Shown here in pieces: positions 1-64,000 of a stretch of 64,000 bases of DNA. The translations under genes and the position numbers were made by a program. The notes beneath the pieces are model-generated. The model was not told the DNA's origin, ran no database searches, and saw only the letters and a list, made by a program, of their open reading frames with translations. Position 1 is the first letter of the stretch. Each line of letters starts with the position of its first letter. The stretch covers positions 97-64,096 of the forward strand of contig JAERTI010000020.1 in the NCBI GenBank assembly GCA_016844925.1. Direction: 5' to 3'. This DNA comes from Candidatus Uhrbacteria bacterium. Its GTDB lineage: Bacteria; Patescibacteriota; Patescibacteriia; UBA9934; GWF2-40-263.

Positions 1-160
1 GGCACCATGTGGGTCGGGTCGGCGAGGTTGCCCTCGCGGGTGAAGCCCCGGCCGGGGTCCACGATGACCAGACCGACGTTGCCCTCGGCGGGCAGTTCGT
101 AGACCGTGGTGGTCACCGGAAGCAGGCGCTGCAGGGCAGCCAGATCGCTCTCGGACATGG
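1..160 (-). CDS. Partial CDS (N-terminal ~53 aa; continues beyond the window start); GC-rich; possibly an isochorismatase-like hydrolase
   Basis: Minus-strand ATG at 158-160 preceded by AGGAGAGACACC. The translation begins MSESDLAALQRLLPVTTTVYELPAEGNVGLVIVDPGRGFT. The VIVD...GF stretch loosely resembles the isochorismatase/nicotinamidase N-terminus. The gene is cut by the window edge. Confidence 0.3.
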
Positions 161-260
161 TGTCTCTCCTATGGAACGTTGCTTGCGGAAGCCGCAAGGG
201 CATTTTTACCAGTGTTTACTGATGAAAAGGCCCTTAGGGCTATCAAACTAGCGACGGCAA

Positions 261-289
261 AGATTGCCTGAAATTGGGGGTTTTGTCAA
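261..289 (-). promoter_or_regulatory. Sigma70-like promoter on the minus strand: TTGACA, 17 nt spacer, CAATCT. It drives the partial gene at 1..160 and shares a 14-mer with the promoter at 6542..6570.
   Basis: Plus-strand tgtcaa at 284-289 and agattg at 261-266 with a 17-nt spacer. The 14-mer ATTGACAAAACCCC is identical to the one at 6558-6571. Confidence 0.4.
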
Positions 290-453
290 TGCTTCGTGTG
301 AGAGGTTGTCGCGAGCGCGCCTGGGCGGGTGAGGCCCAGGCCGCACGCTCTTGTTTTGTGAGATCGACCGCTCACGAGATGTTTTGATGATGTATAAATT
401 ACACTAACTTAGAATCGTTTAGAGCGGGAGGAAAATCCTCCCGCGACTAATCG

Positions 454-1128
454 TTACACCACTTGGACAAACACCAGCTTTTTGTCCTTGAATCGGTACA
501 GGGCTGCTGGTCTGTGGGCCTGTCCGTAGCGCTTCTTTCCTGTTGCCTTAATCATGTGCAGTTCAGCAATACGCTTACGGAAGTTTCGCTTATCGAGCGT
601 CTCTCCAAGAATGATCTCGTACACGCGTTGGAGCTCTGTGAGGGTGAACTCTTTTGGGAGCAGGCTCCAGACAATGTTGGTGTATTGGATCTTTGTTTTA
701 ATGCGCTCCACCGTTATCTTGACCACCTGCTTGTGATCATAGGCCAGGGGAGGGAGCTTACTTACCGGCCACCAGCGGACATCCATGTACTTTTCATTGG
801 TGGTGAGAGACACTTTTTCATCTGGCACCAGGGCAACGTGAGCGACAGAGATGACACGGCCGGCTGGGTCGCGATCTGGTTCATCAAAGGTCATAAGTTG
901 TTCTAGGTAGACCTGTGTGAGCCCGGTTGATTCTTTGAGAATCCGTTGGGCGGCTGTTTCTGTTGTTTCGTCTTCCTCGATGAGTCCACCTGGGAGTGCC
1001 CACTGTGCTTCAAAGGGAGCTTTTTTCATCTGGATAAGAAGGACGCAGAGTTCATCTTCACGAATGGTGAGAATGGCAGCGTCTACAGCAACCTTAATGT
1101 TTTGTGTGGAAGCGTGATACTTGGCCAT
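454..1128 (-). CDS. nrtR: NrtR-like Nudix-related transcriptional regulator (N-terminal Nudix domain plus C-terminal winged helix)
   Basis: The Nudix box is GGLIEEDETTETAAQRILKESTGL. The C-terminal half (FTLTELQRVYEIILGETLDKRNFRKRI...RPAALYRF) matches the NrtR DNA-binding domain signature. The likely start is the ATG at 1128 (MAKYHAST); the ORF track extends to a TTG at 1158. Confidence 0.65.
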   Translation of the reverse strand: MAKYHASTQNIKVAVDAAILTIREDELCVLLIQMKKAPFEAQWALPGGLIEEDETTETAAQRILKESTGLTQVYLEQLMTFDEPDRDPAGRVISVAHVALVPDEKVSLTTNEKYMDVRWWPVSKLPPLAYDHKQVVKITVERIKTKIQYTNIVWSLLPKEFTLTELQRVYEIILGETLDKRNFRKRIAELHMIKATGKKRYGQAHRPAALYRFKDKKLVFVQVV

Positions 1129-1215
1129 AAAGAGGAAACTAGCGCTTATTGGTGTCAATTATACACAAAGTAATCTGGGTGTCAAGCAGGGAAAAAACCG
1201 TTATACTTTTTGCGT

Positions 1216-1785
1216 ATGAAATTGGAGCACATAGAAGCAGTTACTTGGAAATCCATCTGGGAAGACTGGCGCAAGAACGAAGAAGAATCGTGGCGCGTCC
1301 ACTACACAGAGCGCGGTTTTGATTCTTGGGATGCCTGGCGTTCTCGCTATTTTGAAGTCTTCGATCCTCGTAAGTTCTCTTGGAGTCAGTATCGTCTTGA
1401 GGACCCGCTTGCAGATGTGCCTGAGATGTTTGTTGGGCCGTTCCGTGGGTGGGTGCCGTATTATGAAGATCGTGAACAGTCTCGATTTAAAAACATTATT
1501 CAGCATCCAAAGTTTCTCGGAGATGAAAAGGATGTGAAGGTACGTGAGATTGTTCGATCGTTTCCGGAGAAGACACAGCTCATCGCACTGCGTTGCAAGG
1601 ACAAGGTTATGATTGTAGAGGGGACGCATCGTAGTTGCGCAATTGCGTTGGCGGCTCAGGAGGGGTTGGGTCTTGAAAGTGAGATCTTGATCGCGCTTAC
1701 AGATGTTGATGAACAGACGTTTGAAAACGTAGTTAATCATGTGGTGGTCGTGCCCTATGCGCACGAGTTAAAAGAACAGGTATGA
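1216..1785 (+). CDS. Hypothetical protein, apparently transcribed as a leaderless mRNA
   Basis: 190-aa ORF (MKLEHIEAVTWKS...). TATACT at 1203-1208 lies 7 nt before the ATG at 1216. A 4-nt ATGA overlap joins it to the downstream hydrolase gene. Confidence 0.5.
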   Translation: MKLEHIEAVTWKSIWEDWRKNEEESWRVHYTERGFDSWDAWRSRYFEVFDPRKFSWSQYRLEDPLADVPEMFVGPFRGWVPYYEDREQSRFKNIIQHPKFLGDEKDVKVREIVRSFPEKTQLIALRCKDKVMIVEGTHRSCAIALAAQEGLGLESEILIALTDVDEQTFENVVNHVVVVPYAHELKEQV

Positions 1786-2522
1786 GATTGAAACGAGGTT
1801 TGTTTGCCAATGAGATCGTCGCGGAGTTTTTGCCGCCGGTACGGCCCTCGAATCGAGTGGTGGTGCTCTGTGACGGACTTCCTTCAACACCAGGAAAAGC
1901 ATCGGTGGTGAAGTGGTTCTCTCAAAAGGGGTACTGGTGTTTTAATCTTCGGTACCGAGGGACATGGGAGAGTCGCGGGACGTTTCTTGACCATGAGCCA
2001 GCGCAGGACATCTTTGATTTAATCGAGGCGCTGCCGCAGGGCTTTACGTCAATTTGGACCAAGGAGACGTTTTCTGTCGAGCCGGAGTTTGTGGCCGTTG
2101 TGGGGGCGAGCTTTGGTGGGACGGCGGCGCTCATGGCGGCGCTGGACGATCGTATTGATAAAGTTGTGGCGCTCTCGCCAGTAGTCGATTGGACCGATGA
2201 AAGCGAGGATGAACCGATGGATTGGCTTGGGGAGGTGATTGCGCAGGGGTACGGGGGTGCTATTCGTGTTGCTCCGGAGGATTGGGCGCGGCTCAGTCGT
2301 GGGGAGTTGTATCAACCTGCCGCGCACACCCATCAATTTGATCCACACAAGCTCTTCATCGTCCACGCGCAGGATGATAAAGTAGTACATATAGGGCCGA
2401 CACTTGAGCTCATTGAGAAGACTGGTTGCAAGGGGAAGATTCTGAAGAAAGGAGGGCATTTCTCCTCTCGTGCCGTGACCAAGTGGCCCCTTAGCTGGCA
2501 GGTTCAACGATTCCTTTCCTAG
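1782..2522 (+). CDS. Alpha/beta hydrolase (dienelactone hydrolase / S9-like)
   Basis: Nucleophile elbow VGASFGG plus a downstream acid/His region (IVHAQDDKVVH). Translationally coupled to the upstream ORF. Confidence 0.6.
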   Translation: MRLKRGLFANEIVAEFLPPVRPSNRVVVLCDGLPSTPGKASVVKWFSQKGYWCFNLRYRGTWESRGTFLDHEPAQDIFDLIEALPQGFTSIWTKETFSVEPEFVAVVGASFGGTAALMAALDDRIDKVVALSPVVDWTDESEDEPMDWLGEVIAQGYGGAIRVAPEDWARLSRGELYQPAAHTHQFDPHKLFIVHAQDDKVVHIGPTLELIEKTGCKGKILKKGGHFSSRAVTKWPLSWQVQRFLS

Positions 2523-2523
2523 T

Positions 2524-2883
2524 ATGCGTGCAAAACTCACCTACATTTCCATCATCGCGATCACGGCATTTATTCCGTGGCTGATTACACTTGCGGCACT
2601 TGGCCCGGCGAGTTCTCTACCTAGGATCGCATTTTTGGCCGTACACTATCTTCTTATTATCTTGCTCTTTGGGGTGGCGTTTGCGAATTACTTCAAGGGA
2701 CACCGAAAGGAAGATCCGTTTACCGTCATGGGGGTGGCGATGTTGAGCTTGTTTGTTTACGAGATTGTCTATTTCAAATTTCTCTACGAGGGAGAGCTCT
2801 GGTTCCTGACCTATTGGGACTGGATTGTCCCTGCATTCCTTATTGCTTCAACGATTTATTTCGTCGGAAAGGCCTTCAAGTGA
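2524..2883 (+). CDS. Small integral membrane protein, paralog A of 14042..14398
   Basis: 119 aa with about 4 predicted TM helices. Its C-terminal region EIVYFKFLYEGELWFLTYWDWIVPAFLIASTIYFVGKAF aligns with ELVVFRYLYSGERWFLNWADWILPVFLALTTVYAAGVF of the 14042 ORF. Confidence 0.6.
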   Translation: MRAKLTYISIIAITAFIPWLITLAALGPASSLPRIAFLAVHYLLIILLFGVAFANYFKGHRKEDPFTVMGVAMLSLFVYEIVYFKFLYEGELWFLTYWDWIVPAFLIASTIYFVGKAFK

Positions 2884-2948
2884 AGGCCTTTTCTAATAGA
2901 AGTAAGTCTGTTACGCTCCTTCGGCACAACCAACTGGGAAGGTGCATT

Positions 2949-3809
2949 ATGGGGAAAAAGTTCCTGGGAGGCGCGATCCTCTTCCTGTTCGTGCTGGGGA
3001 TGCTCTTCATCGCGATTCCTCAGCTGCTCTCGCGAAGAGCGCTGAACTGGCTCCGTCGCGCAGACGATGACGTCAGGAGTTTCACAGAGCGTCAGTGGCA
3101 GGCCACGTGGGCCCGTCGCTACTGGCGGCTCTTCTGCCACATCATGGGCATGAGCATGCCCCCCAAGTTCCTGGGGGAGCGTCACACCATGGGTGGGCCG
3201 TACATCTATGTGCTCAACCACCGCTGTGTCCTGGATCACTTTCTGGGACAGCACGTCCTGGCGTGCTCGGGGGTGAAGGACAGCCTCTGGGTGATCAAGC
3301 AGCAGATGGCCAATGAGCCTGTTCTGGGCAAGTCCATGGGGGGCGCTGGCTACGCGCTGGTCAAGCGAGGGGGAGAAGATCCCGAAGGTGATCGAGAGCG
3401 GATTCGTCAGATGGCGCGTCGGGCCAAGCGGATCGGCGCGTCCGTGGTCATCTACGCCGAGGGCACGCGCTACGACGCGCGTGAGTGGGAGAGTTTGGGG
3501 CGTCACAGCGACTACGCTCCGCATTTGGCTCCGCCCCGCATCACGGGCTTTGCCGAGCTGTGCGACGAGCTCCCGGACTGGCCGGTGAAGGTTGTCTGCA
3601 TGGATTGGCGCGGCATGATCGGCGGCAAGACCATCTGGGATGGCGAAGCCTACGCCGGCCTGCATGGTCGTGTGCTCATCTGGGAAGAGGAGAACCCGGG
3701 CAAGGACGGAGCGCGCGAGTTCCTCTACAGCATGTGGGACCGCATGTACAACGAGATGAGTGGTCAGGCCGACACGCGCCTGAAGATCGCTCGCGCACGC
3801 GAGGCCTGA
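2949..3809 (+). CDS. Lysophospholipid (1-acyl-sn-glycerol-3-phosphate) acyltransferase-like membrane protein; GC-rich
   Basis: N-terminal TM helix followed by the HX4D acyltransferase motif (NHRCVLD). The likely start is the ATG at 2949 (MGKKFLGG). GC is clearly higher than in the ribosomal region. Confidence 0.5.
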   Translation: MGKKFLGGAILFLFVLGMLFIAIPQLLSRRALNWLRRADDDVRSFTERQWQATWARRYWRLFCHIMGMSMPPKFLGERHTMGGPYIYVLNHRCVLDHFLGQHVLACSGVKDSLWVIKQQMANEPVLGKSMGGAGYALVKRGGEDPEGDRERIRQMARRAKRIGASVVIYAEGTRYDAREWESLGRHSDYAPHLAPPRITGFAELCDELPDWPVKVVCMDWRGMIGGKTIWDGEAYAGLHGRVLIWEEENPGKDGAREFLYSMWDRMYNEMSGQADTRLKIARAREA

Positions 3810-3862
3810 GAGCCTCACACCTGTCGATTTATCGGCAGGTTTTTTGATAGACTGGTAGAGTC

Positions 3863-4204
3863 ATGCCAATCTTTTATTACAATGATGCGTGTTCCTACTG
3901 TCGACAGTGGGCAAGGTGGTGCGAGGGTCGTGTTGACTCTCAGGTTCAGTTTGAGCCATTGCCAGAAGATGATCCAAAGACAACGCCAAAGTTTCTTACC
4001 TCTGGTGGAGTGGTGCTTGAGGGTGTCCATGGCATTGTTGAGATGCTTGCGCTTAGTCCGTCATGGCGCTGGCCTCGCTTCATGTATCGTTTTGTTCCTG
4101 GTGTAGCTGTATTTTCAGAATGGTTCTTTTCGTATCTATCTCAGTGCCCAGTTTGCGCAGAACGTATTTCTGGTAAATTATTGCGAGTGAAGAAAAAGCG
4201 CTAA
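3863..4204 (+). CDS. Thiol-disulfide oxidoreductase of the DCC family (DUF393)
   Basis: The N-terminus MPIFYYNDACSYCRQWARW carries the Y-x-D/N-x-C-x2-C signature of DCC-family proteins. Confidence 0.5.
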   Translation: MPIFYYNDACSYCRQWARWCEGRVDSQVQFEPLPEDDPKTTPKFLTSGGVVLEGVHGIVEMLALSPSWRWPRFMYRFVPGVAVFSEWFFSYLSQCPVCAERISGKLLRVKKKR

Positions 4205-4309
4205 ATACAGGTCTTTTTTTATGCGGTGTCCACAGCCGTTTTTTTATATCCCTTAACAAGATTGCCAACTCCGTCTATACTTCCGGCGTTTTTAAGATTA
4301 AACAACGTT

Positions 4310-5704
4310 ATGTCTGAGATTGTGAACCATGCGAAGGCACTATGGCGCGCAAAGCGTTTCCATGTGATCTCCTTCGCTTTTTTAATTGTCCTCGCGGCAA
4401 ATAGTGTTGCTGCAGGCGGAGGTGGAGGAGCTGAGGGACACGGAGCAAGTATTACCTTGCTTTGGATCGCCGTCATTTTGATCGCGGCTAAGCTTGCGTC
4501 ACTCGTAGAGCGATGGGGTCAGCCGGCTGTGCTCGGTGAGCTGGTCATGGGTGTGATTCTCGGAAACTTGTTCATGGCAGGGATCGACGTGTTTGAGTCC
4601 ATCAAACATGACGAGATCATTGCGTTCCTTTCTGAGCTTGGTGTGATCATCTTGCTCTTCCAGATCGGACTGGAATCCAACATTGCTGAAATGAAGAAGG
4701 TGGGAGTGCGCGCTCTGATGGTTGCTATCATTGGTGTGGTCGCTCCGTTTGTTCTCGGTGCCTATGTGGTTGGGCCATGGCTCATGCCAGGCATGGAGAT
4801 GGTTGCGTACCTCTTCTTGGGTGCAGCTCTTACCGCTACCTCTGTAGGTATTACCGCCCGCGTGTTCAAGGACCTTGGTAAGTTGCAGACAAAGGAGGCA
4901 CAGATTGTTCTTGGTGCCGCCGTATTTGATGATGTATTTGGTCTGATCATCCTCGCGGTGGTGAGTGCTATTGCGACTATTGGCGCTGTATCCGTTGGCG
5001 CTGTAAGTATCATTGTTGCCAAAGCGTTCTTGTTTCTGGCCGGTTCTGTGGTTCTGGGAATGCTCATGGCTCCACGTCTTGGAAAGATTTTTTCAAAGAT
5101 TCACACCGGTGTGGGCATGAAGTTTACTTTGGCCGTGTCCATCTGTTTGATCTTTGCTTACGTGGCCGGACTCATCGGCTTGGCACCAATCATTGGTGCG
5201 TTTGCTGCCGGATTGGTTCTGGATCCTGTGCACTTCCGTTACTTTAAGGCGCCAAAGATGGTGAATGACGTGAAGAAGCTTGCAGAAAAGCACAATGGAG
5301 AGTTCAAGGAAGAATTGGAAGAGGCTTTGGAGCACCATGGCCATCGTCACATTGAGGATTTGATCGAGCCACTCGCTTACTTCCTTGTGCCAATCTTCTT
5401 TATTGTTACAGGTATGAAGGTGGCTCTTGAGAGTCTCTTCAACACACAAATCCTTGGTGTGGCTTTGGCTATTACCGTTGTAGCTATCATCGGTAAGTAC
5501 ATCTCTGGATATGCTGCCGGAAACGTGAACAAGAAAATTGTTGGTGTTGGAATGATTCCTCGTGGAGAGGTGGGGCTTATTTTCGCAGCGATTGGTCAGA
5601 GTCTTGGCGTGCTTTCAGATGACCTGTTCTCTGTCATTATTGTCATGGTGATCTTGACTACCCTCATGGCACCACCGATTCTCGCGAAGTTGCTCAAGAA
5701 ATAA
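4310..5704 (+). CDS. Monovalent cation:proton antiporter (CPA1/CPA2, Na+/H+ exchanger family)
   Basis: Multi-TM protein with the typical exchanger core (VLGELVMGVILGN..., GLESN...) and a polar insertion in the middle. The start is likely the ATG at 4310. Confidence 0.65.
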   Translation: MSEIVNHAKALWRAKRFHVISFAFLIVLAANSVAAGGGGGAEGHGASITLLWIAVILIAAKLASLVERWGQPAVLGELVMGVILGNLFMAGIDVFESIKHDEIIAFLSELGVIILLFQIGLESNIAEMKKVGVRALMVAIIGVVAPFVLGAYVVGPWLMPGMEMVAYLFLGAALTATSVGITARVFKDLGKLQTKEAQIVLGAAVFDDVFGLIILAVVSAIATIGAVSVGAVSIIVAKAFLFLAGSVVLGMLMAPRLGKIFSKIHTGVGMKFTLAVSICLIFAYVAGLIGLAPIIGAFAAGLVLDPVHFRYFKAPKMVNDVKKLAEKHNGEFKEELEEALEHHGHRHIEDLIEPLAYFLVPIFFIVTGMKVALESLFNTQILGVALAITVVAIIGKYISGYAAGNVNKKIVGVGMIPRGEVGLIFAAIGQSLGVLSDDLFSVIIVMVILTTLMAPPILAKLLKK

Positions 5705-5780
5705 AGCTGAAGTTAAAAAAGCTGCCCACGGGCAGCTTTTTTGTTTGCAAGAAAAAATCCCTGCCAGAAGGGCAGGGGGT

Positions 5781-6509
5781 CTACTCGCTGAACCAGCGCT
5801 CGATGCGTTCGAGCGAAGGTTGGACGCGGTGGAAGCTCTCGCTGGCGATCAGACTGTGATCACCTGCGACACGAACGACCTTCACGCGCTCGTCGGGGTA
5901 GGTGGCGTGGGCGACGAAGAAGTCCTTCTCCGGCACGATGGCCATCACCTCGCAGGGCAGCGGAGGCATCCACAGGCGCAGCGGAGGCATGGAGATCTGC
6001 CTCACGGCGCCACAGGGCTCCGGGTGCAGTGCGCGCTTGATCTGCTCACGCAGCGTGGCACGGCGATCGGGGTTGGTGCCACCCAGGAGCATGGCATCGA
6101 TCTGTTCGTCGGTGTCCAGCTCCAGGTCCTTGCCCAGCAGCACGCGCCACAGAGGGGCGAAGGCGATCATCAGGCCATGGATGAGCACGGCGATGCGGAT
6201 GCCACGCCGTTCCATGCCACCGAAGAGGGCGACCTTCTTGAAGAGCCCCGGTTGCTTGGCCGCAACGCCGCGAATGACCTGCGCCCCCATGCTGAACCCG
6301 ATGGCATAGCAGCCGTTGGGAAGCAGGGAGAGGTCGATGTGGGCGTTGTTGACGTAGCCCTTCAGGCTCGTGCCCTTGTAGTGAAGGATCACCACATTCC
6401 AGTCGGAGAAGAAGGCGATCACGTGGCGGAACCACCAGCGGACGTACTTCTTGTTCTTGTTTCCCCAGGCGCCGGGGAACAGCACTACGGTGCGCTTGGC
6501 GTCTCCCAT
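5781..6509 (-). CDS. Alpha/beta hydrolase, paralog of 13039..13959; GC-rich
   Basis: GxSxG elbow YAIGFSMG matches YAIGFSYGG in the 13039 ORF. RBS TTAAGGAGG lies before the ATG at 6509. Confidence 0.55.
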   Translation of the reverse strand: MGDAKRTVVLFPGAWGNKNKKYVRWWFRHVIAFFSDWNVVILHYKGTSLKGYVNNAHIDLSLLPNGCYAIGFSMGAQVIRGVAAKQPGLFKKVALFGGMERRGIRIAVLIHGLMIAFAPLWRVLLGKDLELDTDEQIDAMLLGGTNPDRRATLREQIKRALHPEPCGAVRQISMPPLRLWMPPLPCEVMAIVPEKDFFVAHATYPDERVKVVRVAGDHSLIASESFHRVQPSLERIERWFSE

Positions 6510-6541
6510 CAGGGCCTCCTTAAGGTGAGGGGTGACTGGGG

Positions 6542-6570
6542 AGATTAGGAGAGCCGTGGGGTTTTGTCAA
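6542..6570 (-). promoter_or_regulatory. Sigma70-like promoter for the hydrolase at 5781..6509 (TTGACA, 17 nt, TAATCT)
   Basis: Plus-strand tgtcaa at 6565-6570 and agatta at 6542-6547. Shares the 14-mer ATTGACAAAACCCC with 277-290. Confidence 0.45.
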
Positions 6571-6598
6571 TAAAAAGGACCCAACGTGTTGTCGGGTC
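6571..6598 (-). terminator. Intrinsic terminator after island gene 1
   Basis: GC-rich hairpin (GACCCGACAACACGTTGGGTCC on the minus strand) followed by TTTTTA. Confidence 0.4.
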
Positions 6599-6609
6599 AG
6601 TGTTCACGG

Positions 6610-8019
6610 CTACTGCTCGTGAATGATTCGACTGATGCGCGCCATGACCTTGTGGGCCAACGGGAAGCGGTGTTCATCTGGAATCTTGACGTGGTATCGA
6701 CCGCCCTGAGCACGGACGAGTCTTTTGCTCACCATGTCCTGGAGTGTCGCTGCGAAGACTCGTCGTGGAGAGGAGACGTCAGGAAGGAACTGGCGACACA
6801 TGCGCCACAGGCGGTTTTCGTTGAGGTGAGGACTCGCAGCGAAGGTTATGAGCCTGTTTCCTTCACGAAGAAACCCGCAGAGCAGGATGGCCCGCGCGAA
6901 GGGGATGTTCAGGTCAGGGAACAGGTCCTCGAGTTCCAGCTTCTCCATCAGTTGCGGGAAGTCGGTGGCCCCGGTGGCCTGTTCGCGTTTCCTGTAGTTT
7001 GGGTGGTGACGCTTCAGACCGGTGAACTTCGTTCGTTCGGTTTTTGGTTCCGGGAGTGAGAGACGTTGTCTCTCAAGAGTGTGTCGCCGCTGCTCTTCAT
7101 GGAGCATCTTCCAGGCATCGTAATCGTCTTTTGTTCCGCCCAGGGCGAAGAAGTCGACCAGGGACAGGTCGTTTTTGAACGGCTCCCACGCGTTACACAC
7201 CGCAACAAGCTGGTCGAATGTGTCCATTCTGTAGACGATGGATGCGTCCGAGCAGATGGCCTTGAGGTGACGCGCGTTGAGGTATCCGTTGACGATGTAT
7301 CGAAGCAGGTTATCAACCACCTGGATGTCGGTAGCGTCTGCGAGCTGAGCGATGCGGCCGCAGCTTACCCGTCTGCGGTTCGCCTCTTTGATCATCATCC
7401 ACAACTTTGGGATGCCGACTTTCACACCGTGAGGTGAGGTGTATGCCGCGTATGGTGTGGGGACGTTCCAGCTTTGAAAAAGCTTCGTGACCAGCTGCAG
7501 CTGTGCACTGTTTCCCAGAGGGGTGCCAATGCTTGGCTGCTCATGCCCCGGTCTCCAACCGTAGAGTTCGGCCATGAACCTGAACATGTGTCCGCAGCGT
7601 TTCCATATAGGCATCTTCATCAGGTGCCTGATTGCTGGAACGGCTTCGCCCCAGTTCAGCATGGCTGTTGCCGCCTGGACGAATTCCAGGGTTTCGACCC
7701 ATGAGAGCTGACCGAACCCCCAGTGCTCCATGATGGCGAGTGTGTTGAGAGCGTGGTCAGCTCGTCCTCCACACGCGTCGACCAGTGCCCCGAGGAATTG
7801 TTCGGTATTGGGCAGGCACACAGCGCCCACGCCGGTGGAGAGAGTGATGATCCTTTCCAGTGCCTGATGAGCCTCCTTTCTTAGGCTCGGCTTCATGTTG
7901 GATTGTTCCACGAAACTTCTGGTCACGGCGACGACAGTCTCCGCTGGCAGTGAGGTTTCGTAGAAGTACGGACTCAGGTCAAGGCGCGGTGCCTCGACCG
8001 GTGATTCGGTGGTCGACAT
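6610..8019 (-). CDS. Island paralog 1 of an unrecognised four-member family (C-terminal winged-helix-like module, KRHH motif)
   Basis: Likely start is the ATG at 8019 (MSTTESP); the ORF track extends to 8085 through the leader hairpin. Central motif ALGGTKDDYDAWKML, basic motif GLKRHHPNY, C-terminus LQDMVSKRLVRAQGGRYHVKI. Shares its C-terminal architecture with 8141, 9760 and 11400. Confidence 0.6.
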   Translation of the reverse strand: MSTTESPVEAPRLDLSPYFYETSLPAETVVAVTRSFVEQSNMKPSLRKEAHQALERIITLSTGVGAVCLPNTEQFLGALVDACGGRADHALNTLAIMEHWGFGQLSWVETLEFVQAATAMLNWGEAVPAIRHLMKMPIWKRCGHMFRFMAELYGWRPGHEQPSIGTPLGNSAQLQLVTKLFQSWNVPTPYAAYTSPHGVKVGIPKLWMMIKEANRRRVSCGRIAQLADATDIQVVDNLLRYIVNGYLNARHLKAICSDASIVYRMDTFDQLVAVCNAWEPFKNDLSLVDFFALGGTKDDYDAWKMLHEEQRRHTLERQRLSLPEPKTERTKFTGLKRHHPNYRKREQATGATDFPQLMEKLELEDLFPDLNIPFARAILLCGFLREGNRLITFAASPHLNENRLWRMCRQFLPDVSSPRRVFAATLQDMVSKRLVRAQGGRYHVKIPDEHRFPLAHKVMARISRIIHEQ

Positions 8020-8020
8020 A

Positions 8021-8101
8021 GTGTCGATCCTTTCTCTTCGCCGCACGCCCCGGAAGGGGGGCGAAGGTATCGACACTAGCGGCATGAAGGATTCATGTCA
8101 A
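8021..8101 (-). promoter_or_regulatory. Type-B 5' region of paralog 1: TTGACA, 17 nt, TAGTGT promoter overlapping a conserved leader hairpin that contains the SD
   Basis: Plus-strand tgtcaa at 8096-8101 and acacta at 8073-8078. Inverted repeat GTGTCGAT(8021-8028)...ATCGACAC(8069-8076) with inner stem CTTCGCC/GGCGAAG. The 3' arm carries AAAGGA and ends 2 nt before the ATG. It is nearly identical to 11286..11356. Confidence 0.5.
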
Positions 8102-8102
8102 T

Positions 8103-8134
8103 AAAAAAACCCCGACGTTGTGGCCGGGAAGGGG
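8103..8134 (-). terminator. Intrinsic terminator after paralog 2
   Basis: GC-rich hairpin CCCCTTCCCGGCCACAACGTCGGGG followed by T7 on the minus strand. Confidence 0.45.
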
Positions 8135-8140
8135 CGTCTC

Positions 8141-9571
8141 TCACGAGGCGTGCGTTGCCGTGATGAGCGTTTCTATGTGGGTAATCTGCTGCCGGGCTTG
8201 GGTGTAGCGACCAGAGGGCTTCTTGAGCCTCAGGCGCTTCCCCTCACGTGTGAGCAGGTGCTCTGTCTCGAGCTGGCCGAGGAACTTCTTGAGCTCCCGT
8301 CGGCTTCCAAAGACAGTTCTGCACTGTTTCCAGAGCTTCTTCTCGTCCCGTCCTTCACAGTCGGTGAGCGACCGTGGGAGACGATCTCCGTGTCGGAGGA
8401 ATCCCTCAACGATGATGTGTCGGAGCCGGTCTTCACCCAGCGCTGCAAACGTCGACGTGACGTTCAGCTTGCGCCGCAGGGCGTCGAAGTCGATCTGCTT
8501 GGGCTTGGGAGGCCTGTAGCTGTGGTGGTGACGCTTGTTGCCCGTTGCCTGAGGGGTGGGTTCCTCCGACAAACGCGTGCATGGCTGGGGTGATGGCTTT
8601 GAGGCCATTGAACGCTCCAGCTCTTCTTGCTCAAGCAGCTGCAGGAATTCCCAGTCATCCGCGGTTCCGCCAGCCTCGTGGAAAGCGGACCAGTCTTTGG
8701 GGCGACCAGCATTGTGCCACTCACTGAGAAAGTCTGGGAACGCTTCGGGGCCAATTTTCTCGAGCAAGTCCTTTTCGCCAAGGGTCCGTCTCAGGACCTT
8801 GTCTTCACGTAGGTGACTAGGGGTAGATTCAGCGATCGCCATGATCTCCAGAAACGTCGTGTCCTGCAACAGGCGGACGATCTGGTCCAGCGAGTAGTCA
8901 CGTGTCAGCAGGTGTAGTTGCTTCCATACGAGAAAGAGAGGGGCATTCACTCCCGAGTTCTTGTAGGTCAGCTCCAAGTCCTCAAGGGCTTGGTCGCCAA
9001 GCTCCTGTGCGTAGTCTTCGATCTGCTGCCTCGCTCCCATGGCGATCTTGAGCGTGGCGATGAACAGCGAAACGCTTGCGATCGGTTTTGGGTGCTGAGG
9101 GTACGTCGCGAGACGAGCACGCTCCTGATCTGAGGAGAAGTTGGCCAACTGGTGCGCCACCTGAACGAGTTCAAAGGCACGAAGTGAGGCCTCGGGCATC
9201 TTTTCAAGGACGCGCTCATTGGTTGTGCTGAGGTAATCCGGAGAGAGCTTGACCCATAGGCCGAGATCGCAGAATTCTCTGTAGAGCCGTACGTACATCT
9301 TTGGGTGGCTGTAGGTGAATCCGTACAGCGCAACACCTCCAATGACTTCGAGCATCCTCGTAAGCCTGAGCTCGGTCTTGTCGAGGTCTTCGAGCACGGC
9401 GTTGAGTGTTGTCAGGTACCCGTAGCGGCCAATGGGGCCACGTCGCTTGACCATCCGCTCGAGCATGGCTCTGGCCGCCTTGGCGATTTCACCTTGCAGC
9501 TTGAGTGTGTCCATGTAGGCCCGGATGGTTCCGGGGACGTGTTCGAAGTCTTTATAGTGCTCCAGTTCCAT
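8141..9571 (-). CDS. Island paralog 2 (same unrecognised family)
   Basis: Motifs SEWHNAGRPKDWSAFHEAGGTADDW and GNKRHHHSYRPPKPK, C-terminus LGQLETEHLLTREGKRLRLKK. The start is uncertain: ATG at 9571 (MELEHYK) or TTG at 9601. No strong SD at either. Confidence 0.55.
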   Translation of the reverse strand: MELEHYKDFEHVPGTIRAYMDTLKLQGEIAKAARAMLERMVKRRGPIGRYGYLTTLNAVLEDLDKTELRLTRMLEVIGGVALYGFTYSHPKMYVRLYREFCDLGLWVKLSPDYLSTTNERVLEKMPEASLRAFELVQVAHQLANFSSDQERARLATYPQHPKPIASVSLFIATLKIAMGARQQIEDYAQELGDQALEDLELTYKNSGVNAPLFLVWKQLHLLTRDYSLDQIVRLLQDTTFLEIMAIAESTPSHLREDKVLRRTLGEKDLLEKIGPEAFPDFLSEWHNAGRPKDWSAFHEAGGTADDWEFLQLLEQEELERSMASKPSPQPCTRLSEEPTPQATGNKRHHHSYRPPKPKQIDFDALRRKLNVTSTFAALGEDRLRHIIVEGFLRHGDRLPRSLTDCEGRDEKKLWKQCRTVFGSRRELKKFLGQLETEHLLTREGKRLRLKKPSGRYTQARQQITHIETLITATHAS

Positions 9572-9695
9572 CAGGTAGAAACCTTGGGAGCCTTTACGCA
9601 AACCACGCTCTGCGGGGTTGGCTACGTGCAGGTGCTTAACGTACTTGAGTTTCCGACCCAGAGGGGCCTCCTTTACTCCTGGGTAGGAGAGAATG

Positions 9696-9724
9696 AGAAT
9701 AGGGCCTTAGGGGGTTATCGTCAA
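9696..9724 (-). promoter_or_regulatory. Type-A promoter for paralog 2 (TTGACG, 17 nt, TATTCT)
   Basis: Plus-strand cgtcaa at 9719-9724 and agaata at 9696-9701. Homologous to the module at 12976..13040. Confidence 0.5.
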
Positions 9725-9730
9725 GGGAAT

Positions 9731-9761
9731 GAAAAAGAAAAAAGAGACTCCGGAGAGTCTC
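9731..9761 (-). terminator. Intrinsic terminator after paralog 3; it overlaps the stop codon
   Basis: Perfect hairpin GAGACTC-TCCG-GAGTCTC at 9744-9761, followed on the minus strand by TTTTTTCTTTTTC. Confidence 0.55.
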
Positions 9762-11277
9762 AAGTTGCGTACTTCGCCATCAGGCCACGGAGCTGCGTGA
9801 GGAGCTGGTGAGCCTTGGGAAAGCGTGTATTTGGGAGTGCTAGGGAGTAGTTGCCGCGCTTGAAGGTGACTAGATGTGCCTCCAGGAGTGGCCGGAGTTC
9901 TCGAGTGAACTGCTTACGACTACTTGCTTCAACGTGTCCCTTCACCTGTCTCCAGAGCTTCTTGCCATCTCTGGAAGGAAGCTTTGTCCAGTCGGTTGTG
10001 AGGCGGTCACCGTCACGGAGCAAGCCGTACACGAGTACGACTCGCGTCAGTGCTTCGTCCAGATCAGGAAAGTGCGCATGGACGTTGAGCTCGGAGCAGA
10101 GGGCCCCGAAGTCTACGTCTGTGGACTTTTCTGCTGGGATGAAGTTCGCGTGATGCCGTTTTCGACCGGTGGGGGTCTGGTTTGGTCGGACAGGGGTCGC
10201 TAGTCCTCCTGTGGGCTTTGTGGTTGAGGAGGGTTTTTGCACAGACCGTTGTTGGTCAAGGTGCCTCTCCCAGTCCTGCGCCCGCCCGCCCGCTTCCCAG
10301 AATTCCATGAGGTCACATGGCTTTTCGGCCTTTTCCCATTCTGCGAGCAGTGAACGCATGATCTGGTCGTCCCAGTAAGCGTCTACCAGAAAGCCGGGCT
10401 CGCGGAAGCAAAAGATCAAGGCATCGGGGGTGAGGATCTCGCGTTCAATGAGGGAGAGGGTCATGAAGCAGAACTCAGCTGAGTGCTCTTTCAGCATCTT
10501 GTGAGTAAGACGCTGGGAGAACCCTCTTTGTTTCGCAAGAGCGAAGCGTTCCCAGAGGCGAGTTGTTGTGACCACTTCTTGGTCAAACTTGATCTTCAGG
10601 TCAGGTCCCAACGTTACGTCGAGAGAGGTGATGAGCCTAATGGCCGACAAGAGTGCTTCAAAATCTTGTGGCTCAGGTAGGTTGTGCGGCTCTCTTGTCC
10701 ATCCTTCCTCTTCCGTGTAGTTGCACAGAAGGGCAGAGCTAGCAAGAAGTGCGACGGATTTCGGGTTGAAGTCCGCATCTCCTATATCGAATGCATCAGG
10801 GTGCGCTAAGGCAATTTGATACATACGTTTTGCAAAAGCCGCGAGCTCATGAGAGCTTTTGAATCTCAGGTCCGCCATCGACAGCTTGTGAACGACGCTG
10901 GCGACGATGTTGGGAGTTTCTCCTAAGCAGTCTGTGAGCCGGTCGATCAAGCTGTTGACCGTTCCAAGGAAGCCGTGCTGGTTTTCCGGGCCGTCACCAA
11001 GAGTCATTCTGGTGAAGGCATCGACGACCACCTTCTTCTTGTCTTCAGGGAGCTCAGCATCGCGGAGCCAGTTACGCCACGTTGGAGCGACGAACCGTGG
11101 GTCGAAACCGCAGGATTTCCAGCGTTTGTCTTTCGGCTCCATGTAAATGGTTACGCCTCTAGACAGTCGTTCCTTGCCAAGGATTTCAGCAAGTTCTTCG
11201 GAGGAAGAGATCTTGAGAGAACGGATGTGTGAGAAGCGTTTTTTTGAGTAACGCCGCTTTTTCTGCTTGGTGGGCAT
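9760..11277 (-). CDS. Island paralog 3 (same unrecognised family)
   Basis: Likely start is the ATG at 11277 (MPTKQKK); the ORF track extends to 11331 through the leader element. Motifs MEFWEAGGRAQDWERHL and TGRKRHHANF, C-terminus LRPLLEAHLVTFKRGNYSLAL. Confidence 0.6.
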   Translation of the reverse strand: MPTKQKKRRYSKKRFSHIRSLKISSSEELAEILGKERLSRGVTIYMEPKDKRWKSCGFDPRFVAPTWRNWLRDAELPEDKKKVVVDAFTRMTLGDGPENQHGFLGTVNSLIDRLTDCLGETPNIVASVVHKLSMADLRFKSSHELAAFAKRMYQIALAHPDAFDIGDADFNPKSVALLASSALLCNYTEEEGWTREPHNLPEPQDFEALLSAIRLITSLDVTLGPDLKIKFDQEVVTTTRLWERFALAKQRGFSQRLTHKMLKEHSAEFCFMTLSLIEREILTPDALIFCFREPGFLVDAYWDDQIMRSLLAEWEKAEKPCDLMEFWEAGGRAQDWERHLDQQRSVQKPSSTTKPTGGLATPVRPNQTPTGRKRHHANFIPAEKSTDVDFGALCSELNVHAHFPDLDEALTRVVLVYGLLRDGDRLTTDWTKLPSRDGKKLWRQVKGHVEASSRKQFTRELRPLLEAHLVTFKRGNYSLALPNTRFPKAHQLLTQLRGLMAKYAT

Positions 11278-11285
11278 GTAAGGAG

Positions 11286-11356
11286 CCTTTCTCTTCGCCA
11301 GCTTCCCGGAGGGAGGCGAAGGTATCGACACTATCGAGCTCCTTGATTCATGTCAA
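11286..11356 (-). promoter_or_regulatory. Type-B 5' region of paralog 3: TTGACA, 17 nt, TAGTGT promoter plus a conserved leader element
   Basis: Plus-strand tgtcaa at 11351-11356 and acacta at 11328-11333. Leader arms GTGTCGATACCTTCGCC (5') and GGCGAAGAGAAAGG (3') are identical to those of paralog 1. Confidence 0.5.
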
Positions 11357-11382
11357 CAAAAAACTCCGACGCATGGTCGGAG
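11357..11382 (-). terminator. Intrinsic terminator after paralog 4
   Basis: Hairpin CTCCGAC-CATGC-GTCGGAG followed by TTTTTTG on the minus strand. Confidence 0.5.
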
Positions 11383-11399
11383 GAGGGAGTCTGGAGGAC

Positions 11400-12947
11400 T
11401 CAGGTATTTGCACAGAGCTTCGTAAGCGCTGTACGCACGTTGAGTGCTCCGTGCGTTGAGTGAGAGTTCGTAGCGATTTGGTACTTACCACCACTCTGCC
11501 GGACGAGTCGGATGGACTCGAGCTGGCGCAACGCGCTGTTGATGTCACGGTCCTGGACCCTACCCAGCTGCCTGACTCGGCTGCGGAGCTTACTGGCCTT
11601 GATCTGCGGCCAGCGGGCCGGCTGCATGAGACGGTCGCCAGAGCGCATGAGGGTCAGCAGGATGGCTGAGACAAGATCTGCATCGTGGTCCGGGAGGTGC
11701 TTGAGCACAATCTCGCGGACCAAGTTGCGGAGCCTGTCCCAATCGGTCTGCGGCTTCTCCTTCGGTGGCTCGAAGTTTCGATGCCGGCGCTTGTTTCCGG
11801 TGGATCGCTGGGGCTTGGGAGGCTTGGCTGCCTGCACCCGAGGGATCCGCGCCCGTTCTCGTCGTCGAGCCTCAAGGAGCCGTCTCTTCTCGGCTTGCGA
11901 GCTCAGGTGCGCTTGCCAGCTCACGCTGGTGCCTCCCTGGCGCAGAAACGCACGGAAGTCATCAGGTCGTCCGGCTTCACTCCAGTGCTCCAGCAGGGCA
12001 ACGACCTCGGTAGGGACGTCCATCTTGATCTCACGCGCGTGGCGCGCAAGGGTTCGGACCTGCTCCTGGTCGAGTGCACCGGTGCTGTACTGGGCGATGA
12101 CATAGAGAACGACCTTCATGGTGCTGTGTTGCACCAGGGAACGGACATCTGTCACGGCGAACCCGTGGTCCGTCAGGATGGTCAGCAGGGACCAGATGCG
12201 TCCAAGGGAAACGGTGTCTGCACCGGCTTCATCGGACAGCGTGTCGTCGGGGCTGAGCACGCGCTCGTCCTGGATGAGAAGATGCACGGCCAAGACGATC
12301 AGTTCAGGGTCGTGCGCCGACAGTACCACCGGAAGGTCTTCTACACCACATGCCCGCAGGTGCTTGATGATGTGGACTAACGCTGTGGTGATGACTTCTG
12401 TGGCATTGATGTCGATCCTGGATTCAGGAATCTCGTTGCGAAGCTGTAGTGGCTTGATGGCCTTGCGGAGCCCTGTGTAGAGACGCTCGTAGTCACCATA
12501 GTGTTCGTACAAGTAGCCGGTACGTTCCATGGCAGCCAGCGAGGTCATCCCCAGTGTGGGGTGCCCGCGGAAGAGTTTGGTAAAGCGCTGGATGAGCCGG
12601 TCGCACCGCCCAAGGAGGGTGGTGCCAGGATGACCCTTCCTGGCAAGGCGCAGCAAGGCGTTGACGCCAAACGTCCTGTACCCAGGGTTGAATTGAGTCA
12701 AATCCGTGAGGAAGTTCCTGATGATCCCGCCCACACAGTTCGGGTGGTTGTAGAGCTTGCGGATCGTCTCACTCGGAGGGAGGACAACAAGCCTTCGCAT
12801 CTCCTTACGAAATTCTTCGTCGGGATCGTCGATCTCACGAGCATCCTTCTCCCAGAAGGTGGGGGTCTCGCTCATGGTCACGAGCTCAGGAATGTCCTGG
12901 ACATCGATGCTCAAGTGCACCAACTTCAGACGGCCAACCTTGGCCAT
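11400..12947 (-). CDS. Island paralog 4 (same unrecognised family)
   Basis: Likely start is the ATG at 12947 (MAKVGRLKL) with SD AAGGAG. Motifs LEHWSEAGRPDDFRAFLRQGGTSVSW and TGNKRRHRNFEPPKEK, C-terminus LRQLESIRLVRQSGGKYQIA. Confidence 0.6.
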   Translation of the reverse strand: MAKVGRLKLVHLSIDVQDIPELVTMSETPTFWEKDAREIDDPDEEFRKEMRRLVVLPPSETIRKLYNHPNCVGGIIRNFLTDLTQFNPGYRTFGVNALLRLARKGHPGTTLLGRCDRLIQRFTKLFRGHPTLGMTSLAAMERTGYLYEHYGDYERLYTGLRKAIKPLQLRNEIPESRIDINATEVITTALVHIIKHLRACGVEDLPVVLSAHDPELIVLAVHLLIQDERVLSPDDTLSDEAGADTVSLGRIWSLLTILTDHGFAVTDVRSLVQHSTMKVVLYVIAQYSTGALDQEQVRTLARHAREIKMDVPTEVVALLEHWSEAGRPDDFRAFLRQGGTSVSWQAHLSSQAEKRRLLEARRRERARIPRVQAAKPPKPQRSTGNKRRHRNFEPPKEKPQTDWDRLRNLVREIVLKHLPDHDADLVSAILLTLMRSGDRLMQPARWPQIKASKLRSRVRQLGRVQDRDINSALRQLESIRLVRQSGGKYQIATNSHSTHGALNVRTALTKLCANT

Positions 12948-12975
12948 GATTGCTCCTTGGAAAGGGCAGATGATG

Positions 12976-13004
12976 AGGTTAGCGACGATATGGAGGCGCG
13001 TCAA
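12976..13004 (-). promoter_or_regulatory. Type-A promoter for paralog 4 (TTGACG, 17 nt, TAACCT)
   Basis: Plus-strand cgtcaa at 12999-13004 and aggtta at 12976-12981. The surrounding roughly 45 bp are homologous to 9696..9761. Confidence 0.45.
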
Positions 13005-13010
13005 GGGAGT

Positions 13011-13040
13011 AGGAAAAGAAAAAGAGAGACGGAGTCTCTC
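13011..13040 (-). terminator. Intrinsic terminator after the hydrolase at 13039..13959
   Basis: Hairpin GAGAGAC-TCC-GTCTCTC at 13024-13040 followed by TTTTTCTTTTCC on the minus strand. Confidence 0.5.
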
Positions 13041-13959
13041 AGGGGGTGGAGGATTTGTCTTTGAGGCTGCGGCGGATGCGCAGGCCCAGGACGATCCAGA
13101 CCAGGGGGTTCATGGTGGCCTTGTGGCCGATCTGGGGGAGGGTATGGCTCCACCAGGTGGGGAGCGTGGGCTGCCAGCGCCACAGAGACAGAACGATAAG
13201 AGCCGGCCAAATGACATAGCGCTGCCATCTGGAAGGAACGACCGAATCTGCTGGGCGCGGAGGGCGCGTGTCGCTCTTGTGGGCGACAAGGTCTACGAAC
13301 GAGGCGTTGTGATGAACGAAGACACCGTGGGCTTCGAGGTGCTCGATGGCGCGGTGTGTCTGTGGGAGGTTCTCCGAGTCTGGTTCCATCTCACGTGCCC
13401 CACTGGCCTTGATCACTCGCGCGAGCGCGGAGCCGCGCAGGGGAGTGTTCACGGTGTAGAGCGTGCGGATGTCTCGATCCGGATAGGCCTTGACCAGGTC
13501 CACCAGCTGCCAGATCAAATCGAACCCGCCGTAGCTGAAGCCGATGGCGTACAGCGGACGTTGTCCGGTGTGCTTGCGGAACCACTCACGGTTGAGCGAG
13601 ACGATTTCCGAAGACGGGACAACGTTGCCCGCAAGCGGGGTCTGGATGAACAGGATCCGGTAGCCGAATACTTTGTTCAGGAATACGCCCATGGGCCAGA
13701 CGGTGTAGGGGGTCGTATTGAGACCCACCGCGATGGCGACGTCTGCACGAGCACTCTCGTGATTGAGGATGTAAGGGAAGTGTCCCAGTCGCCACTTTGC
13801 ATACGTACAGATCACCGCCTCCAGCAGGAGGACGGGCAGGTGGGTGATGACGAGTACCGGACCACGGATGGGTCCGAGGATTTCGAATCCTTCGCGCACA
13901 CGGCGCTTCCACTCGCTGAGGAAGGACGTGCCTTCCACATCGATCGAATCTTCTTTCAT
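13039..13959 (-). CDS. Alpha/beta hydrolase with a C-terminal hydrophobic/TM segment; paralog of 5781..6509
   Basis: YAIGFSYGG nucleophile elbow. Likely start is the ATG at 13959 (MKEDSIDV) with SD GGAGGGG. The C-terminal segment is W-rich and hydrophobic. Confidence 0.55.
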   Translation of the reverse strand: MKEDSIDVEGTSFLSEWKRRVREGFEILGPIRGPVLVITHLPVLLLEAVICTYAKWRLGHFPYILNHESARADVAIAVGLNTTPYTVWPMGVFLNKVFGYRILFIQTPLAGNVVPSSEIVSLNREWFRKHTGQRPLYAIGFSYGGFDLIWQLVDLVKAYPDRDIRTLYTVNTPLRGSALARVIKASGAREMEPDSENLPQTHRAIEHLEAHGVFVHHNASFVDLVAHKSDTRPPRPADSVVPSRWQRYVIWPALIVLSLWRWQPTLPTWWSHTLPQIGHKATMNPLVWIVLGLRIRRSLKDKSSTP

Positions 13960-14041
13960 GGCCCCTCCGCGGGTGGATGCTGAGCGTACGATGTCGATGG
14001 TGTCTTGGTCAAGGAGATGGGCTCGTGTACGATAGAAGGGT

Positions 14042-14398
14042 ATGTCTGTAAGTGCTTTTATCCTCGTGGGACTCCACACCTTTTTGGCCTGGGTGCTCAT
14101 CGAAGCGTTTGTAAACCTCTGTCACCGGTTTAGGCGACCGACGTATATCTTCGCCCATTATTCTGTCATCGTGCTGACGTTCGGTGTGCTCTTTTCTGTG
14201 TACTTTAGATTTTTCTCGGAGAAAGCGTCTGTGTTTTGGGTGACGATTTCCGCGCTAGCATTCCTTCTCTTTTACGAACTTGTCGTCTTTCGTTATCTGT
14301 ATAGCGGTGAGCGATGGTTTCTTAACTGGGCCGATTGGATCTTGCCGGTATTTCTGGCCCTGACCACCGTTTACGCTGCAGGAGTTTTTCTAGGTTGA
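14042..14398 (+). CDS. Small integral membrane protein, paralog B of 2524..2883
   Basis: See 2524..2883. 118 aa, same length and helix pattern. Confidence 0.6.
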   Translation: MSVSAFILVGLHTFLAWVLIEAFVNLCHRFRRPTYIFAHYSVIVLTFGVLFSVYFRFFSEKASVFWVTISALAFLLFYELVVFRYLYSGERWFLNWADWILPVFLALTTVYAAGVFLG

Positions 14399-14431
14399 CC
14401 TCCCTGACCAGAGAGGTATCCTATCCCCGCT

Positions 14432-15745
14432 ATGTCTGATGTATTTAAGATTACTGGAGGGGCACCACTCCACGGAGAGATTACGCTTTCTGGTGCAAAA
14501 AATGCGGCTTCAAAAATGATGATTGCCAGCCTGCTTACAGATGAGCAGGTAATTTTGTTTAACGTTCCACGTCAGCGAGAGACGGAGATCACACAGGAGA
14601 TCCTTGAGGCAGTGGGGAGCAAGATCGATTGGAAAGATGACCACACGCTCCATGTGCATACGCCGGAGATTACGGATACGTCCGTGCGTAAGTTGTCACG
14701 ACGAAATCGCATTAGCATTCTTTCGATCGGTCCGCTCTTGCATCGCGCAGGAGAGGCGATCGTTCCTGGTCCTGGGGGATGTCCACTTGGCCCACGTCCG
14801 GTGAACTTTCATATTGAGATTCTTAAACAGATGGGAGCGGAGGTAGAGAATATTGAAGAGGGGTATCACGCCCGCGTGAACGGTCGGCTTCAAGGTGCGG
14901 TGATTGAGCTCGCATATCCTTCTGTCGGAGCGACGGAGACAGCGATCTTGGCTGGTGTGTTGGCTGAAGGCCGAACAACGATTCTGAATGCGGCAGGAGA
15001 GCCTGAGGTGAAGGAGCTTATTATGATGCTCCAGAATATGGGCGCGATCATTCAGGTAAACACTGGGCGTCATATTGAAATTATCGGCGTCGAGAAACTG
15101 CACGGCGTGCGCGCACGCGTGATGCCGGACCGTATGGAGGCTGCGTCGTATGCCTGCATGGCTCTTGGAACTGGTGGAGAGATTTTGGTGCGCGATGCAG
15201 AGCAGGCGCACATGATTACGTTTCTCAATGCTGTGCGAAAGATTGGGGGAGAGTACGAGGTTCGTCCTGACGGGATTTTGTTCCGTGGAACAAAGGGGCT
15301 GAAGGGGCTAGAGATGGAAACGGACACACACCCTGGGTTCATGACCGACTGGCAGCAGCCGTTTGTGGTTGTGCTGACGCAGGCCAAGGGGACAAGTGTG
15401 GTACATGAGACAGTGTATGAGGAGCGGTTTGGGTACACGAAATCGCTCGTGAAGATGGGGGCAGAGGTGACATTATTCAGTAATTGTCTTGGTGAGATCG
15501 AGTGCCGATTTAAAGGGCGTAACTATAAGCACTCAGCAGTGATTACCGGACCAAGGAATTTGAAAGCGGCAGAGGTTGAGGTGCCAGACATCCGCGCGGG
15601 ACTCGCGTTGGTGGTGGCAGCGCTGGTAGCTGATGGAACATCGACCTTGAGCGGGATTCATCACCTGGACCGCGGGTATGAACGGTTGGAGGAGAAGTTG
15701 AGAGGTGTGGGGGCGAAGATTGAACGTGTGAGTGTAAATGAGTAA
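14432..15745 (+). CDS. murA: UDP-N-acetylglucosamine 1-carboxyvinyltransferase
   Basis: N-terminus FKITGGAPLHGEITLSGAKNAASKMMIAS matches the MurA/EPSP-synthase fold. Length 437 aa. Confidence 0.9.
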   Translation: MSDVFKITGGAPLHGEITLSGAKNAASKMMIASLLTDEQVILFNVPRQRETEITQEILEAVGSKIDWKDDHTLHVHTPEITDTSVRKLSRRNRISILSIGPLLHRAGEAIVPGPGGCPLGPRPVNFHIEILKQMGAEVENIEEGYHARVNGRLQGAVIELAYPSVGATETAILAGVLAEGRTTILNAAGEPEVKELIMMLQNMGAIIQVNTGRHIEIIGVEKLHGVRARVMPDRMEAASYACMALGTGGEILVRDAEQAHMITFLNAVRKIGGEYEVRPDGILFRGTKGLKGLEMETDTHPGFMTDWQQPFVVVLTQAKGTSVVHETVYEERFGYTKSLVKMGAEVTLFSNCLGEIECRFKGRNYKHSAVITGPRNLKAAEVEVPDIRAGLALVVAALVADGTSTLSGIHHLDRGYERLEEKLRGVGAKIERVSVNE

Positions 15746-15756
15746 ACTAGTTACAT

Positions 15757-16326
15757 ATGGCTAGAGGAGACACAAGAGGACCACGAGATTTTTACTCAGG
15801 ACGGCTCAATGAACGAGATGCCCTTGGGGATTTTAAGCGAACCCCGGCATTTATGCGCGCGTATCGCGCTGCAGCGAATGAGCGCGGGTATGTGAACTAT
15901 CGGCAATCGGTGGAGTTGGTAGAACAGCATTACGAAGGAGACCCAACAAATCCCGCGAAGCCGCTCGCCAATGAATTGCGCATGGCAGTTATAGATGAGT
16001 TGGGACTTGAAACGGATGCTGACATGGATCGCATTAAATTTTTCACGGCCATTGGAACGCCACTCGATCATTTTCATGGGGTTGATGCGTGGATCGAGTT
16101 TGTTCCTGAGGTGGGGCCACCACGACGAGTAACAATTGATGTCACCCTTAACCCAAATAAGGAGACACATAAGGCGGACGTGATTGTTCAAGAATTTCCA
16201 GACCCGTCCGAAAATGAGGAGAGGTTCATGGAGCTTGTTTACGACAAGTATGCTCCGCAATTAGCGGATAAGCTGAGACCTGCGGTGAACATGATGATGC
16301 GACGACGAACACGGAAAGCCTCTTAA
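15757..16326 (+). CDS. Hypothetical protein
   Basis: 189-aa ORF with good coding periodicity. No motif recognised. Confidence 0.45.
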   Translation: MARGDTRGPRDFYSGRLNERDALGDFKRTPAFMRAYRAAANERGYVNYRQSVELVEQHYEGDPTNPAKPLANELRMAVIDELGLETDADMDRIKFFTAIGTPLDHFHGVDAWIEFVPEVGPPRRVTIDVTLNPNKETHKADVIVQEFPDPSENEERFMELVYDKYAPQLADKLRPAVNMMMRRRTRKAS

Positions 16327-16426
16327 CAGAAAAAGCGCCTTTGGGCGCTTTTGTCTTTGGAGATGTCTTGACAGGTGCTGATTCTGAGTTTATTCTCAGG
16401 CATCACTCAAACGGAAGGAGGCCGTT

Positions 16427-16747
16427 ATGCGAGTGGTTCGTTCGGTGCGGCGCTCTTCCGCGCCCTTGTGTTCTGTCTGCGATGGTCGTCTCGGCCAGCC
16501 GCCGATCGTGCTGTGCTCGGATTGCGTGCACCCCGATCGCGTCCGTACCTACTGCGCTGCTTGTGAGTGTCGTTTGGATCTCTCTCTGGAGGATGCCAAG
16601 ACGATGTTCTCTGCGGCGGGTTTGCAGGTCCCTCAGACGGGGATTGTGCTCCTGTTCACCAGCGGTTGCCCCAAGTGCGGCGACACGTTCTCTGCTCCCA
16701 CGGTCTTCTCCATGGAGAAGCCGGAGCCCCACGACCCTGTGGCATGA
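16427..16747 (+). CDS. GC-rich Cys-rich (4x CxxC) putative zinc-binding protein
   Basis: SD GGAAGGAGG before the ATG at 16427. Cys pairs CSVCDG, CSDC, CAACEC and CPKCGD. GC is well above the neighbours. Confidence 0.45.
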   Translation: MRVVRSVRRSSAPLCSVCDGRLGQPPIVLCSDCVHPDRVRTYCAACECRLDLSLEDAKTMFSAAGLQVPQTGIVLLFTSGCPKCGDTFSAPTVFSMEKPEPHDPVA

Positions 16748-16780
16748 CGCCGCAGGGGTTTTTCTTTATAATGCCTCCGT

Positions 16781-17464
16781 ATGTTTTTAGACCTTTTCTT
16801 TGGTTCACCAATGATTGCCCTGGCATGGGTGGCAGCGATTTTGATTTCGCTTACCGTGCACGAATTCTCTCATGCGCTTGTGGGAAAGCTTCGTGGGGAC
16901 AGGACGGCTGAGCGAGAAGGGAGGCTTACGCTCAATCCGATTTCGCACATGGACCCTCTTGGATTCCTCCTGATTCTGCTATTTGGATTCGGGTGGGCCA
17001 AGCCGGTACCCTACAATCCTTACAATCTAAAAGATCCAAAGTGGGACGCGGTGAAGATTGGCCTAGCAGGTCCGGCATCGAATTTAGTCCTCGCTGTCGC
17101 TGCAGGGCTAGGGTTTCGATTCTTGGTCGGTGGAGCGGCGTTGAGTGGACTTAATCTTCTAGCAATCTTCTTGTTCCTTTCGATTCTTTTGAATCTGTTC
17201 CTCCTTCTCTTTAATATTATTCCTGTACACCCCCTTGATGGGTCAAAGCTATTCTTCGCCCTCTTTGATCAGCCAAGGCACGCAAAATTGCGCCATCTTG
17301 TGGCTACGCGTGGTCCGCAGGTGCTCATGATCGCTGTACTTTTGAGTGCATTTACCAACCTCAACATCTTTTTCTTTATCTCCGAACCAGCATTTCTGGC
17401 CTGTGACGCACTGACAGGAACTAGCTGTATTGGTTATTTTTCAGCTATTTTCTCACTAATCTAG
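16781..17464 (+). CDS. Site-2 protease family zinc metalloprotease (peptidase M50)
   Basis: HEFSHAL (HExxH) lies in the first TM helix. The protein is multi-TM. Confidence 0.7.
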   Translation: MFLDLFFGSPMIALAWVAAILISLTVHEFSHALVGKLRGDRTAEREGRLTLNPISHMDPLGFLLILLFGFGWAKPVPYNPYNLKDPKWDAVKIGLAGPASNLVLAVAAGLGFRFLVGGAALSGLNLLAIFLFLSILLNLFLLLFNIIPVHPLDGSKLFFALFDQPRHAKLRHLVATRGPQVLMIAVLLSAFTNLNIFFFISEPAFLACDALTGTSCIGYFSAIFSLI

Positions 17465-17523
17465 CTGTGGACCCACGATCTTGACGCAAAATAAGGTGAA
17501 TGGTACGCTTCGGCCGAAATTTT

Positions 17524-17949
17524 ATGCCTACAGTCAACCAATTAATTCGCAAGGGTCGCAAGACCAAGCCGTCGAAGAGTAAGTCTCCGGCCATGCAGTA
17601 CACACTGGACTCACTGCACCGTAAGACCACTCCTTTGAAAAAGGGAAGTGCGTTCAAGCGTGGTGTATGTGTGAAGGTGACCACCATGACTCCAAAGAAA
17701 CCGAACTCAGCTATTCGAAAGATTGCTCGTGTTCGTCTTTCAAACGGAACAGAGGTGAACGCCTATATCCCAGGTGAGGGTCACAACCTTCAGGAGCACT
17801 CCATCGTGATGATTCGCGGAGGACGTGTGAAGGACCTTCCTGGTGTGCGCTACCACGTTGTTCGTGGTGTCTATGACACACAGGGTGTTGAAGGCCGCAT
17901 GCAGAGCCGCTCAAAGTACGGTGCGAAGCGTCCAAAGAAGAAAAAATAG
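17524..17949 (+). CDS. rpsL: 30S ribosomal protein S12
   Basis: [13 protein letters not shown]...[32 protein letters not shown]. Confidence 0.95.
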
Positions 17950-18050
17950 ATCGTTAAGAAGTAGAGAGCATTGCTTTCTACTTTTATTTAATACATTCAT
18001 CGGAGTACCTCATCGCATGGGGGAAGGTCCGATGAGATAACGTCATAACT

Positions 18051-18521
18051 ATGCGAGGTAAGAAAGCCCCACGGCGTCAACTAACGCCAGATCCAAAGTT
18101 TGGTAACGTCTACGTTACGAAGCTTATTAATTACATTATGCTCGACGGTAAGAAGTCCATCGCCCGAAAGGTGGTGTACGACGCCTTCGACATCATGGCA
18201 GAGAAAACAAAGGAGGAAGCCATTGACGTGTTTGAAAAAGCATTGAAGAACGTGATGCCTTCTCTCGAGGTGAAGAGTAAGCGTGTTGGTGGTGCAAACT
18301 ACCAGGTGCCAATGTCTGTGCGCGGAGAGCGCCGATATGTATTGGCATACCGCTGGCTCATTGCGGCCGCTCGATCCAAGAAGGGGCGACCTATGGCACA
18401 GCGTCTTGCAGATGAATTGATTGCAGCTTCACAGGGAGAGGGTGACGCCATGAAAAAGAAACAAGACGTTCAGCGCATGGCAGAAGCCAACCGCGCCTTT
18501 GCTCACTTTGCACGACGATAA
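18051..18521 (+). CDS. rpsG: 30S ribosomal protein S7
   Basis: Canonical S7 sequence. It sits in the rpsL-rpsG-fusA gene order. Confidence 0.9.
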   Translation: MRGKKAPRRQLTPDPKFGNVYVTKLINYIMLDGKKSIARKVVYDAFDIMAEKTKEEAIDVFEKALKNVMPSLEVKSKRVGGANYQVPMSVRGERRYVLAYRWLIAAARSKKGRPMAQRLADELIAASQGEGDAMKKKQDVQRMAEANRAFAHFARR

Positions 18522-18530
18522 TCAACATAT

Positions 18531-20621
18531 ATGGCACGTGAATACCCATTGGATAAGATCCGTAACTTCGGAATTTTTGCGCACATTGACGCAGGAAAGA
18601 CTACTGTTTCAGAGCGCATCCTTTTTTACACTGGACGAAAGCACAAGATTGGTGAGGTGCACGAAGGTGGTGCAACCATGGACTGGATGGAGCAGGAGCA
18701 GGAGCGTGGAATCACTATTACTGCAGCTGCAACAACGTGTTTCTGGAAGGATCATCAGTTGAACCTGATTGATACTCCAGGGCACATTGACTTTACTGTT
18801 GAGGTGAAGCGCTCTATGCGCGTGCTCGATGGTGGTATTGCTGTATTTGATGGTGTTGCTGGAGTGGAGCCACAGTCTGAGACAAACTGGCGCTACGCTG
18901 ATGATTACAAAGTTCCTCGCTTGGTCTTCATTAACAAGATGGACCGTACGGGAGCAGATTTCTTTAAGGACCTTGATTCAATCCATGACCGATTGACCAA
19001 GAATGCTTACCCAATCCAGTTGCCAATCGGAGCAGAGGCAGATTTCCTTGGAGTGATCGACTTGGTGAAGATGAATGCCACAATTTATAAAGATGAGCTT
19101 GGTCGTGAGATGGAAGTTGTTGAGATTCCAGCTGAGTACAAAGAACAGGCGGACGAGTGGCGTGCAAAGTTGCTCGAGGCTGTTGCTGAGAACGACGAGA
19201 CTCTCATGGAGAAGTACCTTGGTGGTGAAGAGATTACCGAGGAAGAAATTGTTACGGTTATTCGACGGGCTACACTCGCCAACGAGTTTGTTCCTGTTAT
19301 GTGTGGAACCGCTTTGAAGAATAAGGGTGTACAGCTCCTTCTTGATGCGGCTGTCGCCTACCTACCAAGTCCAATTGACGTTGAGGCTGTGACAGGAACA
19401 GATCCAGATGATGAAGAGGTTGAGCTCAAACGTGAGCATTCTACAGAAGATCCTTTTGCAGCATTGGCGTTTAAGATCGCCGCTGACCCATTCGTCGGGA
19501 AGCTGGCATTCTTCCGTGTCTATTCTGGAAAGGTGAAAGCAGGTTCTTACATCTTGAACACTTCAACAGGTAAGCGTGAGCGTGTTGGTCGTATTGTGCG
19601 TCTGCACGCAAACTCTCGTGAGGAAGTTGAGGAGGTGTATGCGGGTGAGATTGCCGCCATGGTGGGTCTGAAAGAAACATTTACTGGTCACACACTATCT
19701 GATCCAGAAAACCCAATTCTTCTTGAGTCTATCGTTTTCCCTGAGCCAGTTATCTCGATCGCGATCGAGCCAAAGACAAAGCAGGACCAGGAGAAGATGG
19801 GTGTCGCTTTGCAGAAGCTTGCTGAGGAAGATCCAACATTCCGTGTTCGTACAGATGAGGAGACCAACCAGGTTATCATTTCAGGAATGGGAGAGCTGCA
19901 CTTGGACATCATTGTTGATCGTCTAAAGCGTGAGTTCTCCGTTGAGTGTAACGTTGGTCAGCCACAGGTAAGCTACCGTGAGACCGTGAAAGGAAATAGT
20001 GAAGGAGAAGGAAAGTTTGTTCGTCAGTCTGGTGGACGTGGTCAGTATGGTCACTGTCAAGTACGCATGGAGAAACTTGAGCCAGGTGAAGGTGTTCAGT
20101 TCGAAGAGGTTGTGAAAGGTGGTGCTATTCCAAAAGAGTACTTCAACGCCATTGAGAAGGGTGTTCGTGAGGCGGCTGACAGAGGTGTTGTCGCTGGGTA
20201 TCCTGTATTGGATCTGAAGATTACTTTGTACGATGGAACGTATCACGATGTTGACTCTTCTGAAGCTGCCTTTAAGATCGCTGGATCCATGGCGTTCCAG
20301 GATGCTGCTAAGAAGGCAGGAATTGATTTGCTCGAGCCTGTGATGAAGGTTGAGGTGAGTACACCAGAAGACTTCATGGGAACCGTTGTGGGAGATCTCA
20401 ATGCAAAACGTGGTCAGATTCAGGAGATGAATGACCGTGCGGGCGCGAAGATGATTACGGCGTTCGTGCCGTTGGCTGAGATGTTTGGCTACGCAACGTC
20501 CCTCCGTTCTATTACCCAGGGTCGTGCAAGCTACTCAATGGAGTTTGATCACTACGCAGTAGTGCCATCAAATGTTGCCAAAGACATTATTGAGAAGCGC
20601 GGAGGAAGCGCATCAAAGTAG
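18531..20621 (+). CDS. fusA: Elongation factor G
   Basis: G1 motif AHIDAGKTT followed by DTPGHVDF. Length 696 aa. Confidence 0.95.
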
Positions 20622-20627
20622 AATATA

Positions 20628-20656
20628 AAAACAGAGCCCTTGAGGCTCTGTTTTGT
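20628..20656. terminator. Bidirectional intrinsic terminator between fusA and the convergent methyltransferase gene
   Basis: CAGAGCCCTTGAGGCTCTG hairpin flanked by A- and T-runs. Confidence 0.5.
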
Positions 20657-21196
20657 TTACAGTGTGTAAAGAAGGGCCTTTCCTTGTTTTGCCACAGGTG
20701 TACGTCCTGGTAGTTCAAAGGCATGTGAGACGATACGAGTGCCTTTGGGGAGCTCAAGTTCGATTTTATCGCGTAGCTTCTCCATGGAATAGGGGATCTG
20801 GTACAAGAATACGAGAGTTGTTCCACCAAGGTCCGCCTTCCACATAGACTGCTTCTTTACTTGGATCCTATCGTCAACGTTTGCACGCTTCGCTTTTTGT
20901 CGTGCAAGTTTCACGAGGCCAGGATGGATTTCATATCCGATGGCTCTTGCTGCGCCAGCCTTCGCGGCTGCGATAAGAAGCCGGCCGTCACCCGATCCTA
21001 GGTCGATGACCGAGTCCGTTGGTTTTATGTCAGCCAGAGCAATCATGTCTTCAACAACGTCGTGTCCAGTTGGTACATAGGGTCCTCCTCCAGCTATGAT
21101 AGGAATGAGCATGCTGCCAAACCACCAGATTGCCGCTATGTCGATCGCAATGATGAGCGCTGCGAATAGGAGAAAGGTAAATGTGATAATATCCAT
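20657..21196 (-). CDS. Class I SAM-dependent methyltransferase with an N-terminal TM helix
   Basis: Motif I VIDLGSGDGRLL. N-terminal hydrophobic segment. Confidence 0.55.
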   Translation of the reverse strand: MDIITFTFLLFAALIIAIDIAAIWWFGSMLIPIIAGGGPYVPTGHDVVEDMIALADIKPTDSVIDLGSGDGRLLIAAAKAGAARAIGYEIHPGLVKLARQKAKRANVDDRIQVKKQSMWKADLGGTTLVFLYQIPYSMEKLRDKIELELPKGTRIVSHAFELPGRTPVAKQGKALLYTL

Positions 21197-21201
21197 ACGC
21201 T

Positions 21202-22221
21202 ATGAATGATCTTATTCCAAAACAGGTTCTTGATGCCTATGATATCGGGAAAATTGTTTCCTTGAAAGCGGTTACTGACGGTTTGGTGCATCAAACGTTT
21301 GAACTAAAGACAGATGAGGGGAGGTTTATTCTTCAGAATGTACATCCAGTGCTTGCAACAAAAGCGGTTGGAGCCGATTTTTTGGCTGTCACGCACCATC
21401 TGGCTGAACAGGGGTTTCCAAGCCCTGAGGCTGTCTTATCAAAAGATGGAGAAATACTAGTTGCCCACGAGGGGAATAAGTGGCGCATGCAGACGAAATT
21501 GTCCGGAAAAACCGTGCATGTGCTGGAGGATCGATTAATGGCTCGGGAGGCTGGTGAGATTTATGCCAGGTTTCATCACGTAATGGATGGGATGAAGTAC
21601 ACCTTTAAGGCGAAGAAGCTTTTGCATGAGACGCGAAAGATTTACAATAAGTTTTTGGGGGAGATACGTCGACCTAAATACACGTCGTTGCTAAGTGATG
21701 TAGAGGAAGAGATCACGTTTATTAAGGAGGAGATGCCCAAGTTCTTTTTGCCAGAAGATCTTCCCTTGCGCGTGATCCATGGTGATCCAAAGATTTCGAA
21801 TGTGTTGTTCGATCGAAACGGTAAGGCTAAGGCGATTATTGATCTCGATACATGCAATCGCCGCCCGTTGTTGGTAGAATTAGGTGATGCATTCCGGTCG
21901 TGGTGTGGTAACGCTGAAGATGATCCAAAGAATAAATTCTGCCTACGCATGTTTCAGTCTGCTTGGGGAGGGTACCGAGAAGGGATTGGGGATTTGATGA
22001 CTGATCGAGAGCGGGCCCATCTTGCTCAGTCGATCGGTACGATCACTCTTGAGCTTGCCTGCAGGTTTCTTACAGATTATTTCACGGATAACTATTTTGG
22101 CTGGGACCCTAAACGGTATGCGTCGCGGCGTGAGCACAATCTCGCACGGTGTCGAGGTCAAATTAAGGAATTTCTTGATTACAAAAAGAAGTTACCAAAG
22201 ATCGAGAAGATGATTGGGTAA
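21202..22221 (+). CDS. Phosphotransferase-family kinase (APH / choline-kinase-like fold)
   Basis: Brenner motif VIHGDPKISNVLFD and IDLDT. Confidence 0.55.
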   Translation: MNDLIPKQVLDAYDIGKIVSLKAVTDGLVHQTFELKTDEGRFILQNVHPVLATKAVGADFLAVTHHLAEQGFPSPEAVLSKDGEILVAHEGNKWRMQTKLSGKTVHVLEDRLMAREAGEIYARFHHVMDGMKYTFKAKKLLHETRKIYNKFLGEIRRPKYTSLLSDVEEEITFIKEEMPKFFLPEDLPLRVIHGDPKISNVLFDRNGKAKAIIDLDTCNRRPLLVELGDAFRSWCGNAEDDPKNKFCLRMFQSAWGGYREGIGDLMTDRERAHLAQSIGTITLELACRFLTDYFTDNYFGWDPKRYASRREHNLARCRGQIKEFLDYKKKLPKIEKMIG

Positions 22222-22226
22222 AACAA

Positions 22227-22254
22227 AACACTCCGCCAGAAGCGGGGTGTTTTC
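22227..22254 (+). terminator. Intrinsic terminator
   Basis: ACACTCCGC...GCGGGGTGT hairpin followed by TTTTC. Confidence 0.45.
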
Positions 22255-22467
22255 TATCTGAGCATGGAAGTTCTGTTTCAGGCTTGACTGTGTTACTCCG
22301 TCCTGTTCATCAACCTCTTTCCTGTGCTTGTGTGGCTCAGATGGCTTCCGTTGAATTGAATCAGCGGGTATATCGCGATACTGCACAAGAGAAGAGAATA
22401 GCAGGAATAGGTGATTTCGTCAAGGCATAATGTGTCTTTGTCCTTAAAAACGGGTGTAAATAGCTTC

Positions 22468-22495
22468 TTGACACCCCGGTGGCATGGGCTACAAT
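22468..22495 (+). promoter_or_regulatory. Near-consensus sigma70 promoter (TTGACA, 16 nt, TACAAT) whose start site falls about 3 nt before the ATG at 22505
   Basis: TTGACA at 22468-22473 and TACAAT at 22490-22495. The downstream ORF's first in-frame ATGs are at 22505 and 22508. Confidence 0.45.
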
Positions 22496-22504
22496 GCCGG
22501 CACT

Positions 22505-22993
22505 ATGATGAATAACTTTGAACGTATCTTAAGGCTCGTTCAACGTACGGGCGACAGGGTGGTGGTTCTTGAGAAAGAAACTGACCAGGCATATGTTGTT
22601 ATGGATCTTGATGAATACGAGACCATGCTTGATGTGCAGCATGATTTGTCCATTGTGGATGACCAGGAGATGGTTAATGCAAGTGATGAATCAGGGCTTC
22701 TACAGGAAGAAGTTTTGAACACGGGGGAACTTGATGGTGGTGACAGTGAAGGGGTAGACGTGTGGGACGTAATGCAGGGTGCAAACGACAGTGGTCAGAC
22801 CTGGGACCCAACCTCGCTTTCTGAGGAAGAGCTTGTGGATCTGGAGCAGCAATACCAAGCTTTTGCCAATAGACATGTTCAGGAGGCAATTGACGAGGTG
22901 CAAGTACCTCAGGGCTTATCGCCAAATCTTGAGGCATCTACGGATGAAGATGAATACGGTGAAGAGTCTTTTTATCTTGAGCCTGTAGAATAA
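22505..22993 (+). CDS. Highly acidic hypothetical protein
   Basis: 162-aa D/E-rich ORF. The ORF-track start at 22484 lies inside the promoter, so the start was moved to 22505. Confidence 0.4.
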   Translation: MMNNFERILRLVQRTGDRVVVLEKETDQAYVVMDLDEYETMLDVQHDLSIVDDQEMVNASDESGLLQEEVLNTGELDGGDSEGVDVWDVMQGANDSGQTWDPTSLSEEELVDLEQQYQAFANRHVQEAIDEVQVPQGLSPNLEASTDEDEYGEESFYLEPVE

Positions 22994-23054
22994 GCCTGTT
23001 TTACAGTGTTAATAACTCGTGGGTAGGATGCTTGCACGTTTTGAGTCCCTCTGT

Positions 23055-23085
23055 TATACTCCCCCACGTCTCTAAATTGACGTAA
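23055..23085 (+). promoter_or_regulatory. Promoter upstream of tuf (TTGCAC, 17 nt, TATACT)
   Basis: ttgcacgttttgagtccctctgttatact. Confidence 0.4.
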
Positions 23086-23143
23086 AAAATCGTTTAAAAA
23101 CGTAATTAATTTCGGGCATGTTTGCCCAAATCCTTGTAACGTT

Positions 23144-24337
23144 ATGGCCGAAGTCTTTGAGCGAAACAAGCCGCACGTAAACGTTGGTACCATTGGTCAC
23201 GTTGACCACGGTAAGACTACTACGACGGCAGCCCTCCTTGCAGTTTTGAATGCAAAGGGAATGAGCGCCCAGTCAAAGGGTGTTGATGATTTGGACAAAG
23301 CTCCAGAGTCAAAGGAGCGTGGTATTACCATCGCTACTGCTCACTGTGAGTATGAGTCTGACAAGCGTCACTATGCGCACGTCGACTGCCCAGGTCACGC
23401 TGACTACATTAAGAACATGATTACCGGTGCCGCACAGATGGACGGAGCTATCTTGGTTGTGTCTGCTGCTGACGGTCCAATGCCACAGACTCGTGAGCAC
23501 ATCCTTCTTGCTAAGCAGGTTGGGGTGCCAGCTGTTGTAGTATTTTTGAACAAAATTGATCAGGTTGACGATCCTGAGTTGGTTGACCTTGTTGAAGAGG
23601 AAGTACGTGATCTTCTTAAGCAGTACGAGTTCCCTGGCGATGATGTGCCAGTTATTCGTGGATCTGCATTGAAGGCTGTTGAGAATCCAACAGACGAAGA
23701 GGCTATCAAGCCAATCATGGAGATCGTTGATGCATTGGACAACTACATCCCAGAGCCAGTGCGTGACACAGAAAAGCCATACCTCATGCCTATCGAAGAC
23801 GTTTTCTCTATTGAGGGACGTGGAACAGTTGTAACTGGTCGTATCGAGCGCGGTATTGTGAAGGTTGGTGAAGAGATTGAGATTGTTGGTATCAAGGAGG
23901 AGTCATCTAAGACCACCGTTACAGGTGTTGAGATGTTCAACAAGTCTCTTGATGAGGGGCGTGCTGGTGATAACGCCGGTATCCTTCTTCGTGGAGTAAA
24001 GAAAGAGGATGTTGAGCGTGGAATGGTTCTTGCTGCTCCAGGTTCTATCACTCCACATACTGAATTTGAGGCAGAGGTCTACGCTCTTTCAAAGGAAGAG
24101 GGTGGTCGTCATAAGCCGTTTTTCAAGGGATACAAGCCACAGTTCTACATCCGTACAACTGATGTGACTGGTGAAGTTACTTTGCCAGAGGGAACAGAGA
24201 TGGTTATGCCTGGTGATACAGTCAATTTGGTTATCAAGTTGATTCAGCCAGTTGCCCTTGAGGAAAAGATGTCCTTTGCTATCCGCGAGGGAGGTCGCAC
24301 GGTAGGAGCTGGAATTGTAACCAAGATTATCAACTAA
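23144..24337 (+). CDS. tuf: Elongation factor Tu
   Basis: GHVDHGKTT and DCPGHADY motifs. Length 397 aa. Confidence 0.95.
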
Positions 24338-24344
24338 TAATTTT

Positions 24345-24375
24345 AGGAGGGGCGGGTAACCGTCCCTCCTTTTCG
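24345..24375 (+). terminator. Intrinsic terminator after tuf
   Basis: AGGAGGGGCGGGTAACCGTCCCTCCTTTT. Confidence 0.55.
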
Positions 24376-24391
24376 TTCTTTCTTTACGCTT

Positions 24392-24724
24392 GTGTCAGAA
24401 GAGAAAAAAACAACAGAAGAAAAGCCACGCATCCGGATCAAGATCAAAGCTTATGATCATAAAATTATTGATCAGGCTACTCAGACGATCATCAAGACCG
24501 CTGAGCGATCTGGTGCGCAGGTGGTTGGTCCAGTTCCGCTTCCAACAGAGAAGCGGAAGTACACTGTGAACAAATCAACGTTTGTTCACAAGGATTCACG
24601 AGAACAGTATGAAATGCGGGTGCATAAGCGCCTCATTGACATCACGAGTCCAACAGACCGAACCATTGATTCGCTCATGAGCTTGAATCTACCTGCTGGC
24701 GTAGACGTTGAAATCAAAACCTAA
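24392..24724 (+). CDS. rpsJ: 30S ribosomal protein S10 (GTG start, about 10-aa N-terminal extension)
   Basis: [15 protein letters not shown]... Confidence 0.85.
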
Positions 24725-25013
24725 CCCAGATGGGGTGGGGAATGAGAAGAGATTAAGATGTGTCTTTTCAACACCCACCCTGTCTACAAGCGATTCGAAA
24801 ACGTGGAAGAGAGATCTCGTGCCTATAGACGCGGAACTCGGAGAAAACCTTCCTGTGGTTGACGAAATCGTTACGGAGAACTTGCTACCTAACATTATTA
24901 CAATACTCTCAATCAGAACTCGCGAGCAACGATGCTCGTTTGGATTGTGAGGCTAGAAGCCGGCAGAGGTAGTTTTCACCTCTATCGACTTCTAGCTTTT
25001 ATGCTAGTTTCAT

Positions 25014-25643
25014 ATGTCTTTCATTATCGGACGAAAAATTGAAATGAGCCAGCAGTTTAAGGATGATGGGTCTGTTGTGCCTGTCACCTTGATTAAGGCT
25101 GAGCCAAACGTAGTTACACAGGTGTGTGAATCCAATGCAGGTGGTCATCGAACCGTTCAGGTTGGATTCGAAGTATCAACACGCTTGAATAAGCCAGAGG
25201 GTGGTCACTTAAAGGATCTCCCACAGGTAAGCACGCTTAAGGAATTTCGTGTTGGAAAAGATGAGGAATTCAACCGTGGTGACAATATTACTGTTGAAGC
25301 ATTCGAACCAGGAGTTCGCGTTGACGTAACGGGAGTTTCAAAGGGGCGTGGCTATGCAGGTGTTATGAAGCGTCACGGATTTAAGTGTGGACAAGCAACG
25401 CACGGAAACAAGGACCAGCAGAGAATGCCTGGATCTATTGCTTCTTTCCCGCAGGGAAAGGTGATTAAAGGAAAACGAATGTCAGGTCGCATGGGAAATG
25501 ACCGTGTAACAGTCAAAAATTTGGAAGTTGTTTCTATCGATCCAACGAATCACGTGATTGCCATTAAGGGAGCTGTCCCAGGTGCGCGTGGAGGACTTGT
25601 GATGATTAAGACCCGTGCAGGGAAAACCGTATGGCAAGCGTAA
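25014..25643 (+). CDS. rplC: 50S ribosomal protein L3
   Basis: IIGRKIEMSQQF start. S10-operon gene order. Confidence 0.9.
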   Translation: MSFIIGRKIEMSQQFKDDGSVVPVTLIKAEPNVVTQVCESNAGGHRTVQVGFEVSTRLNKPEGGHLKDLPQVSTLKEFRVGKDEEFNRGDNITVEAFEPGVRVDVTGVSKGRGYAGVMKRHGFKCGQATHGNKDQQRMPGSIASFPQGKVIKGKRMSGRMGNDRVTVKNLEVVSIDPTNHVIAIKGAVPGARGGLVMIKTRAGKTVWQA

Positions 25644-26266
25644 CACTCTACAAGATTGACGGATCACAACAGGGCACGCTTGAGCTGCCATCTGCATTGT
25701 TTGATGTGAAGGTGGAGCCAGCATTGGTTCACGAAGCCGTGGTTGCACAGAATGCTAACGCACGTGCGTCGATTGCTCACACAAAGACTCGTGGAGAAGT
25801 ACGAGGTGGTGGTCGAAAGCCATGGAAGCAGAAGGGAACTGGTCGTGCTCGACATGGATCACGCCGTTCACCAATCTGGTCCGGTGGTGGTATTACCTTC
25901 GGTCCTCGAAACATCCGGAATTTTTCTTTGAAGATGAATCGCAAGGCCCGACGTAAGGCTCTTGCTATGGTATTGACTGACAAACTGGCAAGCGAACGTT
26001 TCGTGGCAGTTGAGACTCTCTCATTGGAAGATGCAAAAACAAAGACATTGGCTAGTATTTTGGCAAAGCTTCCTGTTAGCGCAAAGAAGACTTTGATTGT
26101 GACAATGCCTGAGAATAAAAGCGTTTCCTTGGCAGCAAAAAACATTCCTGCAGTAGAAACAATTCCTGCAAATGCTCTGAATGTGGTTGACTTGTTGCGC
26201 TACGAGTATCTTCTGGTCACAAAAGATGCCGCGGAGTTTATTGGACAGCACTATAACCGAGCATAG
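25631..26266 (+). CDS. rplD: 50S ribosomal protein L4
   Basis: Operon position. RGGGRKPWKQKGTGRAR motif. Confidence 0.9.
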   Translation: MASVTLYKIDGSQQGTLELPSALFDVKVEPALVHEAVVAQNANARASIAHTKTRGEVRGGGRKPWKQKGTGRARHGSRRSPIWSGGGITFGPRNIRNFSLKMNRKARRKALAMVLTDKLASERFVAVETLSLEDAKTKTLASILAKLPVSAKKTLIVTMPENKSVSLAAKNIPAVETIPANALNVVDLLRYEYLLVTKDAAEFIGQHYNRA

Positions 26267-26268
26267 AT

Positions 26269-26685
26269 ATGGGTATCTTGAAACGTATCAAAAAGTCTGA
26301 TGCTGACACGAAGGCCACCGAAAAGAAGGTGGAGGCTGTGGCTGCAGCACCAAAGACTACAAAGAAAAAAGTTGCTTCAACAAAGAACAAGTCTTCAAAA
26401 GCAACGGAAACGAATGTCATCTTGAGACCACTTGTAACAGAGAAGACAGCGGTGTTAGCAAGTGCTGGAAAGTATGTATTTGTAGTAAGTTCTGGCGCAA
26501 ATCGTATTCAGGTAAAAACTGCTATTAAGGAAATGTTCGGCGTTGCTCCAACGTCCGTAAATATTCAGAATGTTCGCGGGAAGCGTGTGCGTTTTGGAAA
26601 GCGACGTGGAAAACGATCCGACTGGAAAAAGGCTGTTGTGAGTTTGCCAAAGGGTCAGAAAATTAATGTCTACGAAGGTGTTTAA
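26269..26685 (+). CDS. rplW: 50S ribosomal protein L23 with a Lys-rich N-terminal extension
   Basis: Operon position. Core [10 protein letters not shown]. Confidence 0.85.
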
Positions 26686-26690
26686 ACGAT

Positions 26691-27539
26691 ATGGGAGTTA
26701 AGCGATATAAACCAACAACCCCAGGGCGTCGCATTTCAAGCGTGGACGATTTTTCTGATGTGACAAAGTCATCTCCAGAGAAAAAGTTGACCATTAAGAA
26801 AAAGAAGCACTCTGGACGCACTAAGGGAAAGATTACCGTGCGACATCGTGGAGGCGGAGCAAAGCGCCGCATTCGACTTGTCGACTACAAGCGAGAAAAG
26901 TTTGATGTTCCGGCAAAGGTTGCGGCCATCGAGTACGACCCAAACCGTGGAGCACGACTCGCCTTACTACACTATGCAGATGGTGAGAAGCGTTACATGG
27001 TTGCACCAATAGGTTTGAAGGTCGGTGACTCTGTTGTGTCTTCAATGAAGCGGGGTGAGATCCAGACAGGGAACCGTTATAAGCTGGAGGACATCCCTGT
27101 TGGTATGCAGATCTACAACATCGAGCTCAAGCCTGGCAAAGGTGGGCAAATCGTTCGTGGAGCTGGTACATCGGCTCAACTAATGGCGATCGATGGATCA
27201 TATGCAACTGTACGGCTTCCATCTGGTGAGGTGCGAATGGTGCCAAAACTCTGTATGGCAACGCTTGGACAGACATCTAATCCAGATCGACGTCTGATTC
27301 GATGGGGTAAGGCTGGACGTACACGTCACCGAGGCATTCGTCCAACAGTTCGTGGTAAAGCCATGAACCCAGTTGATCACCCTCATGGTGGTGGAGAAGG
27401 AGCTAACCCAATTGGATTGAAGCGACCAAAGACTCCAACAGGTAAACCTGCGTTGGGAGTGAAGACACGTCGAAAGCGAGCATCAGATAAACTGATCATC
27501 AAACGTCGAAAGAAAGGACGATTTGTAGGCGGAAAATAA
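26691..27539 (+). CDS. rplB: 50S ribosomal protein L2
   Basis: [13 protein letters not shown] motif. Confidence 0.95.
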
Positions 27540-27540
27540 T

Positions 27541-27807
27541 ATGGCACGAAGCTTGAAAAAAGGACCTTACGTCCACCCAAAACTACTCAAAAAAATCGCT
27601 GCGCGTAAGCCAGGCGAAGGGGCTCCTATTAAAACATGGGCGCGTTCTTCGACGATTACTCCAGAAATGGTTGGCTTTACCTTCGCGGTACATAACGGAA
27701 GAGATTTTATTTCTGTGCGAGTGGTTGAGAATATGGTCGGGCACAAGCTTGGGGAATTTTCTCCAACGCGAAAGTTTGTTCGACATGGTGGTAAAGCTAA
27801 GGGTTAA
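27541..27807 (+). CDS. rpsS: 30S ribosomal protein S19
   Basis: [11 protein letters not shown]... Confidence 0.95.
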
Positions 27808-27811
27808 TACT

Positions 27812-28216
27812 ATGGAAGTTAAAGCAAAAGCACGATTCATTCGCATGTCGCCACGAAAAGTTCGTTTGGTGGTAGATTTGGTTCGAGGAATGACAGTTAA
27901 GGAGGCACAATCTCAGCTGAAGTTCATGAAGAAAGCTGCGGCAGTGCCTGTATCAAAGCTGCTCAATTCGGCTGTGGCAAATGCCGTCCACAACTTTAAC
28001 CTGGATGCGCAGAATCTCTACATCAAGGAAATTCTTGCAGATGGTGGGCCTGTCTTGGGTCGCTGGAGAGCGCGTGCGTTCGGACGAGCGGCACCTATTC
28101 GTAAGCGAACCACGCATATCTCGATCACACTTGATGAGAAGGAGGTCGCTCCAGCAAAGATTGCTAAAGTAGCAAAGCAGGCAAAAAAAGAATCCGCTAA
28201 GACCCCAACCAACTAA
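27812..28216 (+). CDS. rplV: 50S ribosomal protein L22
   Basis: MEVKAKARFIRMSPRKVRLV... The start was moved to the internal ATG at 27812. Confidence 0.85.
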   Translation: MEVKAKARFIRMSPRKVRLVVDLVRGMTVKEAQSQLKFMKKAAAVPVSKLLNSAVANAVHNFNLDAQNLYIKEILADGGPVLGRWRARAFGRAAPIRKRTTHISITLDEKEVAPAKIAKVAKQAKKESAKTPTN

Positions 28217-28224
28217 CCAACCCT

Positions 28225-28872
28225 ATGGGACAGAAAGTACATCCAAAAGTATTCCGAATCGGCATCATCCGTGGATGGGACGGGGTTTGGTTTGCAAACA
28301 AGAAGAACTTCAAAAACCTACTCTCAGAAGATGTTGGTATCCGTGATTTCTTGAAGAAGAAGTTGAAGGATGCATTGGTAGATCGGATTGAAATTGAGCG
28401 ATCTCGTCAAGAGGTTCGTTTAATCATCCATTCCGCAAAGCCGGGTATTATTATCGGGCGTGGTGGTGCAGGTATTGAGGAGCTTACAAAGGCTCTCAAG
28501 AAACGTTTCTTCCGTGGTCGCCGAACAAAGCTCAGTATCAACGTGAAGGAAATTCAAAAGCCATCCCTTTCAGCTCAAGTGATTGCTCAGCAGATTGCCA
28601 CAGATATTGAAAAACGAATGCCATTCCGTCGTGTGATGAAGATGGCACGTGATCGTGTCCTTAAGGCTGGTGCGAAGGGGGTAAAGATTTCTGTTGGTGG
28701 CCGTTTGAATGGTGCTGATATTGCGCGAACCGAAACGGTTTCTCAAGGAAAGATTCCTCTTCACAATCTTCGTTCAGATATTGATTTTGCTTCTGTGATG
28801 GCACGAACCATTTGGGGAGCTATCGGAGTGAAGGTTTGGATTAACCGTGGTGAAGTCTTCGAGAAGAAATAA
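28225..28872 (+). CDS. rpsC: 30S ribosomal protein S3
   Basis: [14 protein letters not shown]... Confidence 0.95.
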
Positions 28873-28879
28873 ACTGACT

Positions 28880-29299
28880 ATGCTGATTCCAAAGAAAGTA
28901 AAACATCGAAAGTGGCATAAGGGTCGTGGACGAGGAAAGCGCATCGCTACTCGCAAAACCACACTCGCTTTTGGCACAATCGGTTTGAAGGCTACTACCG
29001 AGGCTTGGGTTACTTCCCGTCAGATTGAGGCTGCACGTCGAGCTATGACACGTGCCGTAAAGCGTGGTGGTAAGATTTGGATTCGTATTTTTCCTAACAA
29101 GCCCGTAACGGCAAAAGGATCGGAGATGCCTATGGGTAAGGGAAAAGGTGCTGTAGATCATTATGTCAGCGTTGTACGCCCAGGAACGGTACTCTTTGAG
29201 ATGGCTGGTGTTGATGAAGAGTTGGCACGAAAAGCTTTGACACTGGCGGCTCACAAGCTTCCGGTGAAGTGGAAGATTGTTACTCGAGACATGATGTAA
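28880..29299 (+). CDS. rplP: 50S ribosomal protein L16
   Basis: [11 protein letters not shown]... Confidence 0.9.
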
Positions 29300-29303
29300 G
29301 TAT

Positions 29304-29510
29304 ATGACGGCAAAAGTACTAAACGACAAATCCGTAAATGCTCTAGAGAAGGAGCTTGAAGAAGCAGTGAGCCACTTAAAAGAGCTCCGCTTCAAGATTT
29401 CAGCAAACCAGCTGAAGAACGTACGTGACGTGCGTAAGACACGTCAGACCATTTCACGGATCCGAACTATCCTCGCTCAGAAGAAGCGAGAAGCTGAACA
29501 GCAGAACTAA
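29304..29510 (+). CDS. rpmC: 50S ribosomal protein L29
   Basis: Operon position, 68 aa, helical and K/E-rich. Confidence 0.8.
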   Translation: MTAKVLNDKSVNALEKELEEAVSHLKELRFKISANQLKNVRDVRKTRQTISRIRTILAQKKREAEQQN

Positions 29511-29514
29511 TTGT

Positions 29515-29763
29515 ATGACTACTCAAACCATTAAACGAAAACTGACCGGAACTGTCGTCTCAACAAAGATGGACAAGACGATTGTGGTAAGCGTAGATCG
29601 TACGGTTGTGCATCCGAAGTACGGGAAGCGTTACGTGCAGAGCCGGAAGTATCATGTTCACGATGAGCACGGTGCCTATAAGGTTGGAGAGAAGGTAACC
29701 TTTCAGCAGTGTCGACCCTATTCTAAAACCAAGTGCTGGCGAGTGCTAAGCAAACAAGCATAG
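29515..29763 (+). CDS. rpsQ: 30S ribosomal protein S17
   Basis: [19 protein letters not shown]... Confidence 0.85.
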
Positions 29764-29767
29764 ACGT

Positions 29768-30139
29768 ATGGTTCAGAATCAATCAATGCTAAAAGTAGCG
29801 GATAATAGCGGGGCCAAGAGGCTCATGGTTATTCGAGTACTTGGTGGATATCGCAAGCGATACGCAGGGATTGGCGATATTGTAACTGCCACCGTTAAAG
29901 AGGCGATCCCGCACGGCAACATCAAGAAAAGTGACATTGTTACAGCAGTAATTGTACGCACTCGAAAAGAAACCCGCCGTGATAATGGGACATACATCCG
30001 TTTTGATGAGAATGCAGCTGTGATTATCGATAAGAAGTCAAAGGAACCAAAGGGTACACGTATCTTTGGGCCGGTTGCACGCGAACTCCGTTCATTGGGG
30101 TATAAAAAGATTATTTCTCTGGCCCCTGAGGTCCTCTAG
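29768..30139 (+). CDS. rplN: 50S ribosomal protein L14
   Basis: [17 protein letters not shown]... Confidence 0.95.
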
Positions 30140-30143
30140 ATCT

Positions 30144-30467
30144 ATGAAGATTAAGACAGGCGACAACGTCCGAATTCTTTCGGGAAAAGATAAGGGAAAG
30201 CAGGGAAAGGTTCTTCAGGTATTTCCAAAACTGAACCGTGTGGTGGTTGATGGTTTAAACATGTTGACCAAGCACCTTCGTTCTCAGGGAGACCGTCCAG
30301 GACAAAAGATTCAGTTTCCTGCGCCACTACACGTTTCTAATGTACAGCTTGTTTCCTCTAAGAGCGGAACTTCTGGGCGTGTGGGGTACAAAATTATTGA
30401 AAAGGATGGTAAGCGAAGTAAGATTCGCGTGATCCGTTCAAAGGGTCAGTCAGAGGATATCGAATAA
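30144..30467 (+). CDS. rplX: 50S ribosomal protein L24
   Basis: MKIKTGDNVRILSGKDKGKQGKV (KOW motif). Confidence 0.9.
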   Translation: MKIKTGDNVRILSGKDKGKQGKVLQVFPKLNRVVVDGLNMLTKHLRSQGDRPGQKIQFPAPLHVSNVQLVSSKSGTSGRVGYKIIEKDGKRSKIRVIRSKGQSEDIE

Positions 30468-30471
30468 TATT

Positions 30472-31014
30472 ATGGCTTTTAAAGCGTTTTACAAACAAGA
30501 AGTTGTTCCAAAACTCACTGAAGAGTTTGGTTTTGAGAACATCAATGCTGTTCCAACGATCAAGTCGATTACCTTGAATGTAGGTCTCGGGTCTGGATTG
30601 AAGGATGCAAAGTTCATTGAAACAGCAGAGAACACATTAACGCGCATTTCGGGGCAAAAGCCTGTTATGACCAAAGCCAGAAAGTCAATTGCTGGATTCA
30701 AGATTCGAGAAGGAAACGTGGTTGGCATGAAGGTGACGCTGAGAGGTGAGCGAATGTGGAACTTCTTGGAAAAGCTCATCAAGGTGTCGTTGCCACGTGT
30801 ACGAGACTTCCGTGGCCTTTCCCCAAACGCCTTTGATGGTCAAGGGAACTATTCAATGGGATTCAAAGAGCACATGGCTTTTCCAGAGATTCGCAGTGAC
30901 GAGATTGAACAGGTTCATGGATTGCAGGTGACCATCGCTACGACAGCGACAGACGATGAACAAGCTCGATCACTCCTCACACATCTTGGACTTCCACTCA
31001 AAAAGCAGGCATAA
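30472..31014 (+). CDS. rplE: 50S ribosomal protein L5
   Basis: Operon position, 180 aa. Confidence 0.9.
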   Translation: MAFKAFYKQEVVPKLTEEFGFENINAVPTIKSITLNVGLGSGLKDAKFIETAENTLTRISGQKPVMTKARKSIAGFKIREGNVVGMKVTLRGERMWNFLEKLIKVSLPRVRDFRGLSPNAFDGQGNYSMGFKEHMAFPEIRSDEIEQVHGLQVTIATTATDDEQARSLLTHLGLPLKKQA

Positions 31015-31017
31015 CCT

Positions 31018-31203
31018 ATGGCAACCCAAAATCAAATTGCTAAATCAAAGAAGCGGCCAAAGTTCTCAACGCGAACAGTGAATCGTTGCTGGCGTTGTGG
31101 GCGAAACCGTGGGTACATGCGCGCGTTTGGCGTGTGCCGTATCTGTTTCCGAGAGCTTGCGAACCGAGGGGAAATTCCTGGTGTAAGAAAATCAAGTTGG
31201 TAG
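31018..31203 (+). CDS. rpsZ: 30S ribosomal protein S14, Zn-ribbon type (type Z, 61 aa)
   Basis: [20 protein letters not shown] (C4 zinc ribbon). Confidence 0.9.
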
Positions 31204-31204
31204 T

Positions 31205-31597
31205 ATGATGACCGATCCAATTTCAGACATGTTGACACGCATTCGTAATGCGCAGATGGTCCGTAAATCTGACGTGTCTTTACCTTACTCAAAATTGAAG
31301 TTCGCTCTAGCTAAGCTCTTGGAGAAAGAGGGTTATGTTGGAAAAGTGGAGCGTACGGAAGTGGCAAAGTTCCCGGAACTTCGCATTGAGCTTAGTTACG
31401 AGGGCAAGGCCCCAAAGATTCAGACGGTTCGACGCGTGAGCCGACCTGGACGTCGCGTATATGCTAAATATACGGAACTTCCACGAGTACTTTCAGATTT
31501 CGGAATTGCTATCATCTCAACACCGAACGGAATGATGACTAACAAGGAGGCTCGAGCCCGACATCTTGGGGGAGAGGTTATTTGTGAGATTTCATAA
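31205..31597 (+). CDS. rpsH: 30S ribosomal protein S8
   Basis: MTDPISDMLTRIRNA... Confidence 0.95.
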   Translation: MMTDPISDMLTRIRNAQMVRKSDVSLPYSKLKFALAKLLEKEGYVGKVERTEVAKFPELRIELSYEGKAPKIQTVRRVSRPGRRVYAKYTELPRVLSDFGIAIISTPNGMMTNKEARARHLGGEVICEIS

Positions 31598-31599
31598 GT

Positions 31600-32157
31600 A
31601 TGTCACGAGTTGGAAAAAAACCAGTAATCATCCCACAGGGCGTTGACGTCACCATTGATGGAAATACCGTGTCGGTAAAAGGCCCAAAAGGACAGCTCTC
31701 TGAGAGTCTGAACAGTGCTGTTTCAATTGAGCTTTCTGATACTGATGGCGCAAAAGCTGTTGGAGTATCTGTGGTGAATGAGAACGATAAGAATGAGCGT
31801 TCCCAATGGGGAACAGCAAGAGCTTTGATTGCCAACATGGTGGCAGGTGTCTCTGAAGGGTTCTCTAAGCAATTAGAGGTAAACGGTGTTGGATACCGCG
31901 TAAGCCTTTCTGGACGTGTATTGGTCCTGAATGTTGGTTACTCTCATGAGGTACGTTTCGAACTTCCAGAAGGCATTGATGCACAAGTTGAAGGAAATGT
32001 TATTACGATTACCGGCGCAAGTAAGCATCTCGTTGGAGAGGTAGCTGATAACATTCGAAAGATCCGTAAGCCAGAGCCTTACAAGGGTAAGGGTATTAAA
32101 TATGTCGATGAGGTCATCCGCCGAAAGGCAGGAAAGACTCAGAAGGCAGGTGAATAG
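31600..32157 (+). CDS. rplF: 50S ribosomal protein L6
   Basis: MSRVGKKPVIIPQGVDV... Confidence 0.9.
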   Translation: MSRVGKKPVIIPQGVDVTIDGNTVSVKGPKGQLSESLNSAVSIELSDTDGAKAVGVSVVNENDKNERSQWGTARALIANMVAGVSEGFSKQLEVNGVGYRVSLSGRVLVLNVGYSHEVRFELPEGIDAQVEGNVITITGASKHLVGEVADNIRKIRKPEPYKGKGIKYVDEVIRRKAGKTQKAGE

Positions 32158-32160
32158 TCT

Positions 32161-32511
32161 ATGAACTCCTCTAGCAAATTGCGCGCTGCAAAGCGCCGAG
32201 CCAATCGAACGCGCGCCCGACTGCACGGGACAAGCGAACGTCCACGTATGACCGTGACACGTTCTCTTAAGCATGTTTACGTTCAGCTTGTTGATGATGA
32301 TAAGGGTGTAACTGTAGCAGCAGCATCTGATAAGGATGTCACTGTAAAAGGTAAACCAGTTGAGATTGCTCAAGCTGTAGGTGCATTGATTGCCGAAAAA
32401 GCAAAGGCTGCAGGTCTAAGTCAGGCGATCTTTGATCGTGGGAGCTACCGTTTTCACGGTCGCGTCGCTGCGATTGCTGAAGGAGCCCGTGAAGCTGGGT
32501 TGAAAATCTAA
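32161..32511 (+). CDS. rplR: 50S ribosomal protein L18
   Basis: Operon position. RLHGTSERPRMTV. Confidence 0.85.
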   Translation: MNSSSKLRAAKRRANRTRARLHGTSERPRMTVTRSLKHVYVQLVDDDKGVTVAAASDKDVTVKGKPVEIAQAVGALIAEKAKAAGLSQAIFDRGSYRFHGRVAAIAEGAREAGLKI

Positions 32512-32515
32512 ACGT

Positions 32516-33142
32516 ATGGCTGAACAAACAAAGACAACACAGAAGCAGAGTAACAACCGCTCACGGGGTGGTGACCACAGAAAGGGTCGCGGTCGTGGTC
32601 GCGGACGTCGTCCGGAGCGAGCTCCTCGTGAGTTCGAACAGAAGATTTTGGACCTCGCACGCGTAACACGTGTGACAGCTGGTGGAAAGCGCATGTCTTT
32701 CCGTTGTGCCTTGGTGATTGGTGATAAGAAAGGTCGTGTTGGATTTGGTGTAGCCAAAGGTGCAGACGTTCAGATCGCTATTGAGAAAGCCTACAAGCAG
32801 GCCAAAAAGAATGTCATTACGGTTCCACTCGTGAATGAGACGATCCCACATGTGGTCCGAGTGAAGTTTGGTGCGGCTCAGGTCCTGCTTAAGCCAGCTC
32901 CTGCCGGTACTGGACTGAAGGCTGGTGGAGCAATGCGTATGGTTCTGGAATTCGCTGGTGTTCCAAATGCTGTTTCAAAAATTTTGAATTCATCCAACAA
33001 GATCAACATCGCCAAAGCTACCCTTGAGGCTATTAAGCAGCTTCGAACTACTGAGAAGCCTGTCAGCAAGACGGCTCCAGCAGCAAAGGTAGAGAAAGGA
33101 GATGCAGAGGTTGTTGCTGATAAAGAGACAACCAAAGAATAG
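32516..33142 (+). CDS. rpsE: 30S ribosomal protein S5 (basic N-terminal extension)
   Basis: Core VTRVTAGGKRMSFRCALVIGD. Followed directly by rplO. Confidence 0.9.
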   Translation: MAEQTKTTQKQSNNRSRGGDHRKGRGRGRGRRPERAPREFEQKILDLARVTRVTAGGKRMSFRCALVIGDKKGRVGFGVAKGADVQIAIEKAYKQAKKNVITVPLVNETIPHVVRVKFGAAQVLLKPAPAGTGLKAGGAMRMVLEFAGVPNAVSKILNSSNKINIAKATLEAIKQLRTTEKPVSKTAPAAKVEKGDAEVVADKETTKE

Positions 33143-33144
33143 GT

Positions 33145-33591
33145 ATGCCGCTTACATTAAATACAATTCATCCTAAAAAGGGTTCACGCAAGGCGAAGAA
33201 GCGCGTGGGACGTGGTTTGGCTTCCACGGGTCGTTACAGTGGCCGTGGTATTAAGGGTCAGCGTTCACGTTCAGGTGGAAAATCTGGTCTTGCTCTGAAG
33301 GGAATCCGTCAGATCATGCTTGCTATCCCTAAGAAAAAGGGATTTAAGAGCGGTCGACCAAAGGCACAGGTTGTGAATGTGGCCATGCTTAACCGTCACT
33401 TCAAACCTGGAGTAAAGGTAACGCCAAAGCTCCTTGTTCAAAAAGAGCTTATCTCAAACGCAACAGACCCCGTGAAGATCTTGGGTACCGGTTCTATCGC
33501 TATTGCCATCACACTTACAGATTGCAAGGTTTCTGACTCGGCCAAGAAAAAGATTGAGGACGCGGGTGGTACCGTAATCATTTCCAAATAA
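33145..33591 (+). CDS. rplO: 50S ribosomal protein L15
   Basis: GRGLASTGRYSGRGIKGQRSRSGG... Confidence 0.9.
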   Translation: MPLTLNTIHPKKGSRKAKKRVGRGLASTGRYSGRGIKGQRSRSGGKSGLALKGIRQIMLAIPKKKGFKSGRPKAQVVNVAMLNRHFKPGVKVTPKLLVQKELISNATDPVKILGTGSIAIAITLTDCKVSDSAKKKIEDAGGTVIISK

Positions 33592-33601
33592 CGTTCGTCT
33601 T

Positions 33602-34864
33602 ATGAACACGCTCCTTCGCATCTGGAAAGTGAAAGAGGTGCGCAACAGCATTCTCTTTATCATTGCCATGCTGATGATTTTCCGAGTCACAGCACATATT
33701 CCTGTACCGGGCGTAGATGCGAATGCCCTGAAGGATATCTTTGGTGGAAACCAGTTCTTTGGACTCTTGAATATCTTCTCTGGGGGTACTCTTGAAAGCT
33801 TCTCTGTAGTGGCCATGGGAGTGATGCCTTACATTACTTCCTCGATTATCTTCCAGTTGCTGGGCATGATTGTTCCTCAAATTGAGGAGATGCAGAAAGA
33901 AGAGCAGGGACGTCAGAAAATCAACCAGTGGACCCGTTTGGCCACAATTCCTCTGGCAGCTATTCAGGGATATGGTCTTATTCTGCTTCTTTCTCAGCAA
34001 GGAAACTTCTTTACCAGCACCAGTCCTTGGATGACCTTGTTTGCCATTGTGAGTATGACAACGGGAACAATGTTCCTGATGTGGATTGGAGAACTTATTT
34101 CTGAGAAGAACATTGGAAACGGTATTTCCATTCTGATTCTTGCTGGAATCATTGCGGGATTGCCAACCTTCTTGAGTCAGTCACTGTCAATTTACGATAA
34201 GAGCCAGCTCGTGACATTGATTCTATTCTTGGTTGCAACGATCATTACAGTGGTCAGCATCGTGATCATGAACGAGGCGCAGAGAAACATTCCTGTTCAG
34301 TACGCTCGTCACATGCGAGGTTCTCGGCTCTCTGGTTCGGTGAGTTCACATATCCCACTTCGTTTGAATATGGGTGGCGTGATTCCTATCATCTTTGCTA
34401 TCTCGATTGTCTTGTTCCCAACGATGATTGCTCAGTTTTTCATCAATGCACGGACAGAGTGGTTGCGTGAACTTGCAACATGGACACTGCAGATTTTCCA
34501 GAACCAGCTGTTCTACGGAGCGATTTACTTCCTGCTCGTATTCTTGTTTGCCTACTTCTACACAGCCGTGATTTTTCACCCAGATCAAGTTGCGGAAAAC
34601 ATTCAGAAGCAAGGTGGATTTATTCCAGGCATCAGACCTGGTAAGCAGACAGCTGACTATCTTGGTTGGGTTGTGAACCGATTGCTCTTTGTTGGAGCGA
34701 CCTTCCTTTCTCTGGTAGCTGTGCTCCCACTTATTGTTCAGCAGTTCACAGGGAACGCCTCGCTGGTGATTGGTGGAACTTCTATCCTGATTATCGTCGC
34801 GGTGGTGATCGATTCGGTCAAGCAGGTTGAGTCGCAACTGACTATGCGTGAGTACGATGTCTAA
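33602..34864 (+). CDS. secY: Preprotein translocase subunit SecY
   Basis: 10-TM protein in the canonical position. Confidence 0.9.
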   Translation: MNTLLRIWKVKEVRNSILFIIAMLMIFRVTAHIPVPGVDANALKDIFGGNQFFGLLNIFSGGTLESFSVVAMGVMPYITSSIIFQLLGMIVPQIEEMQKEEQGRQKINQWTRLATIPLAAIQGYGLILLLSQQGNFFTSTSPWMTLFAIVSMTTGTMFLMWIGELISEKNIGNGISILILAGIIAGLPTFLSQSLSIYDKSQLVTLILFLVATIITVVSIVIMNEAQRNIPVQYARHMRGSRLSGSVSSHIPLRLNMGGVIPIIFAISIVLFPTMIAQFFINARTEWLRELATWTLQIFQNQLFYGAIYFLLVFLFAYFYTAVIFHPDQVAENIQKQGGFIPGIRPGKQTADYLGWVVNRLLFVGATFLSLVAVLPLIVQQFTGNASLVIGGTSILIIVAVVIDSVKQVESQLTMREYDV

Positions 34865-34937
34865 AGTAAAAACCGATCCGAAAGGGTCGGTTTTTTGGTC
34901 TCGACGTTCAGTATCTGTCTGTTATACTAGGGGTCGT

Positions 34938-35555
34938 ATGCAATATAAAATTCTATTGATGGGTCCACAGGGAAGTGGAAAGGGGACACAGGCTGAGATT
35001 CTTTCTGAGCGATTGGGAATTCCTGCGTTTGGCATGGGACAGCTCCTTCGTGATGAAATTGCTTCAGGTTCTGATTTGGGAAATAAGTTTGACGAGATTT
35101 TAAAGAGAGGTGATCTGGTGTCTGATGAGGATGCTGCCTTGATGCTTCAGCGTCGGTTGGCAAAACCAGATACTGAACAAGGGTACATCCTTGATGGCTA
35201 CCCTCGTAATTTGTCGCAGTACGCAGCTTTCGATTTTGATGTGCCGACACACGTTCTTGTGATTGACATTCCGCGAGAGGAGTCTCTCAAGCGGCTTGGA
35301 GGGCGACTGACATGTCGCGGGTGCGGTAAGGTTGGTTCTGTGAGTGACGAGTTAAAAGCTGGTGATGCCTGTGATTGTGGTGGTGAATGGTATCAGCGTG
35401 ATGACGATACACCCACGGCCATCACTCGACGTTTGGAGATCTATGAGAATGATACCGCTCCTGTCATTGAGAAATATGCTGAGACGGTGAAGCATATTAA
35501 CGGCGTCGGAAGCATTGAGGATATTTCAGAGAGAATTGAAAACGTACTTTCATAG
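34938..35555 (+). CDS. adk: Adenylate kinase (zinc-lid type)
   Basis: P-loop GPQGSGKGTQA. Lid CRGCG...CDCGG. Confidence 0.9.
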   Translation: MQYKILLMGPQGSGKGTQAEILSERLGIPAFGMGQLLRDEIASGSDLGNKFDEILKRGDLVSDEDAALMLQRRLAKPDTEQGYILDGYPRNLSQYAAFDFDVPTHVLVIDIPREESLKRLGGRLTCRGCGKVGSVSDELKAGDACDCGGEWYQRDDDTPTAITRRLEIYENDTAPVIEKYAETVKHINGVGSIEDISERIENVLS

Positions 35556-35557
35556 TT

Positions 35558-36340
35558 ATGGCACTGACAAAAACAACAAAAGAAATAGATGCCATGCGCC
35601 GGGGCGGTGCGTTGCTTTCCCGTGCGCTCAAGGCAGCAGTTGACGCGGTGGCTCCTGGGGTGAAGCTTAGTGAACTCGACGCGATTGCAGAGAGCGTTAT
35701 TCGTGATGGTGGTGCTGAGCCATCATTTAAGGGTTACAAGGGCAGCCCAGACGATACTCCATTTCCCAGCACGGTCTGCATTTCTGTAAATGAGGAGATT
35801 GTTCATGGTCTTGGAAATCGTGATCGTGTCCTTCAGGAGGGAGATATTGTAGGTCTTGATATTGGACTCTGGCTGGAGGGACTTTGCACAGATATGGCGG
35901 TCACCGTTCCTGTGGGTGAGGTGAAGCCTGAGCTCATCGAACTCATGCGGGTAACGCGTGAGTCACTCATGAAGGGTGTTGAGGCAGCAAAGGTAGGTGA
36001 CGCGATTAAAGATATTAGCCGAGCAATTGAGGGTCACATCAAACCTCATGGCTATGGCATTGTGCGTGCGTTAGTGGGTCATGGCGTTGGTCACCAGGTT
36101 CATGAGGCACCACATGTACCAAACTTTGTTTCTCCTCGGTATCCGCACATTGAGATTCAGGAAGGTATGTGTCTTGCCCTGGAGCCGATGGTGAGCCTTA
36201 GTGGAGGTCATAAAGTTGATACAGCTGCAGACGGCTGGAGTATTGTTCTGGCAGATGGTTCTCCTGGGGCACACTTCGAGGTAACGATTGCCATCACAAA
36301 AGAGGGTGGTGCTGAGATCCTGACCCCACTACCTGTTTAA
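35558..36340 (+). CDS. map: Methionine aminopeptidase type I
   Basis: Pita-bread fold motifs (VGHGVGHQVHE, EPMVS). Follows adk. Confidence 0.9.
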   Translation: MALTKTTKEIDAMRRGGALLSRALKAAVDAVAPGVKLSELDAIAESVIRDGGAEPSFKGYKGSPDDTPFPSTVCISVNEEIVHGLGNRDRVLQEGDIVGLDIGLWLEGLCTDMAVTVPVGEVKPELIELMRVTRESLMKGVEAAKVGDAIKDISRAIEGHIKPHGYGIVRALVGHGVGHQVHEAPHVPNFVSPRYPHIEIQEGMCLALEPMVSLSGGHKVDTAADGWSIVLADGSPGAHFEVTIAITKEGGAEILTPLPV

Positions 36341-36363
36341 CGCTATCGCGAGCGAAGCGATCT

Positions 36364-36765
36364 ATGAGAATTTTAGGCATCGACTACGGCGACAAAAAGA
36401 TTGGTCTTGCTTTTGGAGAAAGCGATGCTGACTTAGCTGTTCCGCTGGACGTGGTGCCCAACATGGGGGAAGAGACCATTAGAGTATTTGCCGAGCGAGC
36501 TAAAAGTGAGGACATCGATTTGGTCGTCGTGGGGGTACCACTTTCAACGGGAGGACACCACGATGCAACACAGCTAGAAAAGACGCGAGCATTTATTGCA
36601 GCGTTGAAAGAGGTTATTGAGATCCCTGTGGTAGAGCAGGATGAGTCCTACACCACGGCTGACAGTATTCGTTTGCAGAAAGAGGAGGGGGCCACGGCTG
36701 ACGAAGATGCCTTGGCGGCGATGTTGATTGTTAGATCTTACTTAGAGAAGGTTTCTAAGATGTAA
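36364..36765 (+). CDS. ruvX: Holliday-junction resolvase-like RNase (YqgF/RuvX)
   Basis: MRILGIDYGDKKIGLAFGE... (RNase H-like fold). Confidence 0.8.
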   Translation: MRILGIDYGDKKIGLAFGESDADLAVPLDVVPNMGEETIRVFAERAKSEDIDLVVVGVPLSTGGHHDATQLEKTRAFIAALKEVIEIPVVEQDESYTTADSIRLQKEEGATADEDALAAMLIVRSYLEKVSKM

Positions 36766-36772
36766 CTAAAGT

Positions 36773-37117
36773 TTGCACAGCAGTATGAACCTTGATCAGA
36801 TACAAGCGTTGATTTCAGCTAACGCTGAACGGTACGCCAAAAAACATGGCGTGACGATAGATCGGGAATTTTTGTTTTTGAAACTCATGGAAGAATCTGG
36901 GGAGTTGGCAGAGGCCATGCTCATTCATGAGGGGCAATGTCGAACAAGAAAAAAGGTTGATCAAGCTGAAGCTAAGTTGCAACTTGAAAATGAACTTGCT
37001 GATGTTTTGGGGACGGTGTTGTTGATGGCATCAGTGTTTGATGTTGATGTGTTATCTGCGCTTGACCGAAAGACCCTACAAAAGGGAAAAAAATACCTTG
37101 AAGAGCAAGGTAAGTAA
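36773..37117 (+). CDS. MazG-like nucleotide pyrophosphohydrolase (small all-alpha NTP-PPase)
   Basis: EExGEL...E.ELADVL pattern typical of MazG/HisE-like domains. Paralog of 39320..39661. Confidence 0.5.
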   Translation: MHSSMNLDQIQALISANAERYAKKHGVTIDREFLFLKLMEESGELAEAMLIHEGQCRTRKKVDQAEAKLQLENELADVLGTVLLMASVFDVDVLSALDRKTLQKGKKYLEEQGK

Positions 37118-37144
37118 AAAGACAGCGTAATGCTGTCCGTGTTG

Positions 37145-38215
37145 CTACGAAACGAGGTGTCGTAGCGTGATAGGAAGCGCTTGAGCTAGATGCTCGAGCG
37201 TATTTTTGCATTCGATGCCCCGAGCGATTTCTTCTCGATATCGCTGAGATCTTCGGGAGATTTCCATGAGTGCTGCTTGTTGCACGGCTGCGTCATCAGC
37301 AATGCCTATGTGGAGTCGATTGACACCCATCTCAGGAGCGAATCGCATTTGCCCCATTGGATTTACCGAAGGGTCGGGGCAAGAGCGGTTGATGAGTGCT
37401 TGCAAGAGACGGAAGTTTTCAACGTCTTTGTCGTACGTTGTTGGTCCGCCTGAGTAGGCTGGCATCACCGTGTTTCCCAGGTCTGCTGTTGCAGCAACAA
37501 ACGCGAGGTTGACTGGGTGGTCTGGTGCCAGGGCAAACGCCGGGAACGTTTCGAACTTCACATAGGCGCTGTTGTGCCCTGCTGCGAAGTCGTGCCAGAG
37601 CTGAGAGAGAATTACACCAAATTTCCCACTGCCGCCACCTGGGCTCACCATGAGCATGGGGCGGTCATTACCTGGGAGCCAGGGGGATTCGGCGAAGGGA
37701 TGATCTCGATTCAGGATCTTCACCGAAGGGTAGCCCTCGATGAAGCCGTGTTGCACGAACCGAATACCAAGTTCCGAAAGGCTCTTTTGGAGGAAGCGGT
37801 TGAGGCGCGCTCTCTGTTCAGTGCTGATACCCTCGTGCACCATGGTAAGTACCCCATGGTGCACACGGATTCCTGCCTGATCCAAGCAGTTGATCAGCCT
37901 GATAGTCTCGTCGTCGTACCAGAGTGACGTGTCGCCGCGTAGGCGTGGTCGCAAGATGTCGCGCGCGCTCACCACAACCACAATTTCGAAATGCTCTTTT
38001 AGCTCACCCAGGAGTCGCAGCTTCAAGTTGGGGTCATAGCCGGGGAGCACACGTGCGGCGTGCTGGTCGTCGTAGGCCTTTCCACCGAACTCAACATACG
38101 TGTTGCCTCCTGCCGGCGTTTGGTCCATGCGACGGAGGATTTCTGTGAGTTGAGTGTGTAGATAGCGCTCACTATCGAAGGCGATGACGGTCTCCCTTGC
38201 CGTGGCTCCAATCAT
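37145..38215 (-). CDS. DUF1846/UPF0371-like protein, short form (356 aa)
   Basis: YVEFGGKAYDDQHAARVLPGYDPNLKLRLL and YVKFETFP...HPVNLAFVAATADL match UPF0371 signatures as I recall them. Family members are usually about 490 aa. Confidence 0.45.
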   Translation of the reverse strand: MIGATARETVIAFDSERYLHTQLTEILRRMDQTPAGGNTYVEFGGKAYDDQHAARVLPGYDPNLKLRLLGELKEHFEIVVVVSARDILRPRLRGDTSLWYDDETIRLINCLDQAGIRVHHGVLTMVHEGISTEQRARLNRFLQKSLSELGIRFVQHGFIEGYPSVKILNRDHPFAESPWLPGNDRPMLMVSPGGGSGKFGVILSQLWHDFAAGHNSAYVKFETFPAFALAPDHPVNLAFVAATADLGNTVMPAYSGGPTTYDKDVENFRLLQALINRSCPDPSVNPMGQMRFAPEMGVNRLHIGIADDAAVQQAALMEISRRSQRYREEIARGIECKNTLEHLAQALPITLRHLVS

Positions 38216-38823
38216 GGCGAGGCCGGACGTCGAAGGTTCATCAGCTCGAGGATGTGCTGGAGTGTTTGCTCCGGTGTCATGTGCGTCGTATCAACGTGCG
38301 TTTCGATCAGTTCACGGAAGCAGTTCTCGATGATCTCGAGCTCGCTCCCGGGTGACTTCACTCGTCGGTCGCCGGCCGTCATGTTCCCGCGTGCCTCCAG
38401 TCGAGCTCTGCGCACAGGTTCATCCGTCAGGAACAGGAAGCTGTGGTCCGGTCTGAGGATGGGCAGATGGTCGAGATTCAAGACGTCGATATCCACTCCC
38501 TGTGCCTTGTGATGGGCCAGAGCCGAGTAGATGAATCGGTCCATGATTACGTGGCGTGTTGCCAGTAATTCACGAATCAGCTGATCCTTCATCATCGCCG
38601 AGACGATATAGGTCAGCATCGCTGCGCTTTGGTTGCCTGCGTTTTGACAGTGGGCTCGCAAGGAACGTGTCGGGTTGTTGAAGGGCAAGTCTTCGAACCG
38701 CACTGCCAGACCAGGCTTCTGGCGATTGAATGCTTCCACAAGCATGTGTGACAGCGTGGTTTTCCCCACACCATCAATGCCTTCAAGCACGATGAGCTTG
38801 TGGCGATGCGGGTTTGTCTGCAT
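38212..38823 (-). CDS. tmk: Thymidylate (dTMP) kinase-like P-loop kinase
   Basis: LIVLEGIDGVGKTT P-loop. 4-nt overlap with the downstream ORF. Confidence 0.65.
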   Translation of the reverse strand: MQTNPHRHKLIVLEGIDGVGKTTLSHMLVEAFNRQKPGLAVRFEDLPFNNPTRSLRAHCQNAGNQSAAMLTYIVSAMMKDQLIRELLATRHVIMDRFIYSALAHHKAQGVDIDVLNLDHLPILRPDHSFLFLTDEPVRRARLEARGNMTAGDRRVKSPGSELEIIENCFRELIETHVDTTHMTPEQTLQHILELMNLRRPASP

Positions 38824-38870
38824 ATCTTACCTCCACAGCTTTCTTAACGTTGAGAGGTTATTGTGTCAAT

Positions 38871-39332
38871 ATGGGGCATATGACTTCCTGGCATGACCGA
38901 TTTAAAGCCATTATTTCTGTGTACCTCATCCTGCTTAATGACAGCGGTGAGGTGCTTTTGCTGAAACGGCAGAATACCGGATTCAAAGATGGTGAGTGGG
39001 GCCTGCCTGCTGGGCACGTTGATGGTGAGGAGGAGCTTATGCAGGCGATGGGACGTGAGGCTAAGGAGGAGGTGGGGATTGATTTAGACCCGGTCGATTT
39101 GACGCTTGTGCACGTCATGCATCGCCATTGCGGTGATCACGAGCGCATGGATTATTTTATGACGGCTCGTAAGTGGTCGGGAGAGGTTCATAATTGCGAA
39201 CCGGATAAGTGTTCGGACCTCGCTTGGGCGCCTATGGATGAATTGCCCGACGGCGTGATCGACTATTACGTGCAGGCATTCAATAAGATCCGAGAGGGGG
39301 AGGTGTACAGTGGGTTTGGTTGGAAAAATTGA
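38871..39332 (+). CDS. Nudix hydrolase
   Basis: Nudix box GHVDGEEELMQAMGREAKEEVGI. Confidence 0.65.
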   Translation: MGHMTSWHDRFKAIISVYLILLNDSGEVLLLKRQNTGFKDGEWGLPAGHVDGEEELMQAMGREAKEEVGIDLDPVDLTLVHVMHRHCGDHERMDYFMTARKWSGEVHNCEPDKCSDLAWAPMDELPDGVIDYYVQAFNKIREGEVYSGFGWKN

Positions 39333-39661
39333 TAGGTGTTATGACAGATTCAATGAAAGAACTTACATCCGAGATCCGATCGTTTGTTGATATGCGTGGG
39401 TGGTTATCGCGTGGACGTGCAGATCTCAAAGGCATCGCAATCTCGATTTCTTTAGAAGCGGCAGAGTTACTGGAACTTTTTCAGTGGGTCAAAGATGATG
39501 AAGTGGAGGCGCGTGTTGAAAAGCAGCGAGAGGACATTGCTGATGAGCTCGCTGATGTGGCTATCTACACCTTGCAGTTTGCTGACCGTGCTGGCATAGA
39601 TTTAGCTGCAGCGATTCGACAAAAGATGAAAAAGAACGGGGAGAAATATCCCGTTGAATAA
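39320..39661 (+). CDS. MazG-like nucleotide pyrophosphohydrolase (second copy)
   Basis: EAAELLELFQW...EDIADELADVAIY pattern. Confidence 0.5.
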   Translation: MEKLIGVMTDSMKELTSEIRSFVDMRGWLSRGRADLKGIAISISLEAAELLELFQWVKDDEVEARVEKQREDIADELADVAIYTLQFADRAGIDLAAAIRQKMKKNGEKYPVE

Positions 39662-39667
39662 TAATGG

Positions 39668-39691
39668 AATCACCCTCATGGGGTGATTTTC
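39668..39691 (+). terminator. Intrinsic terminator
   Basis: ATCACCC-TCATG-GGGTGAT followed by TTTT. Confidence 0.5.
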
Positions 39692-39739
39692 GGTTCAGGT
39701 CTCACAACTGCTGTACAATAAGAACATTGGAAACGTTCT

Positions 39740-41488
39740 ATGATTCAAACACAAGAAAAAGTACTCATTGCGATAAGCATTGTTTTGAGTGTGATTGTCG
39801 CGGTCCTGTTGTGGGCTCTCCTTGCTCCGGGTGAATCACCGACGACGGATGGGTTCGGGATGGATCGTAACATTGAGGAAGAAGCAGAGAACCGTGATGT
39901 CGTGGATTTTGATATTCCTGCAGGACCCGTGATTGTAGACGAAGTTCAGCAAGGCGCCCCCTCTTATCTCTATCTCTTCACACATACGGAAGATCCATTC
40001 AACCACGAGCTTTCAGAGGAACGTTACTGGCGTGTTGGAGAGATGATCCGAGATGCTGCTGCTGCGTATCCGGCAGCTGATCTCACATGGACGATTGAGT
40101 TCCAAGGATCAGATGCTAAGACAATCGCTGATCGAAATGAGGAGACAGGACTCGTTGACTATTTGTTGGAGTTGAAGGACGAGGGGCTTGTCGAGTTTGG
40201 CTACCACGCTCACCACGACCCGACGTATCAGAATCGGCCGCAGAATCGTCTACCAAGCGATCCGACCTATGAGGAGGCATACGATGCTCTGTGGTCATGG
40301 ATTACCTGTGTGAAGGACGTGAATCGTGGGGGGTGTATTGAAGAACGTGGAGGAGGGCTCGAGGCCATCTACGAGACATTCGGACAGGTTGAGATTGTGA
40401 CGGGTCTAGGAATCGGAGAGGGGACACAGATTGAGCGCTCTGCTGGAAGTCAGGCAGTGAGGGAGCTTCTTCCGGGGCGATATCTTGGATTTGGGTTTCC
40501 TGATCACGGGGCTGTGATTAAGGATCAGACATACACGAGTACCCGAGATGCTCTTTTGGAAATCATGACCCCAACACATGAGACAAGTTCGGCGACCCTG
40601 TGGATGGATAATGCGATTCGAATCAATGATGCCGCATCCCTCGAAGGAATTGACGCAGAGCCATTGAAAGAAGGGTCGGACAGCTATGAACGTGAGCTTC
40701 AAGAGCTTGATGGCACGCGTTCCATTGTGATGAATGCTGGTATTGCGAGTAAGTATCTCTATACGACCAGTGGTACGAGTCCCACGAAGTGGGGGTATGT
40801 GCACCCAGAATCGCCAGAGCTTACCGATGAGCTTCTTCTTAGTCCAAAGGAACAGGAGAAGGCATACCAGCTTACGAAGCAGGGCTTAGAGTATTTGGCT
40901 CAGCAGGTTAACGAAGATCCAGACGCGTTGCAGTTTGTCAGCTCAAATGATGTGGTGAATTTGTTTGTGTCGACTGATTATGTGGAGGTGGATGAGGGAG
41001 AGCTTTACCAGATGGCCTTATGGGTCTTGAACAATTGGGATGATGCTCCGCCAAGTTGGGTGTATGATGGCGAAGACTTTTATTCACTTGCTGACACGTT
41101 CGCCCTTCTCGCTCGAGGGTTGAATGGTGAGTTTGATCAGGCAGGTGTGGTCTCTGAGGTGTATGGTCCATGGTCTCTTTCCCAAACCGAGTCTGAGGCC
41201 ACAACGGTTTCTGTCGATGATCTGCTTGTACTAGCGACGACGGATCTCTACACAGATTGGCGCATGAAAGAGCAGTATGAGATTGGCGACGCTACCCTCA
41301 CGAGCGTTCAAGTTCTTTACGCCTGGAGCTACCTTTTTGCTGCAAACCAGGCACAAGTGGATATTACACATGTACCGATTCCACAGATGCAATCGGCTCC
41401 AGAGACGTACGAGCTTCTCGAGACGCTCGGGTGCCACGACTGTCTCGATACAACCTGGTCACTCAAACCAGCTCGATTTCAAGACTAA
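39740..41488 (+). CDS. Hypothetical acidic protein with an N-terminal signal anchor (582 aa)
   Basis: N-terminal hydrophobic helix followed by a long acidic soluble domain. No catalytic motif recognised. Confidence 0.5.
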   Translation: MIQTQEKVLIAISIVLSVIVAVLLWALLAPGESPTTDGFGMDRNIEEEAENRDVVDFDIPAGPVIVDEVQQGAPSYLYLFTHTEDPFNHELSEERYWRVGEMIRDAAAAYPAADLTWTIEFQGSDAKTIADRNEETGLVDYLLELKDEGLVEFGYHAHHDPTYQNRPQNRLPSDPTYEEAYDALWSWITCVKDVNRGGCIEERGGGLEAIYETFGQVEIVTGLGIGEGTQIERSAGSQAVRELLPGRYLGFGFPDHGAVIKDQTYTSTRDALLEIMTPTHETSSATLWMDNAIRINDAASLEGIDAEPLKEGSDSYERELQELDGTRSIVMNAGIASKYLYTTSGTSPTKWGYVHPESPELTDELLLSPKEQEKAYQLTKQGLEYLAQQVNEDPDALQFVSSNDVVNLFVSTDYVEVDEGELYQMALWVLNNWDDAPPSWVYDGEDFYSLADTFALLARGLNGEFDQAGVVSEVYGPWSLSQTESEATTVSVDDLLVLATTDLYTDWRMKEQYEIGDATLTSVQVLYAWSYLFAANQAQVDITHVPIPQMQSAPETYELLETLGCHDCLDTTWSLKPARFQD

Positions 41489-41506
41489 CCTCTAAAGAAA
41501 CCCCTT

Positions 41507-41911
41507 ATGCCTCTCTATCAAACATTGCTCTTTATCTTCGCGGGGATTGGACTGCTCGACACCATCTATCTCACCTACCACGCCATCACAAAAACGCCGG
41601 TGAAGTGCCTCTTCTTTCCTGATGCTTGGTGTGCAAAAGTGCAGAAAAGTCCGCAAAGTAAACTGTTCGGTTTTCCAAATGCCTACGCCGGGCTCGGGAT
41701 GTACCTCGCCATTCTCGTGGGAACCTGGTTGTTCATTCAGGGCATGATCCCATTTTGGCCCGTGACTGCTGTGGTGACTATGGGGTTCCTGTTTTCACTC
41801 TACTTCACGTATATCCAAGGTTTTGTTCTCAAGGCATTTTGCACCTGGTGTGTTCTATCGGCGATAAACTTTCTTGTGATGTTTATTGCCGTGTTTTTCC
41901 TCAGGGGGTAG
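41507..41911 (+). CDS. Vitamin K epoxide reductase (VKOR) family membrane protein
   Basis: Loop cysteines CLFFPDAWC and active-site CTWC in the final TM helix. Confidence 0.55.
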   Translation: MPLYQTLLFIFAGIGLLDTIYLTYHAITKTPVKCLFFPDAWCAKVQKSPQSKLFGFPNAYAGLGMYLAILVGTWLFIQGMIPFWPVTAVVTMGFLFSLYFTYIQGFVLKAFCTWCVLSAINFLVMFIAVFFLRG

Positions 41912-41937
41912 GGCAATTAATTGTCCAAGTGGCTTAC

Positions 41938-41961
41938 AATCCCCCTCATGGGGGATTTTTG
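41938..41961 (+). terminator. Intrinsic terminator
   Basis: AATCCCCC-TCAT-GGGGGATT followed by TTTT. Its loop resembles the terminator at 39668. Confidence 0.5.
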
Positions 41962-42002
41962 GTACCATGCTCGCATTAGTCGATAATCTTGCGTGACAAG
42001 TT

Positions 42003-42179
42003 ATGCTTACATGGGTGTGTCGAGAATGTGGAGACGGGAATTTACCGCCGGATATTTTTCAAGAGGTTGAACAGGCTGAGACGAATGAAGAAGTTCGTCG
42101 GGTTCTGGCTATGCATGAGGTGTTGGTGAAAGTTTGTCAGGTATGTGAGATGCAGGATGCAGCTGCTGCACAAAACTGA
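42003..42179 (+). CDS. Small (58 aa) double-CxxC zinc-ribbon protein, not in the ORF track
   Basis: Translates to MLTWVCRECGDGNLPPDIFQEVEQAETNEEVRRVLAMHEVLVKVCQVCEMQDAAAAQN. Its stop at 42177-79 sits 2 nt before the ATG of the downstream gene. Confidence 0.3.
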   Translation: MLTWVCRECGDGNLPPDIFQEVEQAETNEEVRRVLAMHEVLVKVCQVCEMQDAAAAQN

Positions 42180-42180
42180 T

Positions 42181-43668
42181 ATGCACATCACCAAAACAGA
42201 CTACCTTGAATACACCTTCTGCCGAAAGAATCTCTGGTTCATGAAGCATAAGCCGGAGCTTTTTAATGATAAGGAGCTTTCGGAGTTTGAGAAGAAGATT
42301 ATCGAAGAGGGGAACTTGGCTGATGAGGCAGCGCGGAATTTGTTTCCGGGTGGGGAGCTTATCGAACTCGTTGGTATGCGTGGTGTGGGGCAGACAAAAA
42401 ATGTTCTTGCCATGAAGCCTAAGACATTGTTTCAAGGAGCGTTTCTCTCGGATGTGTTTTTTGTGCAGGCTGATGTTTTGCATTGGAACGAACCTCTTAA
42501 CGGGTGGGAGCTGTATGAGGTGAAGGCGACGAATGATGTGAAGCGGGAGATTCCACATCATCATGTGAATGACTTGGCGTTTCAGAAGTTGGTCATCGAG
42601 AGCGGCGGGCTCAAGATTGTGAAGGCCGGAGTGATCCATTTGAATAGTGAGTATCGACAGAAGGGGGAAGTTGATTACGACGAGCTCTTTATTGTTGCCG
42701 ACCTCACAGATGAAGTTCTTGCCTCTGAGGATGCTGTACGTGAGGAGATGGATGAGATGAAGGCATATCTGTCTGGTGCTGAGGAGCGTGGCTGTGACTG
42801 TTTGTATCGCGGGCGTAATGCGCAGTGCACAACCTTTACGCATTCACATCCCGAAGTTCCTGAGTATTCTGTGCACGATATTAACCGGATCGGTGGGAGC
42901 AAGAAGTTGTTTTACGATTGGATCGACAGAGGGATCTATGCCCTTGAGGATATCGACAACCCTGAGAAGCTGAAGGGGGCAAAGAAGGCTCAGCACCAGG
43001 CGTACATGGCAGGGAAGCCACTCATCGATCATGAGGGGATTACGGAGCTTTTGGGCGAGCTGGTCTTTCCCCTCCAGTTCTTTGACTACGAAGGGTATTC
43101 AAGCGCTATTCCTCGATTCGATGGGTTTGGGGCCTATGAGCAGGTGCCGTTTCAGTACTCGCTTCATACGATGCGAGAGGATGGAGAGATTGAGCATCGG
43201 GAGTATTTGGTGACGGATCCGGTGGGAGATTTTACGCGGCCGTTACTTGAGCGGATGCGGGAGGATATGGATCCAAACGGGACGGTCATTTCTTGGTACA
43301 GTACGTACGAGAAGCAGCGCAATGCGAAGCTTGCTGAGTTGCATCCTGAGCACGCTGAGTTTATCGAGACGATCAATGAAGGCATGTTCGATCTCATGAC
43401 GATCTTCTCGAAGAACTACTATGTCGATGCGGCGTTTAAGGGGAGTGCGAGTATTAAACGCGTGTTACCCGTGGTGGTGCCTCACCTCACGTACAAGGCG
43501 CTAGGGATTCAAAAGGGGGATCAGGCGATTGAGCGTTGGGAGAAGATGATCTCGCCAGAGACTTCTCAAAAAGAAAAAGATCAGATTGCCAGCGACCTTC
43601 TTGAGTACTGTAAGCTGGATACCTTCGCTATGGTCGCCATCTATCAATTTTTATTAAAACTTATTTAG
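42181..43668 (+). CDS. DUF2779-like protein: N-terminal PD-(D/E)xK nuclease fold plus C-terminal DEDD-like exonuclease motifs
   Basis: QADVL...ELYEVKA (D...E.K) and a C-terminal FFDYEG...Y..LKLD-type segment. The start was moved to the ATG at 42181. Confidence 0.45.
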   Translation: MHITKTDYLEYTFCRKNLWFMKHKPELFNDKELSEFEKKIIEEGNLADEAARNLFPGGELIELVGMRGVGQTKNVLAMKPKTLFQGAFLSDVFFVQADVLHWNEPLNGWELYEVKATNDVKREIPHHHVNDLAFQKLVIESGGLKIVKAGVIHLNSEYRQKGEVDYDELFIVADLTDEVLASEDAVREEMDEMKAYLSGAEERGCDCLYRGRNAQCTTFTHSHPEVPEYSVHDINRIGGSKKLFYDWIDRGIYALEDIDNPEKLKGAKKAQHQAYMAGKPLIDHEGITELLGELVFPLQFFDYEGYSSAIPRFDGFGAYEQVPFQYSLHTMREDGEIEHREYLVTDPVGDFTRPLLERMREDMDPNGTVISWYSTYEKQRNAKLAELHPEHAEFIETINEGMFDLMTIFSKNYYVDAAFKGSASIKRVLPVVVPHLTYKALGIQKGDQAIERWEKMISPETSQKEKDQIASDLLEYCKLDTFAMVAIYQFLLKLI

Positions 43669-43674
43669 AACTTT

Positions 43675-43995
43675 ATGAAATCCATTTCTGTTCAAGACCT
43701 TCATGGCAAACTTGCAGACGCTGCACATATGGCATCAGCCATTGTTATCGATGTGCGCACCCCAGAGGAGCATGCTGAGGGGCATATTCCTGGAGCGCAG
43801 AATCGACCCATCGATAAGCTTGATCTCTACATGGAAGCTCTGAAGTCTTACGAGACGGTGTACGTACACTGCTTAACAGGTGGCCGTAGCGGTAAGGCTT
43901 GCGAGGCGTTTGATGCAGCGGGATCGATTAATGCGCACAACATCGAAGGAGGTGTGACAGCCTGGAAAGAGGCTGGGTACCCTGTAGAGATGTGA
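43675..43995 (+). CDS. Rhodanese-domain protein
   Basis: Active-site loop VHCLTGGRS (C-x-x-G-x-R). Confidence 0.65.
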
Positions 43996-44240
43996 GCACG
44001 TGGACGGTGTATATTCTTCAGTGCAAGGATGATTCACTCTACACGGGGATTACGACAGATCTTGAGGCGCGCATTGAAGTACACAATCGTGGCGACGGTG
44101 CGAAGTACACAAGGGGGCGTGGGCCGGTTCGTCTCCTCTGGTCACAAGATGCCTTGAGTGAGAGCCAGGCGCGCAAGCGTGAGTACGAAATAAAACAGCT
44201 GTCACGAGCACAGAAGCTCGAGTTGATTAGCGCATCGTAG
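43992..44240 (+). CDS. GIY-YIG domain protein (UPF0213-like), GTG start
   Basis: [34 protein letters not shown]. Confidence 0.6.
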
Positions 44241-44250
44241 CGTGTTATCT

Positions 44251-44448
44251 ATGCCAGGAACGATTCGAAAAAATATCTATCCAGGACTCTACGTCGCCAT
44301 CGTGCAAAAGGCCGACCAGCGAACAGGGAAGCTGACCCAGGGGTTTGTACAGGACTTGCTTACCAGCAAAGCCGTGCACCCGCGAGGGATTAAGGTGAGA
44401 CTCGACACAGGAGAAGTCGGAAGAGTGCAGCACATTTTGCAGAAGTAA
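44251..44448 (+). CDS. Small YwbE/DUF2196-like protein
   Basis: RGIKVRLDTGEVGRVQHIL resembles YwbE family members. Low certainty. Confidence 0.35.
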   Translation: MPGTIRKNIYPGLYVAIVQKADQRTGKLTQGFVQDLLTSKAVHPRGIKVRLDTGEVGRVQHILQK

Positions 44449-44494
44449 CAGAGACCACCCTTTGAGAGGGTGGTTTTTGGTTCCCTAAGAAGGG

Positions 44495-44522
44495 TTGACA
44501 TCCTTAGAAAAGACTCTATACT
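44495..44522 (+). promoter_or_regulatory. Promoter (TTGACA, 16 nt, TATACT) for the GC-rich gene at 44550
   Basis: ttgacatccttagaaaagactctatact, followed by SD AAAGGAGGG. Confidence 0.45.
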
Positions 44523-44549
44523 TTCAATCCCATACGAAAGGAGGGCGTG

Positions 44550-44945
44550 ATGCAGCAAGCAGCAATCCCCAAGCTGTCGGCGATTCCGACCAGGCAACAT
44601 GCGACGTTGGTGTACTACCACAAGTGGAAGGGCTTCGAGTGCAGGGAGATCTGCGGGTGCCTTCGAGCGTTCACGGTCAAGTCCCTGCAGAAGATCAAGA
44701 CCGGCACTCTGGTCTGGGTCGACACCGATCCGATGTACCACCACGGCAAGGTCTACGGATGGGTCCTGCGCAGGATCCAGCGGGTCGAAGATCGTGGTGA
44801 CGGCAAGTTCTGGGTCGAGCACAGCGGCGGCGGGTGCTTGATCGACGGCACCAAGCCCAAGCAGCACAAGTTCTACTACGTGAGCGCACCTGTTCGGCTG
44901 GAGAACCTGCTCCGCGCCAACCCGAAGGCCACGGCTCCTGTTTGA
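44550..44945 (+). CDS. GC-rich hypothetical protein (131 aa) with its own promoter and terminator
   Basis: Strong SD, ATG at 44550, terminator CCCACCTCACGCAGGTGGG plus T6 at 44958-44982. Composition differs from the flanking genes. Confidence 0.5.
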   Translation: MQQAAIPKLSAIPTRQHATLVYYHKWKGFECREICGCLRAFTVKSLQKIKTGTLVWVDTDPMYHHGKVYGWVLRRIQRVEDRGDGKFWVEHSGGGCLIDGTKPKQHKFYYVSAPVRLENLLRANPKATAPV

Positions 44946-45045
44946 GTCAACACGACTCCCCACCTCACGCAGGTGGGTTTTTTAATCCTCGACTGTTTGG
45001 CTGGGTTTGATACCATATGGTGTATAAGCAAATGGAAATGGGGCT

Positions 45046-45600
45046 ATGATTGAAACACAGCGACTTTTTTTTGGGATTCCGCTTCCTGAGCATGTGAAGG
45101 AAGAAATTTCTCGGCTCCAGGTGAAGCTCAGGAGACAGCTCCCTGATCAGCAAGTAAAGTGGGTGAGGCCTAGAACCTCTCACGTCACATTGCACTTTCT
45201 AGGCGATGTGGAGGTTCATCGAATACAGCCATTGATCGGACGTATCGAGCAGGAGCGGTTCTTGGATCCGTTCGAGCTCCAGTTAACGGACATCGATGCA
45301 TTTCCCTCTATGCGTAAGCCAAAGGTCCTCATCTTGCGGACAAGCATGCACGCCTCTTTACATGCTCTACGGGAAGAGATTGCCGATGTGATTCACTCGT
45401 GCGGGTTCGATGTTGATGAGCGGAAGTTCCAGCCGCACATCACGCTAGGTCGCGTTCAGTCGCTGGTGGGTGCTCTCGAGGTGGGGGAGGTGAACATCAA
45501 ACCAGTAACCTTCGCTGTCGATCAGGTGAATCTTTACCAAAGCACGCTGACACCGACGGGCAGTATCTATACCCCTATTCATACAATTCACTTAACCTAA
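45046..45600 (+). CDS. thpR: RNA 2',3'-cyclic phosphodiesterase (LigT/ThpR, 2H phosphoesterase)
   Basis: Two H-x-T-x motifs: HVTLHFLG and HITLGRV. Confidence 0.7.
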   Translation: MIETQRLFFGIPLPEHVKEEISRLQVKLRRQLPDQQVKWVRPRTSHVTLHFLGDVEVHRIQPLIGRIEQERFLDPFELQLTDIDAFPSMRKPKVLILRTSMHASLHALREEIADVIHSCGFDVDERKFQPHITLGRVQSLVGALEVGEVNIKPVTFAVDQVNLYQSTLTPTGSIYTPIHTIHLT

Positions 45601-45612
45601 GTGTTGAACCAT

Positions 45613-45852
45613 ATGCAGGAATACAAAAACATCGAAGGGCGCTCCACCATTAAGGCCTATGAGTACGACGATGATTCCATCACTGTCGAGTTTGGTGCAC
45701 CAAGTCACAGTGGGGCAACGGTGTATGTGTACACGCGAGAGAGTGTTGGTGATTACCACCTGAGTCAAATGAAAACGCATGCAGATGAGGGGATCGGCTT
45801 GCTTTCCTATATCGACCGAAACGTGCGCAAGAAGTACGCGGAGAAACGTTAG
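45613..45852 (+). CDS. KTSC-domain protein
   Basis: ITVEF...G..Y.Y pattern. Small beta-rich protein. Confidence 0.4.
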   Translation: MQEYKNIEGRSTIKAYEYDDDSITVEFGAPSHSGATVYVYTRESVGDYHLSQMKTHADEGIGLLSYIDRNVRKKYAEKR

Positions 45853-45857
45853 TACAC

Positions 45858-46478
45858 ATGAAGGGGGGTGCGGCACCAACAATGTTTACCTCTAAGGTGG
45901 TGGCTCGACAGTTCGTGGCGGGGACGTTTTTTGCGTACCTGTTTGGTGGCGGGCTCATGTTTACCAGGACCATTGATTTTTCTCACGAGCATGAATGGTT
46001 CCTTGGTGTTTTATTTTTTGCATCGGCTGCACTACTTTTGTTGCCAAGGTTTCTTCATCAGACGATTCGTGCGTTTCAAACACAGGTCAGCGAGGTGTCC
46101 CTTGCCAGGTTTGAAGTCCTTTTGACCAGCGCCATGTTTCTCTCATGGATGGGGTCTATGGGGCTGTACCGCGCCGGGATTGGTTACGATTCTTTTGTGC
46201 ATTTTTCTACATCCGTGATGGCAGCATTTGCCTTGTCGATTCCACTTGCTGCTCTGATGCGCACGAAACGTTCGCAGGTGTTCATGACCCTTGTGGGGTT
46301 GGTGATCCTTCTAGGGCTCTTCGTGGAGTTTGGAGAGTGGTTCGGTGATGTGGTTGTTGGGACAACCATGTTCGGTGAGCTTGGGCAGCCAGGTGATACG
46401 TATCGAGATCTTGTTTATGATGCGCTTGGGGCCGTAGTGGGGTCTGCGTTGGTGGTTTCTCGTTGGAGTCAATCGTAA
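45858..46478 (+). CDS. Hypothetical membrane protein
   Basis: Four to five hydrophobic helices. No motif. Confidence 0.4.
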   Translation: MKGGAAPTMFTSKVVARQFVAGTFFAYLFGGGLMFTRTIDFSHEHEWFLGVLFFASAALLLLPRFLHQTIRAFQTQVSEVSLARFEVLLTSAMFLSWMGSMGLYRAGIGYDSFVHFSTSVMAAFALSIPLAALMRTKRSQVFMTLVGLVILLGLFVEFGEWFGDVVVGTTMFGELGQPGDTYRDLVYDALGAVVGSALVVSRWSQS

Positions 46479-46493
46479 TTATTTGTAGATACT

Positions 46494-47162
46494 ATGAACA
46501 CACCCAAACTCGTCTTATTAGATTTCGATGGTGTTGTCGTTGAGGGTTCCAACGAGGCGTACTTTGATTGCTACCACAAGGCCGTTGAGGCTGTGGGGGT
46601 TTCTCTCGATCCAAACGTTGAGCATGAGCGTGTGATTCAAGGTTGGGGGAGTGGGCACGTTGAGCAGCTTGAGATTATCTTGGCCGAGCATCCTGATAAA
46701 GTTGAACAGGCTGGAGGTGTTTGGGTGACTTGCGTTGAGTCGCCCGCGTTTTGGGATCAAGTGAGGATGGTCGATGGAGCCAAGGAGGCGATTGAGCTAA
46801 TGAGCCAACATGTGCCAGTGGCGATTGTCAGTGGAACACGGGTGCGTCACATTGAGCCGATGTTAGAGAGAGGAGGTGTCACGAGTATCTCAGCGATCTA
46901 TTCTTCCTACGACGTTCCTTCAGAGCTCAAGAAGCCTCACCCGCATACTTTGGAACTGGCGCTTAAAACGTTTGAGGTACAAGCGAAGGATGCCATTTAT
47001 GTCGGGGACATGCTCAATGACATTGTCATGGCACGTGGGGCTGGAGTGCGTCCCGTGGCAGTGCTTACAGGAGAACTTGATACACCCACTGCAGAAGCAA
47101 AAAACGTTGAATTTATTGGAGAAAATCTTCTCTCCGTGGCAAAGAACTACTTTTCAAATTAG
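46494..47162 (+). CDS. HAD-superfamily hydrolase (phosphatase)
   Basis: Motif I LLDFDGVVV and motif IV YVGDMLNDI. Confidence 0.7.
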   Translation: MNTPKLVLLDFDGVVVEGSNEAYFDCYHKAVEAVGVSLDPNVEHERVIQGWGSGHVEQLEIILAEHPDKVEQAGGVWVTCVESPAFWDQVRMVDGAKEAIELMSQHVPVAIVSGTRVRHIEPMLERGGVTSISAIYSSYDVPSELKKPHPHTLELALKTFEVQAKDAIYVGDMLNDIVMARGAGVRPVAVLTGELDTPTAEAKNVEFIGENLLSVAKNYFSN

Positions 47163-47241
47163 AGAGTAATAAGCACTCTAAGGGTTGATCCATAGAGTGC
47201 TTTTTGTTACGCTCGCAGCCTCATCAACCGGAGGTGGCCCC

Positions 47242-47781
47242 ATGGCCTTGCGTGAGCTTTTTTCAGAACAGCAGATTCGAGACGCGGTGCTTCGCATCGC
47301 ACAGGAGATCTCTCAAGACTTCCAGGACCAGGAGATCACGCTCGTGTGCGTGCTCAAGGGATCCTTCCTCTTCACGGCTGACCTGGCTCGAGCGATCGAG
47401 CGGGTTGCGGCGTCCGGCAAGGGGGTCAAGACCTGTCGGATTGAGTTCATGCGCGCATCCTCCTACGGGGACAGCGAAGAGCCCGGCGATGTGGAGATCA
47501 AGCTGGACCTGGATCGCTCGCTGCGCGGGCTCAACGTCATCCTGGTCGAGGACATCGCTGACACCTGCCAGACGCTGGCCAAGCTGCAGGCGCACCTGGC
47601 CCTGAAGGGGCCGCATGATCTGCGCACGGCTGTGCTGCTCACCAAGCCGCACAAGCACGAGCTCGAGGTCCAGATGGACTACGTTGGCATCGTGGGCGAC
47701 GGCGTCGGTTTCGTGGTCGGCTACGGCATGGACAACGCTGGCACCATGCGCGGGCTCCCGTACATCGGTGTGATCGAGTAG
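47242..47781 (+). CDS. hpt: Hypoxanthine-guanine phosphoribosyltransferase; GC-rich
   Basis: PRPP-binding loop VILVEDIADTCQTL. SD GGAGG before the ATG at 47242. About 60% or higher GC. Confidence 0.75.
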   Translation: MALRELFSEQQIRDAVLRIAQEISQDFQDQEITLVCVLKGSFLFTADLARAIERVAASGKGVKTCRIEFMRASSYGDSEEPGDVEIKLDLDRSLRGLNVILVEDIADTCQTLAKLQAHLALKGPHDLRTAVLLTKPHKHELEVQMDYVGIVGDGVGFVVGYGMDNAGTMRGLPYIGVIE

Positions 47782-47831
47782 AAGACGCTGCCAAGGACAC
47801 CCTTGGCTTTTTTGTTTATACTGTTTCCGTT

Positions 47832-48608
47832 ATGTCCGTGCTCTACCAAACAACCGGCATTGTGCTTTCCAGACGTGACCATAAAGAGGTCGACCGTTGG
47901 TACAGCGTCTTTACCCCTGATAGGGGAAAGGTGGAGTTTTTGGCTCGTGGTGGGCATAAACCCCTAGCCAAACTCACACCGCACCTGGAGAGCCTGGCCG
48001 TGGTTGATCTGTTGCTTGTGTACGGTCGCTACTATCAAACAGTCGCTGGGGTGGATCGACTCAAGTCATACGCACGTGTGCATGGAGACTTGTCTCGATC
48101 AGTCCTGGCACAGAACGCTCTGCATCTGGTAGATATCGGTACACGTGCTGATGAGTCCGATCCCTATATCTATGAGCTCATCGAACACTGGCTTGATTTC
48201 CTTGATCAAGACGTGACGCTCACGGCTGAGCGCGCAGGCTTCCTGTTGGGAAGCTTTGCCTTGAAGCTTTTAGGGCTCGTTGGATACCACCCAGAGTTGC
48301 TTAGTTGCCTGGGATGTCGCATGAACATTGGTCCCGGGCAGTATCGCTGGCATGGCCTGCGCGGAGGGGTCGTGTGCTCCCGGTGCACCTCGATTGACCA
48401 GGAGCAATGGTTCTCAGCAAGGCCCATGACAGATACAGCACTGAAGCTTGTTCGGTTTGCTCTGAGTGAATCATTTGATTCTCAGCTACGACCGCATCTG
48501 TCAGGGGAAGATCTCACTGGTTTCCATGAGGCCGTAGAATCCCTTATGATTTCGCATTTTCCCACCATTCCGGCTAGCTCATTGAGGGGGGCCTGCAGGG
48601 TGTGTTAA
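47832..48608 (+). CDS. recO: DNA repair protein RecO
   Basis: N-terminal OB fold plus C-terminal CxxC...CxxC zinc finger (CLGC...CSRC). Confidence 0.7.
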   Translation: MSVLYQTTGIVLSRRDHKEVDRWYSVFTPDRGKVEFLARGGHKPLAKLTPHLESLAVVDLLLVYGRYYQTVAGVDRLKSYARVHGDLSRSVLAQNALHLVDIGTRADESDPYIYELIEHWLDFLDQDVTLTAERAGFLLGSFALKLLGLVGYHPELLSCLGCRMNIGPGQYRWHGLRGGVVCSRCTSIDQEQWFSARPMTDTALKLVRFALSESFDSQLRPHLSGEDLTGFHEAVESLMISHFPTIPASSLRGACRVC

Positions 48609-48628
48609 GGTTCTTTCAACAAAACATT

Positions 48629-49939
48629 ATGACTACAACTACCGTATCTAAGATCTCCGACCATGTTGGGCAAGACGTCGAATTAAAAGGTTGGTGCTAT
48701 AACTTCCGTTCAAGCGGAAAGATTTTTTTTCTCCAGTTCCGCGACGGAACAGGGCGCGTACAGGTCGTCTATTCTAAGGGCGATCTCTCTGAGGAGCAGT
48801 GGGAAGCACTGCAGTCGATCAGGCTCGAGTCATCCGTAATCTTGTCAGGGCTCGTAAAAGAAGATTCACGTGCGCCATCAGGGTTCGAACTTGAAGGTCG
48901 TGGTATTACTGTCGTACAGGTGGCCGAAGAGGGGTACCCCATCGGGAAGAAAGATCATGGTCCAGATTTCCTACTCGACAACCGACATCTTTGGTTGCGC
49001 TCTGAGCGTCAGTGGGCTGTGCAACGCGTGCGTGATCAAATTATTCGATCAACCTATGACTGGTTCCAGGAGAATGGATTCGTAAAGTTTGATACACCCG
49101 TGCTGACTCCGACCTCCTGTGAGGGGACAACAGAGCTGTTTGAGATGGACTACTTCAGCGGCGAAGGGGATGAGACAAAGGCGTACCTCGCACAGTCCGG
49201 ACAGCTGTACTTGGAGGCGGGGATTATGTCGCTTGGACGTGCGTTTGATTTTGGCCCCGTGTTCCGCGCAGAAAAATCAAAGACACGTCGTCACCTCACA
49301 GAGTTCTGGATGATGGATGCGGAGGGGGCCTATGTGGAGCACAAAGAGAACATGGAAATTCAGGAGGCGCTCATCTGCCGAATTGTAAAGGATGTCATGG
49401 AGAAGCGTGCGCACGAGCTGAAGGTGCTAGAGCGCGATGTGGAAGCTCTTGCAAAGGTGCAAGCACCGTTTCCACGACTGACACATGCCGAGGCTGTGGC
49501 GAAGTTGCGTGAGCTCGGAAGTGATATTGGTGATAAGGATGACCTGGGGGCCGACGATGAAACCATTCTGACAAAGCAGTACGACAAACCGATTTTTATC
49601 GAGAAGTATCCGGCAGAGGTGAAAGCGTTCTACATGAAGCGCGACCCAGAGAACGAGGGGCTCGCTCTCAACAACGACCTGCTCGCACCAGAGGGGTATG
49701 GCGAGATCATCGGTGGGTCTCAGCGCGAGGATGATTACGAGACGCTCATGAAACGCATTGCCGAGCACGATCTCGATCCTGAACCATTCCAGTGGTATGT
49801 GGATTTGCGACGCTACGGCTCCGTACCGCACTCAGGATTCGGGTATGGCCTCGAGCGCATCGTGGCGTGGGTCTGTGGTTTGCATCACGTGCGTGAGACG
49901 ATTCCATTCCCACGACTTATCAATCGCATTAGTCCGTAA
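48629..49939 (+). CDS. asnS: Asparaginyl-tRNA synthetase
   Basis: Class II motifs. FRAEKSKTRRHLTEFWMMDAE is AsnRS-like. Confidence 0.8.
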   Translation: MTTTTVSKISDHVGQDVELKGWCYNFRSSGKIFFLQFRDGTGRVQVVYSKGDLSEEQWEALQSIRLESSVILSGLVKEDSRAPSGFELEGRGITVVQVAEEGYPIGKKDHGPDFLLDNRHLWLRSERQWAVQRVRDQIIRSTYDWFQENGFVKFDTPVLTPTSCEGTTELFEMDYFSGEGDETKAYLAQSGQLYLEAGIMSLGRAFDFGPVFRAEKSKTRRHLTEFWMMDAEGAYVEHKENMEIQEALICRIVKDVMEKRAHELKVLERDVEALAKVQAPFPRLTHAEAVAKLRELGSDIGDKDDLGADDETILTKQYDKPIFIEKYPAEVKAFYMKRDPENEGLALNNDLLAPEGYGEIIGGSQREDDYETLMKRIAEHDLDPEPFQWYVDLRRYGSVPHSGFGYGLERIVAWVCGLHHVRETIPFPRLINRISP

Positions 49940-49950
49940 TTCCAAAACAT

Positions 49951-50088
49951 ATGAAAAGCCAATACTGGTTTCTGCTAGTTCTAGCAATAGCCGTATTGGG
50001 GGGATTACTCGCGGGACAGTGGCTCTCGTCTAGTGAGTATTCGTTTTTAGTGGGGGATGAAGAGGTTGAGGGGGTGATCGTCGACTAA
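49951..50088 (+). CDS. Possible 45-aa membrane/secreted micro-protein, not in the ORF track
   Basis: Translates to MKSQYWFLLVLAIAVLGGLLAGQWLSSSEYSFLVGDEEVEGVIVD. Weak; no SD. Confidence 0.2.
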   Translation: MKSQYWFLLVLAIAVLGGLLAGQWLSSSEYSFLVGDEEVEGVIVD

Positions 50089-50256
50089 GTTGACACCCCT
50101 GAGAGGATGCGGAACAATAGATTCCGATATGATCATGTTGACGAGCTCTGTGGATAATAATGATGATCCCCAGCAACGCTGGTCATGTTTGACTCTCTCT
50201 TAAGAAAGTAAACAAGGCCGGCTCACGCTGGCCTTTTTCAATTCTATTAGAACTAT

Positions 50257-51660
50257 ATGCAACGAACGTGGATCGAGGAAACAACTGAAAAAATAGGCGA
50301 AACCGTGCGTCTCAACGGTTGGGTACATCGCCTGCGGAAGATGGGGGATAAGCTGGTATTCGTGGATCTTCGTGATGGTTCAGGTTTGTGTCAGGTGGTG
50401 TTTTATAAGCCTGATCTTGATGAGGAAACAGCAGCGCGCGTAGATGAGCTTAAGCCGGAGTTTGTGATCCAGGTTGAGGGGATCGTCAATAAGCGCAGCG
50501 AGAAACAGGTGAATGCGGACTTGCCCACAGGAACCGTCGAAATTGGAGCGAGTGGACTTACGGTACTGAACACGGCACTGACGCCACCGTTTGAGATTGA
50601 TAAGGATAGCTCGGCGGTGAACGAAGAGCTTCGTCTCAAGTATCGCTATCTTGATCTGAGGACCGAGCGCATGCAGCGCAACATTCGTATGCGCGACGAG
50701 ATTGTTCAGTTCTTCCGCAATTACATGCACGAGAATCGATTCATTGAGATCGAGACACCTATTTTGATGAAGGGGACCCCTGAGGGGGCGCGAGAGTTTG
50801 TGGTGCCATCCCGTTTGCATGCAGGAAAGTTTTACGTGCTTCCACAGTCACCACAACAGTTTAAGCAGCTTTCCATGGTGGCTGGGTTTGAGCGCTACTT
50901 CCAGATCGCGCGCTGTTTCCGTGATGAGGACCAGCGCGGAGATCGTCAGCCAGAGTTTACGCAGTTGGACTTTGAAATGTCATTCGTCGAGCGCGAGGAT
51001 GTGCTCTCTTACACCGAGGAGATGTTTATTAAACTCGTCGAGACATTGTTTCCAGAGAAGCGAATCTCAAGCAAGCCGTTCCCACGGTTTACGCACGCAG
51101 AGGCTATGGAGAAGTTTGGGACAGATAAGCCGGACCTTCGTGAGAACAAAGATGATCCCAATGAACTCGCGTTTGGTTGGATTGTAGACTTCCCAATGTT
51201 TGAGACGCTCGAGGATGGAACAATTCAGTCACAGCATCATCCTTTCTGTTCAATCCACCCAGAGGACATGGAAAAGCTCGATTCAGATCCGATGAGTGTG
51301 CGAGCTGATGCCTATGACCTATTCCTCAACGGCTATGAGCTCTCTAGTGGATCTATTCGTATCCACGAGCGGGAGATGCAGAAAAAGATCTTTGATATTT
51401 TAGGAATCGATGATGAGGAGCAGGAGGCGCGTTTCGGACACATGCTTGATGCGTTCACTTACGGTGCTCCGCCTCATGGAGGGTTCGCTCCTGGTATCGA
51501 TCGTATCGTCATGTTGATGGCTGGAGAGCCAAATATTCGAGAGGTTATCCCGTTCCCTAAGACGGGAGATGCCCGGGATCCGATGATGGATGCTCCGTCC
51601 ACACTCGAGCAGCGTCGTCTTGATGATGTACATATCAAGCTCGATGTAAAAAATGACTAA
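50257..51660 (+). CDS. aspS: Aspartyl-tRNA synthetase, short bacterial type (467 aa, apparently lacking the GAD insertion)
   Basis: FRDEDQRGDRQPEFTQLDFEMSF and GAPPHGGFAPGIDR class II motifs. Confidence 0.85.
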   Translation: MQRTWIEETTEKIGETVRLNGWVHRLRKMGDKLVFVDLRDGSGLCQVVFYKPDLDEETAARVDELKPEFVIQVEGIVNKRSEKQVNADLPTGTVEIGASGLTVLNTALTPPFEIDKDSSAVNEELRLKYRYLDLRTERMQRNIRMRDEIVQFFRNYMHENRFIEIETPILMKGTPEGAREFVVPSRLHAGKFYVLPQSPQQFKQLSMVAGFERYFQIARCFRDEDQRGDRQPEFTQLDFEMSFVEREDVLSYTEEMFIKLVETLFPEKRISSKPFPRFTHAEAMEKFGTDKPDLRENKDDPNELAFGWIVDFPMFETLEDGTIQSQHHPFCSIHPEDMEKLDSDPMSVRADAYDLFLNGYELSSGSIRIHEREMQKKIFDILGIDDEEQEARFGHMLDAFTYGAPPHGGFAPGIDRIVMLMAGEPNIREVIPFPKTGDARDPMMDAPSTLEQRRLDDVHIKLDVKND

Positions 51661-51740
51661 ATTTAGTCAAAACCTCGTCACCTGATGACGAGGTTTTTGT
51701 TTTGCTCAGGGTGCTATGAGCTGGTACAATACAGCCTGTT

Positions 51741-52439
51741 ATGTCGTTTGAAGTGAAACTGGAACAGTTCGATGGGCCGCTACACTTGCTCTTGGATTTG
51801 ATTGAGTCACAGGAGCTGCCTATTACAGATGTCTCTCTTGCTCAGGTGACGGAGACGTATCTGGATCACGTGAATGCAAATGAGGTGCCCCCTGCGGAGT
51901 TAGCTGATTTTCTGGTCGTCGCGACAAAACTGCTTCTCATCAAGTCACGTGCCATTCTGCCTGTACCAGAAGAAGAGGTAAAAGAAGATCCGTCCACGCT
52001 CGCTTTGCAACTTAGGCTCTATAAAGAATTCGTCGAAGCATCGAAGCAGCTTGAGGCGATGTGGGATGGACCACAGTGTTCGTTTGGTCGTGCGCAGGCA
52101 GATATCATCAAGGCTCAGGGGTTCACATTAGCGCCAGGTGTTGATGTGGACTCGCTCCAGGGTTCATTCACGCGGCTGCTCAAGCGCCTAGAGCCGTTTT
52201 TCAAAATTCAACAGGCGGCCATGGAGCGGGTGGTGTCGGTGAAGGAGCGGCTGCGAGAGATTCATGATGCCATCTTGTCTCGGTCGCAGATGCACTTCTC
52301 GCATGTGGTGAAGGGGGCGAAGAATAAAGTGGATGTCGTCGTCTCGTTCCTGGCGCTGCTCGAACTTGTGAAGCAGCGGGTGGTGACGACGGTGCAGTCA
52401 GACAGTTTTCAAGATATAGAGATTAAGCGGATCGATTAG
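51741..52439 (+). CDS. scpA: Segregation and condensation protein A
   Basis: LEQFDGPLHLLLDLIESQELPITDVSLAQVT. Confidence 0.8.
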   Translation: MSFEVKLEQFDGPLHLLLDLIESQELPITDVSLAQVTETYLDHVNANEVPPAELADFLVVATKLLLIKSRAILPVPEEEVKEDPSTLALQLRLYKEFVEASKQLEAMWDGPQCSFGRAQADIIKAQGFTLAPGVDVDSLQGSFTRLLKRLEPFFKIQQAAMERVVSVKERLREIHDAILSRSQMHFSHVVKGAKNKVDVVVSFLALLELVKQRVVTTVQSDSFQDIEIKRID

Positions 52440-52441
52440 GT

Positions 52442-52996
52442 ATGATTACAACAACGATTGAAGCCGTATTGTTCGCGGCGGCTAAGCCCATCAAACTCAG
52501 TCAGCTGCAAAAACACCTCGATCTCTCTGAGGAGGTTGTGCGCGAGGCACTTGATGACATCGTGGCACGTTTCAACACAGAGAACTCAGGAATTCACGTG
52601 CTTGAGAACAAGGGAGCTGTGCAGTTTGTCACCAATCCTTCGACAGGGGAGGACTTAACGAAGTTTCTTAAGAAGGAAGCATCTGGGCCACTCACACGTC
52701 CAAGCCTCGAGACGCTCACGATCATTGCCTACCGCGGACCGATTACCAAGCCAGAGATCGAGATGATCCGCGGAGTGAACTGCTCCATGATTTTGAGGAA
52801 TCTGTTGATCCGAGGGTACATCGATGAAGTGCAGGACGCGGAGCGACTCCAGAGTGTCTACAGTCTTTCCAATACCTTCATGCAGGCTGTGGGGGTAGAT
52901 AAAGTCGAGAGCCTCCCAGATTACGAGGCGTTTGCACAGAATGAAAAAATCGCTGAGCTTCTCGCGCAGGAGCCTGAGTCTGAGGGAGAACTATGA
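52442..52996 (+). CDS. scpB: Segregation and condensation protein B
   Basis: IEAVLFAAAKPIKLSQL. Tandem winged-helix pattern. Confidence 0.8.
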   Translation: MITTTIEAVLFAAAKPIKLSQLQKHLDLSEEVVREALDDIVARFNTENSGIHVLENKGAVQFVTNPSTGEDLTKFLKKEASGPLTRPSLETLTIIAYRGPITKPEIEMIRGVNCSMILRNLLIRGYIDEVQDAERLQSVYSLSNTFMQAVGVDKVESLPDYEAFAQNEKIAELLAQEPESEGEL

Positions 52997-53970
52997 TCAT
53001 CAAGCTTTTCTCACAATTGCTCATTGTCGGTGCTTTAATGCAGCTTGCTCCAGTGGATGCCGGGGCTATTCAGGATCGTGCAACGCTACCTGATGCTCCA
53101 GAGCGCGGCTTTGATTTGCTTGCTGCTCATGATGTCCTTACTAGCAGTCTTCCCGAGGCAAAGAATAGAGATGTTGCCCCTGTGAGTGTTCGGCCTACGT
53201 CTGTTGGGGTGGTAACGAGTGCACAGAGCGCCATTGTGATGGATCGCGCTTCCGGTGAGGTGTTGTTCGAGAAAAACGTGCACACCCCTCGGGCCATCGG
53301 TTCGATTACCAAGCTCATGACGGCGCACGTGTTTCTTGGGGGGAACCCAGATTTGGATGCGCCAGCAACACTCCTCTCTCAAGATATTCGTTTGGGAGCC
53401 TCCCAACATCTTTCGCTCAGCGATACGTATACCGTACGTGGTCTTCTCGAAGCGAGTCTGATCGGTTCGGATAATACGGCGACCGCGGCGCTTGCGCGTC
53501 TTTCCGGACTTTCGTTGGGAGACTTTGTGGCGCGCATGAATGAGGAGGCGGCGGTGCTAGGCATGCAGCATACGACGTTTGCTGATACCACAGGCCTTTC
53601 ATCGAATAACCGTTCTGTCGTGAGTGATATTGCCATCATGTTGGATAAGTTATTTGAAAACGAACTTTTGCAAGAAGTAACTCAGATGCCCACGGCCACC
53701 ATTGTGGGGACTTCTGGTCGAAGTTACTTTATCCAGACAACAGACGATTTACTTACGACATTTGTCAACGAACCCCCTTACGGCATTGTTGGGGCCAAGA
53801 CAGGGTTCCTTCCTGAGGCAGGATATTGCCTAGGAACGGTGTTTGATCACGAGGATGCTGGTGAGTTGATTGTGGTGGTGCTTGGTTCTAACAGTAAGAA
53901 GGGAAGGTTTCAAGATGTAAAGTCACTTGCTGTCTGGGCGTACGATACTTTTGCTTGGCAAACACTATGA
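52993..53970 (+). CDS. dacA: D-alanyl-D-alanine carboxypeptidase (serine-type, PBP5-like)
   Basis: SITK (SxxK) and SDN motifs, with a signal peptide. Confidence 0.7.
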   Translation: MIIKLFSQLLIVGALMQLAPVDAGAIQDRATLPDAPERGFDLLAAHDVLTSSLPEAKNRDVAPVSVRPTSVGVVTSAQSAIVMDRASGEVLFEKNVHTPRAIGSITKLMTAHVFLGGNPDLDAPATLLSQDIRLGASQHLSLSDTYTVRGLLEASLIGSDNTATAALARLSGLSLGDFVARMNEEAAVLGMQHTTFADTTGLSSNNRSVVSDIAIMLDKLFENELLQEVTQMPTATIVGTSGRSYFIQTTDDLLTTFVNEPPYGIVGAKTGFLPEAGYCLGTVFDHEDAGELIVVVLGSNSKKGRFQDVKSLAVWAYDTFAWQTL

Positions 53971-54467
53971 TAGAGACGTTGCTTCAATGGTTTGAGTCAG
54001 TTCCGCCTGAGTTGGCTACAGCGCTCATGGCGGCACTTCCCGTGACAGAGCTTCGTGCCGCGCTTCCTGTGGCGCTTACATTTTTCGATTTGAATCCGTT
54101 CGTAGCATACGCCAGTGCAGTGATCGGTAACCTGGTTCCCGTTGTGTTTCTTTACGCCGTTCTTCCGAAGATGATCGTGTGGGCGACTGAACACTTTCCA
54201 CCATTAGAGAAAGCCATGAAGGTCTGGTTTGCAAAACTGGAACGGCAGTATGGTGAGAACTATTCCAAGTGGGGAGCGTTTTTTCTTCTGCTTTTTGTTG
54301 CTATTCCGTTGCCAGGATCCGGCGCTTGGACGGGAACCGTCTTAGCGATTTTGTTTAACATTAAGCGCGAGCTTGCGATTCCATACATTGTGATCGGTGT
54401 GATGATCGCTGGGCTTCTTATCTTCGGACTCACAGAAGGAGTCTTTGCTGGCCTACAATTGCTATGA
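53955..54467 (+). CDS. Small membrane protein of the putative small multidrug export family (COG2426-like)
   Basis: TELRAALPVAL motif. Four TM segments. Confidence 0.45.
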   Translation: MANTMIETLLQWFESVPPELATALMAALPVTELRAALPVALTFFDLNPFVAYASAVIGNLVPVVFLYAVLPKMIVWATEHFPPLEKAMKVWFAKLERQYGENYSKWGAFFLLLFVAIPLPGSGAWTGTVLAILFNIKRELAIPYIVIGVMIAGLLIFGLTEGVFAGLQLL

Positions 54468-55642
54468 AGATCGCCATCGACGGGACAACACTGTGTGGAC
54501 CAGATGGCTCCCGTGGGGCTGGTATTGAGCATTACACATGGAACATCGTGACCGCGCTTGTGCAGAGCACACAGGATCACGAGTTTTACATTGCTACTCC
54601 ACCGGCATTAAATCGCATTCGCCGTGCAGAGCTAGAGGCTCTTGGCCCTCATGTGGTGATTGTTCCTTCGTTTGGGCCGAAGCTTTCTTTTGTAAGCCGA
54701 CATGGCTTGCTTCCATTGCGCATGGGTATTCGCCGTCCTGATGTGCTCTTTTCTCCGTTTGGCCAGGTTCCTCTTGCTTGGAGAGGGAAGAGCGTGATCA
54801 CGGTGCACGATTTGGCGATCTATGAGCATCCTGAGTGGTTTGAAGACAGGCAGGATTTTTCTACACGCATTTTGGTACCCAAGAGTCTTGAACGAGCTGA
54901 TGCCATCATTGCTGTGAGCGCCGCGACGGAGAAGAAGTTACATGAGATTTTTCCGTTCACAGAATCCGTAACGCATGTGGTGCATGAGGGGGTTGATTTG
55001 AACGATGCGTACAGCGCCCTTGAGCAGATGGATTCAGTGAGTACACGATTCCCGTACGACCGCGACTTTGTGTTTTATCTAGGAACCGTAGAGCCGCGTA
55101 AGAATCTTGTACACGCGTTCCGGGCATTTGATCGATTCTTGCAGAGCCGACCGGAGCAGGCGGGAGAAGTACGATTTATCGTTGCGGGGAAAAAAGGTTG
55201 GCACACACAGGAGATCGAACAGGAGCTCATGCGCGTGAATCATGCCTGGGCGGACGTGGAACCAAATGGAGTCATTCAATTTTTAGGACCCGTCACAGAA
55301 CAAGAAAAATGGACCCTCATGGCCCGTGCATCGTGCCTATTGTATCCATCGTACGACGAAGGATTCGGTTTACCGGTACTCGAGGCGATGGCTGTAGGGA
55401 CACCGGTGATTACATCCAATCGCGGAGCGCTCCCAGAAGTGGGAGGTGATGCGGCGATGTACGTCGAGCCAGAAGATGTCGAGGCGATGTCTCTGGCGCT
55501 GACGCAATGCCTTCTTGTCCCCGAGGGGGTGAGGTCGCTCCTGGAGATGGGTCTTGCGCGTGCGGGGGAGTTCTCCTGGGAGAAGGCCGCAGAGGAGACG
55601 CTGAAGATTTTGGAACACGTTGGACAAAAAACCACGGACTAG
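54464..55642 (+). CDS. Glycosyltransferase family 1 (GT4)
   Basis: EGFGLPVLEAMAVGTPVITSNRGALPEV. Confidence 0.75.
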   Translation: MKIAIDGTTLCGPDGSRGAGIEHYTWNIVTALVQSTQDHEFYIATPPALNRIRRAELEALGPHVVIVPSFGPKLSFVSRHGLLPLRMGIRRPDVLFSPFGQVPLAWRGKSVITVHDLAIYEHPEWFEDRQDFSTRILVPKSLERADAIIAVSAATEKKLHEIFPFTESVTHVVHEGVDLNDAYSALEQMDSVSTRFPYDRDFVFYLGTVEPRKNLVHAFRAFDRFLQSRPEQAGEVRFIVAGKKGWHTQEIEQELMRVNHAWADVEPNGVIQFLGPVTEQEKWTLMARASCLLYPSYDEGFGLPVLEAMAVGTPVITSNRGALPEVGGDAAMYVEPEDVEAMSLALTQCLLVPEGVRSLLEMGLARAGEFSWEKAAEETLKILEHVGQKTTD

Positions 55643-55672
55643 TCCGTGGTTTTTGAAATGCTGTATTTTCGA

Positions 55673-56137
55673 TCAGAGCTTTGTCTGTAGGTAGGCAATC
55701 AGTACGACTTGGGCGAGGATGGCGTAGTAGAGGGGGACATCACCTTTGCGTTTGACAAAGAAGTCGTGGAAGTAGAAGTGGAGGGTGTTGAACCACTTGA
55801 GCAGTGGTGTTTTGGTGATTTCGTAGATGCCTACGATGAGATCTGGAAGGACACCTCCGACGATTCCCCAGCTGAATGTACGCATGGAGACGATGTCGCG
55901 CGTGTTGGCCAGCAGGAGCACGAAGAAGATAGCAGCGACGGCATCTACCATGACGTAGGCCAGTGCGCGCTTTTTGTGGCGTTTGTGGATTTTGTAGCTG
56001 TCGGCCAAGCCAGTATCCCCATGGGGGATCATGTCGATCAGAAAGTGCGAAATAAAGGCTAAAACAAAAGCCAACGCCGAGTTTCCTGTAGCGTGGCCTA
56101 TTACTGCGCCGAGCGTCGCGTGTGTTGTCAGTGTCAT
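55673..56137 (-). CDS. Membrane-bound metal-dependent hydrolase-like protein (YdjM/DUF457-like)
   Basis: HATLGA...HFLIDMIPHGD histidine pattern in the TM helices. Confidence 0.45.
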   Translation of the reverse strand: MTLTTHATLGAVIGHATGNSALAFVLAFISHFLIDMIPHGDTGLADSYKIHKRHKKRALAYVMVDAVAAIFFVLLLANTRDIVSMRTFSWGIVGGVLPDLIVGIYEITKTPLLKWFNTLHFYFHDFFVKRKGDVPLYYAILAQVVLIAYLQTKL

Positions 56138-56210
56138 AATCTGAAACAAAGTATATCAAAAAGCCCGCTCTTGCTCTAGTTGAGCGAGCGGGCGGACGGA
56201 TCGGGGTCCG

Positions 56211-57071
56211 TCAGCGGACCAGGAGCATGAGCGCGCGGCTCAGCTTCTCGGCCACCTCCTTGGCCCGATCACGATGCGTCTCGTGGTCGGGCGTCTCCTT
56301 GTTGTCGTTGGTGATCAGGGCCACCGGGATGACCTTCACGTCCGGGTAGAGCGCGGCGACCGAGCACTCGGGCTTCACGCTCATGCCCACCACGGCGCCG
56401 CCGGAGTTGAGCATCAGGCGCTTGTCGCCGATGGACTCGAAGTGGGGGCCGCGGAACATGACGTAGGGCCCCATGTTGAGCTCGTCGCGCTCGCGCAGTG
56501 CGCCGTCCGGCTGGAAATGCCGGGTCGCATCCTGGTCGATGCATGCGGCGGGGTTGACGAATTCACCGGGGAACAGGGGCATGGTGTCCGAGCCCCAGCT
56601 CACGAAGTCGGTGATGTAGAAGAGGTCGCCCATGCTCAGGTGGCCCCACAGGGCACCAGCGGCGCAGGTGAGGACGAACTTCTTCACCCCGAGCTTGATG
56701 AGCACCTCGATCTGCAAGCGCACCATGAGGCGGACGTCCGGGTTGAACGTGTCCTCGTTCATGTGGATGCGACCGCGCAGGACGATCACGCGCTTGGGCT
56801 TGCCGTCGACCTCGACGGTGCCCAGCTCCAGGCGACGCTCGTGCCCCTCCAGTTCGTCGAGCTTGCTGAAGGCACCGATCTCGGTCAGGCGCACGGTGTG
56901 CGTGGCCTCGAAGGGGAAGGCATCACCCCAGCCCGTGCCCAGCACGATGGCCGCGTCGATCTCCTCGTCATGGGCCAGGTCGAAGCGGTGACGCAGGTCA
57001 CGCTCACATTTTTGCAGCATGCCTTCACTCGTCTTGTCGCCAGCGAGGCGGTAGTAATCTGCCCGTTTCAT
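56211..57071 (-). CDS. Purine nucleoside phosphorylase / MTA phosphorylase family (PNP family 2); very GC-rich
   Basis: GTGWGDAF, RGRIHMNE and MSVKPECSVAALYPDVKVIPVALITND correspond to the PNP/MTAP motifs. About 63-65% GC. Likely start is the ATG at 57071. Confidence 0.65.
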   Translation of the reverse strand: MKRADYYRLAGDKTSEGMLQKCERDLRHRFDLAHDEEIDAAIVLGTGWGDAFPFEATHTVRLTEIGAFSKLDELEGHERRLELGTVEVDGKPKRVIVLRGRIHMNEDTFNPDVRLMVRLQIEVLIKLGVKKFVLTCAAGALWGHLSMGDLFYITDFVSWGSDTMPLFPGEFVNPAACIDQDATRHFQPDGALRERDELNMGPYVMFRGPHFESIGDKRLMLNSGGAVVGMSVKPECSVAALYPDVKVIPVALITNDNKETPDHETHRDRAKEVAEKLSRALMLLVR

Positions 57072-57190
57072 CAGAATCTCCAAAGCTGTACGTCAGCGAC
57101 GAGACCTTAGCAGGCCTGAAAAAGGTGTCAAACTGTCAGTTTATTAACCATTAGTCTTGACCAAATTGAATGAGGAGCGTATAACTGTGG

Positions 57191-57267
57191 CGCGGGGTAG
57201 AGCAGTCAGGCAGCTCGTCGGGCTCATAACCCGAAGGTCGTCGGTTCAAATCCGACCCCCGCAACCA
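57191..57267 (+). tRNA. Initiator tRNA-fMet (CAU)
   Basis: Cloverleaf with anticodon loop CTCATAA, three G-C pairs in the anticodon stem (GGG/CCC) and a C1:A72 mismatch. CCA is encoded. Confidence 0.8.
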
Positions 57268-57270
57268 AAA

Positions 57271-57296
57271 ACACACCAGCTACCTGGTGTGTTTTT
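57271..57296 (+). terminator. Intrinsic terminator after tRNA-fMet
   Basis: ACACACCAGC-TA-CCTGGTGTGT followed by TTTTT. Confidence 0.55.
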
Positions 57297-57319
57297 GATT
57301 GCAAAAAGACCGCGTGTAG

Positions 57320-57946
57320 TTACGCGGTGCGTCGGTCGATCCAGGGGAGTGGAGCGTTGCCTGACCTGGCTTCGATCATGATGTTGCTGCCCAGAACCCC
57401 TTGCTTGATGGCGTCAGTGAGGCAGTGGTGGTTGTGCTCGAGTTGGTCATCTTCCCACTGCGCGAGGTCGCTGCGAGAGATGTCCCAGAAACCGCGTCCA
57501 AGCAAGTGGCAGGCATCCTGACGAATGTCTCGTGCTCCCAAGTGGAAGGGAAGGTCCTCCTTGCGGGAGCTGACTCCACCGAAGCGGATGGTGTACCAGT
57601 AGATCCACATGTAGTCCCAGCTGGCTGGGTAACCGAGAAGGACCACGCGGCCGGGTTGCTCTTGGCACCATGCAACGAACTCGGGCATCACGATCGTGGG
57701 ATCGCGTGCGCCCTCCGTTGCAAGTCTCCAGGCTTCTGGAAAGCCCCTCCACCACTCCATGGTGTCCGGGTCTTGGATGGCACCTGGGAGAGGGTGCATG
57801 ATTCCCTCAAACGTATTCAAGAGAATGGGGGTTCGGTCCTCGTGTTTGAACGCAGAGGCACCGAAGGACAAGAGTGAGTTGATGCCTGGGATGGGACCAT
57901 CGGATTCACCATCAATGGAAACGTAGATCTCTTCAGAACGGCTCAT
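57320..57946 (-). CDS. DEDDh 3'-5' exonuclease-domain protein
   Basis: YVSIDGESDGPIPG (D-x-E) and HHCLTDA (H-x4-D). SD GGAG before the ATG at 57946. Confidence 0.55.
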   Translation of the reverse strand: MSRSEEIYVSIDGESDGPIPGINSLLSFGASAFKHEDRTPILLNTFEGIMHPLPGAIQDPDTMEWWRGFPEAWRLATEGARDPTIVMPEFVAWCQEQPGRVVLLGYPASWDYMWIYWYTIRFGGVSSRKEDLPFHLGARDIRQDACHLLGRGFWDISRSDLAQWEDDQLEHNHHCLTDAIKQGVLGSNIMIEARSGNAPLPWIDRRTA

Positions 57947-58063
57947 TATATTCTCCAGAAAAGGGCATTGCGGCACTTTATGAATTTTTATGATGCAGGT
58001 CAAGGGAGAGAGTTAGGGTTTTTTGGTTGGACGAAAGAAAAATCACCCAGCGGGTGATGCGTA

Positions 58064-58474
58064 TTACTCTGGTTGAAGGACGATCAAGTCGTCTCCTTGT
58101 ACCACCATCTTCCCCCAGTAGACCGACGGTTCGTAGTCCCAGGGGTGGGCGAGCAGCTCGGTGGCAAGAGAGGTGAGCACATGGTCGACTCGCGTACTAT
58201 CCTGCCATGGCGCCCACACAAGGAGGAACTGATCTTTCAGCGCTGGGCTGAGACGTCCGTTCTTGATCAGGGTTCGAGGGTAGTTGTCCTCGATCATGCT
58301 GGTGCATGCACAGGCGCTCATGACCCTGAGCGTCACACCGTCTCGTGGGTCAATCGCGGACTTGATGCGCTCAATGAGACCAACGTCCTGCATGCCAATG
58401 TGGTGCGTCGATTCCTTCGCGATGAGTCGCGAGAGCCTCAGGCTTACCCTAAAGCTGAAGAGGTTTCTTCTCAC
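58064..58474 (-). CDS. Hypothetical protein
   Basis: 136-aa ORF. No motif recognised. Confidence 0.35.
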   Translation of the reverse strand: MRRNLFSFRVSLRLSRLIAKESTHHIGMQDVGLIERIKSAIDPRDGVTLRVMSACACTSMIEDNYPRTLIKNGRLSPALKDQFLLVWAPWQDSTRVDHVLTSLATELLAHPWDYEPSVYWGKMVVQGDDLIVLQPE

Positions 58475-58565
58475 TAGTGCTCCTGTTGGGCCTATGAATA
58501 GTTGGTCATGTGGCGGATCTTGTCAATCGGGGTGAAATGCGTTATATTCTTCCTGCCGAAATGGC

Positions 58566-58642
58566 GGCTGGGTAGCTCAGTTGGTTAGAGCGTGGGACTC
58601 ATAAGCCCGAGGTCGAGGGTTCAAATCCCTCCCCAGCTACCA
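58566..58642 (+). tRNA. tRNA with CAU anticodon (elongator Met or Ile2/lysidine)
   Basis: Cloverleaf with GTAGCTCAGTTGGTTAGAGC D-arm, anticodon loop CTCATAA, GGTTCAAATCC T-arm and a G1-U72 wobble. CCA is encoded. Confidence 0.7.
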
Positions 58643-58675
58643 GAAAAACCTTCAGGCAACTGGAGGTTTTTCTTT

Positions 58676-58762
58676 GCCGGGATGGCGGAATTGGTAGACG
58701 CGTAGGTCTCAAACACCTATATGGGCAACCATGTGCGGGTTCGATCCCCGCTCCCGGCACCA
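58676..58762 (+). tRNA. tRNA-Leu (CAA), type II with a long variable arm
   Basis: Acceptor GCCGGGA/TCCCGGC, anticodon loop CTCAAAC, long variable arm. CCA is encoded. Confidence 0.8.
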
Positions 58763-58767
58763 TCGAA

Positions 58768-58797
58768 AAAAGCTCCAGTATTATCTGGGGCTTTTTT
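58768..58797 (+). terminator. Intrinsic terminator after the tRNA cluster
   Basis: AAAGCTCCAG...CTGGGGCTTTTTT. Confidence 0.45.
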
Positions 58798-58819
58798 CGT
58801 GGGCTGATAAGTGACAGGG

Positions 58820-59182
58820 CTATTGCGCAGAGTGTTCTGTAATCAACCTGATCAGCGCTTTGTCGTCTGCGTAACGAATGATGTCATCACAGATTGTTTT
58901 TAGAGAACTTGATGGGTTTGTGCCATCTTTGTAAACACAGACTATTTTTACACCACTTGAGTGTGCCCAACCGAGCTCAATACCCAAGCCTGTCGAAGGG
59001 TATGACACTTCTGCGATCATGAGGTCGAACATCGCCATCCGCTCTCTTGTGTTCGCAGGTTCTTCTGATTCTCTGTGAGGGAAAACAATCTCATGAGTTT
59101 GCCCTAGTTCCGAGTTGAGGATGGGCTTGTAGAGCTCCTCTTTGTAGTCAAAGTTTGACGAGTGGCCTATATAGATCTTCAT
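58820..59182 (-). CDS. Small Rossmann-like protein, possibly nucleoside 2-deoxyribosyltransferase-like
   Basis: MKIYIGHSS...GLGIELGWA pattern. Weak assignment. Confidence 0.3.
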   Translation of the reverse strand: MKIYIGHSSNFDYKEELYKPILNSELGQTHEIVFPHRESEEPANTRERMAMFDLMIAEVSYPSTGLGIELGWAHSSGVKIVCVYKDGTNPSSSLKTICDDIIRYADDKALIRLITEHSAQ

Positions 59183-59282
59183 ACAGGGGAAGTATACCAG
59201 TTGAGAGCATGTTGCTGGGTAGACAATAACGAGCAATGGACTGCTGTTTTTTCTCTTTATCTTGTATAATGCTCACACTCTT

Positions 59283-60056
59283 ATGGCACACATCATTTCT
59301 GTAGTGAATCAAAAAGGGGGCGTGGGGAAAACAACAACGACTTTGAATTTGGCAGCGTATCTGGCAGATGCAGGGAAGTTCGTCCTCTTGGTTGATCTTG
59401 ATCCACAGGCGAACGCAACTTCTGGTCTTGGGATAGATCATAAGAATCTTCCAGCAGGGGCCTATGAGGGTCTGATCGGAAGTCATAGTGTCCGTAATCT
59501 TATTCATGGTACAGATCATGCAGGGCTGAAGGTGCTGCCTGCGACACAGGCTCTTGCGGGAGCCAGTGTTGAGCTTGTGAGCGCTGAGGAGCGTGAACAC
59601 TTTTTGCGCAAGGCACTTCTTGAGGTGCGTAACGATTACGACTACATCTTCATCGACAACCCACCGTCTTTAGGCATGCTGACGCTTAATGGTCTTACGG
59701 CAGCAGATTCTGTCTTGATTCCTGTGCAGGCTGAGTATTATGCCCTTGAGGGTCTCACACAGCTTTTGAATACCGTGAATCTCGTAAAAGAGAACATTAA
59801 ACCGTCACTGGAGATGATGGGAGCGGTGATCACGATGTACGACGGACGTACGCGTCTATCAAAGGAGGTGCTCGAGGAGTTGTATCGTTATTTTCCAGAC
59901 AAGATTTTCCGCTCCGTTATTCCGCGCTCAGTTCGGTTGGCTGAGGCGCCGTCATTTGGAAAAACCATTCTTGGATACGACCCATCGTCAAAGGCTGCCA
60001 GAGCGTATGAGCGTCTGGCACGAGAGTTTATTCTACGTGAAGAAGGAAGAGTTTAA
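59283..60056 (+). CDS. parA: Chromosome partitioning ATPase ParA/Soj
   Basis: Deviant Walker A NQKGGVGKTTT. Confidence 0.85.
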   Translation: MAHIISVVNQKGGVGKTTTTLNLAAYLADAGKFVLLVDLDPQANATSGLGIDHKNLPAGAYEGLIGSHSVRNLIHGTDHAGLKVLPATQALAGASVELVSAEEREHFLRKALLEVRNDYDYIFIDNPPSLGMLTLNGLTAADSVLIPVQAEYYALEGLTQLLNTVNLVKENIKPSLEMMGAVITMYDGRTRLSKEVLEELYRYFPDKIFRSVIPRSVRLAEAPSFGKTILGYDPSSKAARAYERLAREFILREEGRV

Positions 60057-60058
60057 CT

Positions 60059-60913
60059 ATGAGCACAAAGTCAGCCCTGGGGCGGGGGCTTGGTTCCTTG
60101 ATCCCACAAAAACAAACATTAACAGAGCAGGTTATTCCATCTGCGGCTACGACGGTTCTTGAAGTTGATCCAAACGAGATTAAAGTAAACCCTCGTCAGC
60201 CTCGTGCGCATTTTTCTGCAAGCGATTTGGAAGATTTGATTGGTTCTATTAAAGAACACGGCATCTTGCAGCCATTGGTTGTCACCAAGAGCAATGGGGA
60301 GTATGAACTCATCGCAGGTGAGCGTCGTCTGCGCGCATCACGCACGCTTGGTCTGGCGAAGGTACCGGTGATCGTACGGGAAGCAGATGATCAGACAAAG
60401 CTTGAGCTGGCGCTCATCGAGAATATTCAACGGCAGGATCTCAATGCGGTTGAAGAGGCGATTGCCTACAAGGCTCTCGTCGACGAGTTTAACCTCACGC
60501 AGGAACAGGCGGCCAAGCGAGTGGGGAAGAGTCGGTCAGCCGTTGCGAACATCATTCGGTTGCTCGATCTTTCAGATGAATATCTTGAGGCTCTTAAGGA
60601 AGGGAAGATTAGCAAGACGCACGCACGCACGCTTCTAGCAGAATCAGATGAGGCAAAGCGTCGTGACTTGTTTCAAGCCATGCTCAGTGGCATGACGGTT
60701 CGTGAGGCAGAAGCTCGCGCATCGAACACCGGAACAAAGAAAGCACATGGCACTTCTCGGAAAGATCCAAACATCCTTGCTCACGAGAAAAAACTTCGAG
60801 AAATTCTTGGAACAAAAGTTGACATCAAGGAGCGATCGGGGAAGGGGAACATCACCATCAGTTTTTACTCCCGAGAGGAGTTGATGGAATTACTGGATCG
60901 ACTCATTGGATAA
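60059..60913 (+). CDS. parB: Chromosome partitioning protein ParB/Spo0J
   Basis: GERRLRA/GERRFRA-type box and HTH. Confidence 0.85.
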   Translation: MSTKSALGRGLGSLIPQKQTLTEQVIPSAATTVLEVDPNEIKVNPRQPRAHFSASDLEDLIGSIKEHGILQPLVVTKSNGEYELIAGERRLRASRTLGLAKVPVIVREADDQTKLELALIENIQRQDLNAVEEAIAYKALVDEFNLTQEQAAKRVGKSRSAVANIIRLLDLSDEYLEALKEGKISKTHARTLLAESDEAKRRDLFQAMLSGMTVREAEARASNTGTKKAHGTSRKDPNILAHEKKLREILGTKVDIKERSGKGNITISFYSREELMELLDRLIG

Positions 60914-60914
60914 C

Positions 60915-60946
60915 AAAAAACGCTCCATGAACATGGAGCGTTTTTT
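60915..60946. terminator. Bidirectional intrinsic terminator between parB and the convergent RelA/SpoT gene
   Basis: AAAAAACGCTCCATG-AAC-ATGGAGCGTTTTTT. Confidence 0.6.
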
Positions 60947-60948
60947 GT

Positions 60949-62460
60949 TTAGTGATGTTTCTTTGCGCGTTCACGTCCTTTAAGTACTTCAGAGAACCAT
61001 CCCTTTACCGTGTGTCTTGTGGCGTCCTTGATCTTGTTGCGTGCATGGCGAGTTTTTACAAACTTGAGCCAGTCAGGGTTTGGGCCGCGGCGATTTTTGT
61101 CGGTAAGAATCTCGACGATGTCGCCTGAGGTAAGCGACGTGTCCAGGTTTCGCATCACCTCGTTAATGCGGGCCGCTGTGCATTTGTTCCCCACCTCAGA
61201 ATGAATAGCGTAGGCGAAATCAATGGGAGTGGCTCCTTCGGGGAGATCGATCACGTCGCCCTGTGGCGTGAAGACGAAAATGCGGTCCTTAAACACATCA
61301 ATCTTCATGATCTCCAACTGCTCCATGAAGTCTTTCTTGTTCTGAAGTTCTTTCTGGATCTGCGCCAGCTCCTCCATCCATCGCGTGTTTTTTACGGGCT
61401 TATGAGAGCCTTCTTTGTATCGCCAGTGAGCGGCCACACCGTACTCAGCAAGTTCGTGCATTTCTGTGGTTCGGATCTGGAACTCGACAATCTCTCCATT
61501 TTCCGTGAAGACGGTGGTGTGGAGGGATTGATAGCCGTTTGGTTTTGGCTGAGCGATGTAGTCCTTAATACGTCCTGGCACAGGTCGCCATTGCTGGTGA
61601 AGGAGGCCCAGGGCCATGTAGCACTCCTCTACATCGCTCACGATAATGCGAATAGCAATGAGGTCGTAGATTTTGCTCAGGTCACCTTGGTACTTGTTGA
61701 GCTTTTTGTGGAGTGAGTACAGACGTTTTACACGACCGTGCACTTGGAAATCGTTGACGTTTGTTTGTGCCAAAAACTTTTCGATCTGATCGATGATGCG
61801 ACTGACATACGCTCCCTTCTCACGGACCTTGATGTCCATGATATTTTTCATCCGTTCGTATTCTTTGGGGTGAAGGTAGGCAAAGGAACCATCTTCTAGT
61901 TCTCCTTTAAACTCACTCATGCCCAAGCGCCCTGCAATAGGGGCGTAGATCTCCAGACTCTCACGTGCAATACGTTCCTGCTTCTTCTTTGGCATGCCGT
62001 AGAGTGTTGAAAGGTTGTGGAGTCGGTCAGCGAATTTCATGAACACCACGCGGACATCGCTGGCCATAGCTAGGAACATCTTACGCATGTTCTCGGCGTA
62101 GCGGTCTACGCCGCGGTACTTGATGGTGTGTTTGAGCTTGGTGACACTCTCTACCAGTGAGGCGATATCGCTTCCAAAATGTTCCTCAACGGTTTCCACG
62201 CTAATCTCTGTGTCTTCTACAACGTCGTGGAGAAGTCCAGCGACAACCACGTTCATGTGTAGACCCATGTCTGCCAAACGATAGGCAACAGCGAGTGGGT
62301 GGGTGATGAAGTCGTGTCCCGTTAGTCGTTTCTCTCCTGCGTGCGCCTTGGACGCCATATCATAAGCACGCCGGAGTGTATCGACGTCCGGTACGCTATA
62401 GGTTTCTTGCACGAGTCGTTCAAGCTCGTCGTAGGTTCGAACAATTTCTGTCATCTTCAT
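60949..62460 (-). CDS. Minimal RelA/SpoT homologue (HD hydrolase, synthetase and TGS domains; about 503 aa)
   Basis: HD motif (HPLAVAYRL...LLHDVVEDT), synthetase region and TGS (IFVFTPQGDVIDLPEGATPIDFAY). The start was moved to the ATG at 62460 (MKMTEIV). The 258 codons upstream in the ORF track are low-complexity and antisense to another gene. Confidence 0.75.
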   Translation of the reverse strand: MKMTEIVRTYDELERLVQETYSVPDVDTLRRAYDMASKAHAGEKRLTGHDFITHPLAVAYRLADMGLHMNVVVAGLLHDVVEDTEISVETVEEHFGSDIASLVESVTKLKHTIKYRGVDRYAENMRKMFLAMASDVRVVFMKFADRLHNLSTLYGMPKKKQERIARESLEIYAPIAGRLGMSEFKGELEDGSFAYLHPKEYERMKNIMDIKVREKGAYVSRIIDQIEKFLAQTNVNDFQVHGRVKRLYSLHKKLNKYQGDLSKIYDLIAIRIIVSDVEECYMALGLLHQQWRPVPGRIKDYIAQPKPNGYQSLHTTVFTENGEIVEFQIRTTEMHELAEYGVAAHWRYKEGSHKPVKNTRWMEELAQIQKELQNKKDFMEQLEIMKIDVFKDRIFVFTPQGDVIDLPEGATPIDFAYAIHSEVGNKCTAARINEVMRNLDTSLTSGDIVEILTDKNRRGPNPDWLKFVKTRHARNKIKDATRHTVKGWFSEVLKGRERAKKHH

Positions 62461-62554
62461 TAACGATACTGTGGAAGAGGGGGTCTGTAAAGGGAGCTTA
62501 CCATTGACTTTTATCGATTTTTGTGCTATTTTTAGACCAATTAAGCCTCTACAT

Positions 62555-63478
62555 ATGAGTGAGACAGAACCAAAACCAGAAGCAACAGTGTTTAAAGTAC
62601 GCACACGAAAAAGCCGAGAAAGAACACCTGTTGTCAGTGATACGGATGCAGAGCCAAAGAAAAAACCCATAAGTAAAATACCAAAAAGAAGGAGACGGCC
62701 AGATAGTGCACCGTCTGTGGACGCTGCACGTGCACGCGCAGCTGCCGCCGCTGATGCCGGTCCGAAGCAGCCAGACACAGAGCCAAAGCCACCGGTCGAT
62801 CCTGATACCAAATCGAAAGGACCTGACACACCTCCGCCATCTCCAGATACGGCGCCCGCTGCTCCAGATACAGACCCTGACGGGCCAGATGCTGGCGACC
62901 CCAAAGATCCACTTGAACCAATAGAAAAACTTGATCCTGAAAAATCAGGTTTTGAAAAGATGGGAGAGCTAGGAAAAGTTGGTTGGGATAAGACCAAGGG
63001 GACACGTGAGGCAGGATGGTTTCTCGCGGGTATCACGGCGCTAGGGATTTGGAAGCCGGCGAAGTTTGTGGGACGTACATCCATGCGTGCACTTGACCGT
63101 ACGGGTTCCATGTTGGATTCGTTGGGAGAAGGGCTTATGCGTCTGAGTAAATGGATTAATGGAGGCAAGCCTGTGCCCGGGACGAAGCGGGTGGAGAGCA
63201 TGATTGATTGGTTGAAAGAAAAGACAGGATTCAAGAAGCGTCTTTACGAGAGGTTGAAGGAAGATAAGGAGGCGCGGAAGGAACTAGCCAAGAAGTTGCA
63301 CGATCAAATGATTAAAGATGAAAAGAAATGGGAAAAGGCACAGAAGGCCAAAGCCAAGAAGTCTGCCCGCGAGAAGAAGTTGAAGAAAAGGTTTGGTGAT
63401 GGTGCAGGTGCGTTGTTGTTTGATGAAATCACTGCGATTGAAAAAGATGCTGCAGATTCTGCAAAAGCTGCAGCATAG
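62555..63478 (+). CDS. Hypothetical Pro/Asp/Lys-rich protein with a central hydrophobic helix
   Basis: ATG at 62555 (MSETEPKP). A strong terminator follows immediately (CCGGGCTGAGCCCGG plus T6 at 63486-63506). Divergent from the RelA/SpoT gene. Confidence 0.45.
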   Translation: MSETEPKPEATVFKVRTRKSRERTPVVSDTDAEPKKKPISKIPKRRRRPDSAPSVDAARARAAAAADAGPKQPDTEPKPPVDPDTKSKGPDTPPPSPDTAPAAPDTDPDGPDAGDPKDPLEPIEKLDPEKSGFEKMGELGKVGWDKTKGTREAGWFLAGITALGIWKPAKFVGRTSMRALDRTGSMLDSLGEGLMRLSKWINGGKPVPGTKRVESMIDWLKEKTGFKKRLYERLKEDKEARKELAKKLHDQMIKDEKKWEKAQKAKAKKSAREKKLKKRFGDGAGALLFDEITAIEKDAADSAKAAA

Positions 63479-63480
63479 AA

Positions 63481-63506
63481 AAAACCGGGCTGAGCCCGGT
63501 TTTTTC
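63481..63506 (+). terminator. Intrinsic terminator
   Basis: CCGGGCTGAGCCCGG followed by TTTTTT. Confidence 0.6.
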
Positions 63507-63625
63507 ATGGCTTGATCCTGTTTGATATTATGAGTTACACACAACCTTACCCAAAAATCTTCACAGAATGATATAATAAGATCGTTATTTTACTCATAAA
63601 ATTTTTAACCAAGCTCATTACGCCT

Positions 63626-64000
63626 ATGTCTTCAAAAGATACCAGTTCCTTGCACTGGATTCTCGGAGCCGCTTTGCTCCTCATTGGGCTGTTCGTTGTC
63701 GTCGCACTCGTGAGTGTAAACTCACAGGCTGACACCGTGAACACCCAGACTGACGTTACAAACCATTCACCAACTGTGGAGGATGTGTTCATTAACGATG
63801 CTGCATTCACCTTCTCAGATTCGTATGGTGGAGGGACCATTAACACGCTTGTTGCTGGTGGTCAGAAGACGGTCTACCTCAATGGAAACGTCAAAGATCA
63901 GAATGGACGTGGGGATATCAATAAAGTTTCAGGTGAGTTCTACAAGACTACGGCGGGCTCTGGTTGCCCTTTGGATTCAAATGATTGTTACAGGGTTGAT
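63626..64000 (+). CDS. Partial CDS (N-terminal 125 aa) of a signal-anchored/secreted protein; continues beyond the window
   Basis: ATG at 63626; MSSKDTSSLHWILGAALLLIGLFVVVALV followed by a T/N/G-rich domain. Open to the window end. Confidence 0.35.
   Translation, partial: MSSKDTSSLHWILGAALLLIGLFVVVALVSVNSQADTVNTQTDVTNHSPTVEDVFINDAAFTFSDSYGGGTINTLVAGGQKTVYLNGNVKDQNGRGDINKVSGEFYKTTAGSGCPLDSNDCYRVD

Follow-up and report, generated by a model that had tools for sequence, protein, structure and literature searches.

A conserved basic arm and winged-helix tail, predicted to bind DNA, in four tandem paralogs of a Parcubacteria-like bacterium

Four tandem genes on the minus strand of the window, the 64,000-nucleotide stretch of DNA analysed here, encode proteins that share a C-terminal module of about 135-140 residues, and the predicted structure of this module places the tail confidently in the winged-helix class. 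Binding of DNA by this tail is a plausible prediction from the model. The genes come from an uncultivated Parcubacteria-like bacterium, and the product of each is a cytoplasmic protein of approximately 470-515 residues belonging to one small orphan family. Coordinates of the genes, modules and structural elements are collected in Table 1.

Table 1. Genes, C-terminal modules, motifs, structural elements and promoter elements of the four-paralog island (positions in the window).
Feature	Coordinates	Strand	Remark
Paralog 1 gene	6610..8019	-	ORF to 8085; likely start ATG 8019, giving 469 aa
Paralog 2 gene	8141..9601	-	ORF of 486 aa
Paralog 3 gene	9760..11277	-	ORF to 11331; likely start ATG 11277 (MPTKQKK), giving 505 aa
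Paralog 4 gene	11400..12947	-	ORF to 13004; likely start ATG 12947 (MAKVGRL), giving 515 aa
C-terminal module, paralog 1	6613..7032	-	140 aa, basic arm and winged helix; sequence modelled
C-terminal module, paralog 2	8144..8554	-	137 aa
C-terminal module, paralog 3	9763..10179	-	139 aa
C-terminal module, paralog 4	11403..11810	-	136 aa
KRHH, paralog 1	7003..7014	-	Core of TGLKRHHPNY; flexible arm, pLDDT ~63
KRHH, paralog 2	8525..8536	-	TGNKRHHHSY
KRHH, paralog 3	10150..10161	-	TGRKRHHANF; disordered linker 366-407 in full-length model
KRRH, paralog 4	11781..11792	-	TGNKRRHRNF
H1, paralog 1	6871..6906	-	Module residues 43-54; G-[DN]-R-L beta segment comes next; AlphaFold2
H2, paralog 1	6787..6819	-	Module residues 72-82; conserved K74, R77, R80 (KKLW..R)
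H3, paralog 1, presumed recognition helix	6727..6768	-	Module residues 89-102; conserved S-R-[RK] cap, variable exposed positions
Beta-hairpin wing, paralog 1	6688..6717	-	Module residues 106-115 (..GG.Y.L)
C-terminal amphipathic helix after wing, paralog 1	6616..6663	-	Module residues 124-139; AlphaFold2
Intergenic module upstream of paralog 1	8073..8129	-	Similar modules before every island gene
Terminator hairpin of paralog 2	8110..8129	-	Within the module upstream of paralog 1
-35 TTGACA of paralog 1	8096..8101	-	
-10-like TAGTGT of paralog 1	8073..8078	-	

In the ORF list for the window, the four tandem ORFs end exactly at the 3' coordinates given in the first-pass annotation of this DNA. 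The listed ORFs of paralogs 1, 3 and 4 are probably over-extended at their 5' ends. For paralog 1, which belongs to the family with a profile E-value of 1e-120, the Logan gene call is likewise 469 aa, and both an RBS (AGAAAGGA) and the ATG are visible. Nearly all family members start at the position aligned with M19 of the paralog 3 ORF, and for paralog 2 the Logan call is 476 aa, implying a start at ATG 9571. (Paralogs 3 and 4 carry the labels P0001 and P0002 in the family set.) The genes look functional, being intact as ORFs and having a terminator and a promoter each. From the arrangement of terminator, TTGACA promoter and RBS, each gene reads as its own transcription unit. No conserved operator common to the island promoters was found. 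The one clear inverted repeat, upstream of paralog 1, was considered as an operator and is better read as a hairpin in the mRNA leader that covers the RBS; stable hairpins are present in the gene leaders. The neighbours comprise the paralogs themselves, two hydrolase-like ORFs, murA and a CPA2 antiporter.

The module begins with T-G-x-K-R-[HR]-H, and identity among the four copies is 28-32%. Residues invariant in the four copies include T, G, K, R and H of TGxKR.H, followed by D, L, R, G, R and L, among others. When the modules were compared pairwise by BLASTP with the database size set to 1e8, E-values were 7e-17 for paralogs 1 and 3, 8e-18 for paralogs 2 and 3, 2e-8 for paralogs 1 and 2, and 6-8e-5 for paralog 4 with either paralog 1 or paralog 3; the pair of paralogs 2 and 4 alone was weak (0.09). 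As judged by these comparisons, the likeness of the modules is far beyond chance. A scan of the window with a C-terminal profile returned exactly four copies and no fifth. Thus alignment, BLASTP and profile scan all bear out the claim, made in the first-pass annotation, that the 3' ends of the four genes encode a conserved module, and the residue pattern it described (DF..L...LN...F..L...G.LR.GDRL) is found as written. The intervals it assigned to the modules are correct at their 3' ends and need a small correction at their 5' edges, where the KRHH/KRRH codons lie at the boundary or just outside it.

AlphaFold2 modelled the paralog 1 module from a 29-sequence alignment with a pLDDT of 91.4 and a pTM of 0.82. 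The predicted order of elements is a flexible basic arm, H1, a beta segment, H2, H3, a beta-hairpin wing and a C-terminal helix, with helices at residues 43-54, 72-82, 89-102 and 124-139 and strands at about 56-61, 106-109 and 112-115. The three-helix core (H1, beta, H2, turn, H3) has a pLDDT of 92-98, and the hairpin strands of the wing come directly after H3 and flank a conserved GG. The connection between H2 and H3, at about 6 residues, is longer than the classical tight turn. When paralog 3 was modelled at full length, the same winged helix appeared at residues 408-523. The fold also proved similar to that of solved winged helices: the top matches in a Foldseek search of the PDB were almost all winged-helix proteins, mostly DNA-binding regulators, with probabilities up to 0.98, and included TubR, RovA, MexR, SlyA, OhrR, PrfA/Crp, YvoA (GntR), IclR, Sso10a, SSV1 F-93 and histone H1.0. 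None of the PDB matches reached an E-value of 0.001 and TM-scores on the query were a modest 0.3-0.44; therefore, it is the general fold class alone that is established. Modelling of the C-terminus followed by Foldseek was the check proposed when a winged helix was first suggested here, and it returned a winged helix-turn-helix rather than a tail lacking that fold. Echoes of winged helices at the sequence level were all sub-threshold, namely GntR in Pfam (E 0.01-0.17), PdhR in the PDB (E 0.37, over G.LR.GdRLp), HVO_A0261_N, CvfB_WH and HTH_Crp_2.

Comparison with particular winged-helix systems shows what is shared and what is distinct. The MarR/SlyA-type regulators (RovA 4aih, MexR 1lnw, SlyA 3qpt, OhrR 2pex) have the same H1-beta-H2-H3-wing core with flanking helices; Foldseek aligns about 115 columns with a probability of up to 0.98, at 10-15% identity and a TM-score of about 0.4. 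The domain is basic in both, and the C-terminal helix of the module could pair in a dimer as in MarR. However, MarR is a stand-alone dimer of about 140-residue subunits, whereas the module is the tail of a protein of about 500 residues behind a disordered linker, with the G-x-K-R arm as an addition. The Pfam MarR models (PF01047/PF12802) gave no match even at an E-value of 10, and the module is not counted as a MarR member. With GntR proteins (PdhR 5kvr, YvoA 2wv0; PF00392), the module has in common the pattern hG.LR.GDRLP ... S-R-x-x-h-x-x-h-L-x-x-L ... G-x-x-x-h, and YvoA is among its structural matches. It differs in an insertion of about 6 residues after the LP segment and in a longer H2-H3 loop. 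In GntR, moreover, the winged helix is N-terminal and the effector domain C-terminal, whereas here the large domain comes first and the winged helix last. Membership in GntR was rejected despite the G.LR.GDRLP and S-R pattern: the best score against PF00392 was 12 bits, far below the 27-bit cut-off, with 1 of 29 members matching (E 0.01), and the domain order is reversed. The best Foldseek match, TubR (3m8e/3m8f; E 0.034, probability 0.97, TM-score 0.53 on the target), is the centromere-binding protein of type III plasmid partition; like the module it is a small basic winged helix, but the rmsd is 8.7 A.

The charge and conservation patterns of the tail give indirect support to a predicted binding of nucleic acid through H3 and the wing. 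Net charge of the winged-helix domain is positive in 31 of 31 members (median +7, pI 9.9), and the N-terminal domain is acidic (median charge -6, pI 6.0). Lysine or arginine is conserved at module positions 7, 8, 47, 56, 60, 74, 77, 80, 90, 91 and 122; of these, 74, 77 and 80 lie on H2, 90 and 91 in the H3 cap, and 56 and 60 in the strand region after H1, while the exposed H3 positions 94, 95 and 98 are variable. Across the family the arm takes the form [TP]-G-x-K-R and lies 12-14 residues upstream of the winged-helix domain, a spacing held in 21 of the 23 measurable members. Among members having the motif, K is conserved in 92% and R in 100%, and this R (R392 in paralog 3) occupies one of eight columns at least 90% conserved family-wide. 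In 3 of 29 members the G-x-K-R arm is replaced by PEPEPE linkers, so the family can do without it. Known examples of basic N-terminal arms and AT-hooks beside HTH domains are the lambda repressor arm, the homeodomain arm and the HMGA AT-hook, and by analogy the module may carry an arm of this kind, its K/R motif being short, flexible and placed close to an HTH-type domain at constant spacing. The AT-hook itself was rejected as a reading: its R-G-R-P core is absent, the motif being [TP]-G-x-K-R-[HG]-x, and the GRP core occurs in no member.

Ahead of the module, about 300 residues form an N-terminal domain that is all-helical; a short three-helix motif comes next and is conserved (W...G.P..L..F...GGT...W..H), and then a flexible linker of 35-50 residues that is charged or Pro-rich. 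The N-terminal domain had no structural or sequence relative in the searches, and its fold is novel. The first-pass annotation described the N-terminal two thirds as varying between paralogs. This is true of pairwise BLAST, which gave no significant match, but at the profile level the regions are homologous: hhalign aligned the N-terminal 300 or so residues of the paralog 2, 3 and 4 subfamilies with probabilities of 90-99% over 180-240 columns, and the paralog 1 region aligned with the others weakly but colinearly. In the paralog 2, 3 and 4 subfamilies, the N-terminal two thirds are thus, by profile comparison, one diverged homologous helical domain, which corrects the further idea that the tail is joined to a different sensor or effector in each paralog. 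In L009 the N-terminal domain and the arm with its winged helix are encoded by two adjacent ORFs, which indicates that the module is separable. Some members of the family are membrane-anchored through N-terminal hydrophobic helices.

The family was exposed by an exhaustive HMMER search and comprises about 43 clusters among 1.84 billion representatives, its members being 460-534 residues long. Word-indexed searches found no homologue with the four-paralog alignment, none when 25 C-terminal domains were concatenated as the query, and just three proteins with paralog 3 alone. Pfam, NCBIfam, PHROGs and PADLOC yielded no significant family for any member; none of 31 members, nor the flanking ORFs, matched the PADLOC anti-phage defence models, and a sequence search of the PDB with three profiles gave nothing significant. 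Two scans of metagenome contigs turned up one short contig with a relative. A search of the literature on Parcubacteria and winged helices found nothing. The members lie in tandem arrays, with 2-4 per array in related genomes and at least four members in one genome. They diverge fast: identity is 38%, compared with 78-93% for adjacent housekeeping genes. Such fast divergence together with tandem amplification is unusual for ordinary regulators.

The tail is basic in all 31 members, lysine and arginine are conserved on H2 and at the start of H3, and the spacing of the arm is fixed; DNA binding is therefore plausible. With moderate confidence, we favour as the best overall explanation that these orphan-family proteins use the arm and winged helix to bind double-stranded DNA and that the N-terminal domain has a regulatory or partner-binding role. 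H3 would lie in the major groove, with the backbone held by the S-R-[RK] cap and by the conserved K/R residues of H2 and of the G-D-R-L segment, and the variable exposed positions of H3 would give each paralog a separate target. The G-x-K-R arm is envisaged as contacting the adjacent backbone or the minor groove, as do the basic N-terminal arms of other HTH proteins. The terminal amphipathic helix may form a dimer interface, as in winged helices of the MarR or TubR type, and regulation or the binding of partners would fall to the N-terminal domain that the paralogs share. We infer DNA as the ligand, and with it the role of the arm, dimerisation and a regulatory function, from the fold and from these patterns.

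Winged helices can also serve as protein-protein or oligomerisation modules, as in the MotA activation domain, the cullin/APC2 WH-B domain, MAGE/NSE1 and methyltransferase dimerisation domains, and G-x-K-R could then dock a partner or the protein's own acidic N-terminal domain. The Foldseek list does hold such protein-binding winged helices (the MotA activation domain at a probability of 0.90-0.99, MAGE-G1/NSE1 and O-methyltransferase dimerisation domains), but DNA-binding regulators make up most of the best structural matches. ANAPC2 is the most frequent weak Pfam echo, in 4 of 29 members, and the rapid divergence of the family would fit an interaction arms race. The positive charge of the domain is, however, universal, and the conserved K/R residues of H2 and the H3 cap fall on the canonical DNA face. 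An intramolecular contact between the acidic domain and the basic tail is conceivable, yet in the full-length model the disordered linker comes between the two and the winged helix stands apart. On balance we consider a protein-binding role unlikely.

Binding of RNA rather than DNA, in the manner of La, SelB or CvfB-type winged helices and with the arm contacting structured RNA, appears improbable. It would suit a basic domain with a flexible arm, and it could draw on the hairpins in the gene leaders, but RNA-binding winged helices are absent from the listed structural matches, and the island has no RNA gene or Rfam element. The weak echoes of CvfB_WH, TilS_C and IF3_N that point the same way are single-member and sub-threshold.

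Replication initiation had been offered as an analogy for the tail, and the proteins might on such a reading serve a mobile element, integrated or degraded, as initiators or centromere-binding partition proteins. This is largely refuted and we give it very little weight. It takes its support from TubR as top Foldseek match, from a weak Cdc6_C echo (E 0.09-0.17, below the cut-off) and from the GC3 of the island genes, which at 0.62-0.86 exceeds that of housekeeping genes (0.45-0.56). However, the proteins have no Rep or AAA+ domain, and no Rep, AAA+, TubZ, ParA or integrase gene lies nearby; the locus holds neither centromere repeats nor iteron-like or other repeat arrays, and in a related genome it is syntenic and chromosomal. 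Relatives are absent from 72,556 plasmids and 50,697 phages (both searched by tblastn), from IMG/VR contigs and from PHROGs, and it makes no sense for an initiator to be encoded four times in tandem.

Dependence on hosts is assumed for Parcubacteria-type organisms, and export of the proteins as effectors of an episymbiont that act on host-cell DNA, with the basic motif as a targeting signal, would accord with that dependence, with the novel N-terminal fold and with a lineage-restricted, tandemly amplified and fast-evolving family; it is nevertheless scarcely credible, given that neither a signal peptide nor a secretion-system gene was seen, that some members are membrane-anchored and that a nuclear-localisation reading of KRHH, rejected here, is baseless without a eukaryotic context.

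In the candidate phyla radiation, bacterial genomes are very small, recognisable regulators are few and much of the proteome lacks annotation. For the family described here, the present result replaces the annotation "hypothetical protein" by "winged-helix domain protein with a conserved G-x-K-R arm". Were DNA binding by the tail borne out, few transcription-factor-like families in these organisms would probably be larger, and the family would offer a way into their regulation. Should conflict lie behind its rapid divergence, it could point to a new kind of defence or host-interaction factor directed at DNA. A more far-reaching and doubtful reading is that the family is a lineage-specific invention of one clade of Parcubacteria (candidate phyla radiation), in which a new helical fold was combined with a basic-arm winged helix, tandemly amplified and quickly diversified through conflict or host interaction. 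Were that so, these proteins would be not ordinary regulators but symbiosis or immunity factors of a new, DNA-directed class, acting for example by sensing or silencing invading DNA or by reprogramming the genome of a host cell.

Six minus-strand genes lie in the window between a CPA2 antiporter gene and murA. Four of them, paralogs 1-4 (p1-p4, numbered along the window), form one orphan family and sit between two hydrolase-like ORFs of 242 and 353 amino acids, which carry the GxSxG-like motifs GFSMG and GFSYGG and had no family match in Pfam, NCBIfam or PADLOC. Third-position GC is 0.62-0.86 in these island genes versus 0.45-0.56 in housekeeping genes, and is very high in the 242-aa and 353-aa ORFs (0.86 and 0.74). 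A second GC-rich patch, at 56-58 kb (GC 0.59), could be another acquired segment; a PNP_UDP_1 phosphorylase gene there, adjoining a tRNA-Met gene, has a GC3 of 0.89, far over the housekeeping level.

The full-length alignment of p1-p4 has about 21% identity, and the last ~140 residues 28-32%. In all four paralogs this C-terminal module contains T-G-x-K-R-[HR]-H followed by the semi-conserved segment described in the first-pass annotation. Pairwise BLASTP of the modules (nominal database size 1e8) gave E values of 8e-18 to 8e-5 in 5 of 6 pairs; the N-terminal ~310-340 residues gave no significant match among p1-p4. A profile search of the window found exactly four module copies. The earlier observation of a shared C-terminal module is thus confirmed, and the intervals quoted for it stand except at their 5' edges, where the KRHH codons lie at, or just upstream of, each edge.

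Coordinates of features in the window, in related loci and in the predicted structures
Feature	Coordinates	Strand	Remark
NrtR-type regulator gene	454..1158	-	window
CPA2 antiporter gene	4226..5704		window, border
242-aa ORF	5781..6509	-	window, array end
p1 ORF	6610..8085	-	KRHH codons 7003..7014
p2 ORF	8141..9601	-	KRHH codons 8525..8536
p3 ORF	9760..11331	-	KRHH codons 10150..10161
p4 ORF	11400..13004	-	KRHH codons 11781..11792
353-aa ORF	13039..14100	-	window, other array end
murA	14432..15745		window, other border
GC hairpins with T-run after stop codons	6578..6598, 8110..8129, 9744..9761, 11364..11382, 13024..13040		window
Sixth hairpin	5759..5777		window
59-nt repeat	8050-8108, 11305-11363		window
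p1 leader hairpin	8010..8078	-	arms 8019-8034, 8063-8078
PNP_UDP_1 phosphorylase gene	56211..57083	-	window
tRNA-Met	57191..57267		window
Low-confidence arm bearing KRHH	1-24		p1 module residues
Short helix	25-31		p1 module residues
H1	43-54		p1 module residues
Short strands at G-[DN]-R-L	around 56-61		p1 module residues
H2	72-82		p1 module residues
H3	89-102		p1 module residues
Beta hairpin (wing)	106-109, 112-115		p1 module residues
C-terminal helix	124-139		p1 module residues
All-helical domain	about 65-365		p3, full-length model
Disordered linker with KRHH motif	366-407		p3, full-length model
Winged helix	408-523		p3, full-length model
Subfamily member with N-terminal extension	8900..10633		locus L003
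Slot genes	5592..9590		locus L004
Split ORFs	8458..9447, 9454..9918		locus L009

With an alignment of 29 tail sequences headed by p1 as input, AlphaFold2 gave a module model of mean pLDDT 91.4 and pTM 0.82 (the arm ~63), whose predicted topology is a winged helix-turn-helix. Foldseek matches in the PDB were almost exclusively winged-helix proteins (TubR, RovA/MexR/SlyA/OhrR, PrfA/Crp, YvoA, IclR, Sso10a, SSV1 F-93, histone H1.0), with probabilities up to 0.98 and a best E of 0.034; none reached E <= 0.001. The fold class is therefore secure and the particular family is not, and the module is very probably a winged helix, as the first-pass annotation had proposed. Pfam and PDB sequence searches independently found a weak likeness to the GntR signature G.LR.GDRLP ... 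S-R ..., but the scores fall far short of threshold, and in the paralogs the domains stand in the reverse order to those of GntR proteins. The NrtR-type Nudix plus winged-helix regulator elsewhere in the window (NrtR_WHD E 3e-27) is unrelated to the family.

The full-length model of p3 had a pLDDT of 85, and its N-terminal domain had no meaningful match in the PDB or BFVD. When N-terminal domains were compared as profiles with hhalign, probability exceeded 90% in 11 of 15 subfamily pairs over about 150-240 columns, including all pairs among the p2, p3 and p4 subfamilies; only p1, a singleton, gave a weak, if colinear, score. This shows, at the level of profile similarity, that the subfamily domains are homologous, so that the suggestion of a different sensor or effector domain in each paralog is not supported; the paralogs share one diverging architecture. 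In many members a segment very rich in E, R and K, such as 'AEKRRLLEARRRERAR' in p4, separates this domain from the arm (alignment columns ~545-585) and may fold as a single charged helix or as a short coiled coil; in others the spacer is Pro-rich or PEPEPE.

All 31 of 31 members have a basic tail (median net charge +7, pI 9.9), and the N-terminal domain is acidic to neutral (median -6, pI 6.0). Among the conserved K/R columns are 74, 77 and 80 in H2, 90 and 91 in the H3 cap, and 56 and 60 in the strand region that follows H1. The arm K-R is present in 26/29 members, with R invariant wherever K-R occurs, and, of the 23 members with measurable spacing, 21 have it 12-14 residues ahead of the domain; because of this retention and constant spacing, the arm behaves as part of the module. 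On this indirect evidence, the basic tail with its G-x-K-R arm is somewhat more likely than not to bind DNA. Exposed H3 positions 94, 95 and 98 vary among the paralogs, and such paralog-specific recognition-helix surfaces would direct each protein to a different target. Counted against DNA binding are three members in which PEPEPE linkers replace the arm, an H2-H3 loop longer than the classical turn, and the search of the island promoters, which found no common operator. Foldseek also matched protein-binding winged helices (the MotA activation domain, MAGE-G1/NSE1, methyltransferase dimerisation domains), and a tail of that kind is a possible, if rather unlikely, alternative. RNA binding by the tail is improbable. 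The replication-initiator reading of the first-pass annotation was not borne out: no relatives were found in plasmid, phage or viral collections, and a mobile-element initiator or partition protein is largely excluded. An exported host-directed effector is very improbable.

The family had no significant match in Pfam, NCBIfam, PHROGs or PADLOC. Exhaustive HMMER searching of 1.84 billion cluster representatives found 43 proteins (36 below 1e-10), nearly all of 460-534 residues and aligned end to end; annotated members are all 'hypothetical protein', one labelled Parcubacteria group bacterium. The only GTDB genome found with the family, 'MAG: Parcubacteria group bacterium bin.251', shares the gene order of the window: fusA, rpsG, rpsL, M50 peptidase, murA, a variable region, a family member, the 242-aa ORF, antiporter, acyltransferase, S9 peptidase and NrtR. 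Housekeeping proteins of the two are 78-93% identical; the syntenic family member is only 38% identical to p3, the closest of the window paralogs, and is the single copy at this locus, where the window has four. In the related MAG the 242-aa ORF (57% identity) also adjoins the family member, the NrtR-type regulator is 79% identical, and the 353-aa ORF has no counterpart. The murA-antiporter slot is variable: between murA and the family member (L004), genes for an ADP-ribosylglycohydrolase and orphans of 887 and 118 aa, without a defence-model match, stand where the window has three further paralogs and the 353-aa ORF. Tandem arrays of four members (locus L005) and of two (L003) occur elsewhere. 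The coding sequence of one member in L009 is divided precisely at the linker, giving an N-terminal-domain ORF (329 aa, which stops shortly past the W..G..L..F motif) and a basic-arm-plus-tail ORF (154 aa, beginning MRASKKPKKPP, with linker and winged helix); a full-length paralog adjoins the pair, which represents a naturally occurring split of the domains or else a pseudogene. In one subfamily (a member in L003; proteins P0027, P0031, P0032) the extended N-terminus contains two hydrophobic helices, probably membrane-spanning, and some members may thus be membrane-tethered.

An intrinsic-terminator-like hairpin lies behind every island gene. Within a few bases of each, just downstream on the minus strand, comes a -35-like TTGACA or TTGACG box, followed by a -10-like hexamer and by the RBS and ATG; from this order the likely starts are 8019 (p1), 11277 (p3) and 12947 (p4). 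For p1 and p4 they coincide with the starts of genes called independently on a Logan contig, and for p3, ORF residue M19 lines up with the first residue in nearly all relatives. Since these starts lie further in, 'SIPSPP', common to the N-termini of the p1 and p3 ORFs, was rejected as protein and is conserved promoter or leader DNA, underlain by a 59-nt repeat of 80% identity. The intergenic modules are of two repeated types, A upstream of p2 and p4, and B, which contains the 59-nt repeat, upstream of p1, p3 and the 242-aa ORF. The island genes look monocistronic. The p1 leader folds stably (-30.1 kcal/mol, z -3.98) into a hairpin whose 5' end is paired with the RBS and start codon, and may serve translational control or mRNA stabilisation; in the p3 leader the inner stem alone is kept (z -1.1).

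The best-supported interpretation is that p1-p4 belong to a winged-helix protein family that is new and restricted to its lineage; what is new here is a winged helix with a basic arm inside a novel architecture. Given how fast the family diverges, its amplification in tandem, its atypical GC3 and its place in a variable slot of the chromosome, it could have a conflict-related role, which, if true, would be the more novel outcome.

Follow-up and report, generated by a model that had tools for sequence, protein, structure and literature searches.

This locus raises the question of how four divergent paralogous genes came to be preceded, in strict alternation, by two kinds of upstream region. Within the window, i.e. 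the whole 64-kb stretch of DNA that was analysed, the paralogs P1 to P4 lie head to tail on the minus strand between two alpha/beta-hydrolase-like genes, giving the six-gene order hyd353, P4, P3, P2, P1, hyd242 (Table 1). P4 and P2 follow junctions of one class (B), P3 and P1 junctions of another (A). A preliminary description, whose quoted motifs were all found in place on the minus strand, had attributed this B-A-B-A order to the duplication of a two-gene unit (2+1, then 4+3).

Table 1. Coordinates of genes and junction modules in the window, in minus-strand order.
Feature	Position	Strand	Remarks
hyd353, alpha/beta-hydrolase-like	13039..14100	-	ORF; first gene of GC-rich island
Class B module 1 (hyd353 to P4)	12948..13040	-	hairpin, T/C tract, promoter-like site, leader
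P4, 515 aa	11400..12947	-	ORF; identical to P0003
Class A module 1 (P4 to P3)	11278..11399	-	terminator, promoter-like site, leader hairpin
P3, 505 aa from ATG	9760..11277	-	ORF
Class B module 2 (P3 to P2)	9662..9761	-	hairpin, T/C tract, promoter-like site, leader
P2, 506 aa if CTG 9661 is the start	8141..9661	-	ORF
Class A module 2 (P2 to P1)	8020..8140	-	terminator, promoter-like site, leader hairpin
P1, 469 aa	6610..8019	-	ORF
Partial class A front (P1 to hyd242)	6510..6609	-	repeat family D6
hyd242, alpha/beta-hydrolase-like	5781..6509	-	ORF; last island gene; terminator 5777..5759

All six genes end in a terminator-like hairpin with a T-tract, and every paralog is bordered by such a hairpin together with a promoter-like site of the form TTGAC[AG]-17-TAnnnT. 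Each junction comprises, in this order, the hairpin and T-tract of the upstream gene, the sigma-70-type promoter-like site (TTGAC[AG]-17-TAnnnTC), which abuts the T-tract or starts within ~13 nt of it, a short leader and a Shine-Dalgarno sequence. Judged from its sequence, each of the six genes is arranged like a transcription unit of its own, in agreement with the terminators that had been described before for the four cassettes. The GC-rich hairpins (7-8 pairs, loops of 3-6 nt, T-tract) resemble intrinsic (Rho-independent) terminators, and the TTGAC[AG], the 17-nt spacer and the TAnnnT resemble a sigma-70-type promoter. Compared to the usual arrangement, the T-tract of class A abuts the -35 hexamer, in the place of an UP element, while in class B the two are separated by ~13 nt of T/C tract; moreover, the -10 hexamers are weak relative to TATAAT (3-4/6; 3/6 in class A and P4) and the same junction sequence recurs in front of several genes. 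Promoters and terminators were identified purely by consensus matching, and a promoter scan called the P2 promoter only.

In class A, the terminator hairpins (8129..8110 in front of P1, 11382..11364 in front of P3) are followed by TTTTTT(A/G)TTGACATGAATC, the T-tract being T7 in the P1 module and T6 in the P3 module. The -35 hexamer TTGACA (8101..8096 and 11356..11351) continues with TGAATC, and the -10 hexamer TAGTGT (8078..8073 and 11333..11328) lies behind a 17-nt spacer. The leader contains a hairpin, CTTCGCC...GGCGAAG (8066..8036 and 11321..11293), which directly abuts the Shine-Dalgarno sequence AGAAAGG (8035..8029 and 11292..11286), and the genes start with ATG at 8019 and 11277, respectively. 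The inner stem reads CCCC/GGGG in the P1 module and TCCC/GGGA in the P3 module, so that pairing is kept; this is the one compensatory pair seen, the folds have z-scores of -1.0 to -2.6, and RNAalifold returned no consensus structure for the class A leader. Stem-loops at the 5' terminus are known to stabilise mRNAs, as in the leaders of Escherichia coli ompA and of Bacillus subtilis aprE and ermC. The predicted class A hairpin resembles these in lying a few nucleotides from the inferred 5' end and directly upstream of the ribosome-binding site, and differs from them in being conserved in sequence rather than covarying; it is probably a 5' stabiliser or a translation-control element. A third, partial class A front, consisting of a terminator and TTTTTATTGACA-17-TAATCT (6598..6542), occurs upstream of hyd242. 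Here the terminator (6598..6578) is followed by CTTTTTA, the -35 hexamer TTGACA (6570..6565), a 17-nt spacer, the -10 hexamer TAATCT (6547..6542), AAGGAGG and the ATG at 6509.

In class B, the hairpins GAGACTCTCCGGAGTCTC (9761..9744) and GAGAGACTCCGTCTCTC (13040..13024), the latter class B terminator being overlapped by the hyd353 stop codon, are followed by the T/C tract and TCCCTTGACG. The -35 hexamer TTGACG (9724..9719 for P2, 13004..12999 for P4) and the 17-nt spacer lead to TATTCT (9701..9696) or TAACCT (12981..12976), respectively. The leader begins with CAT and a pyrimidine-rich stretch; in module 1 it ends with AAGGAG ahead of the P4 ATG at 12947, and in module 2 it holds a hairpin, CTCCT/AGGAG, and the Shine-Dalgarno sequence AAGGAGG (9673..9667). 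The probable start of P2 is the CTG at 9661, the first canonical start being a TTG at 9601; its N-terminal peptide can be aligned to P4 and L010_499, the latter starting with TTG at the same position.

Global alignment of the four intergenic regions pairs P1 with P3 (93/108 identical, 86%) and P2 with P4 (65/84, 77%), and yields no alignment for cross-class pairs. In local alignments of the 120 nt upstream, the A pair scores 52 and the B pair 28, against a shuffle null of 8.0 ± 1.4 with a maximum of 13.5. The A/B pairing that had been proposed is thus far beyond chance. The further notion of two promoter classes is overstated, as the core TTGAC[AG]-17-TAnnnTC is common to both; the tract 5' of the -35 hexamer and the leader do differ. 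Within the A pair, blocks of 18/20, 19/19 and 14/14 identical positions alternate with stretches of 5/11 (spacer) and 10/17 (loop). Across ~170 kb of the window and its relatives, TTT[AG]TTGAC[AT] is found exclusively upstream of family genes and hyd242, and in five genomes most family genes are preceded by TTGACN-17-TAWYYTC. Elsewhere in the window, terminators and TTGACA-type sites of a similar kind are also present.

Among the direct repeats of the window, only a tRNA pair is longer than the A pair. The 19-mer TAGTGTCGATACCTTCGCC of the A pair occurs twice in 64 kb (0.00 expected from shuffles), and within the window TTTTNTTGACA is confined to the GC-rich island. Repeated intergenic elements of ~100 nt with hairpins, flanking gene-sized cassettes, could suggest small mobile or recombination elements (MITE, Correia-like or integron attC-like) whose promoter and terminator activity is incidental, the more so as gene units vary in presence and a P3-clade gene in the related contig L007 has a direct repeat of its own (~100 nt) on either side. 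We nevertheless regard this as extremely improbable: the 64 kb hold no copy outside the array, terminal inverted repeats and target duplications are missing, and the island encodes no integrase or transposase. Furthermore, the 19-mer has only four single matches, in unrelated taxa, across 185,579 genomes, which is about the number expected by chance (~4 by our own estimate), and none in viral contigs.

The proteins P1 to P4 are only 24-29% identical to each other. Members of the family combine a C-terminal winged helix with an N-terminal helical domain of ~300 residues (the AF2 model of P3 has a pLDDT of 87.5), for which no structural match was found; a basic TGxKRHH linker had no match either. 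Unlike MarR/ArsR-type winged-helix proteins, they show no family match at the sequence level. No island gene has a match above threshold in Pfam, PHROG, NCBIfam or PADLOC, the weak Abhydrolase_1 match of hyd353 lying under the Pfam cut-off. At the flanks, hyd353 shares 67% identity with the gene (301 aa) in the corresponding place of L007, and hyd242 58% with its counterpart in L015. The family is uncharacterised and fast-evolving: its orthologues share 32-45% identity between genomes whose MurA, Na/H exchanger and S12 are 85-91% identical.

In a neighbour-joining tree with poorly resolved deep branches, P3 (bootstrap 95) and P4 (bootstrap 84) fall into clades with proteins from other genomes, P2 is loosely placed in its clade (bootstrap 22) and P1 stands alone on a long branch. 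The four paralogs represent separate subfamilies, three of which (P2, P3, P4) are closer to proteins of other genomes than to any other member of the array; P3 is 32-45% identical to its orthologues, compared to 24% to P1. A close orthologue of P1 was not found, its best match being the P0010/P0012/P0016 group (25-33% identity). Neither P1 and P3 nor P2 and P4 appear as sisters, as a tandem copy of an ancestral B-gene and A-gene unit, with coding regions diverging faster than regulatory DNA, would have them. The strict B-A-B-A order, the B-then-A order also present in L007 and L010, the fast evolution of the family and the adjacency of the P4 and P2 clades in the unrooted tree speak for such a duplication, and owing to the poorly resolved deep branches and the long branch of P1 an ancient event is formally possible. 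We consider it very unlikely, since in addition to the tree topology the class A similarity (52 between the P1 and P3 fronts, at most 20 to orthologues) is the opposite of what old duplication under uniform constraint would leave.

Comparison with close relatives bears directly on this point. The contigs L018-L023 stand for at least 14 contigs from several samples and share 89-91% identity with the window across 17 kb. At the locus, however, they carry hyd-P4-P2-hyd, both class A genes (P3 and P1) being missing; L001 has the same P4-P2 junction and likewise no P3. Copy number does vary among related genomes, as the preliminary description had proposed to examine. The segments specific to the window relative to L018-L023 (11354..9697 and 8136..6572) are separate units of ~1.6 kb, not half of a duplicated block, and their breakpoints fall within the terminator/promoter junctions. 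As the relative lacks exactly the two class A genes, the difference most probably reflects the gain or loss of individual gene units rather than the copying of a two-gene block. The claimed origin by two-gene duplication is thus not borne out. The P2 promoter, in turn, seems to have been replaced. Compared to L001/L018, the nucleotide identity of the P2 coding sequence is 89-92% (92% to L001), whereas the promoter spacers are unrelated, with 5/17 positions shared on direct counting, and the -10 hexamer is TATTCT in the window versus TAGATT. Neither junction of L018 is a simple recombinant of window junctions, and the four-gene haplotype is known from a single contig. Taken together, we favour, with a probability of roughly 0.6, a variable locus at which promoter-to-terminator gene units became interleaved as they were gained, lost or replaced.

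The junctions themselves are well conserved. Class B module 1 is identical to the orthologous module of L001 and L018 at 87/91 positions (95-96%), compared to 78% for the P4 coding sequence, whose dS of 0.72 and dN of 0.19 versus L001 are far above those of neighbouring genes; together with the 24-29% identity of the proteins, this upholds the statement that conservation is higher in regulatory than in coding DNA. The partial front of hyd242 is likewise 95% identical to L018 from ATTGACA onward. In the conservation of its modules among close relatives the array does not stand out, since genome-wide the intergenic DNA is 94-100% identical when the window is compared to L018. At larger distance, the block after the -10 hexamer of class B module 1 is found again in L007, L013 and L010. 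Class B module 2 is the positional orthologue of the L015 junction behind a P3-clade gene (score 42), the match covering the P3 terminator and the TTGACG promoter next to it; in L015 this promoter precedes, and is predicted to drive, hyd242.

Pure purifying selection, with A and B as ancient inputs kept since the paralogs split and neither copying nor conversion involved, accounts for part of this pattern: perfect blocks are separated by poor spacers, features resembling the two classes are found again in front of family genes in L007, L009, L010, L013, L015 and L016, and class B module 1 changes more slowly than synonymous sites versus L001 (4/91 versus a dS of 0.19-0.72). Orthologues should then keep the 19/19 and 14/14 blocks, which they do not (e.g. 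TAGGATCCAGACCTTCACC in L009), and the classes are mixed across genomes: in L015 the P3-clade gene has an A-like leader behind a B-like promoter, and genes of the P2 clade carry either class. On its own we thus judge this explanation unlikely. Raised as the alternative in the preliminary description, it comes nearer to the evidence and is incomplete: as the class A score of 52 within this genome drops to at most 20 elsewhere, a further cause is needed beyond functional constraint. Conserved blocks would be kept for their function as promoter and leader elements, and candidates for the extra identity within the genome are module copying, gene conversion and co-evolution with a shared trans-factor. 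The latter would fit modules that act as operators, their hairpin and palindrome blocks being putative DNA or RNA sites that co-evolve within a genome with a regulator, possibly the winged-helix paralogs themselves. We hold this operator reading to be quite unlikely, given that a terminator or a leader hairpin also accounts for each palindrome, and that winged-helix folds bind many partners, no single protein being tied to a single module.

Conserved 5' cassettes in front of tandem paralogs with divergent coding sequences are also a feature of phase-variable surface-protein families, e.g. vsp of Mycoplasma bovis. The array shares with vsp the tandem paralogs, highly similar upstream non-coding DNA and divergent coding regions; in contrast, it has no site-specific recombinase, invertible element or simple-sequence repeat, and most of its paralogs lack a signal peptide and carry a winged-helix domain. 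The lpl genes of Staphylococcus aureus are divergent head-to-tail paralogs at a variable locus, with strain-dependent copy number and order; the DNA between them is conserved and inherited together with the segments on either side, and genome comparison led to the inference of recombinational rearrangement (Tsuru & Kobayashi 2008, PMC2568036). Recombination there takes place in a conserved region within each ORF, the unit being 3'-ORF, intergenic region and 5'-ORF. The lpl cluster is a precedent for tandem paralog clusters shuffled by recombination with conserved junction units (PMC2568036). Our locus likewise is a divergent head-to-tail array at a variable locus; unlike in lpl, the conserved DNA is the terminator/promoter junction, breakpoints lie there, two junction classes exist and the proteins are unrelated to lipoproteins.

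According to the favoured gain, loss or replacement of gene units, the B-A-B-A order would not be a trace of a duplicated two-gene block. The haplotype of the window would rather consist of a P4-P2 (B-B) backbone with one class A unit behind each gene, the difference from the relative being due either to two insertions in the window lineage or to two losses in the relative. At such a variable site, members of a winged-helix family would be acquired, deleted or exchanged as complete promoter-to-terminator units, with exchange breakpoints inside the terminator/promoter junctions.

The six genes of the minus-strand island form a block (about 5745..14035) with a G+C content of 57-61%, compared to 47-52% in the flanks, and comprise, in minus-strand order, a 353-aa alpha/beta-hydrolase-like gene (hyd353), the four divergent paralogs P4, P3, P2 and P1, and a 242-aa hydrolase-like gene (hyd242). 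The two hydrolase-like genes show no detectable paralogy to each other, and within the 64-kb window the family profile matches only the ORFs of the four paralogs. A terminator-like hairpin with a T-tract lies behind each of the six genes, and on the coding strand all six have the sequence of an intrinsic (Rho-independent) terminator, i.e. a GC-rich stem of at least 5 pairs, a loop of 3-8 nt and a T-rich tail just past the stop codon. Homologous terminator stems vary compensatorily, as in GAGAGAC/GTCTCTC and GAGACTC/GAGTCTC. TTGACA-type promoters and intrinsic terminators are present elsewhere in the window, too. A recent foreign origin of the GC-rich island was rejected, since relatives have their array at this syntenic position and since, in most genomes, the DNA flanking family arrays is lower in G+C than the arrays themselves; the high G+C content thus seems to belong to the genes rather than to indicate recent transfer. 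Divergent from the array, a predicted membrane protein of 118 aa without family assignment is encoded at 14042..14398 (plus strand); it adjoins the array in every relative at this site, with 59-67% identity.

Coordinates of the island, its genes and junction features; positions refer to the whole stretch unless a related locus (L number) is named
Feature	Position	Strand	Content or source
Six-gene block	5781..14100	minus	
P4	11400..12947	minus	
P3	9760..11277	minus	
P2	8141..9661	minus	
P1	6610..8019	minus	
Terminator-like hairpins, one per island gene	13040, 11382, 9761, 8129, 6598, 5777	minus	terminator scan
Partial class A front before hyd242		minus	terminator, TTTTTATTGACA, 17-nt spacer, TAATCT
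Window-specific segment	11354..9697		class A promoter, P3, P3 terminator, class B -35 and spacer
Window-specific segment	8136..6572		P2 terminator, class A promoter, P1, P1 terminator, ending at ATTGACA
GAGGTCC/GGACCTC terminator, L010	6685..6708, 11455..11478		
GAGGTCC/GGACCTC terminator, L013	~11480..11500		
GAGGTCC/GGACCTC terminator, L016	~7900, ~9540		

The preliminary description had sorted the terminator/promoter junctions into two interleaved pairs of homologous cassettes, one before P3 and P1 (class A modules) and one before P4 and P2 (class B modules). Every motif quoted there was found where it had been placed, and the pairing is borne out by alignment: the intergenic DNA before P1 and P3 is identical at 93/108 positions and that before P2 and P4 at 65/84, and no alignment was obtained for the cross-class pairs. 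Local alignment of the upstream 120 nt scored the A pair at 52 and the B pair at 28, compared to 8.0 ± 1.4 (maximum 13.5) in the shuffle null. The 19-mer TAGTGTCGATACCTTCGCC occurs in two copies where 0.00 are expected. Among the proteins no A/B pairing is found, with identities of 24-29% in all six pairs of P1-P4.

Class A modules consist, in this order, of a terminator, T6-7, (A/G)TTGACATGAATC, 11 poorly matching bases and TAGTGTCGATACCTTCGCC, followed by a variable loop, GGCGAAGAGAAAGG, 8-9 bases and the ATG. The conserved blocks match between P1 and P3 at 18/20, 19/19 and 14/14 positions, as opposed to 5/11 in the spacer and 10/17 in the loop. CTTCGCC and GGCGAAG form a predicted leader hairpin that reaches the Shine-Dalgarno sequence with its 3' arm; the inner stem of this hairpin, CCCC/GGGG in P1 and TCCC/GGGA in P3, contains one compensatory pair (C-G to U-A). 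In most class-A-like leaders the hairpin abuts the Shine-Dalgarno sequence with modest fold z-scores (-1.0 to -2.6), and RNAalifold gave no consensus structure for ten such leaders. Rfam covariance models had no match at E <= 5 on either strand of 6400..13200, on which account a riboswitch reading was rejected, and over the whole window yielded three tRNAs only, none of them in the island. Within the window, TTTTNTTGACA is confined to three island sites. The P1 module (8017..8101, minus strand) additionally has two inverted repeats without counterpart in the P3 module. One of them, CATGAA-TCC-TTCATG, overlaps the -35 element and the spacer; the other, TAGTGTCGAT...ATCGACACTA, brackets the entire leader as far as the ATG and is predicted to pair in such a way that the ribosome-binding site of P1 is partly enclosed.

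The likeness of the class B modules sits in the terminator stem, in the T/C tract through TCCCTTGACG (22/25) and in the -10 element plus CAT (7/9). Common to both classes is TTGAC[AG]-17-TAnnnTC. We searched for sigma-70-type promoters with a -35 element near TTGACA, a spacer of 17 ± 1 nt and a -10 element agreeing with TATAAT at 4/6 positions or more. A suitable -35 element and spacer were present at all five island junctions, the -35 being TTGACA (class A) or TTGACG (class B) and the spacer 17 nt in 5/5. Among the -10 elements, which recur in the form TAnnnTC, TATTCT (P2) reaches the 4/6 threshold and was called by the promoter scan; TAGTGT, TAACCT and TAATCT agree with TATAAT at 3/6 positions (T1, A2 and T6 only) and were not called. 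We infer the promoter, terminator and leader roles throughout from sequence. Given the common core promoter, the proposal of two regulatory classes holds for two classes of modules and leaders and does not extend to promoters, where there is no sign of two specificities. P2 probably starts at the non-canonical CTG 9661, 5 nt past AAAGGAGG, rather than at the first canonical TTG (9601). The N-termini of P4 and L010_499 can be aligned with its N-terminal peptide LGRKLKYVKHLHV, and L010_499 has TTG at the same position; assemblies differ in the start they call (476 aa, or an upstream start in a 310-aa fragment).

Features of both modules recur in related loci, which were taken from public assemblies. 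TTTATTGACA-17-TAG..T and, behind it, a hairpin directly adjoining (A)GAGAAAGG are found before P3- and P1-clade genes in L009, L010 and L013, and the same leader hairpin stands behind other promoter fronts in L015 and L016, with leader stems that are partly different among these five loci. The block following the -10 element, TAWYCTCATCNTCTGCYCTTT, recurs before P4-clade and membrane-anchored members, and over ~170 kb TTT[AG]TTGAC[AT] occurs exclusively before family genes and hyd242. In L007, a more distant relative, the P3-clade gene is flanked by a direct repeat of its own (~100 nt; 11566..11678 and 13239..13347, 82-89% identical), whose elements are a terminator, the perfect hairpin AAAGTCGGAAGCTAAGCTTCCGACTTT as a second stem-loop, and TTGAC[AG]. 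Thus, junction modules are repeated there as well, with a different sequence. A MITE or Correia-like repeat was rejected, as the module copies in the 64 kb are confined to the array, and terminal inverted repeats, a target-site duplication and many dispersed copies were not found. Searching 185,579 genomes for the class A 19-mer returned four single matches in unrelated taxa, where by our own estimate about four are expected by chance, and viral contigs contained none.

None of the six island proteins scored above threshold in Pfam, PHROGs, NCBIfam or PADLOC, and a sequence profile search of the PDB gave nothing significant (best E = 0.99). Two readings were dropped in this context: phage defence, as no island protein has a PADLOC match above threshold, and an integron cassette with attC site, as no island gene matches a recombinase and every gene has a promoter-like site. 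Word-indexed homologue search returned one protein each time; the family was uncovered by an exhaustive HMMER scan of 1.84 billion cluster representatives. With 43 members detected there, 36 of which have E-values under 1e-10, it is real but rare. Two metagenome scans, with the P3-clade alignment and with the family protein P0006, returned no relatives. The AlphaFold model of P3 (mean pLDDT 87.5) has an all-helical N-terminal domain of ~300 residues, for which no match was found in the PDB or BFVD, and a disordered basic linker bearing a TGxKRHH motif. By fold the paralogs agree with a winged helix-turn-helix; by sequence they belong to none of the curated families of this type in Pfam, NCBIfam, PHROG or PADLOC. 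Some family members carry membrane anchors. The 55-aa protein P0045, given as the representative for the 90% cluster of P1, has no relationship to P1 and was discarded as a clustering artefact from a 3.2-kb contig of tightly packed small genes (L024).

For the housekeeping proteins MurA, Na/H exchanger and S12, identity of the window to L015 or L007 is 85-91%, compared to 32-45% for orthologues within the P3 clade and 37% within the P4 clade. Therefore, the family evolves very fast. At the MurA-adjacent site, relatives have one to four family members and the array content varies. A second family locus in relatives has a membrane-anchored member followed by a TrpR-like gene. We saw it in L010, L013, L016 and the JGI contig of P0006, with a first gene (P0027/P0031/P0032) encoding N-terminal membrane helices. 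The next gene (~95-100 aa), a candidate regulator, has a TrpR-like HTH match in L016 and on the P0006 contig; in L013 it is the gene after that one (89 aa) that is TrpR-like. A sequence-conserved terminator, GAGGTCC-loop-GGACCTC with TTTTT(T)ATT, recurs at this second locus in three genomes. One of the source metagenomes (JGI 3300003894) comes from the hypoxic zone of the northern Gulf of Mexico.

The alternation of modules had been attributed to duplication of a two-gene unit (P2 with P1, then P4 with P3), which would make P1/P3 and P2/P4 sister pairs. In the neighbour-joining tree neither pair is found: P3 groups with P0004-7 and P0013 (bootstrap 95), P4 with P0008, P0017, P0018 and P0020 (bootstrap 84), P2 loosely with P0014, P0019, P0024 and P0025, and P1 stands alone. 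By tree and BLAST, P2, P3 and P4 have closer homologues in other genomes than in the array; with 24-29% identity, the presumed sisters are not closest relatives. Copy number also speaks against the duplication. A lineage represented by L018-L023, which is present on at least 14 contigs in several samples and whose identity to the window is 89-91% along 17 kb, carries hyd-P4-P2-hyd only, i.e. it lacks P3 and P1 separately and keeps P4 and P2. The variable genes are exactly the two with class A modules, and each of them forms a variable unit by itself, ~1.6 kb long and bounded within terminator/promoter junctions. Interleaved gene units that are autonomous and of variable presence best explain the alternating pattern.

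At the breakpoints, L001 has the same P4-P2 junction as L018-L023, and neither L018 junction is a simple recombinant of window junctions. The spacer and -10 element of the P2 promoter differ between the haplotypes, while the P2 leader and coding region are 89-92% identical. Positional orthology links the terminator behind P3 and the TTGACG promoter next to it with the junction behind the L015 gene of the P3 clade (score 42), where this promoter is predicted to drive hyd242. P4 differs from its orthologue in the close relatives L001 and L018 with dS 0.72 and dN 0.19 (72% aa identity) next to genes with dS 0.19-0.27, and its upstream module is still 95-96% identical, which suggests allelic replacement or an older allele at this one gene.

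Is the likeness of the modules due to selection or to copying? The class B module before P4 shows 4/91 substitutions between the window and L001, with a flanking dS of 0.19-0.72. In the 17-kb alignment with L018 most intergenic regions are 94-100% identical, compared to 72-94% at third codon positions, and conservation of the class B module is therefore not special to the array. Lower intergenic values were seen between hyd242 and the Na/H exchanger (87%) and between the latter and an acyltransferase (75%). The excess of intergenic over third-codon conservation suggests dense functional non-coding DNA in a compact genome. For class A, uniform ancient constraint does not predict what is observed: the mutual score of the two copies is 52, while no upstream region of an orthologue reaches more than 20 with either. 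Simple recent conversion of a whole module is in turn argued against by the block-wise pattern of conservation. From the sequence comparison we infer functional constraint combined with a within-genome cause, for which copying of modules, conversion of short tracts and co-evolution with a shared factor are candidates.

All parts of the modules are standard (intrinsic terminator, sigma-70-type promoter, leader hairpin). Among described systems, the island array comes closest to the tandem paralog cluster lpl of S. aureus, in which recombination shuffles units spanning an intergenic region (PMC2568036); there the recombination-prone conserved DNA is a region within the ORFs, whereas in the island it is the junction itself. 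Speculatively, with a probability of roughly one in eight, the A and B junctions may have roles beyond that of promoters: they could serve a self-contained circuit as cis-sites, recognised by the fast-evolving winged-helix paralogs themselves as DNA operators or in the leader RNA, and at the same time be homology anchors. In such a circuit sites and proteins would co-evolve within each genome, which would explain why the class A copies are nearly identical here, unlike the copies of orthologues. The conserved junctions would double as anchors for the swapping of promoter-to-terminator gene units, at a hypervariable locus where uncultured marine bacteria encode a new protein family.

The array provides a natural case of gene gain or loss in promoter-to-terminator units with breakpoints inside regulatory junctions, and its alternating repeats, despite their resemblance to block duplication, probably have another origin. 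Within one genome, the regulatory modules of distant paralogs can resemble each other more than those of orthologues do, which is suggestive of copied modules, gene conversion or co-evolution with a trans-acting factor. Moreover, an uncharacterised, rare and fast-evolving winged-helix family with variable tandem arrays at two syntenic loci is brought to attention. If the paralogs do regulate their own modules, they would offer a compact system for studies of regulator-site co-evolution.

Follow-up and report, generated by a model that had tools for sequence, protein, structure and literature searches.

The minus strand of region 6610-13004 in the 64-kb stretch of DNA analyzed here (referred to as the window) carries four tandem genes of ~470 to 515 aa each, designated P1 to P4 (Table 1). 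Their products share ~21% mutual protein identity, matched no Pfam family, and gave no sequence match in the PDB. The murA gene adjoining the array is 66 to 76% identical to murA of Candidatus Uhrbacteria MAGs (candidate phyla radiation, Patescibacteria). When 1.84 billion representative proteins were searched exhaustively with a profile, only 42 family members were recovered, none of them annotated, including the window's own P3 (P0002) and P4 (P0003); a word-index protein search matched P0001 and P0002 only and missed even sequences of its own query alignment. All 42 representatives apparently came from Uhrbacteria-like contigs, and the family appears to be restricted to Candidatus Uhrbacteria. 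Relatives were taken from the exhaustive search and from contig look-ups, which provided DNA for twelve related loci, two of them (L096 and L097) syntenic with the window. Protein-guided scans of genome and metagenome collections found no P1 orthologue, and tblastn of P3 against phage genomes found no match. In the AlphaFold model of P3, the N-terminal part is helical, a charged linker carries a TGNKRHHxNY motif, and the C terminus resembles a MarR-type winged helix.

The intergenic cassettes of the array (8020-8140, 9662-9760, 11278-11400, and 12948-13040) alternate in an A-B-A-B pattern. The P4-to-P3 cassette resembles the P2-to-P1 cassette, and the hydrolase-to-P4 cassette resembles the P3-to-P2 cassette, with ~75 to 80% identity within each type; for P2-to-P1 versus P4-to-P3 this identity extends over the whole length, and in both types the terminators are included. 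The proteins flanking these cassettes share only 21 to 29% identity. Taken together, the alternation and the homology suggest that a two-gene unit was duplicated and that its proteins then diverged quickly. In the closest relative (L001; ENA ERZ27265259 k141_418974), a P4 orthologue is followed directly by a P2 orthologue, and P3 is absent. Relative to window positions 8141-13100, identity is 72% for P4, 91% for P2, and 98% for the neighboring hydrolase; both the genes present and their rates of evolution vary widely in the array.

Table 1. Features of the P1-P4 array, in window coordinates, and arms of the related leaders
Feature	Position	Strand	Sequence or remark
P1 CDS	6610..8019	-	ATG 8019-8017 taken as true start; 469 aa
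P1-only second hairpin	8011..8030	-	GG.AUCGACA-CUA-UGUCGACC; predicted to pair last SD GG and start-codon UG with codons 1-3
P1-only outer 3' segment	8021..8028	-	ATCGACAC; complements promoter segment GTGTCGAT, alternatively first codons
P1 SD	8029..8035	-	AGAAAGG; 9 nt before ATG; unpaired in fold of promoter-derived transcript
P1 inner stem, 3' arm	8036..8042	-	GGCGAAG
P1 loop	8043..8059	-	17 nt; apical mini-stem CCCC (8056-8059) / GGGG (8048-8051)
P1 inner stem, 5' arm	8060..8066	-	CUUCGCC; ~+1 of predicted transcript
P1 outer 5' arm	8069-8076	-	GTGTCGAT; pairs with 8021-8028; overlaps -10
P1 -10	8073..8078	-	TAGTGT; placed by spacing rule; overlapped by outer 5' arm
P1 -35	8096..8101	-	TTGACA; 17-nt spacing to TAGTGT
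P2 intrinsic terminator stem	8110..8129	-	then TTTTTTTATT; T-run 8103-8109 abuts P1 -35
P2 CDS	8141-9661	-	
P3 CDS	9760..11277	-	ATG 11277-11275 taken as true start; 505 aa
P3 SD	11286..11292	-	AGAAAGG; 8 nt before ATG; unpaired
P3 inner stem, 3' arm	11293..11299	-	GGCGAAG
P3 loop	11300..11314	-	15 nt; apical mini-stem UCCC/GGGA
P3 inner stem, 5' arm	11315..11321	-	CUUCGCC
P3 -10	11328..11333	-	TAGTGT; contains GTG 11331
P3 -35	11351..11356	-	TTGACA
P4 intrinsic terminator	11364..11382	-	T-run abuts P3 -35
P4 CDS	11400-12947	-	
L100/101/102 leader			5' arm CCTTCGCC; loop TAGGAA; 3' arm and SD GGCGATGAGAAAGG
L104 leader			5' arm CCTTCGCC; loop TTGGT; 3' arm and SD GGCGATGAGAAAGG
L098 leader			5' arm CTTCGCC; loop TAAAGTG; 3' arm GGCGAA
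L105:2539 leader			5' arm CTTCGCC; loop 15 nt; 3' arm and SD GCGATGAGAAAGG
L105:4142 leader			5' arm CTTCGCC; loop CCCCTTAGGGTGTGC; 3' arm and SD GGTGAAGGGAAAGG; one G-U pair
L096 leader			5' arm CTTCGTC; 3' arm and SD GGCGTAGAGAAAGG
L097 leader			5' arm CTTCAAT; 3' arm and SD GTTGTCGAGAAAGG
L095 leader			5' arm cut down to CUUC; 3' arm GAAG

Promoters and leaders of P1 and P3

Each gene of the array is predicted to be a separate transcription unit, in which TTGAC(A/G) comes immediately after the intrinsic terminator of the gene before. To place the promoters, the last TTGACN 5' of a gene was taken, followed by 17 nt to TAnnnT. All 22 family genes, on 12 contigs, carried TTGACN, a spacer of exactly 17 nt, and TAnnnT right after the upstream terminator; within the window, only seven TTGACN-17-TAnnnT sites precede an ORF, five of them in this cluster. 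Since the 17-nt spacing was common to 22 of 22 genes, TAGTGT (8073-8078 and 11328-11333) was taken as the -10. On this assignment, P1 and P3 would each be driven by a strong sigma-70-type promoter of their own (TTGACA-17-TAGTGT), placed immediately past the terminator of the gene before; the terminators upstream of P1 and of P3 are homologous. This geometry puts the predicted transcription start ~5 to 7 nt past the -10. The first base of the inner stem described below lies 7 nt past the -10 in P1 and P3 and 6 to 8 nt past it in nearly all related leaders, and a start at the first purine within the stem (a G, 10 nt after the -10) would leave only 3 bp. At 6541-6600 (minus strand), the start region of the 242-aa gene 3' of P1 has the same layout of terminator, T-run, and TTGACA-17-TAATCT, without a comparable hairpin in the leader; the SD of this gene, AAGGAGG, lies within CCTCACCTTAAGGAGG.

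On the minus strand, the P1 leader (8082..8017) reads CCGCTAGTGTCGATACCTTCGCC-CCCCTTCCGGGGCGTGC-GGCGAAGAGAAAGGATCGACACT-ATG, and the P3 leader (11337..11275) reads TCGATAGTGTCGATACCTTCGCC-TCCCTCCGGGAAGCT-GGCGAAGAGAAAGGCTCCTTAC-ATG. From the -35 onward, these correspond to TTGACA-N17-TAGTGT-CGATAC-CTTCGCC-CCCCTTCCGGGGCGTGC-GGCGAAG-AGAAAGG-ATCGACACT-ATG in P1 and TTGACA-N17-TAGTGT-CGATAC-CTTCGCC-TCCCTCCGGGAAGCT-GGCGAAG-AGAAAGG-CTCCTTAC-ATG in P3. A preliminary description of this DNA had reported a leader element shared by the two genes, and the element is real: each of its two shared blocks was found exactly twice in 64 kb. With up to 3 mismatches tolerated, the window still contains exactly two copies of the 19-mer TAGTGTCGATACCTTCGCC (none expected from 100 shuffles), and the 14-mer GGCGAAGAGAAAGG occurs only at the P1 and P3 leaders (0.6 expected). 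The similarity of the two leaders had been understated, however, in that it spans the whole intergenic region, including the terminator and the -35.

Several features of that description were recovered. Both leaders contain the inner stem CTTCGCC/GGCGAAG, and the mini-hairpin in the P1 loop (CCCC-UUCC-GGGG) has an equivalent in P3 (UCCC-UCC-GGGA); the closing pair of this apical stem is C-G in P1 and U-A in P3, with both sides altered. An inverted-repeat scan found the outer stem GTGTCGAT/ATCGACAC in P1 and not in P3, as had been proposed. Other details required correction. The SD had been placed inside the 3' arm, but AGAAAGG (8029-8035) separates the inner 3' arm from the outer one, which ends 1 nt rather than 2 nt before the AUG. 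The hairpin had also been said to embed both the -10 and the SD: the P1-only outer arm does overlap the -10, but the conserved inner stem excludes both elements. The conserved part is the inner stem, running from ~+1 to one nt before the SD, and the outer stem is not part of it. The SD is complementary to what we take to be the usual extreme 3' tail of 16S rRNA, CCUUUCU; no 16S gene lies within the window.

Folding the predicted 5' untranslated regions, as the preliminary description had suggested, yielded the inner stem in silico with the SD left free: the predicted transcripts fold as a 7-bp stem plus a 4-bp apical stem. Minimum-energy and centroid folds of both P1 and P3 left the SD unpaired, as did the minimum-energy folds of most orthologues. 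Among 20 gene starts in the window (mean, -6.3 kcal/mol; sd, 4.8), the structure preceding the SD was most stable in P1 (-17.7 kcal/mol) and P3 (-15.5 kcal/mol). Thermodynamic support was mixed: the full 68-nt P1 hairpin reached z = -3.7, but for the part downstream of the predicted start z was only -1.1 to -1.9. Relative to dinucleotide shuffles, most leaders folded ~1 sd better, with individual z-scores mostly near -1 and a Stouffer z of -2.9 over sequences that are not independent. Rfam yielded no match, either window-wide at the gathering score or within 6400-13200 at E <= 5. An intrinsic terminator or attenuator was ruled out: the hairpin is followed by AGAGAAAGG with no U-run, and a terminator scan made no coding-strand call there. 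In P1, the motif TGTCGA is found in direct orientation at the -10 and again at the ATG, and in inverted orientation ahead of the ATG.

Leaders of related Uhrbacteria genes

The preliminary description had remarked that the arms are constant and the loop variable. This pattern held for P1 and P3 and for eight related leaders on other Uhrbacteria contigs (L095, L096, L097, L098, L100/101/102, L104, and two genes in L105; Table 1). The arms CTTCGCC and GGCGA(A/T)G recurred 5' of P3-like genes with loops of 5 to 17 nt; the arms are spaced by 5 nt in L104, 6 nt in L100, 7 nt in L098, 15 nt in P3, and 17 nt in P1. The related proteins are 30 to 42% identical to P3 (57% for the flanking enzyme). At such a protein distance neutral intergenic DNA would be randomized, which argues that the leader blocks are under selection. 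All 10 leaders have CTTC, including those in which its pairing partner is broken; L095 keeps 4 bp only, and four orthologues have a U-U mismatch in the stem. The outer 3' segment ATCGACAC was absent from P3 and from all eight orthologous leaders. In the L098 leader of P0009 (L098:5947-6003), the hairpin CTTCGCC-TAAAGTG-GGCGAA is kept and the AGAAAGG SD is missing; an ATG follows 5 nt after the stem, and the called start lies another 18 nt on.

Pairing was retained across the ten leaders. In their alignment, 84% of cells were paired, compared to 36 to 61% when the 3' partner was slid by 1 to 3 columns, and RNAalifold independently recovered the core 5 pairs. The stem contains three sense-strand G-U pairs and two double changes, both of which stem from one sequence. 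Covariation, the other analysis proposed in the preliminary description, was weak: 30 of 500 shuffles scored at least as high, and RNAalifold gave a covariation term of 0.08. A candidate compensatory change in L096, from U-A to A-U, was rejected, as the homologous register gives a U-U mismatch and the pairing belongs to a slipped 6-bp alternative stem. From these comparisons, the hairpin is conserved in position and its structure is plausible rather than proven.

A covariance model of the ten leaders found the element only 5' of P3-like genes, with no further copies in 331 kb of Uhrbacteria loci. A dispersed repeat (REP or MITE-like) was rejected as an explanation, given only two copies in the window and, in the 331 kb of Uhrbacteria sequence, copies only before P3-like genes. 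Exact two-arm pattern scans matched 13 metagenome stretches and 1 viral stretch; these 14 matches were dismissed as chance, falling in unrelated high-GC coding sequence without promoter or SD context. The 7-mer CTTCGCC occurs 22 times in the window versus 9.7 expected, mostly away from the leaders, and this excess is most plausibly a codon-usage effect that is uninformative with respect to operators. Other subfamilies carry different stems at the same position: P2 has CUCCU-ACCC-AGGAG before UAAAGGAGG, and L103 has CCGG-N8-CCGG before its SD. In Uhrbacteria loci, strongly promoted genes outside the family commonly bear a hairpin in the -10-to-SD interval as well, several examples being seen, which suggests a generic leader design rather than a gene-specific switch.

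Candidate roles of the leader hairpin

The reading that we favor, and to which we assign an even chance, is that the conserved element is a 5'-terminal mRNA stem-loop combined with a strong SD, forming an aprE/ompA-like leader of P3-type genes. It draws on the leader sequences, the promoter geometry, the complementarity of the arms across genomes, and the free SD of the predicted folds. Ahead of the 7-bp stem CUUCGCC/GGCGAAG, the RNA would have 0 to 2 free nucleotides at its 5' end, and in the long-loop versions a 3- to 4-bp apical stem would lengthen the hairpin. One nucleotide past the stem would lie the single-stranded SD AGAAAGG, with the AUG 8 to 9 nt further on. Such a hairpin would leave the SD open and work together with the strong ribosome-binding site, while protecting the 5' end against the decay that depends on it (by RppH with RNase E, or by RNase J). 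The predicted outcome would be high, constitutive expression, as with the Bacillus subtilis aprE and Escherichia coli ompA leaders. The start site, the formation of the hairpin in vivo, and its stabilizing effect are inferred.

Stabilizing 5' hairpins are reportedly the subject of Emory 1992 and, for aprE, of Hambraeus 2002. Like the aprE, ompA, and papA stabilizers, the P1 and P3 leaders are short, belong to single-gene units with a strong promoter, and have an accessible strong SD and a hairpin that does not occlude it. In stabilizers of this type the stem-loop should begin within a few nucleotides (~4 or fewer) of the 5' end; from promoter geometry, the P1 and P3 hairpins are predicted to lie 0 to 2 nt from it. 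In B. subtilis, mRNAs are stabilized by a hairpin at or near the 5' end and by the ribosome-binding site (PMC3997798; for the ompA-type and aprE cases, see references 95 and 109 therein). RppH is hindered by a 5' hairpin, and the B. subtilis enzyme requires at least 2 unpaired 5' nucleotides (PMC3997798). Relative to these stabilizers, the hairpin in P1 and P3 abuts the SD with a 1-nt gap. Unlike in known stabilizers, where it is not required, the sequence of the stem is conserved across divergent genes. A purely structural stabilizer should drift in sequence, and the conserved stem sequence hints at another or an additional constraint.

One such constraint could be recognition by protein. The hairpin, or the inverted repeat in the DNA, may be an operator bound by the encoded winged-helix proteins, providing auto- or cross-regulation of the paralogs. 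Although this is the best placed of the alternatives, we consider it unlikely. It is a possible reading built on the conservation of the stem and on the modeled resemblance of a C-terminal domain. Beyond the structure, the sequence of the stem is conserved across proteins that are 20 to 40% identical, including the CTTC common to all leaders, and the element sits directly between promoter and SD. In the P3 AlphaFold model (pLDDT 86), the C-terminal domain (~115 aa) resembles the MarR-family winged helices MexR, SlyA, and RovA with a Foldseek probability of ~0.9; however, the E-values are nonsignificant (0.5 to 2), and the absence of Pfam and PDB sequence matches likewise speaks against the assignment. 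The stems of the other subfamilies differ, as if the operator coevolved with its protein, but the similar hairpins that precede unrelated genes weigh against such specificity. Dimeric operators of the MarR type have a fixed half-site spacing; here the spacing ranges from 5 to 17 nt, which is hard to square with a rigid dimer on DNA.

Operators of both kinds are known: T4 gp43 and ThrRS-thrS exemplify translational operators, and MarR-type proteins exemplify autorepression. The leaders of T4 gene 43 and regA, of thrS, and of ribosomal proteins resemble P1 and P3 in having a small hairpin of conserved sequence directly 5' of the SD, and as in those systems the encoded protein has a predicted fold of a nucleic-acid-binding type. 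In translational operators, however, specificity usually comes from the loop, whereas the loops are the most variable part of the P1 and P3 hairpins. MarR operators share with P1 and P3 an inverted repeat near the -10 and an encoded protein with a winged-helix-like domain. In contrast to MarR operators, the repeat varies in half-site spacing across leaders, lies downstream of the -10, in predicted transcribed sequence, and contains G-U pairs where a DNA palindrome would be mismatched. In its most specific form, with CUUCGCC/GGCGAAG as the operator of an Uhrbacteria-only winged-helix family and with CUCCU/AGGAG and CCGG/CCGG as matched variants in an auto- or cross-regulatory scheme, we hold the proposal to be slightly less probable still.

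Selection could also act on the two arms without any role for their pairing. The initially transcribed block and an extended SD block would then be constrained independently, perhaps with a contribution from concerted evolution, and the arms would match by accident, helped by a leader start rich in pyrimidines opposite an SD rich in purines. The persistence of CTTC opposite a broken partner fits this proposal, as do the modest folding z-scores, and a variable spacer between two constrained blocks would mimic a variable loop. The ~75 to 80% identity of the intergenic regions indicates that cassette duplication or conversion contributed. Nevertheless, we regard a functionless hairpin as improbable. 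Perfect 7/7 complementarity including GCC/GGC is not expected by chance (rough estimate over plausible registers, ~1e-3 to 1e-4). The loss of pairing in the slid alignments, the G-U pairs and double changes in the stem, and the longer helix of the long-loop leaders, in which P1 and P3 differ by one compensatory change, all stand against it. Between the P1 and P3 cassettes, moreover, the promoter spacer and the loop have diverged but the -35, -10, arms, and SD are unchanged; together with the conservation in other genomes, this favors selection on the blocks over recent wholesale gene conversion.

The preliminary description had favored a switch that sequesters the ribosome-binding site, such as a thermosensor or riboswitch-like element in which the 3' arm hides the SD. 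As an explanation of the shared element, this now appears quite improbable: the conserved inner stem stops 1 nt short of the SD, which is unpaired in the folds of P1, P3, and most orthologues. P1 does contain a full 16-nt imperfect inverted repeat (TAGTGTCGATACCTTC / GAAAGGATCGACACTA) that would bury the SD (full 68-nt hairpin, -30.9 kcal/mol, z = -3.7) and could form on read-through transcripts from P2. A separate P1 hairpin of the SD and AUG with the first codons is also predicted (-8.8 kcal/mol, z = -2.8; 4 of 200 shuffles folded equally well). However, arms that cover the SD are specific to P1, being absent from P3 and from the eight orthologous leaders. The outer 5' arm of P1 consists of -10 hexamer sequence plus 4 nt, so it should be missing from transcripts of the adjacent promoter; a start downstream of this arm, which the promoter geometry predicts, was named in the preliminary description itself as grounds for abandoning the outer stem as an mRNA structure. 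Like the ROSE and fourU RNA thermometers, P1 and P3 have a hairpin in a short 5' UTR near the SD, and in P1 alone, as in thermometers, alternative pairings can cover the SD and AUG. Unlike in ROSE and fourU, the conserved stem of P1 and P3 excludes both SD and AUG, and no Rfam thermometer or riboswitch model (ROSE, fourU, cspA, and others) matched, even at the relaxed threshold.

Translation of the element as an N-terminal extension deserves almost no credence: the extension ORFs are open in both P1 and P3, and a 523-aa version of P3 is deposited (P0002), but the start codons lie in the -35/-10 spacer (ATG 8085, for the 491-aa ORF of P1) and inside the -10 hexamer (GTG 11331, for the public P3 call), they lack a preceding SD, the extension shows no conservation at the protein level, and an in-frame stop follows the -10 hexamer in 6 of 8 orthologous leaders. 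The N termini of the orthologues align instead from the ATG or GTG behind the SD, and that of P3 from ATG 11277 aligns with P0004, P0005, and P0013. In agreement with the preliminary description, which had doubted that the long ORFs (MPLVSIPSPPF... and MSIPSPPSGKL...) represent real protein, the N-terminal extensions, including the deposited P3 call, are judged to be artifacts. The start of P2 is most likely the CTG codon at 9659-9661 (minus strand), with AAAGGAGG 5 nt upstream; the resulting N terminus, LGRKLKYVKHLHV, is conserved in the 91%-identical relative (L001:2028), and the homologue at L103:2829 has TTG there. A mechanical ORF list starts P2 20 codons later, at a TTG.

Candidate-phyla-radiation bacteria cannot be grown alone, and to our knowledge almost nothing is known about their gene-expression signals. 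This locus corrects start-codon calls in the public record and offers a clean example of strong single-gene units in a candidate-phyla-radiation genome, laid out as terminator, consensus -35, 17-nt spacer, -10, 5' hairpin, and SD. As a plain 5' stabilizer the hairpin would be ordinary, a leader element of a known kind that is absent from Rfam and occurs in a poorly studied lineage. If the operator reading were true, the element would represent a new protein-RNA or protein-DNA regulatory module in candidate-phyla-radiation bacteria and would give a first handle on the function of an uncharacterized, rapidly diversifying protein family.
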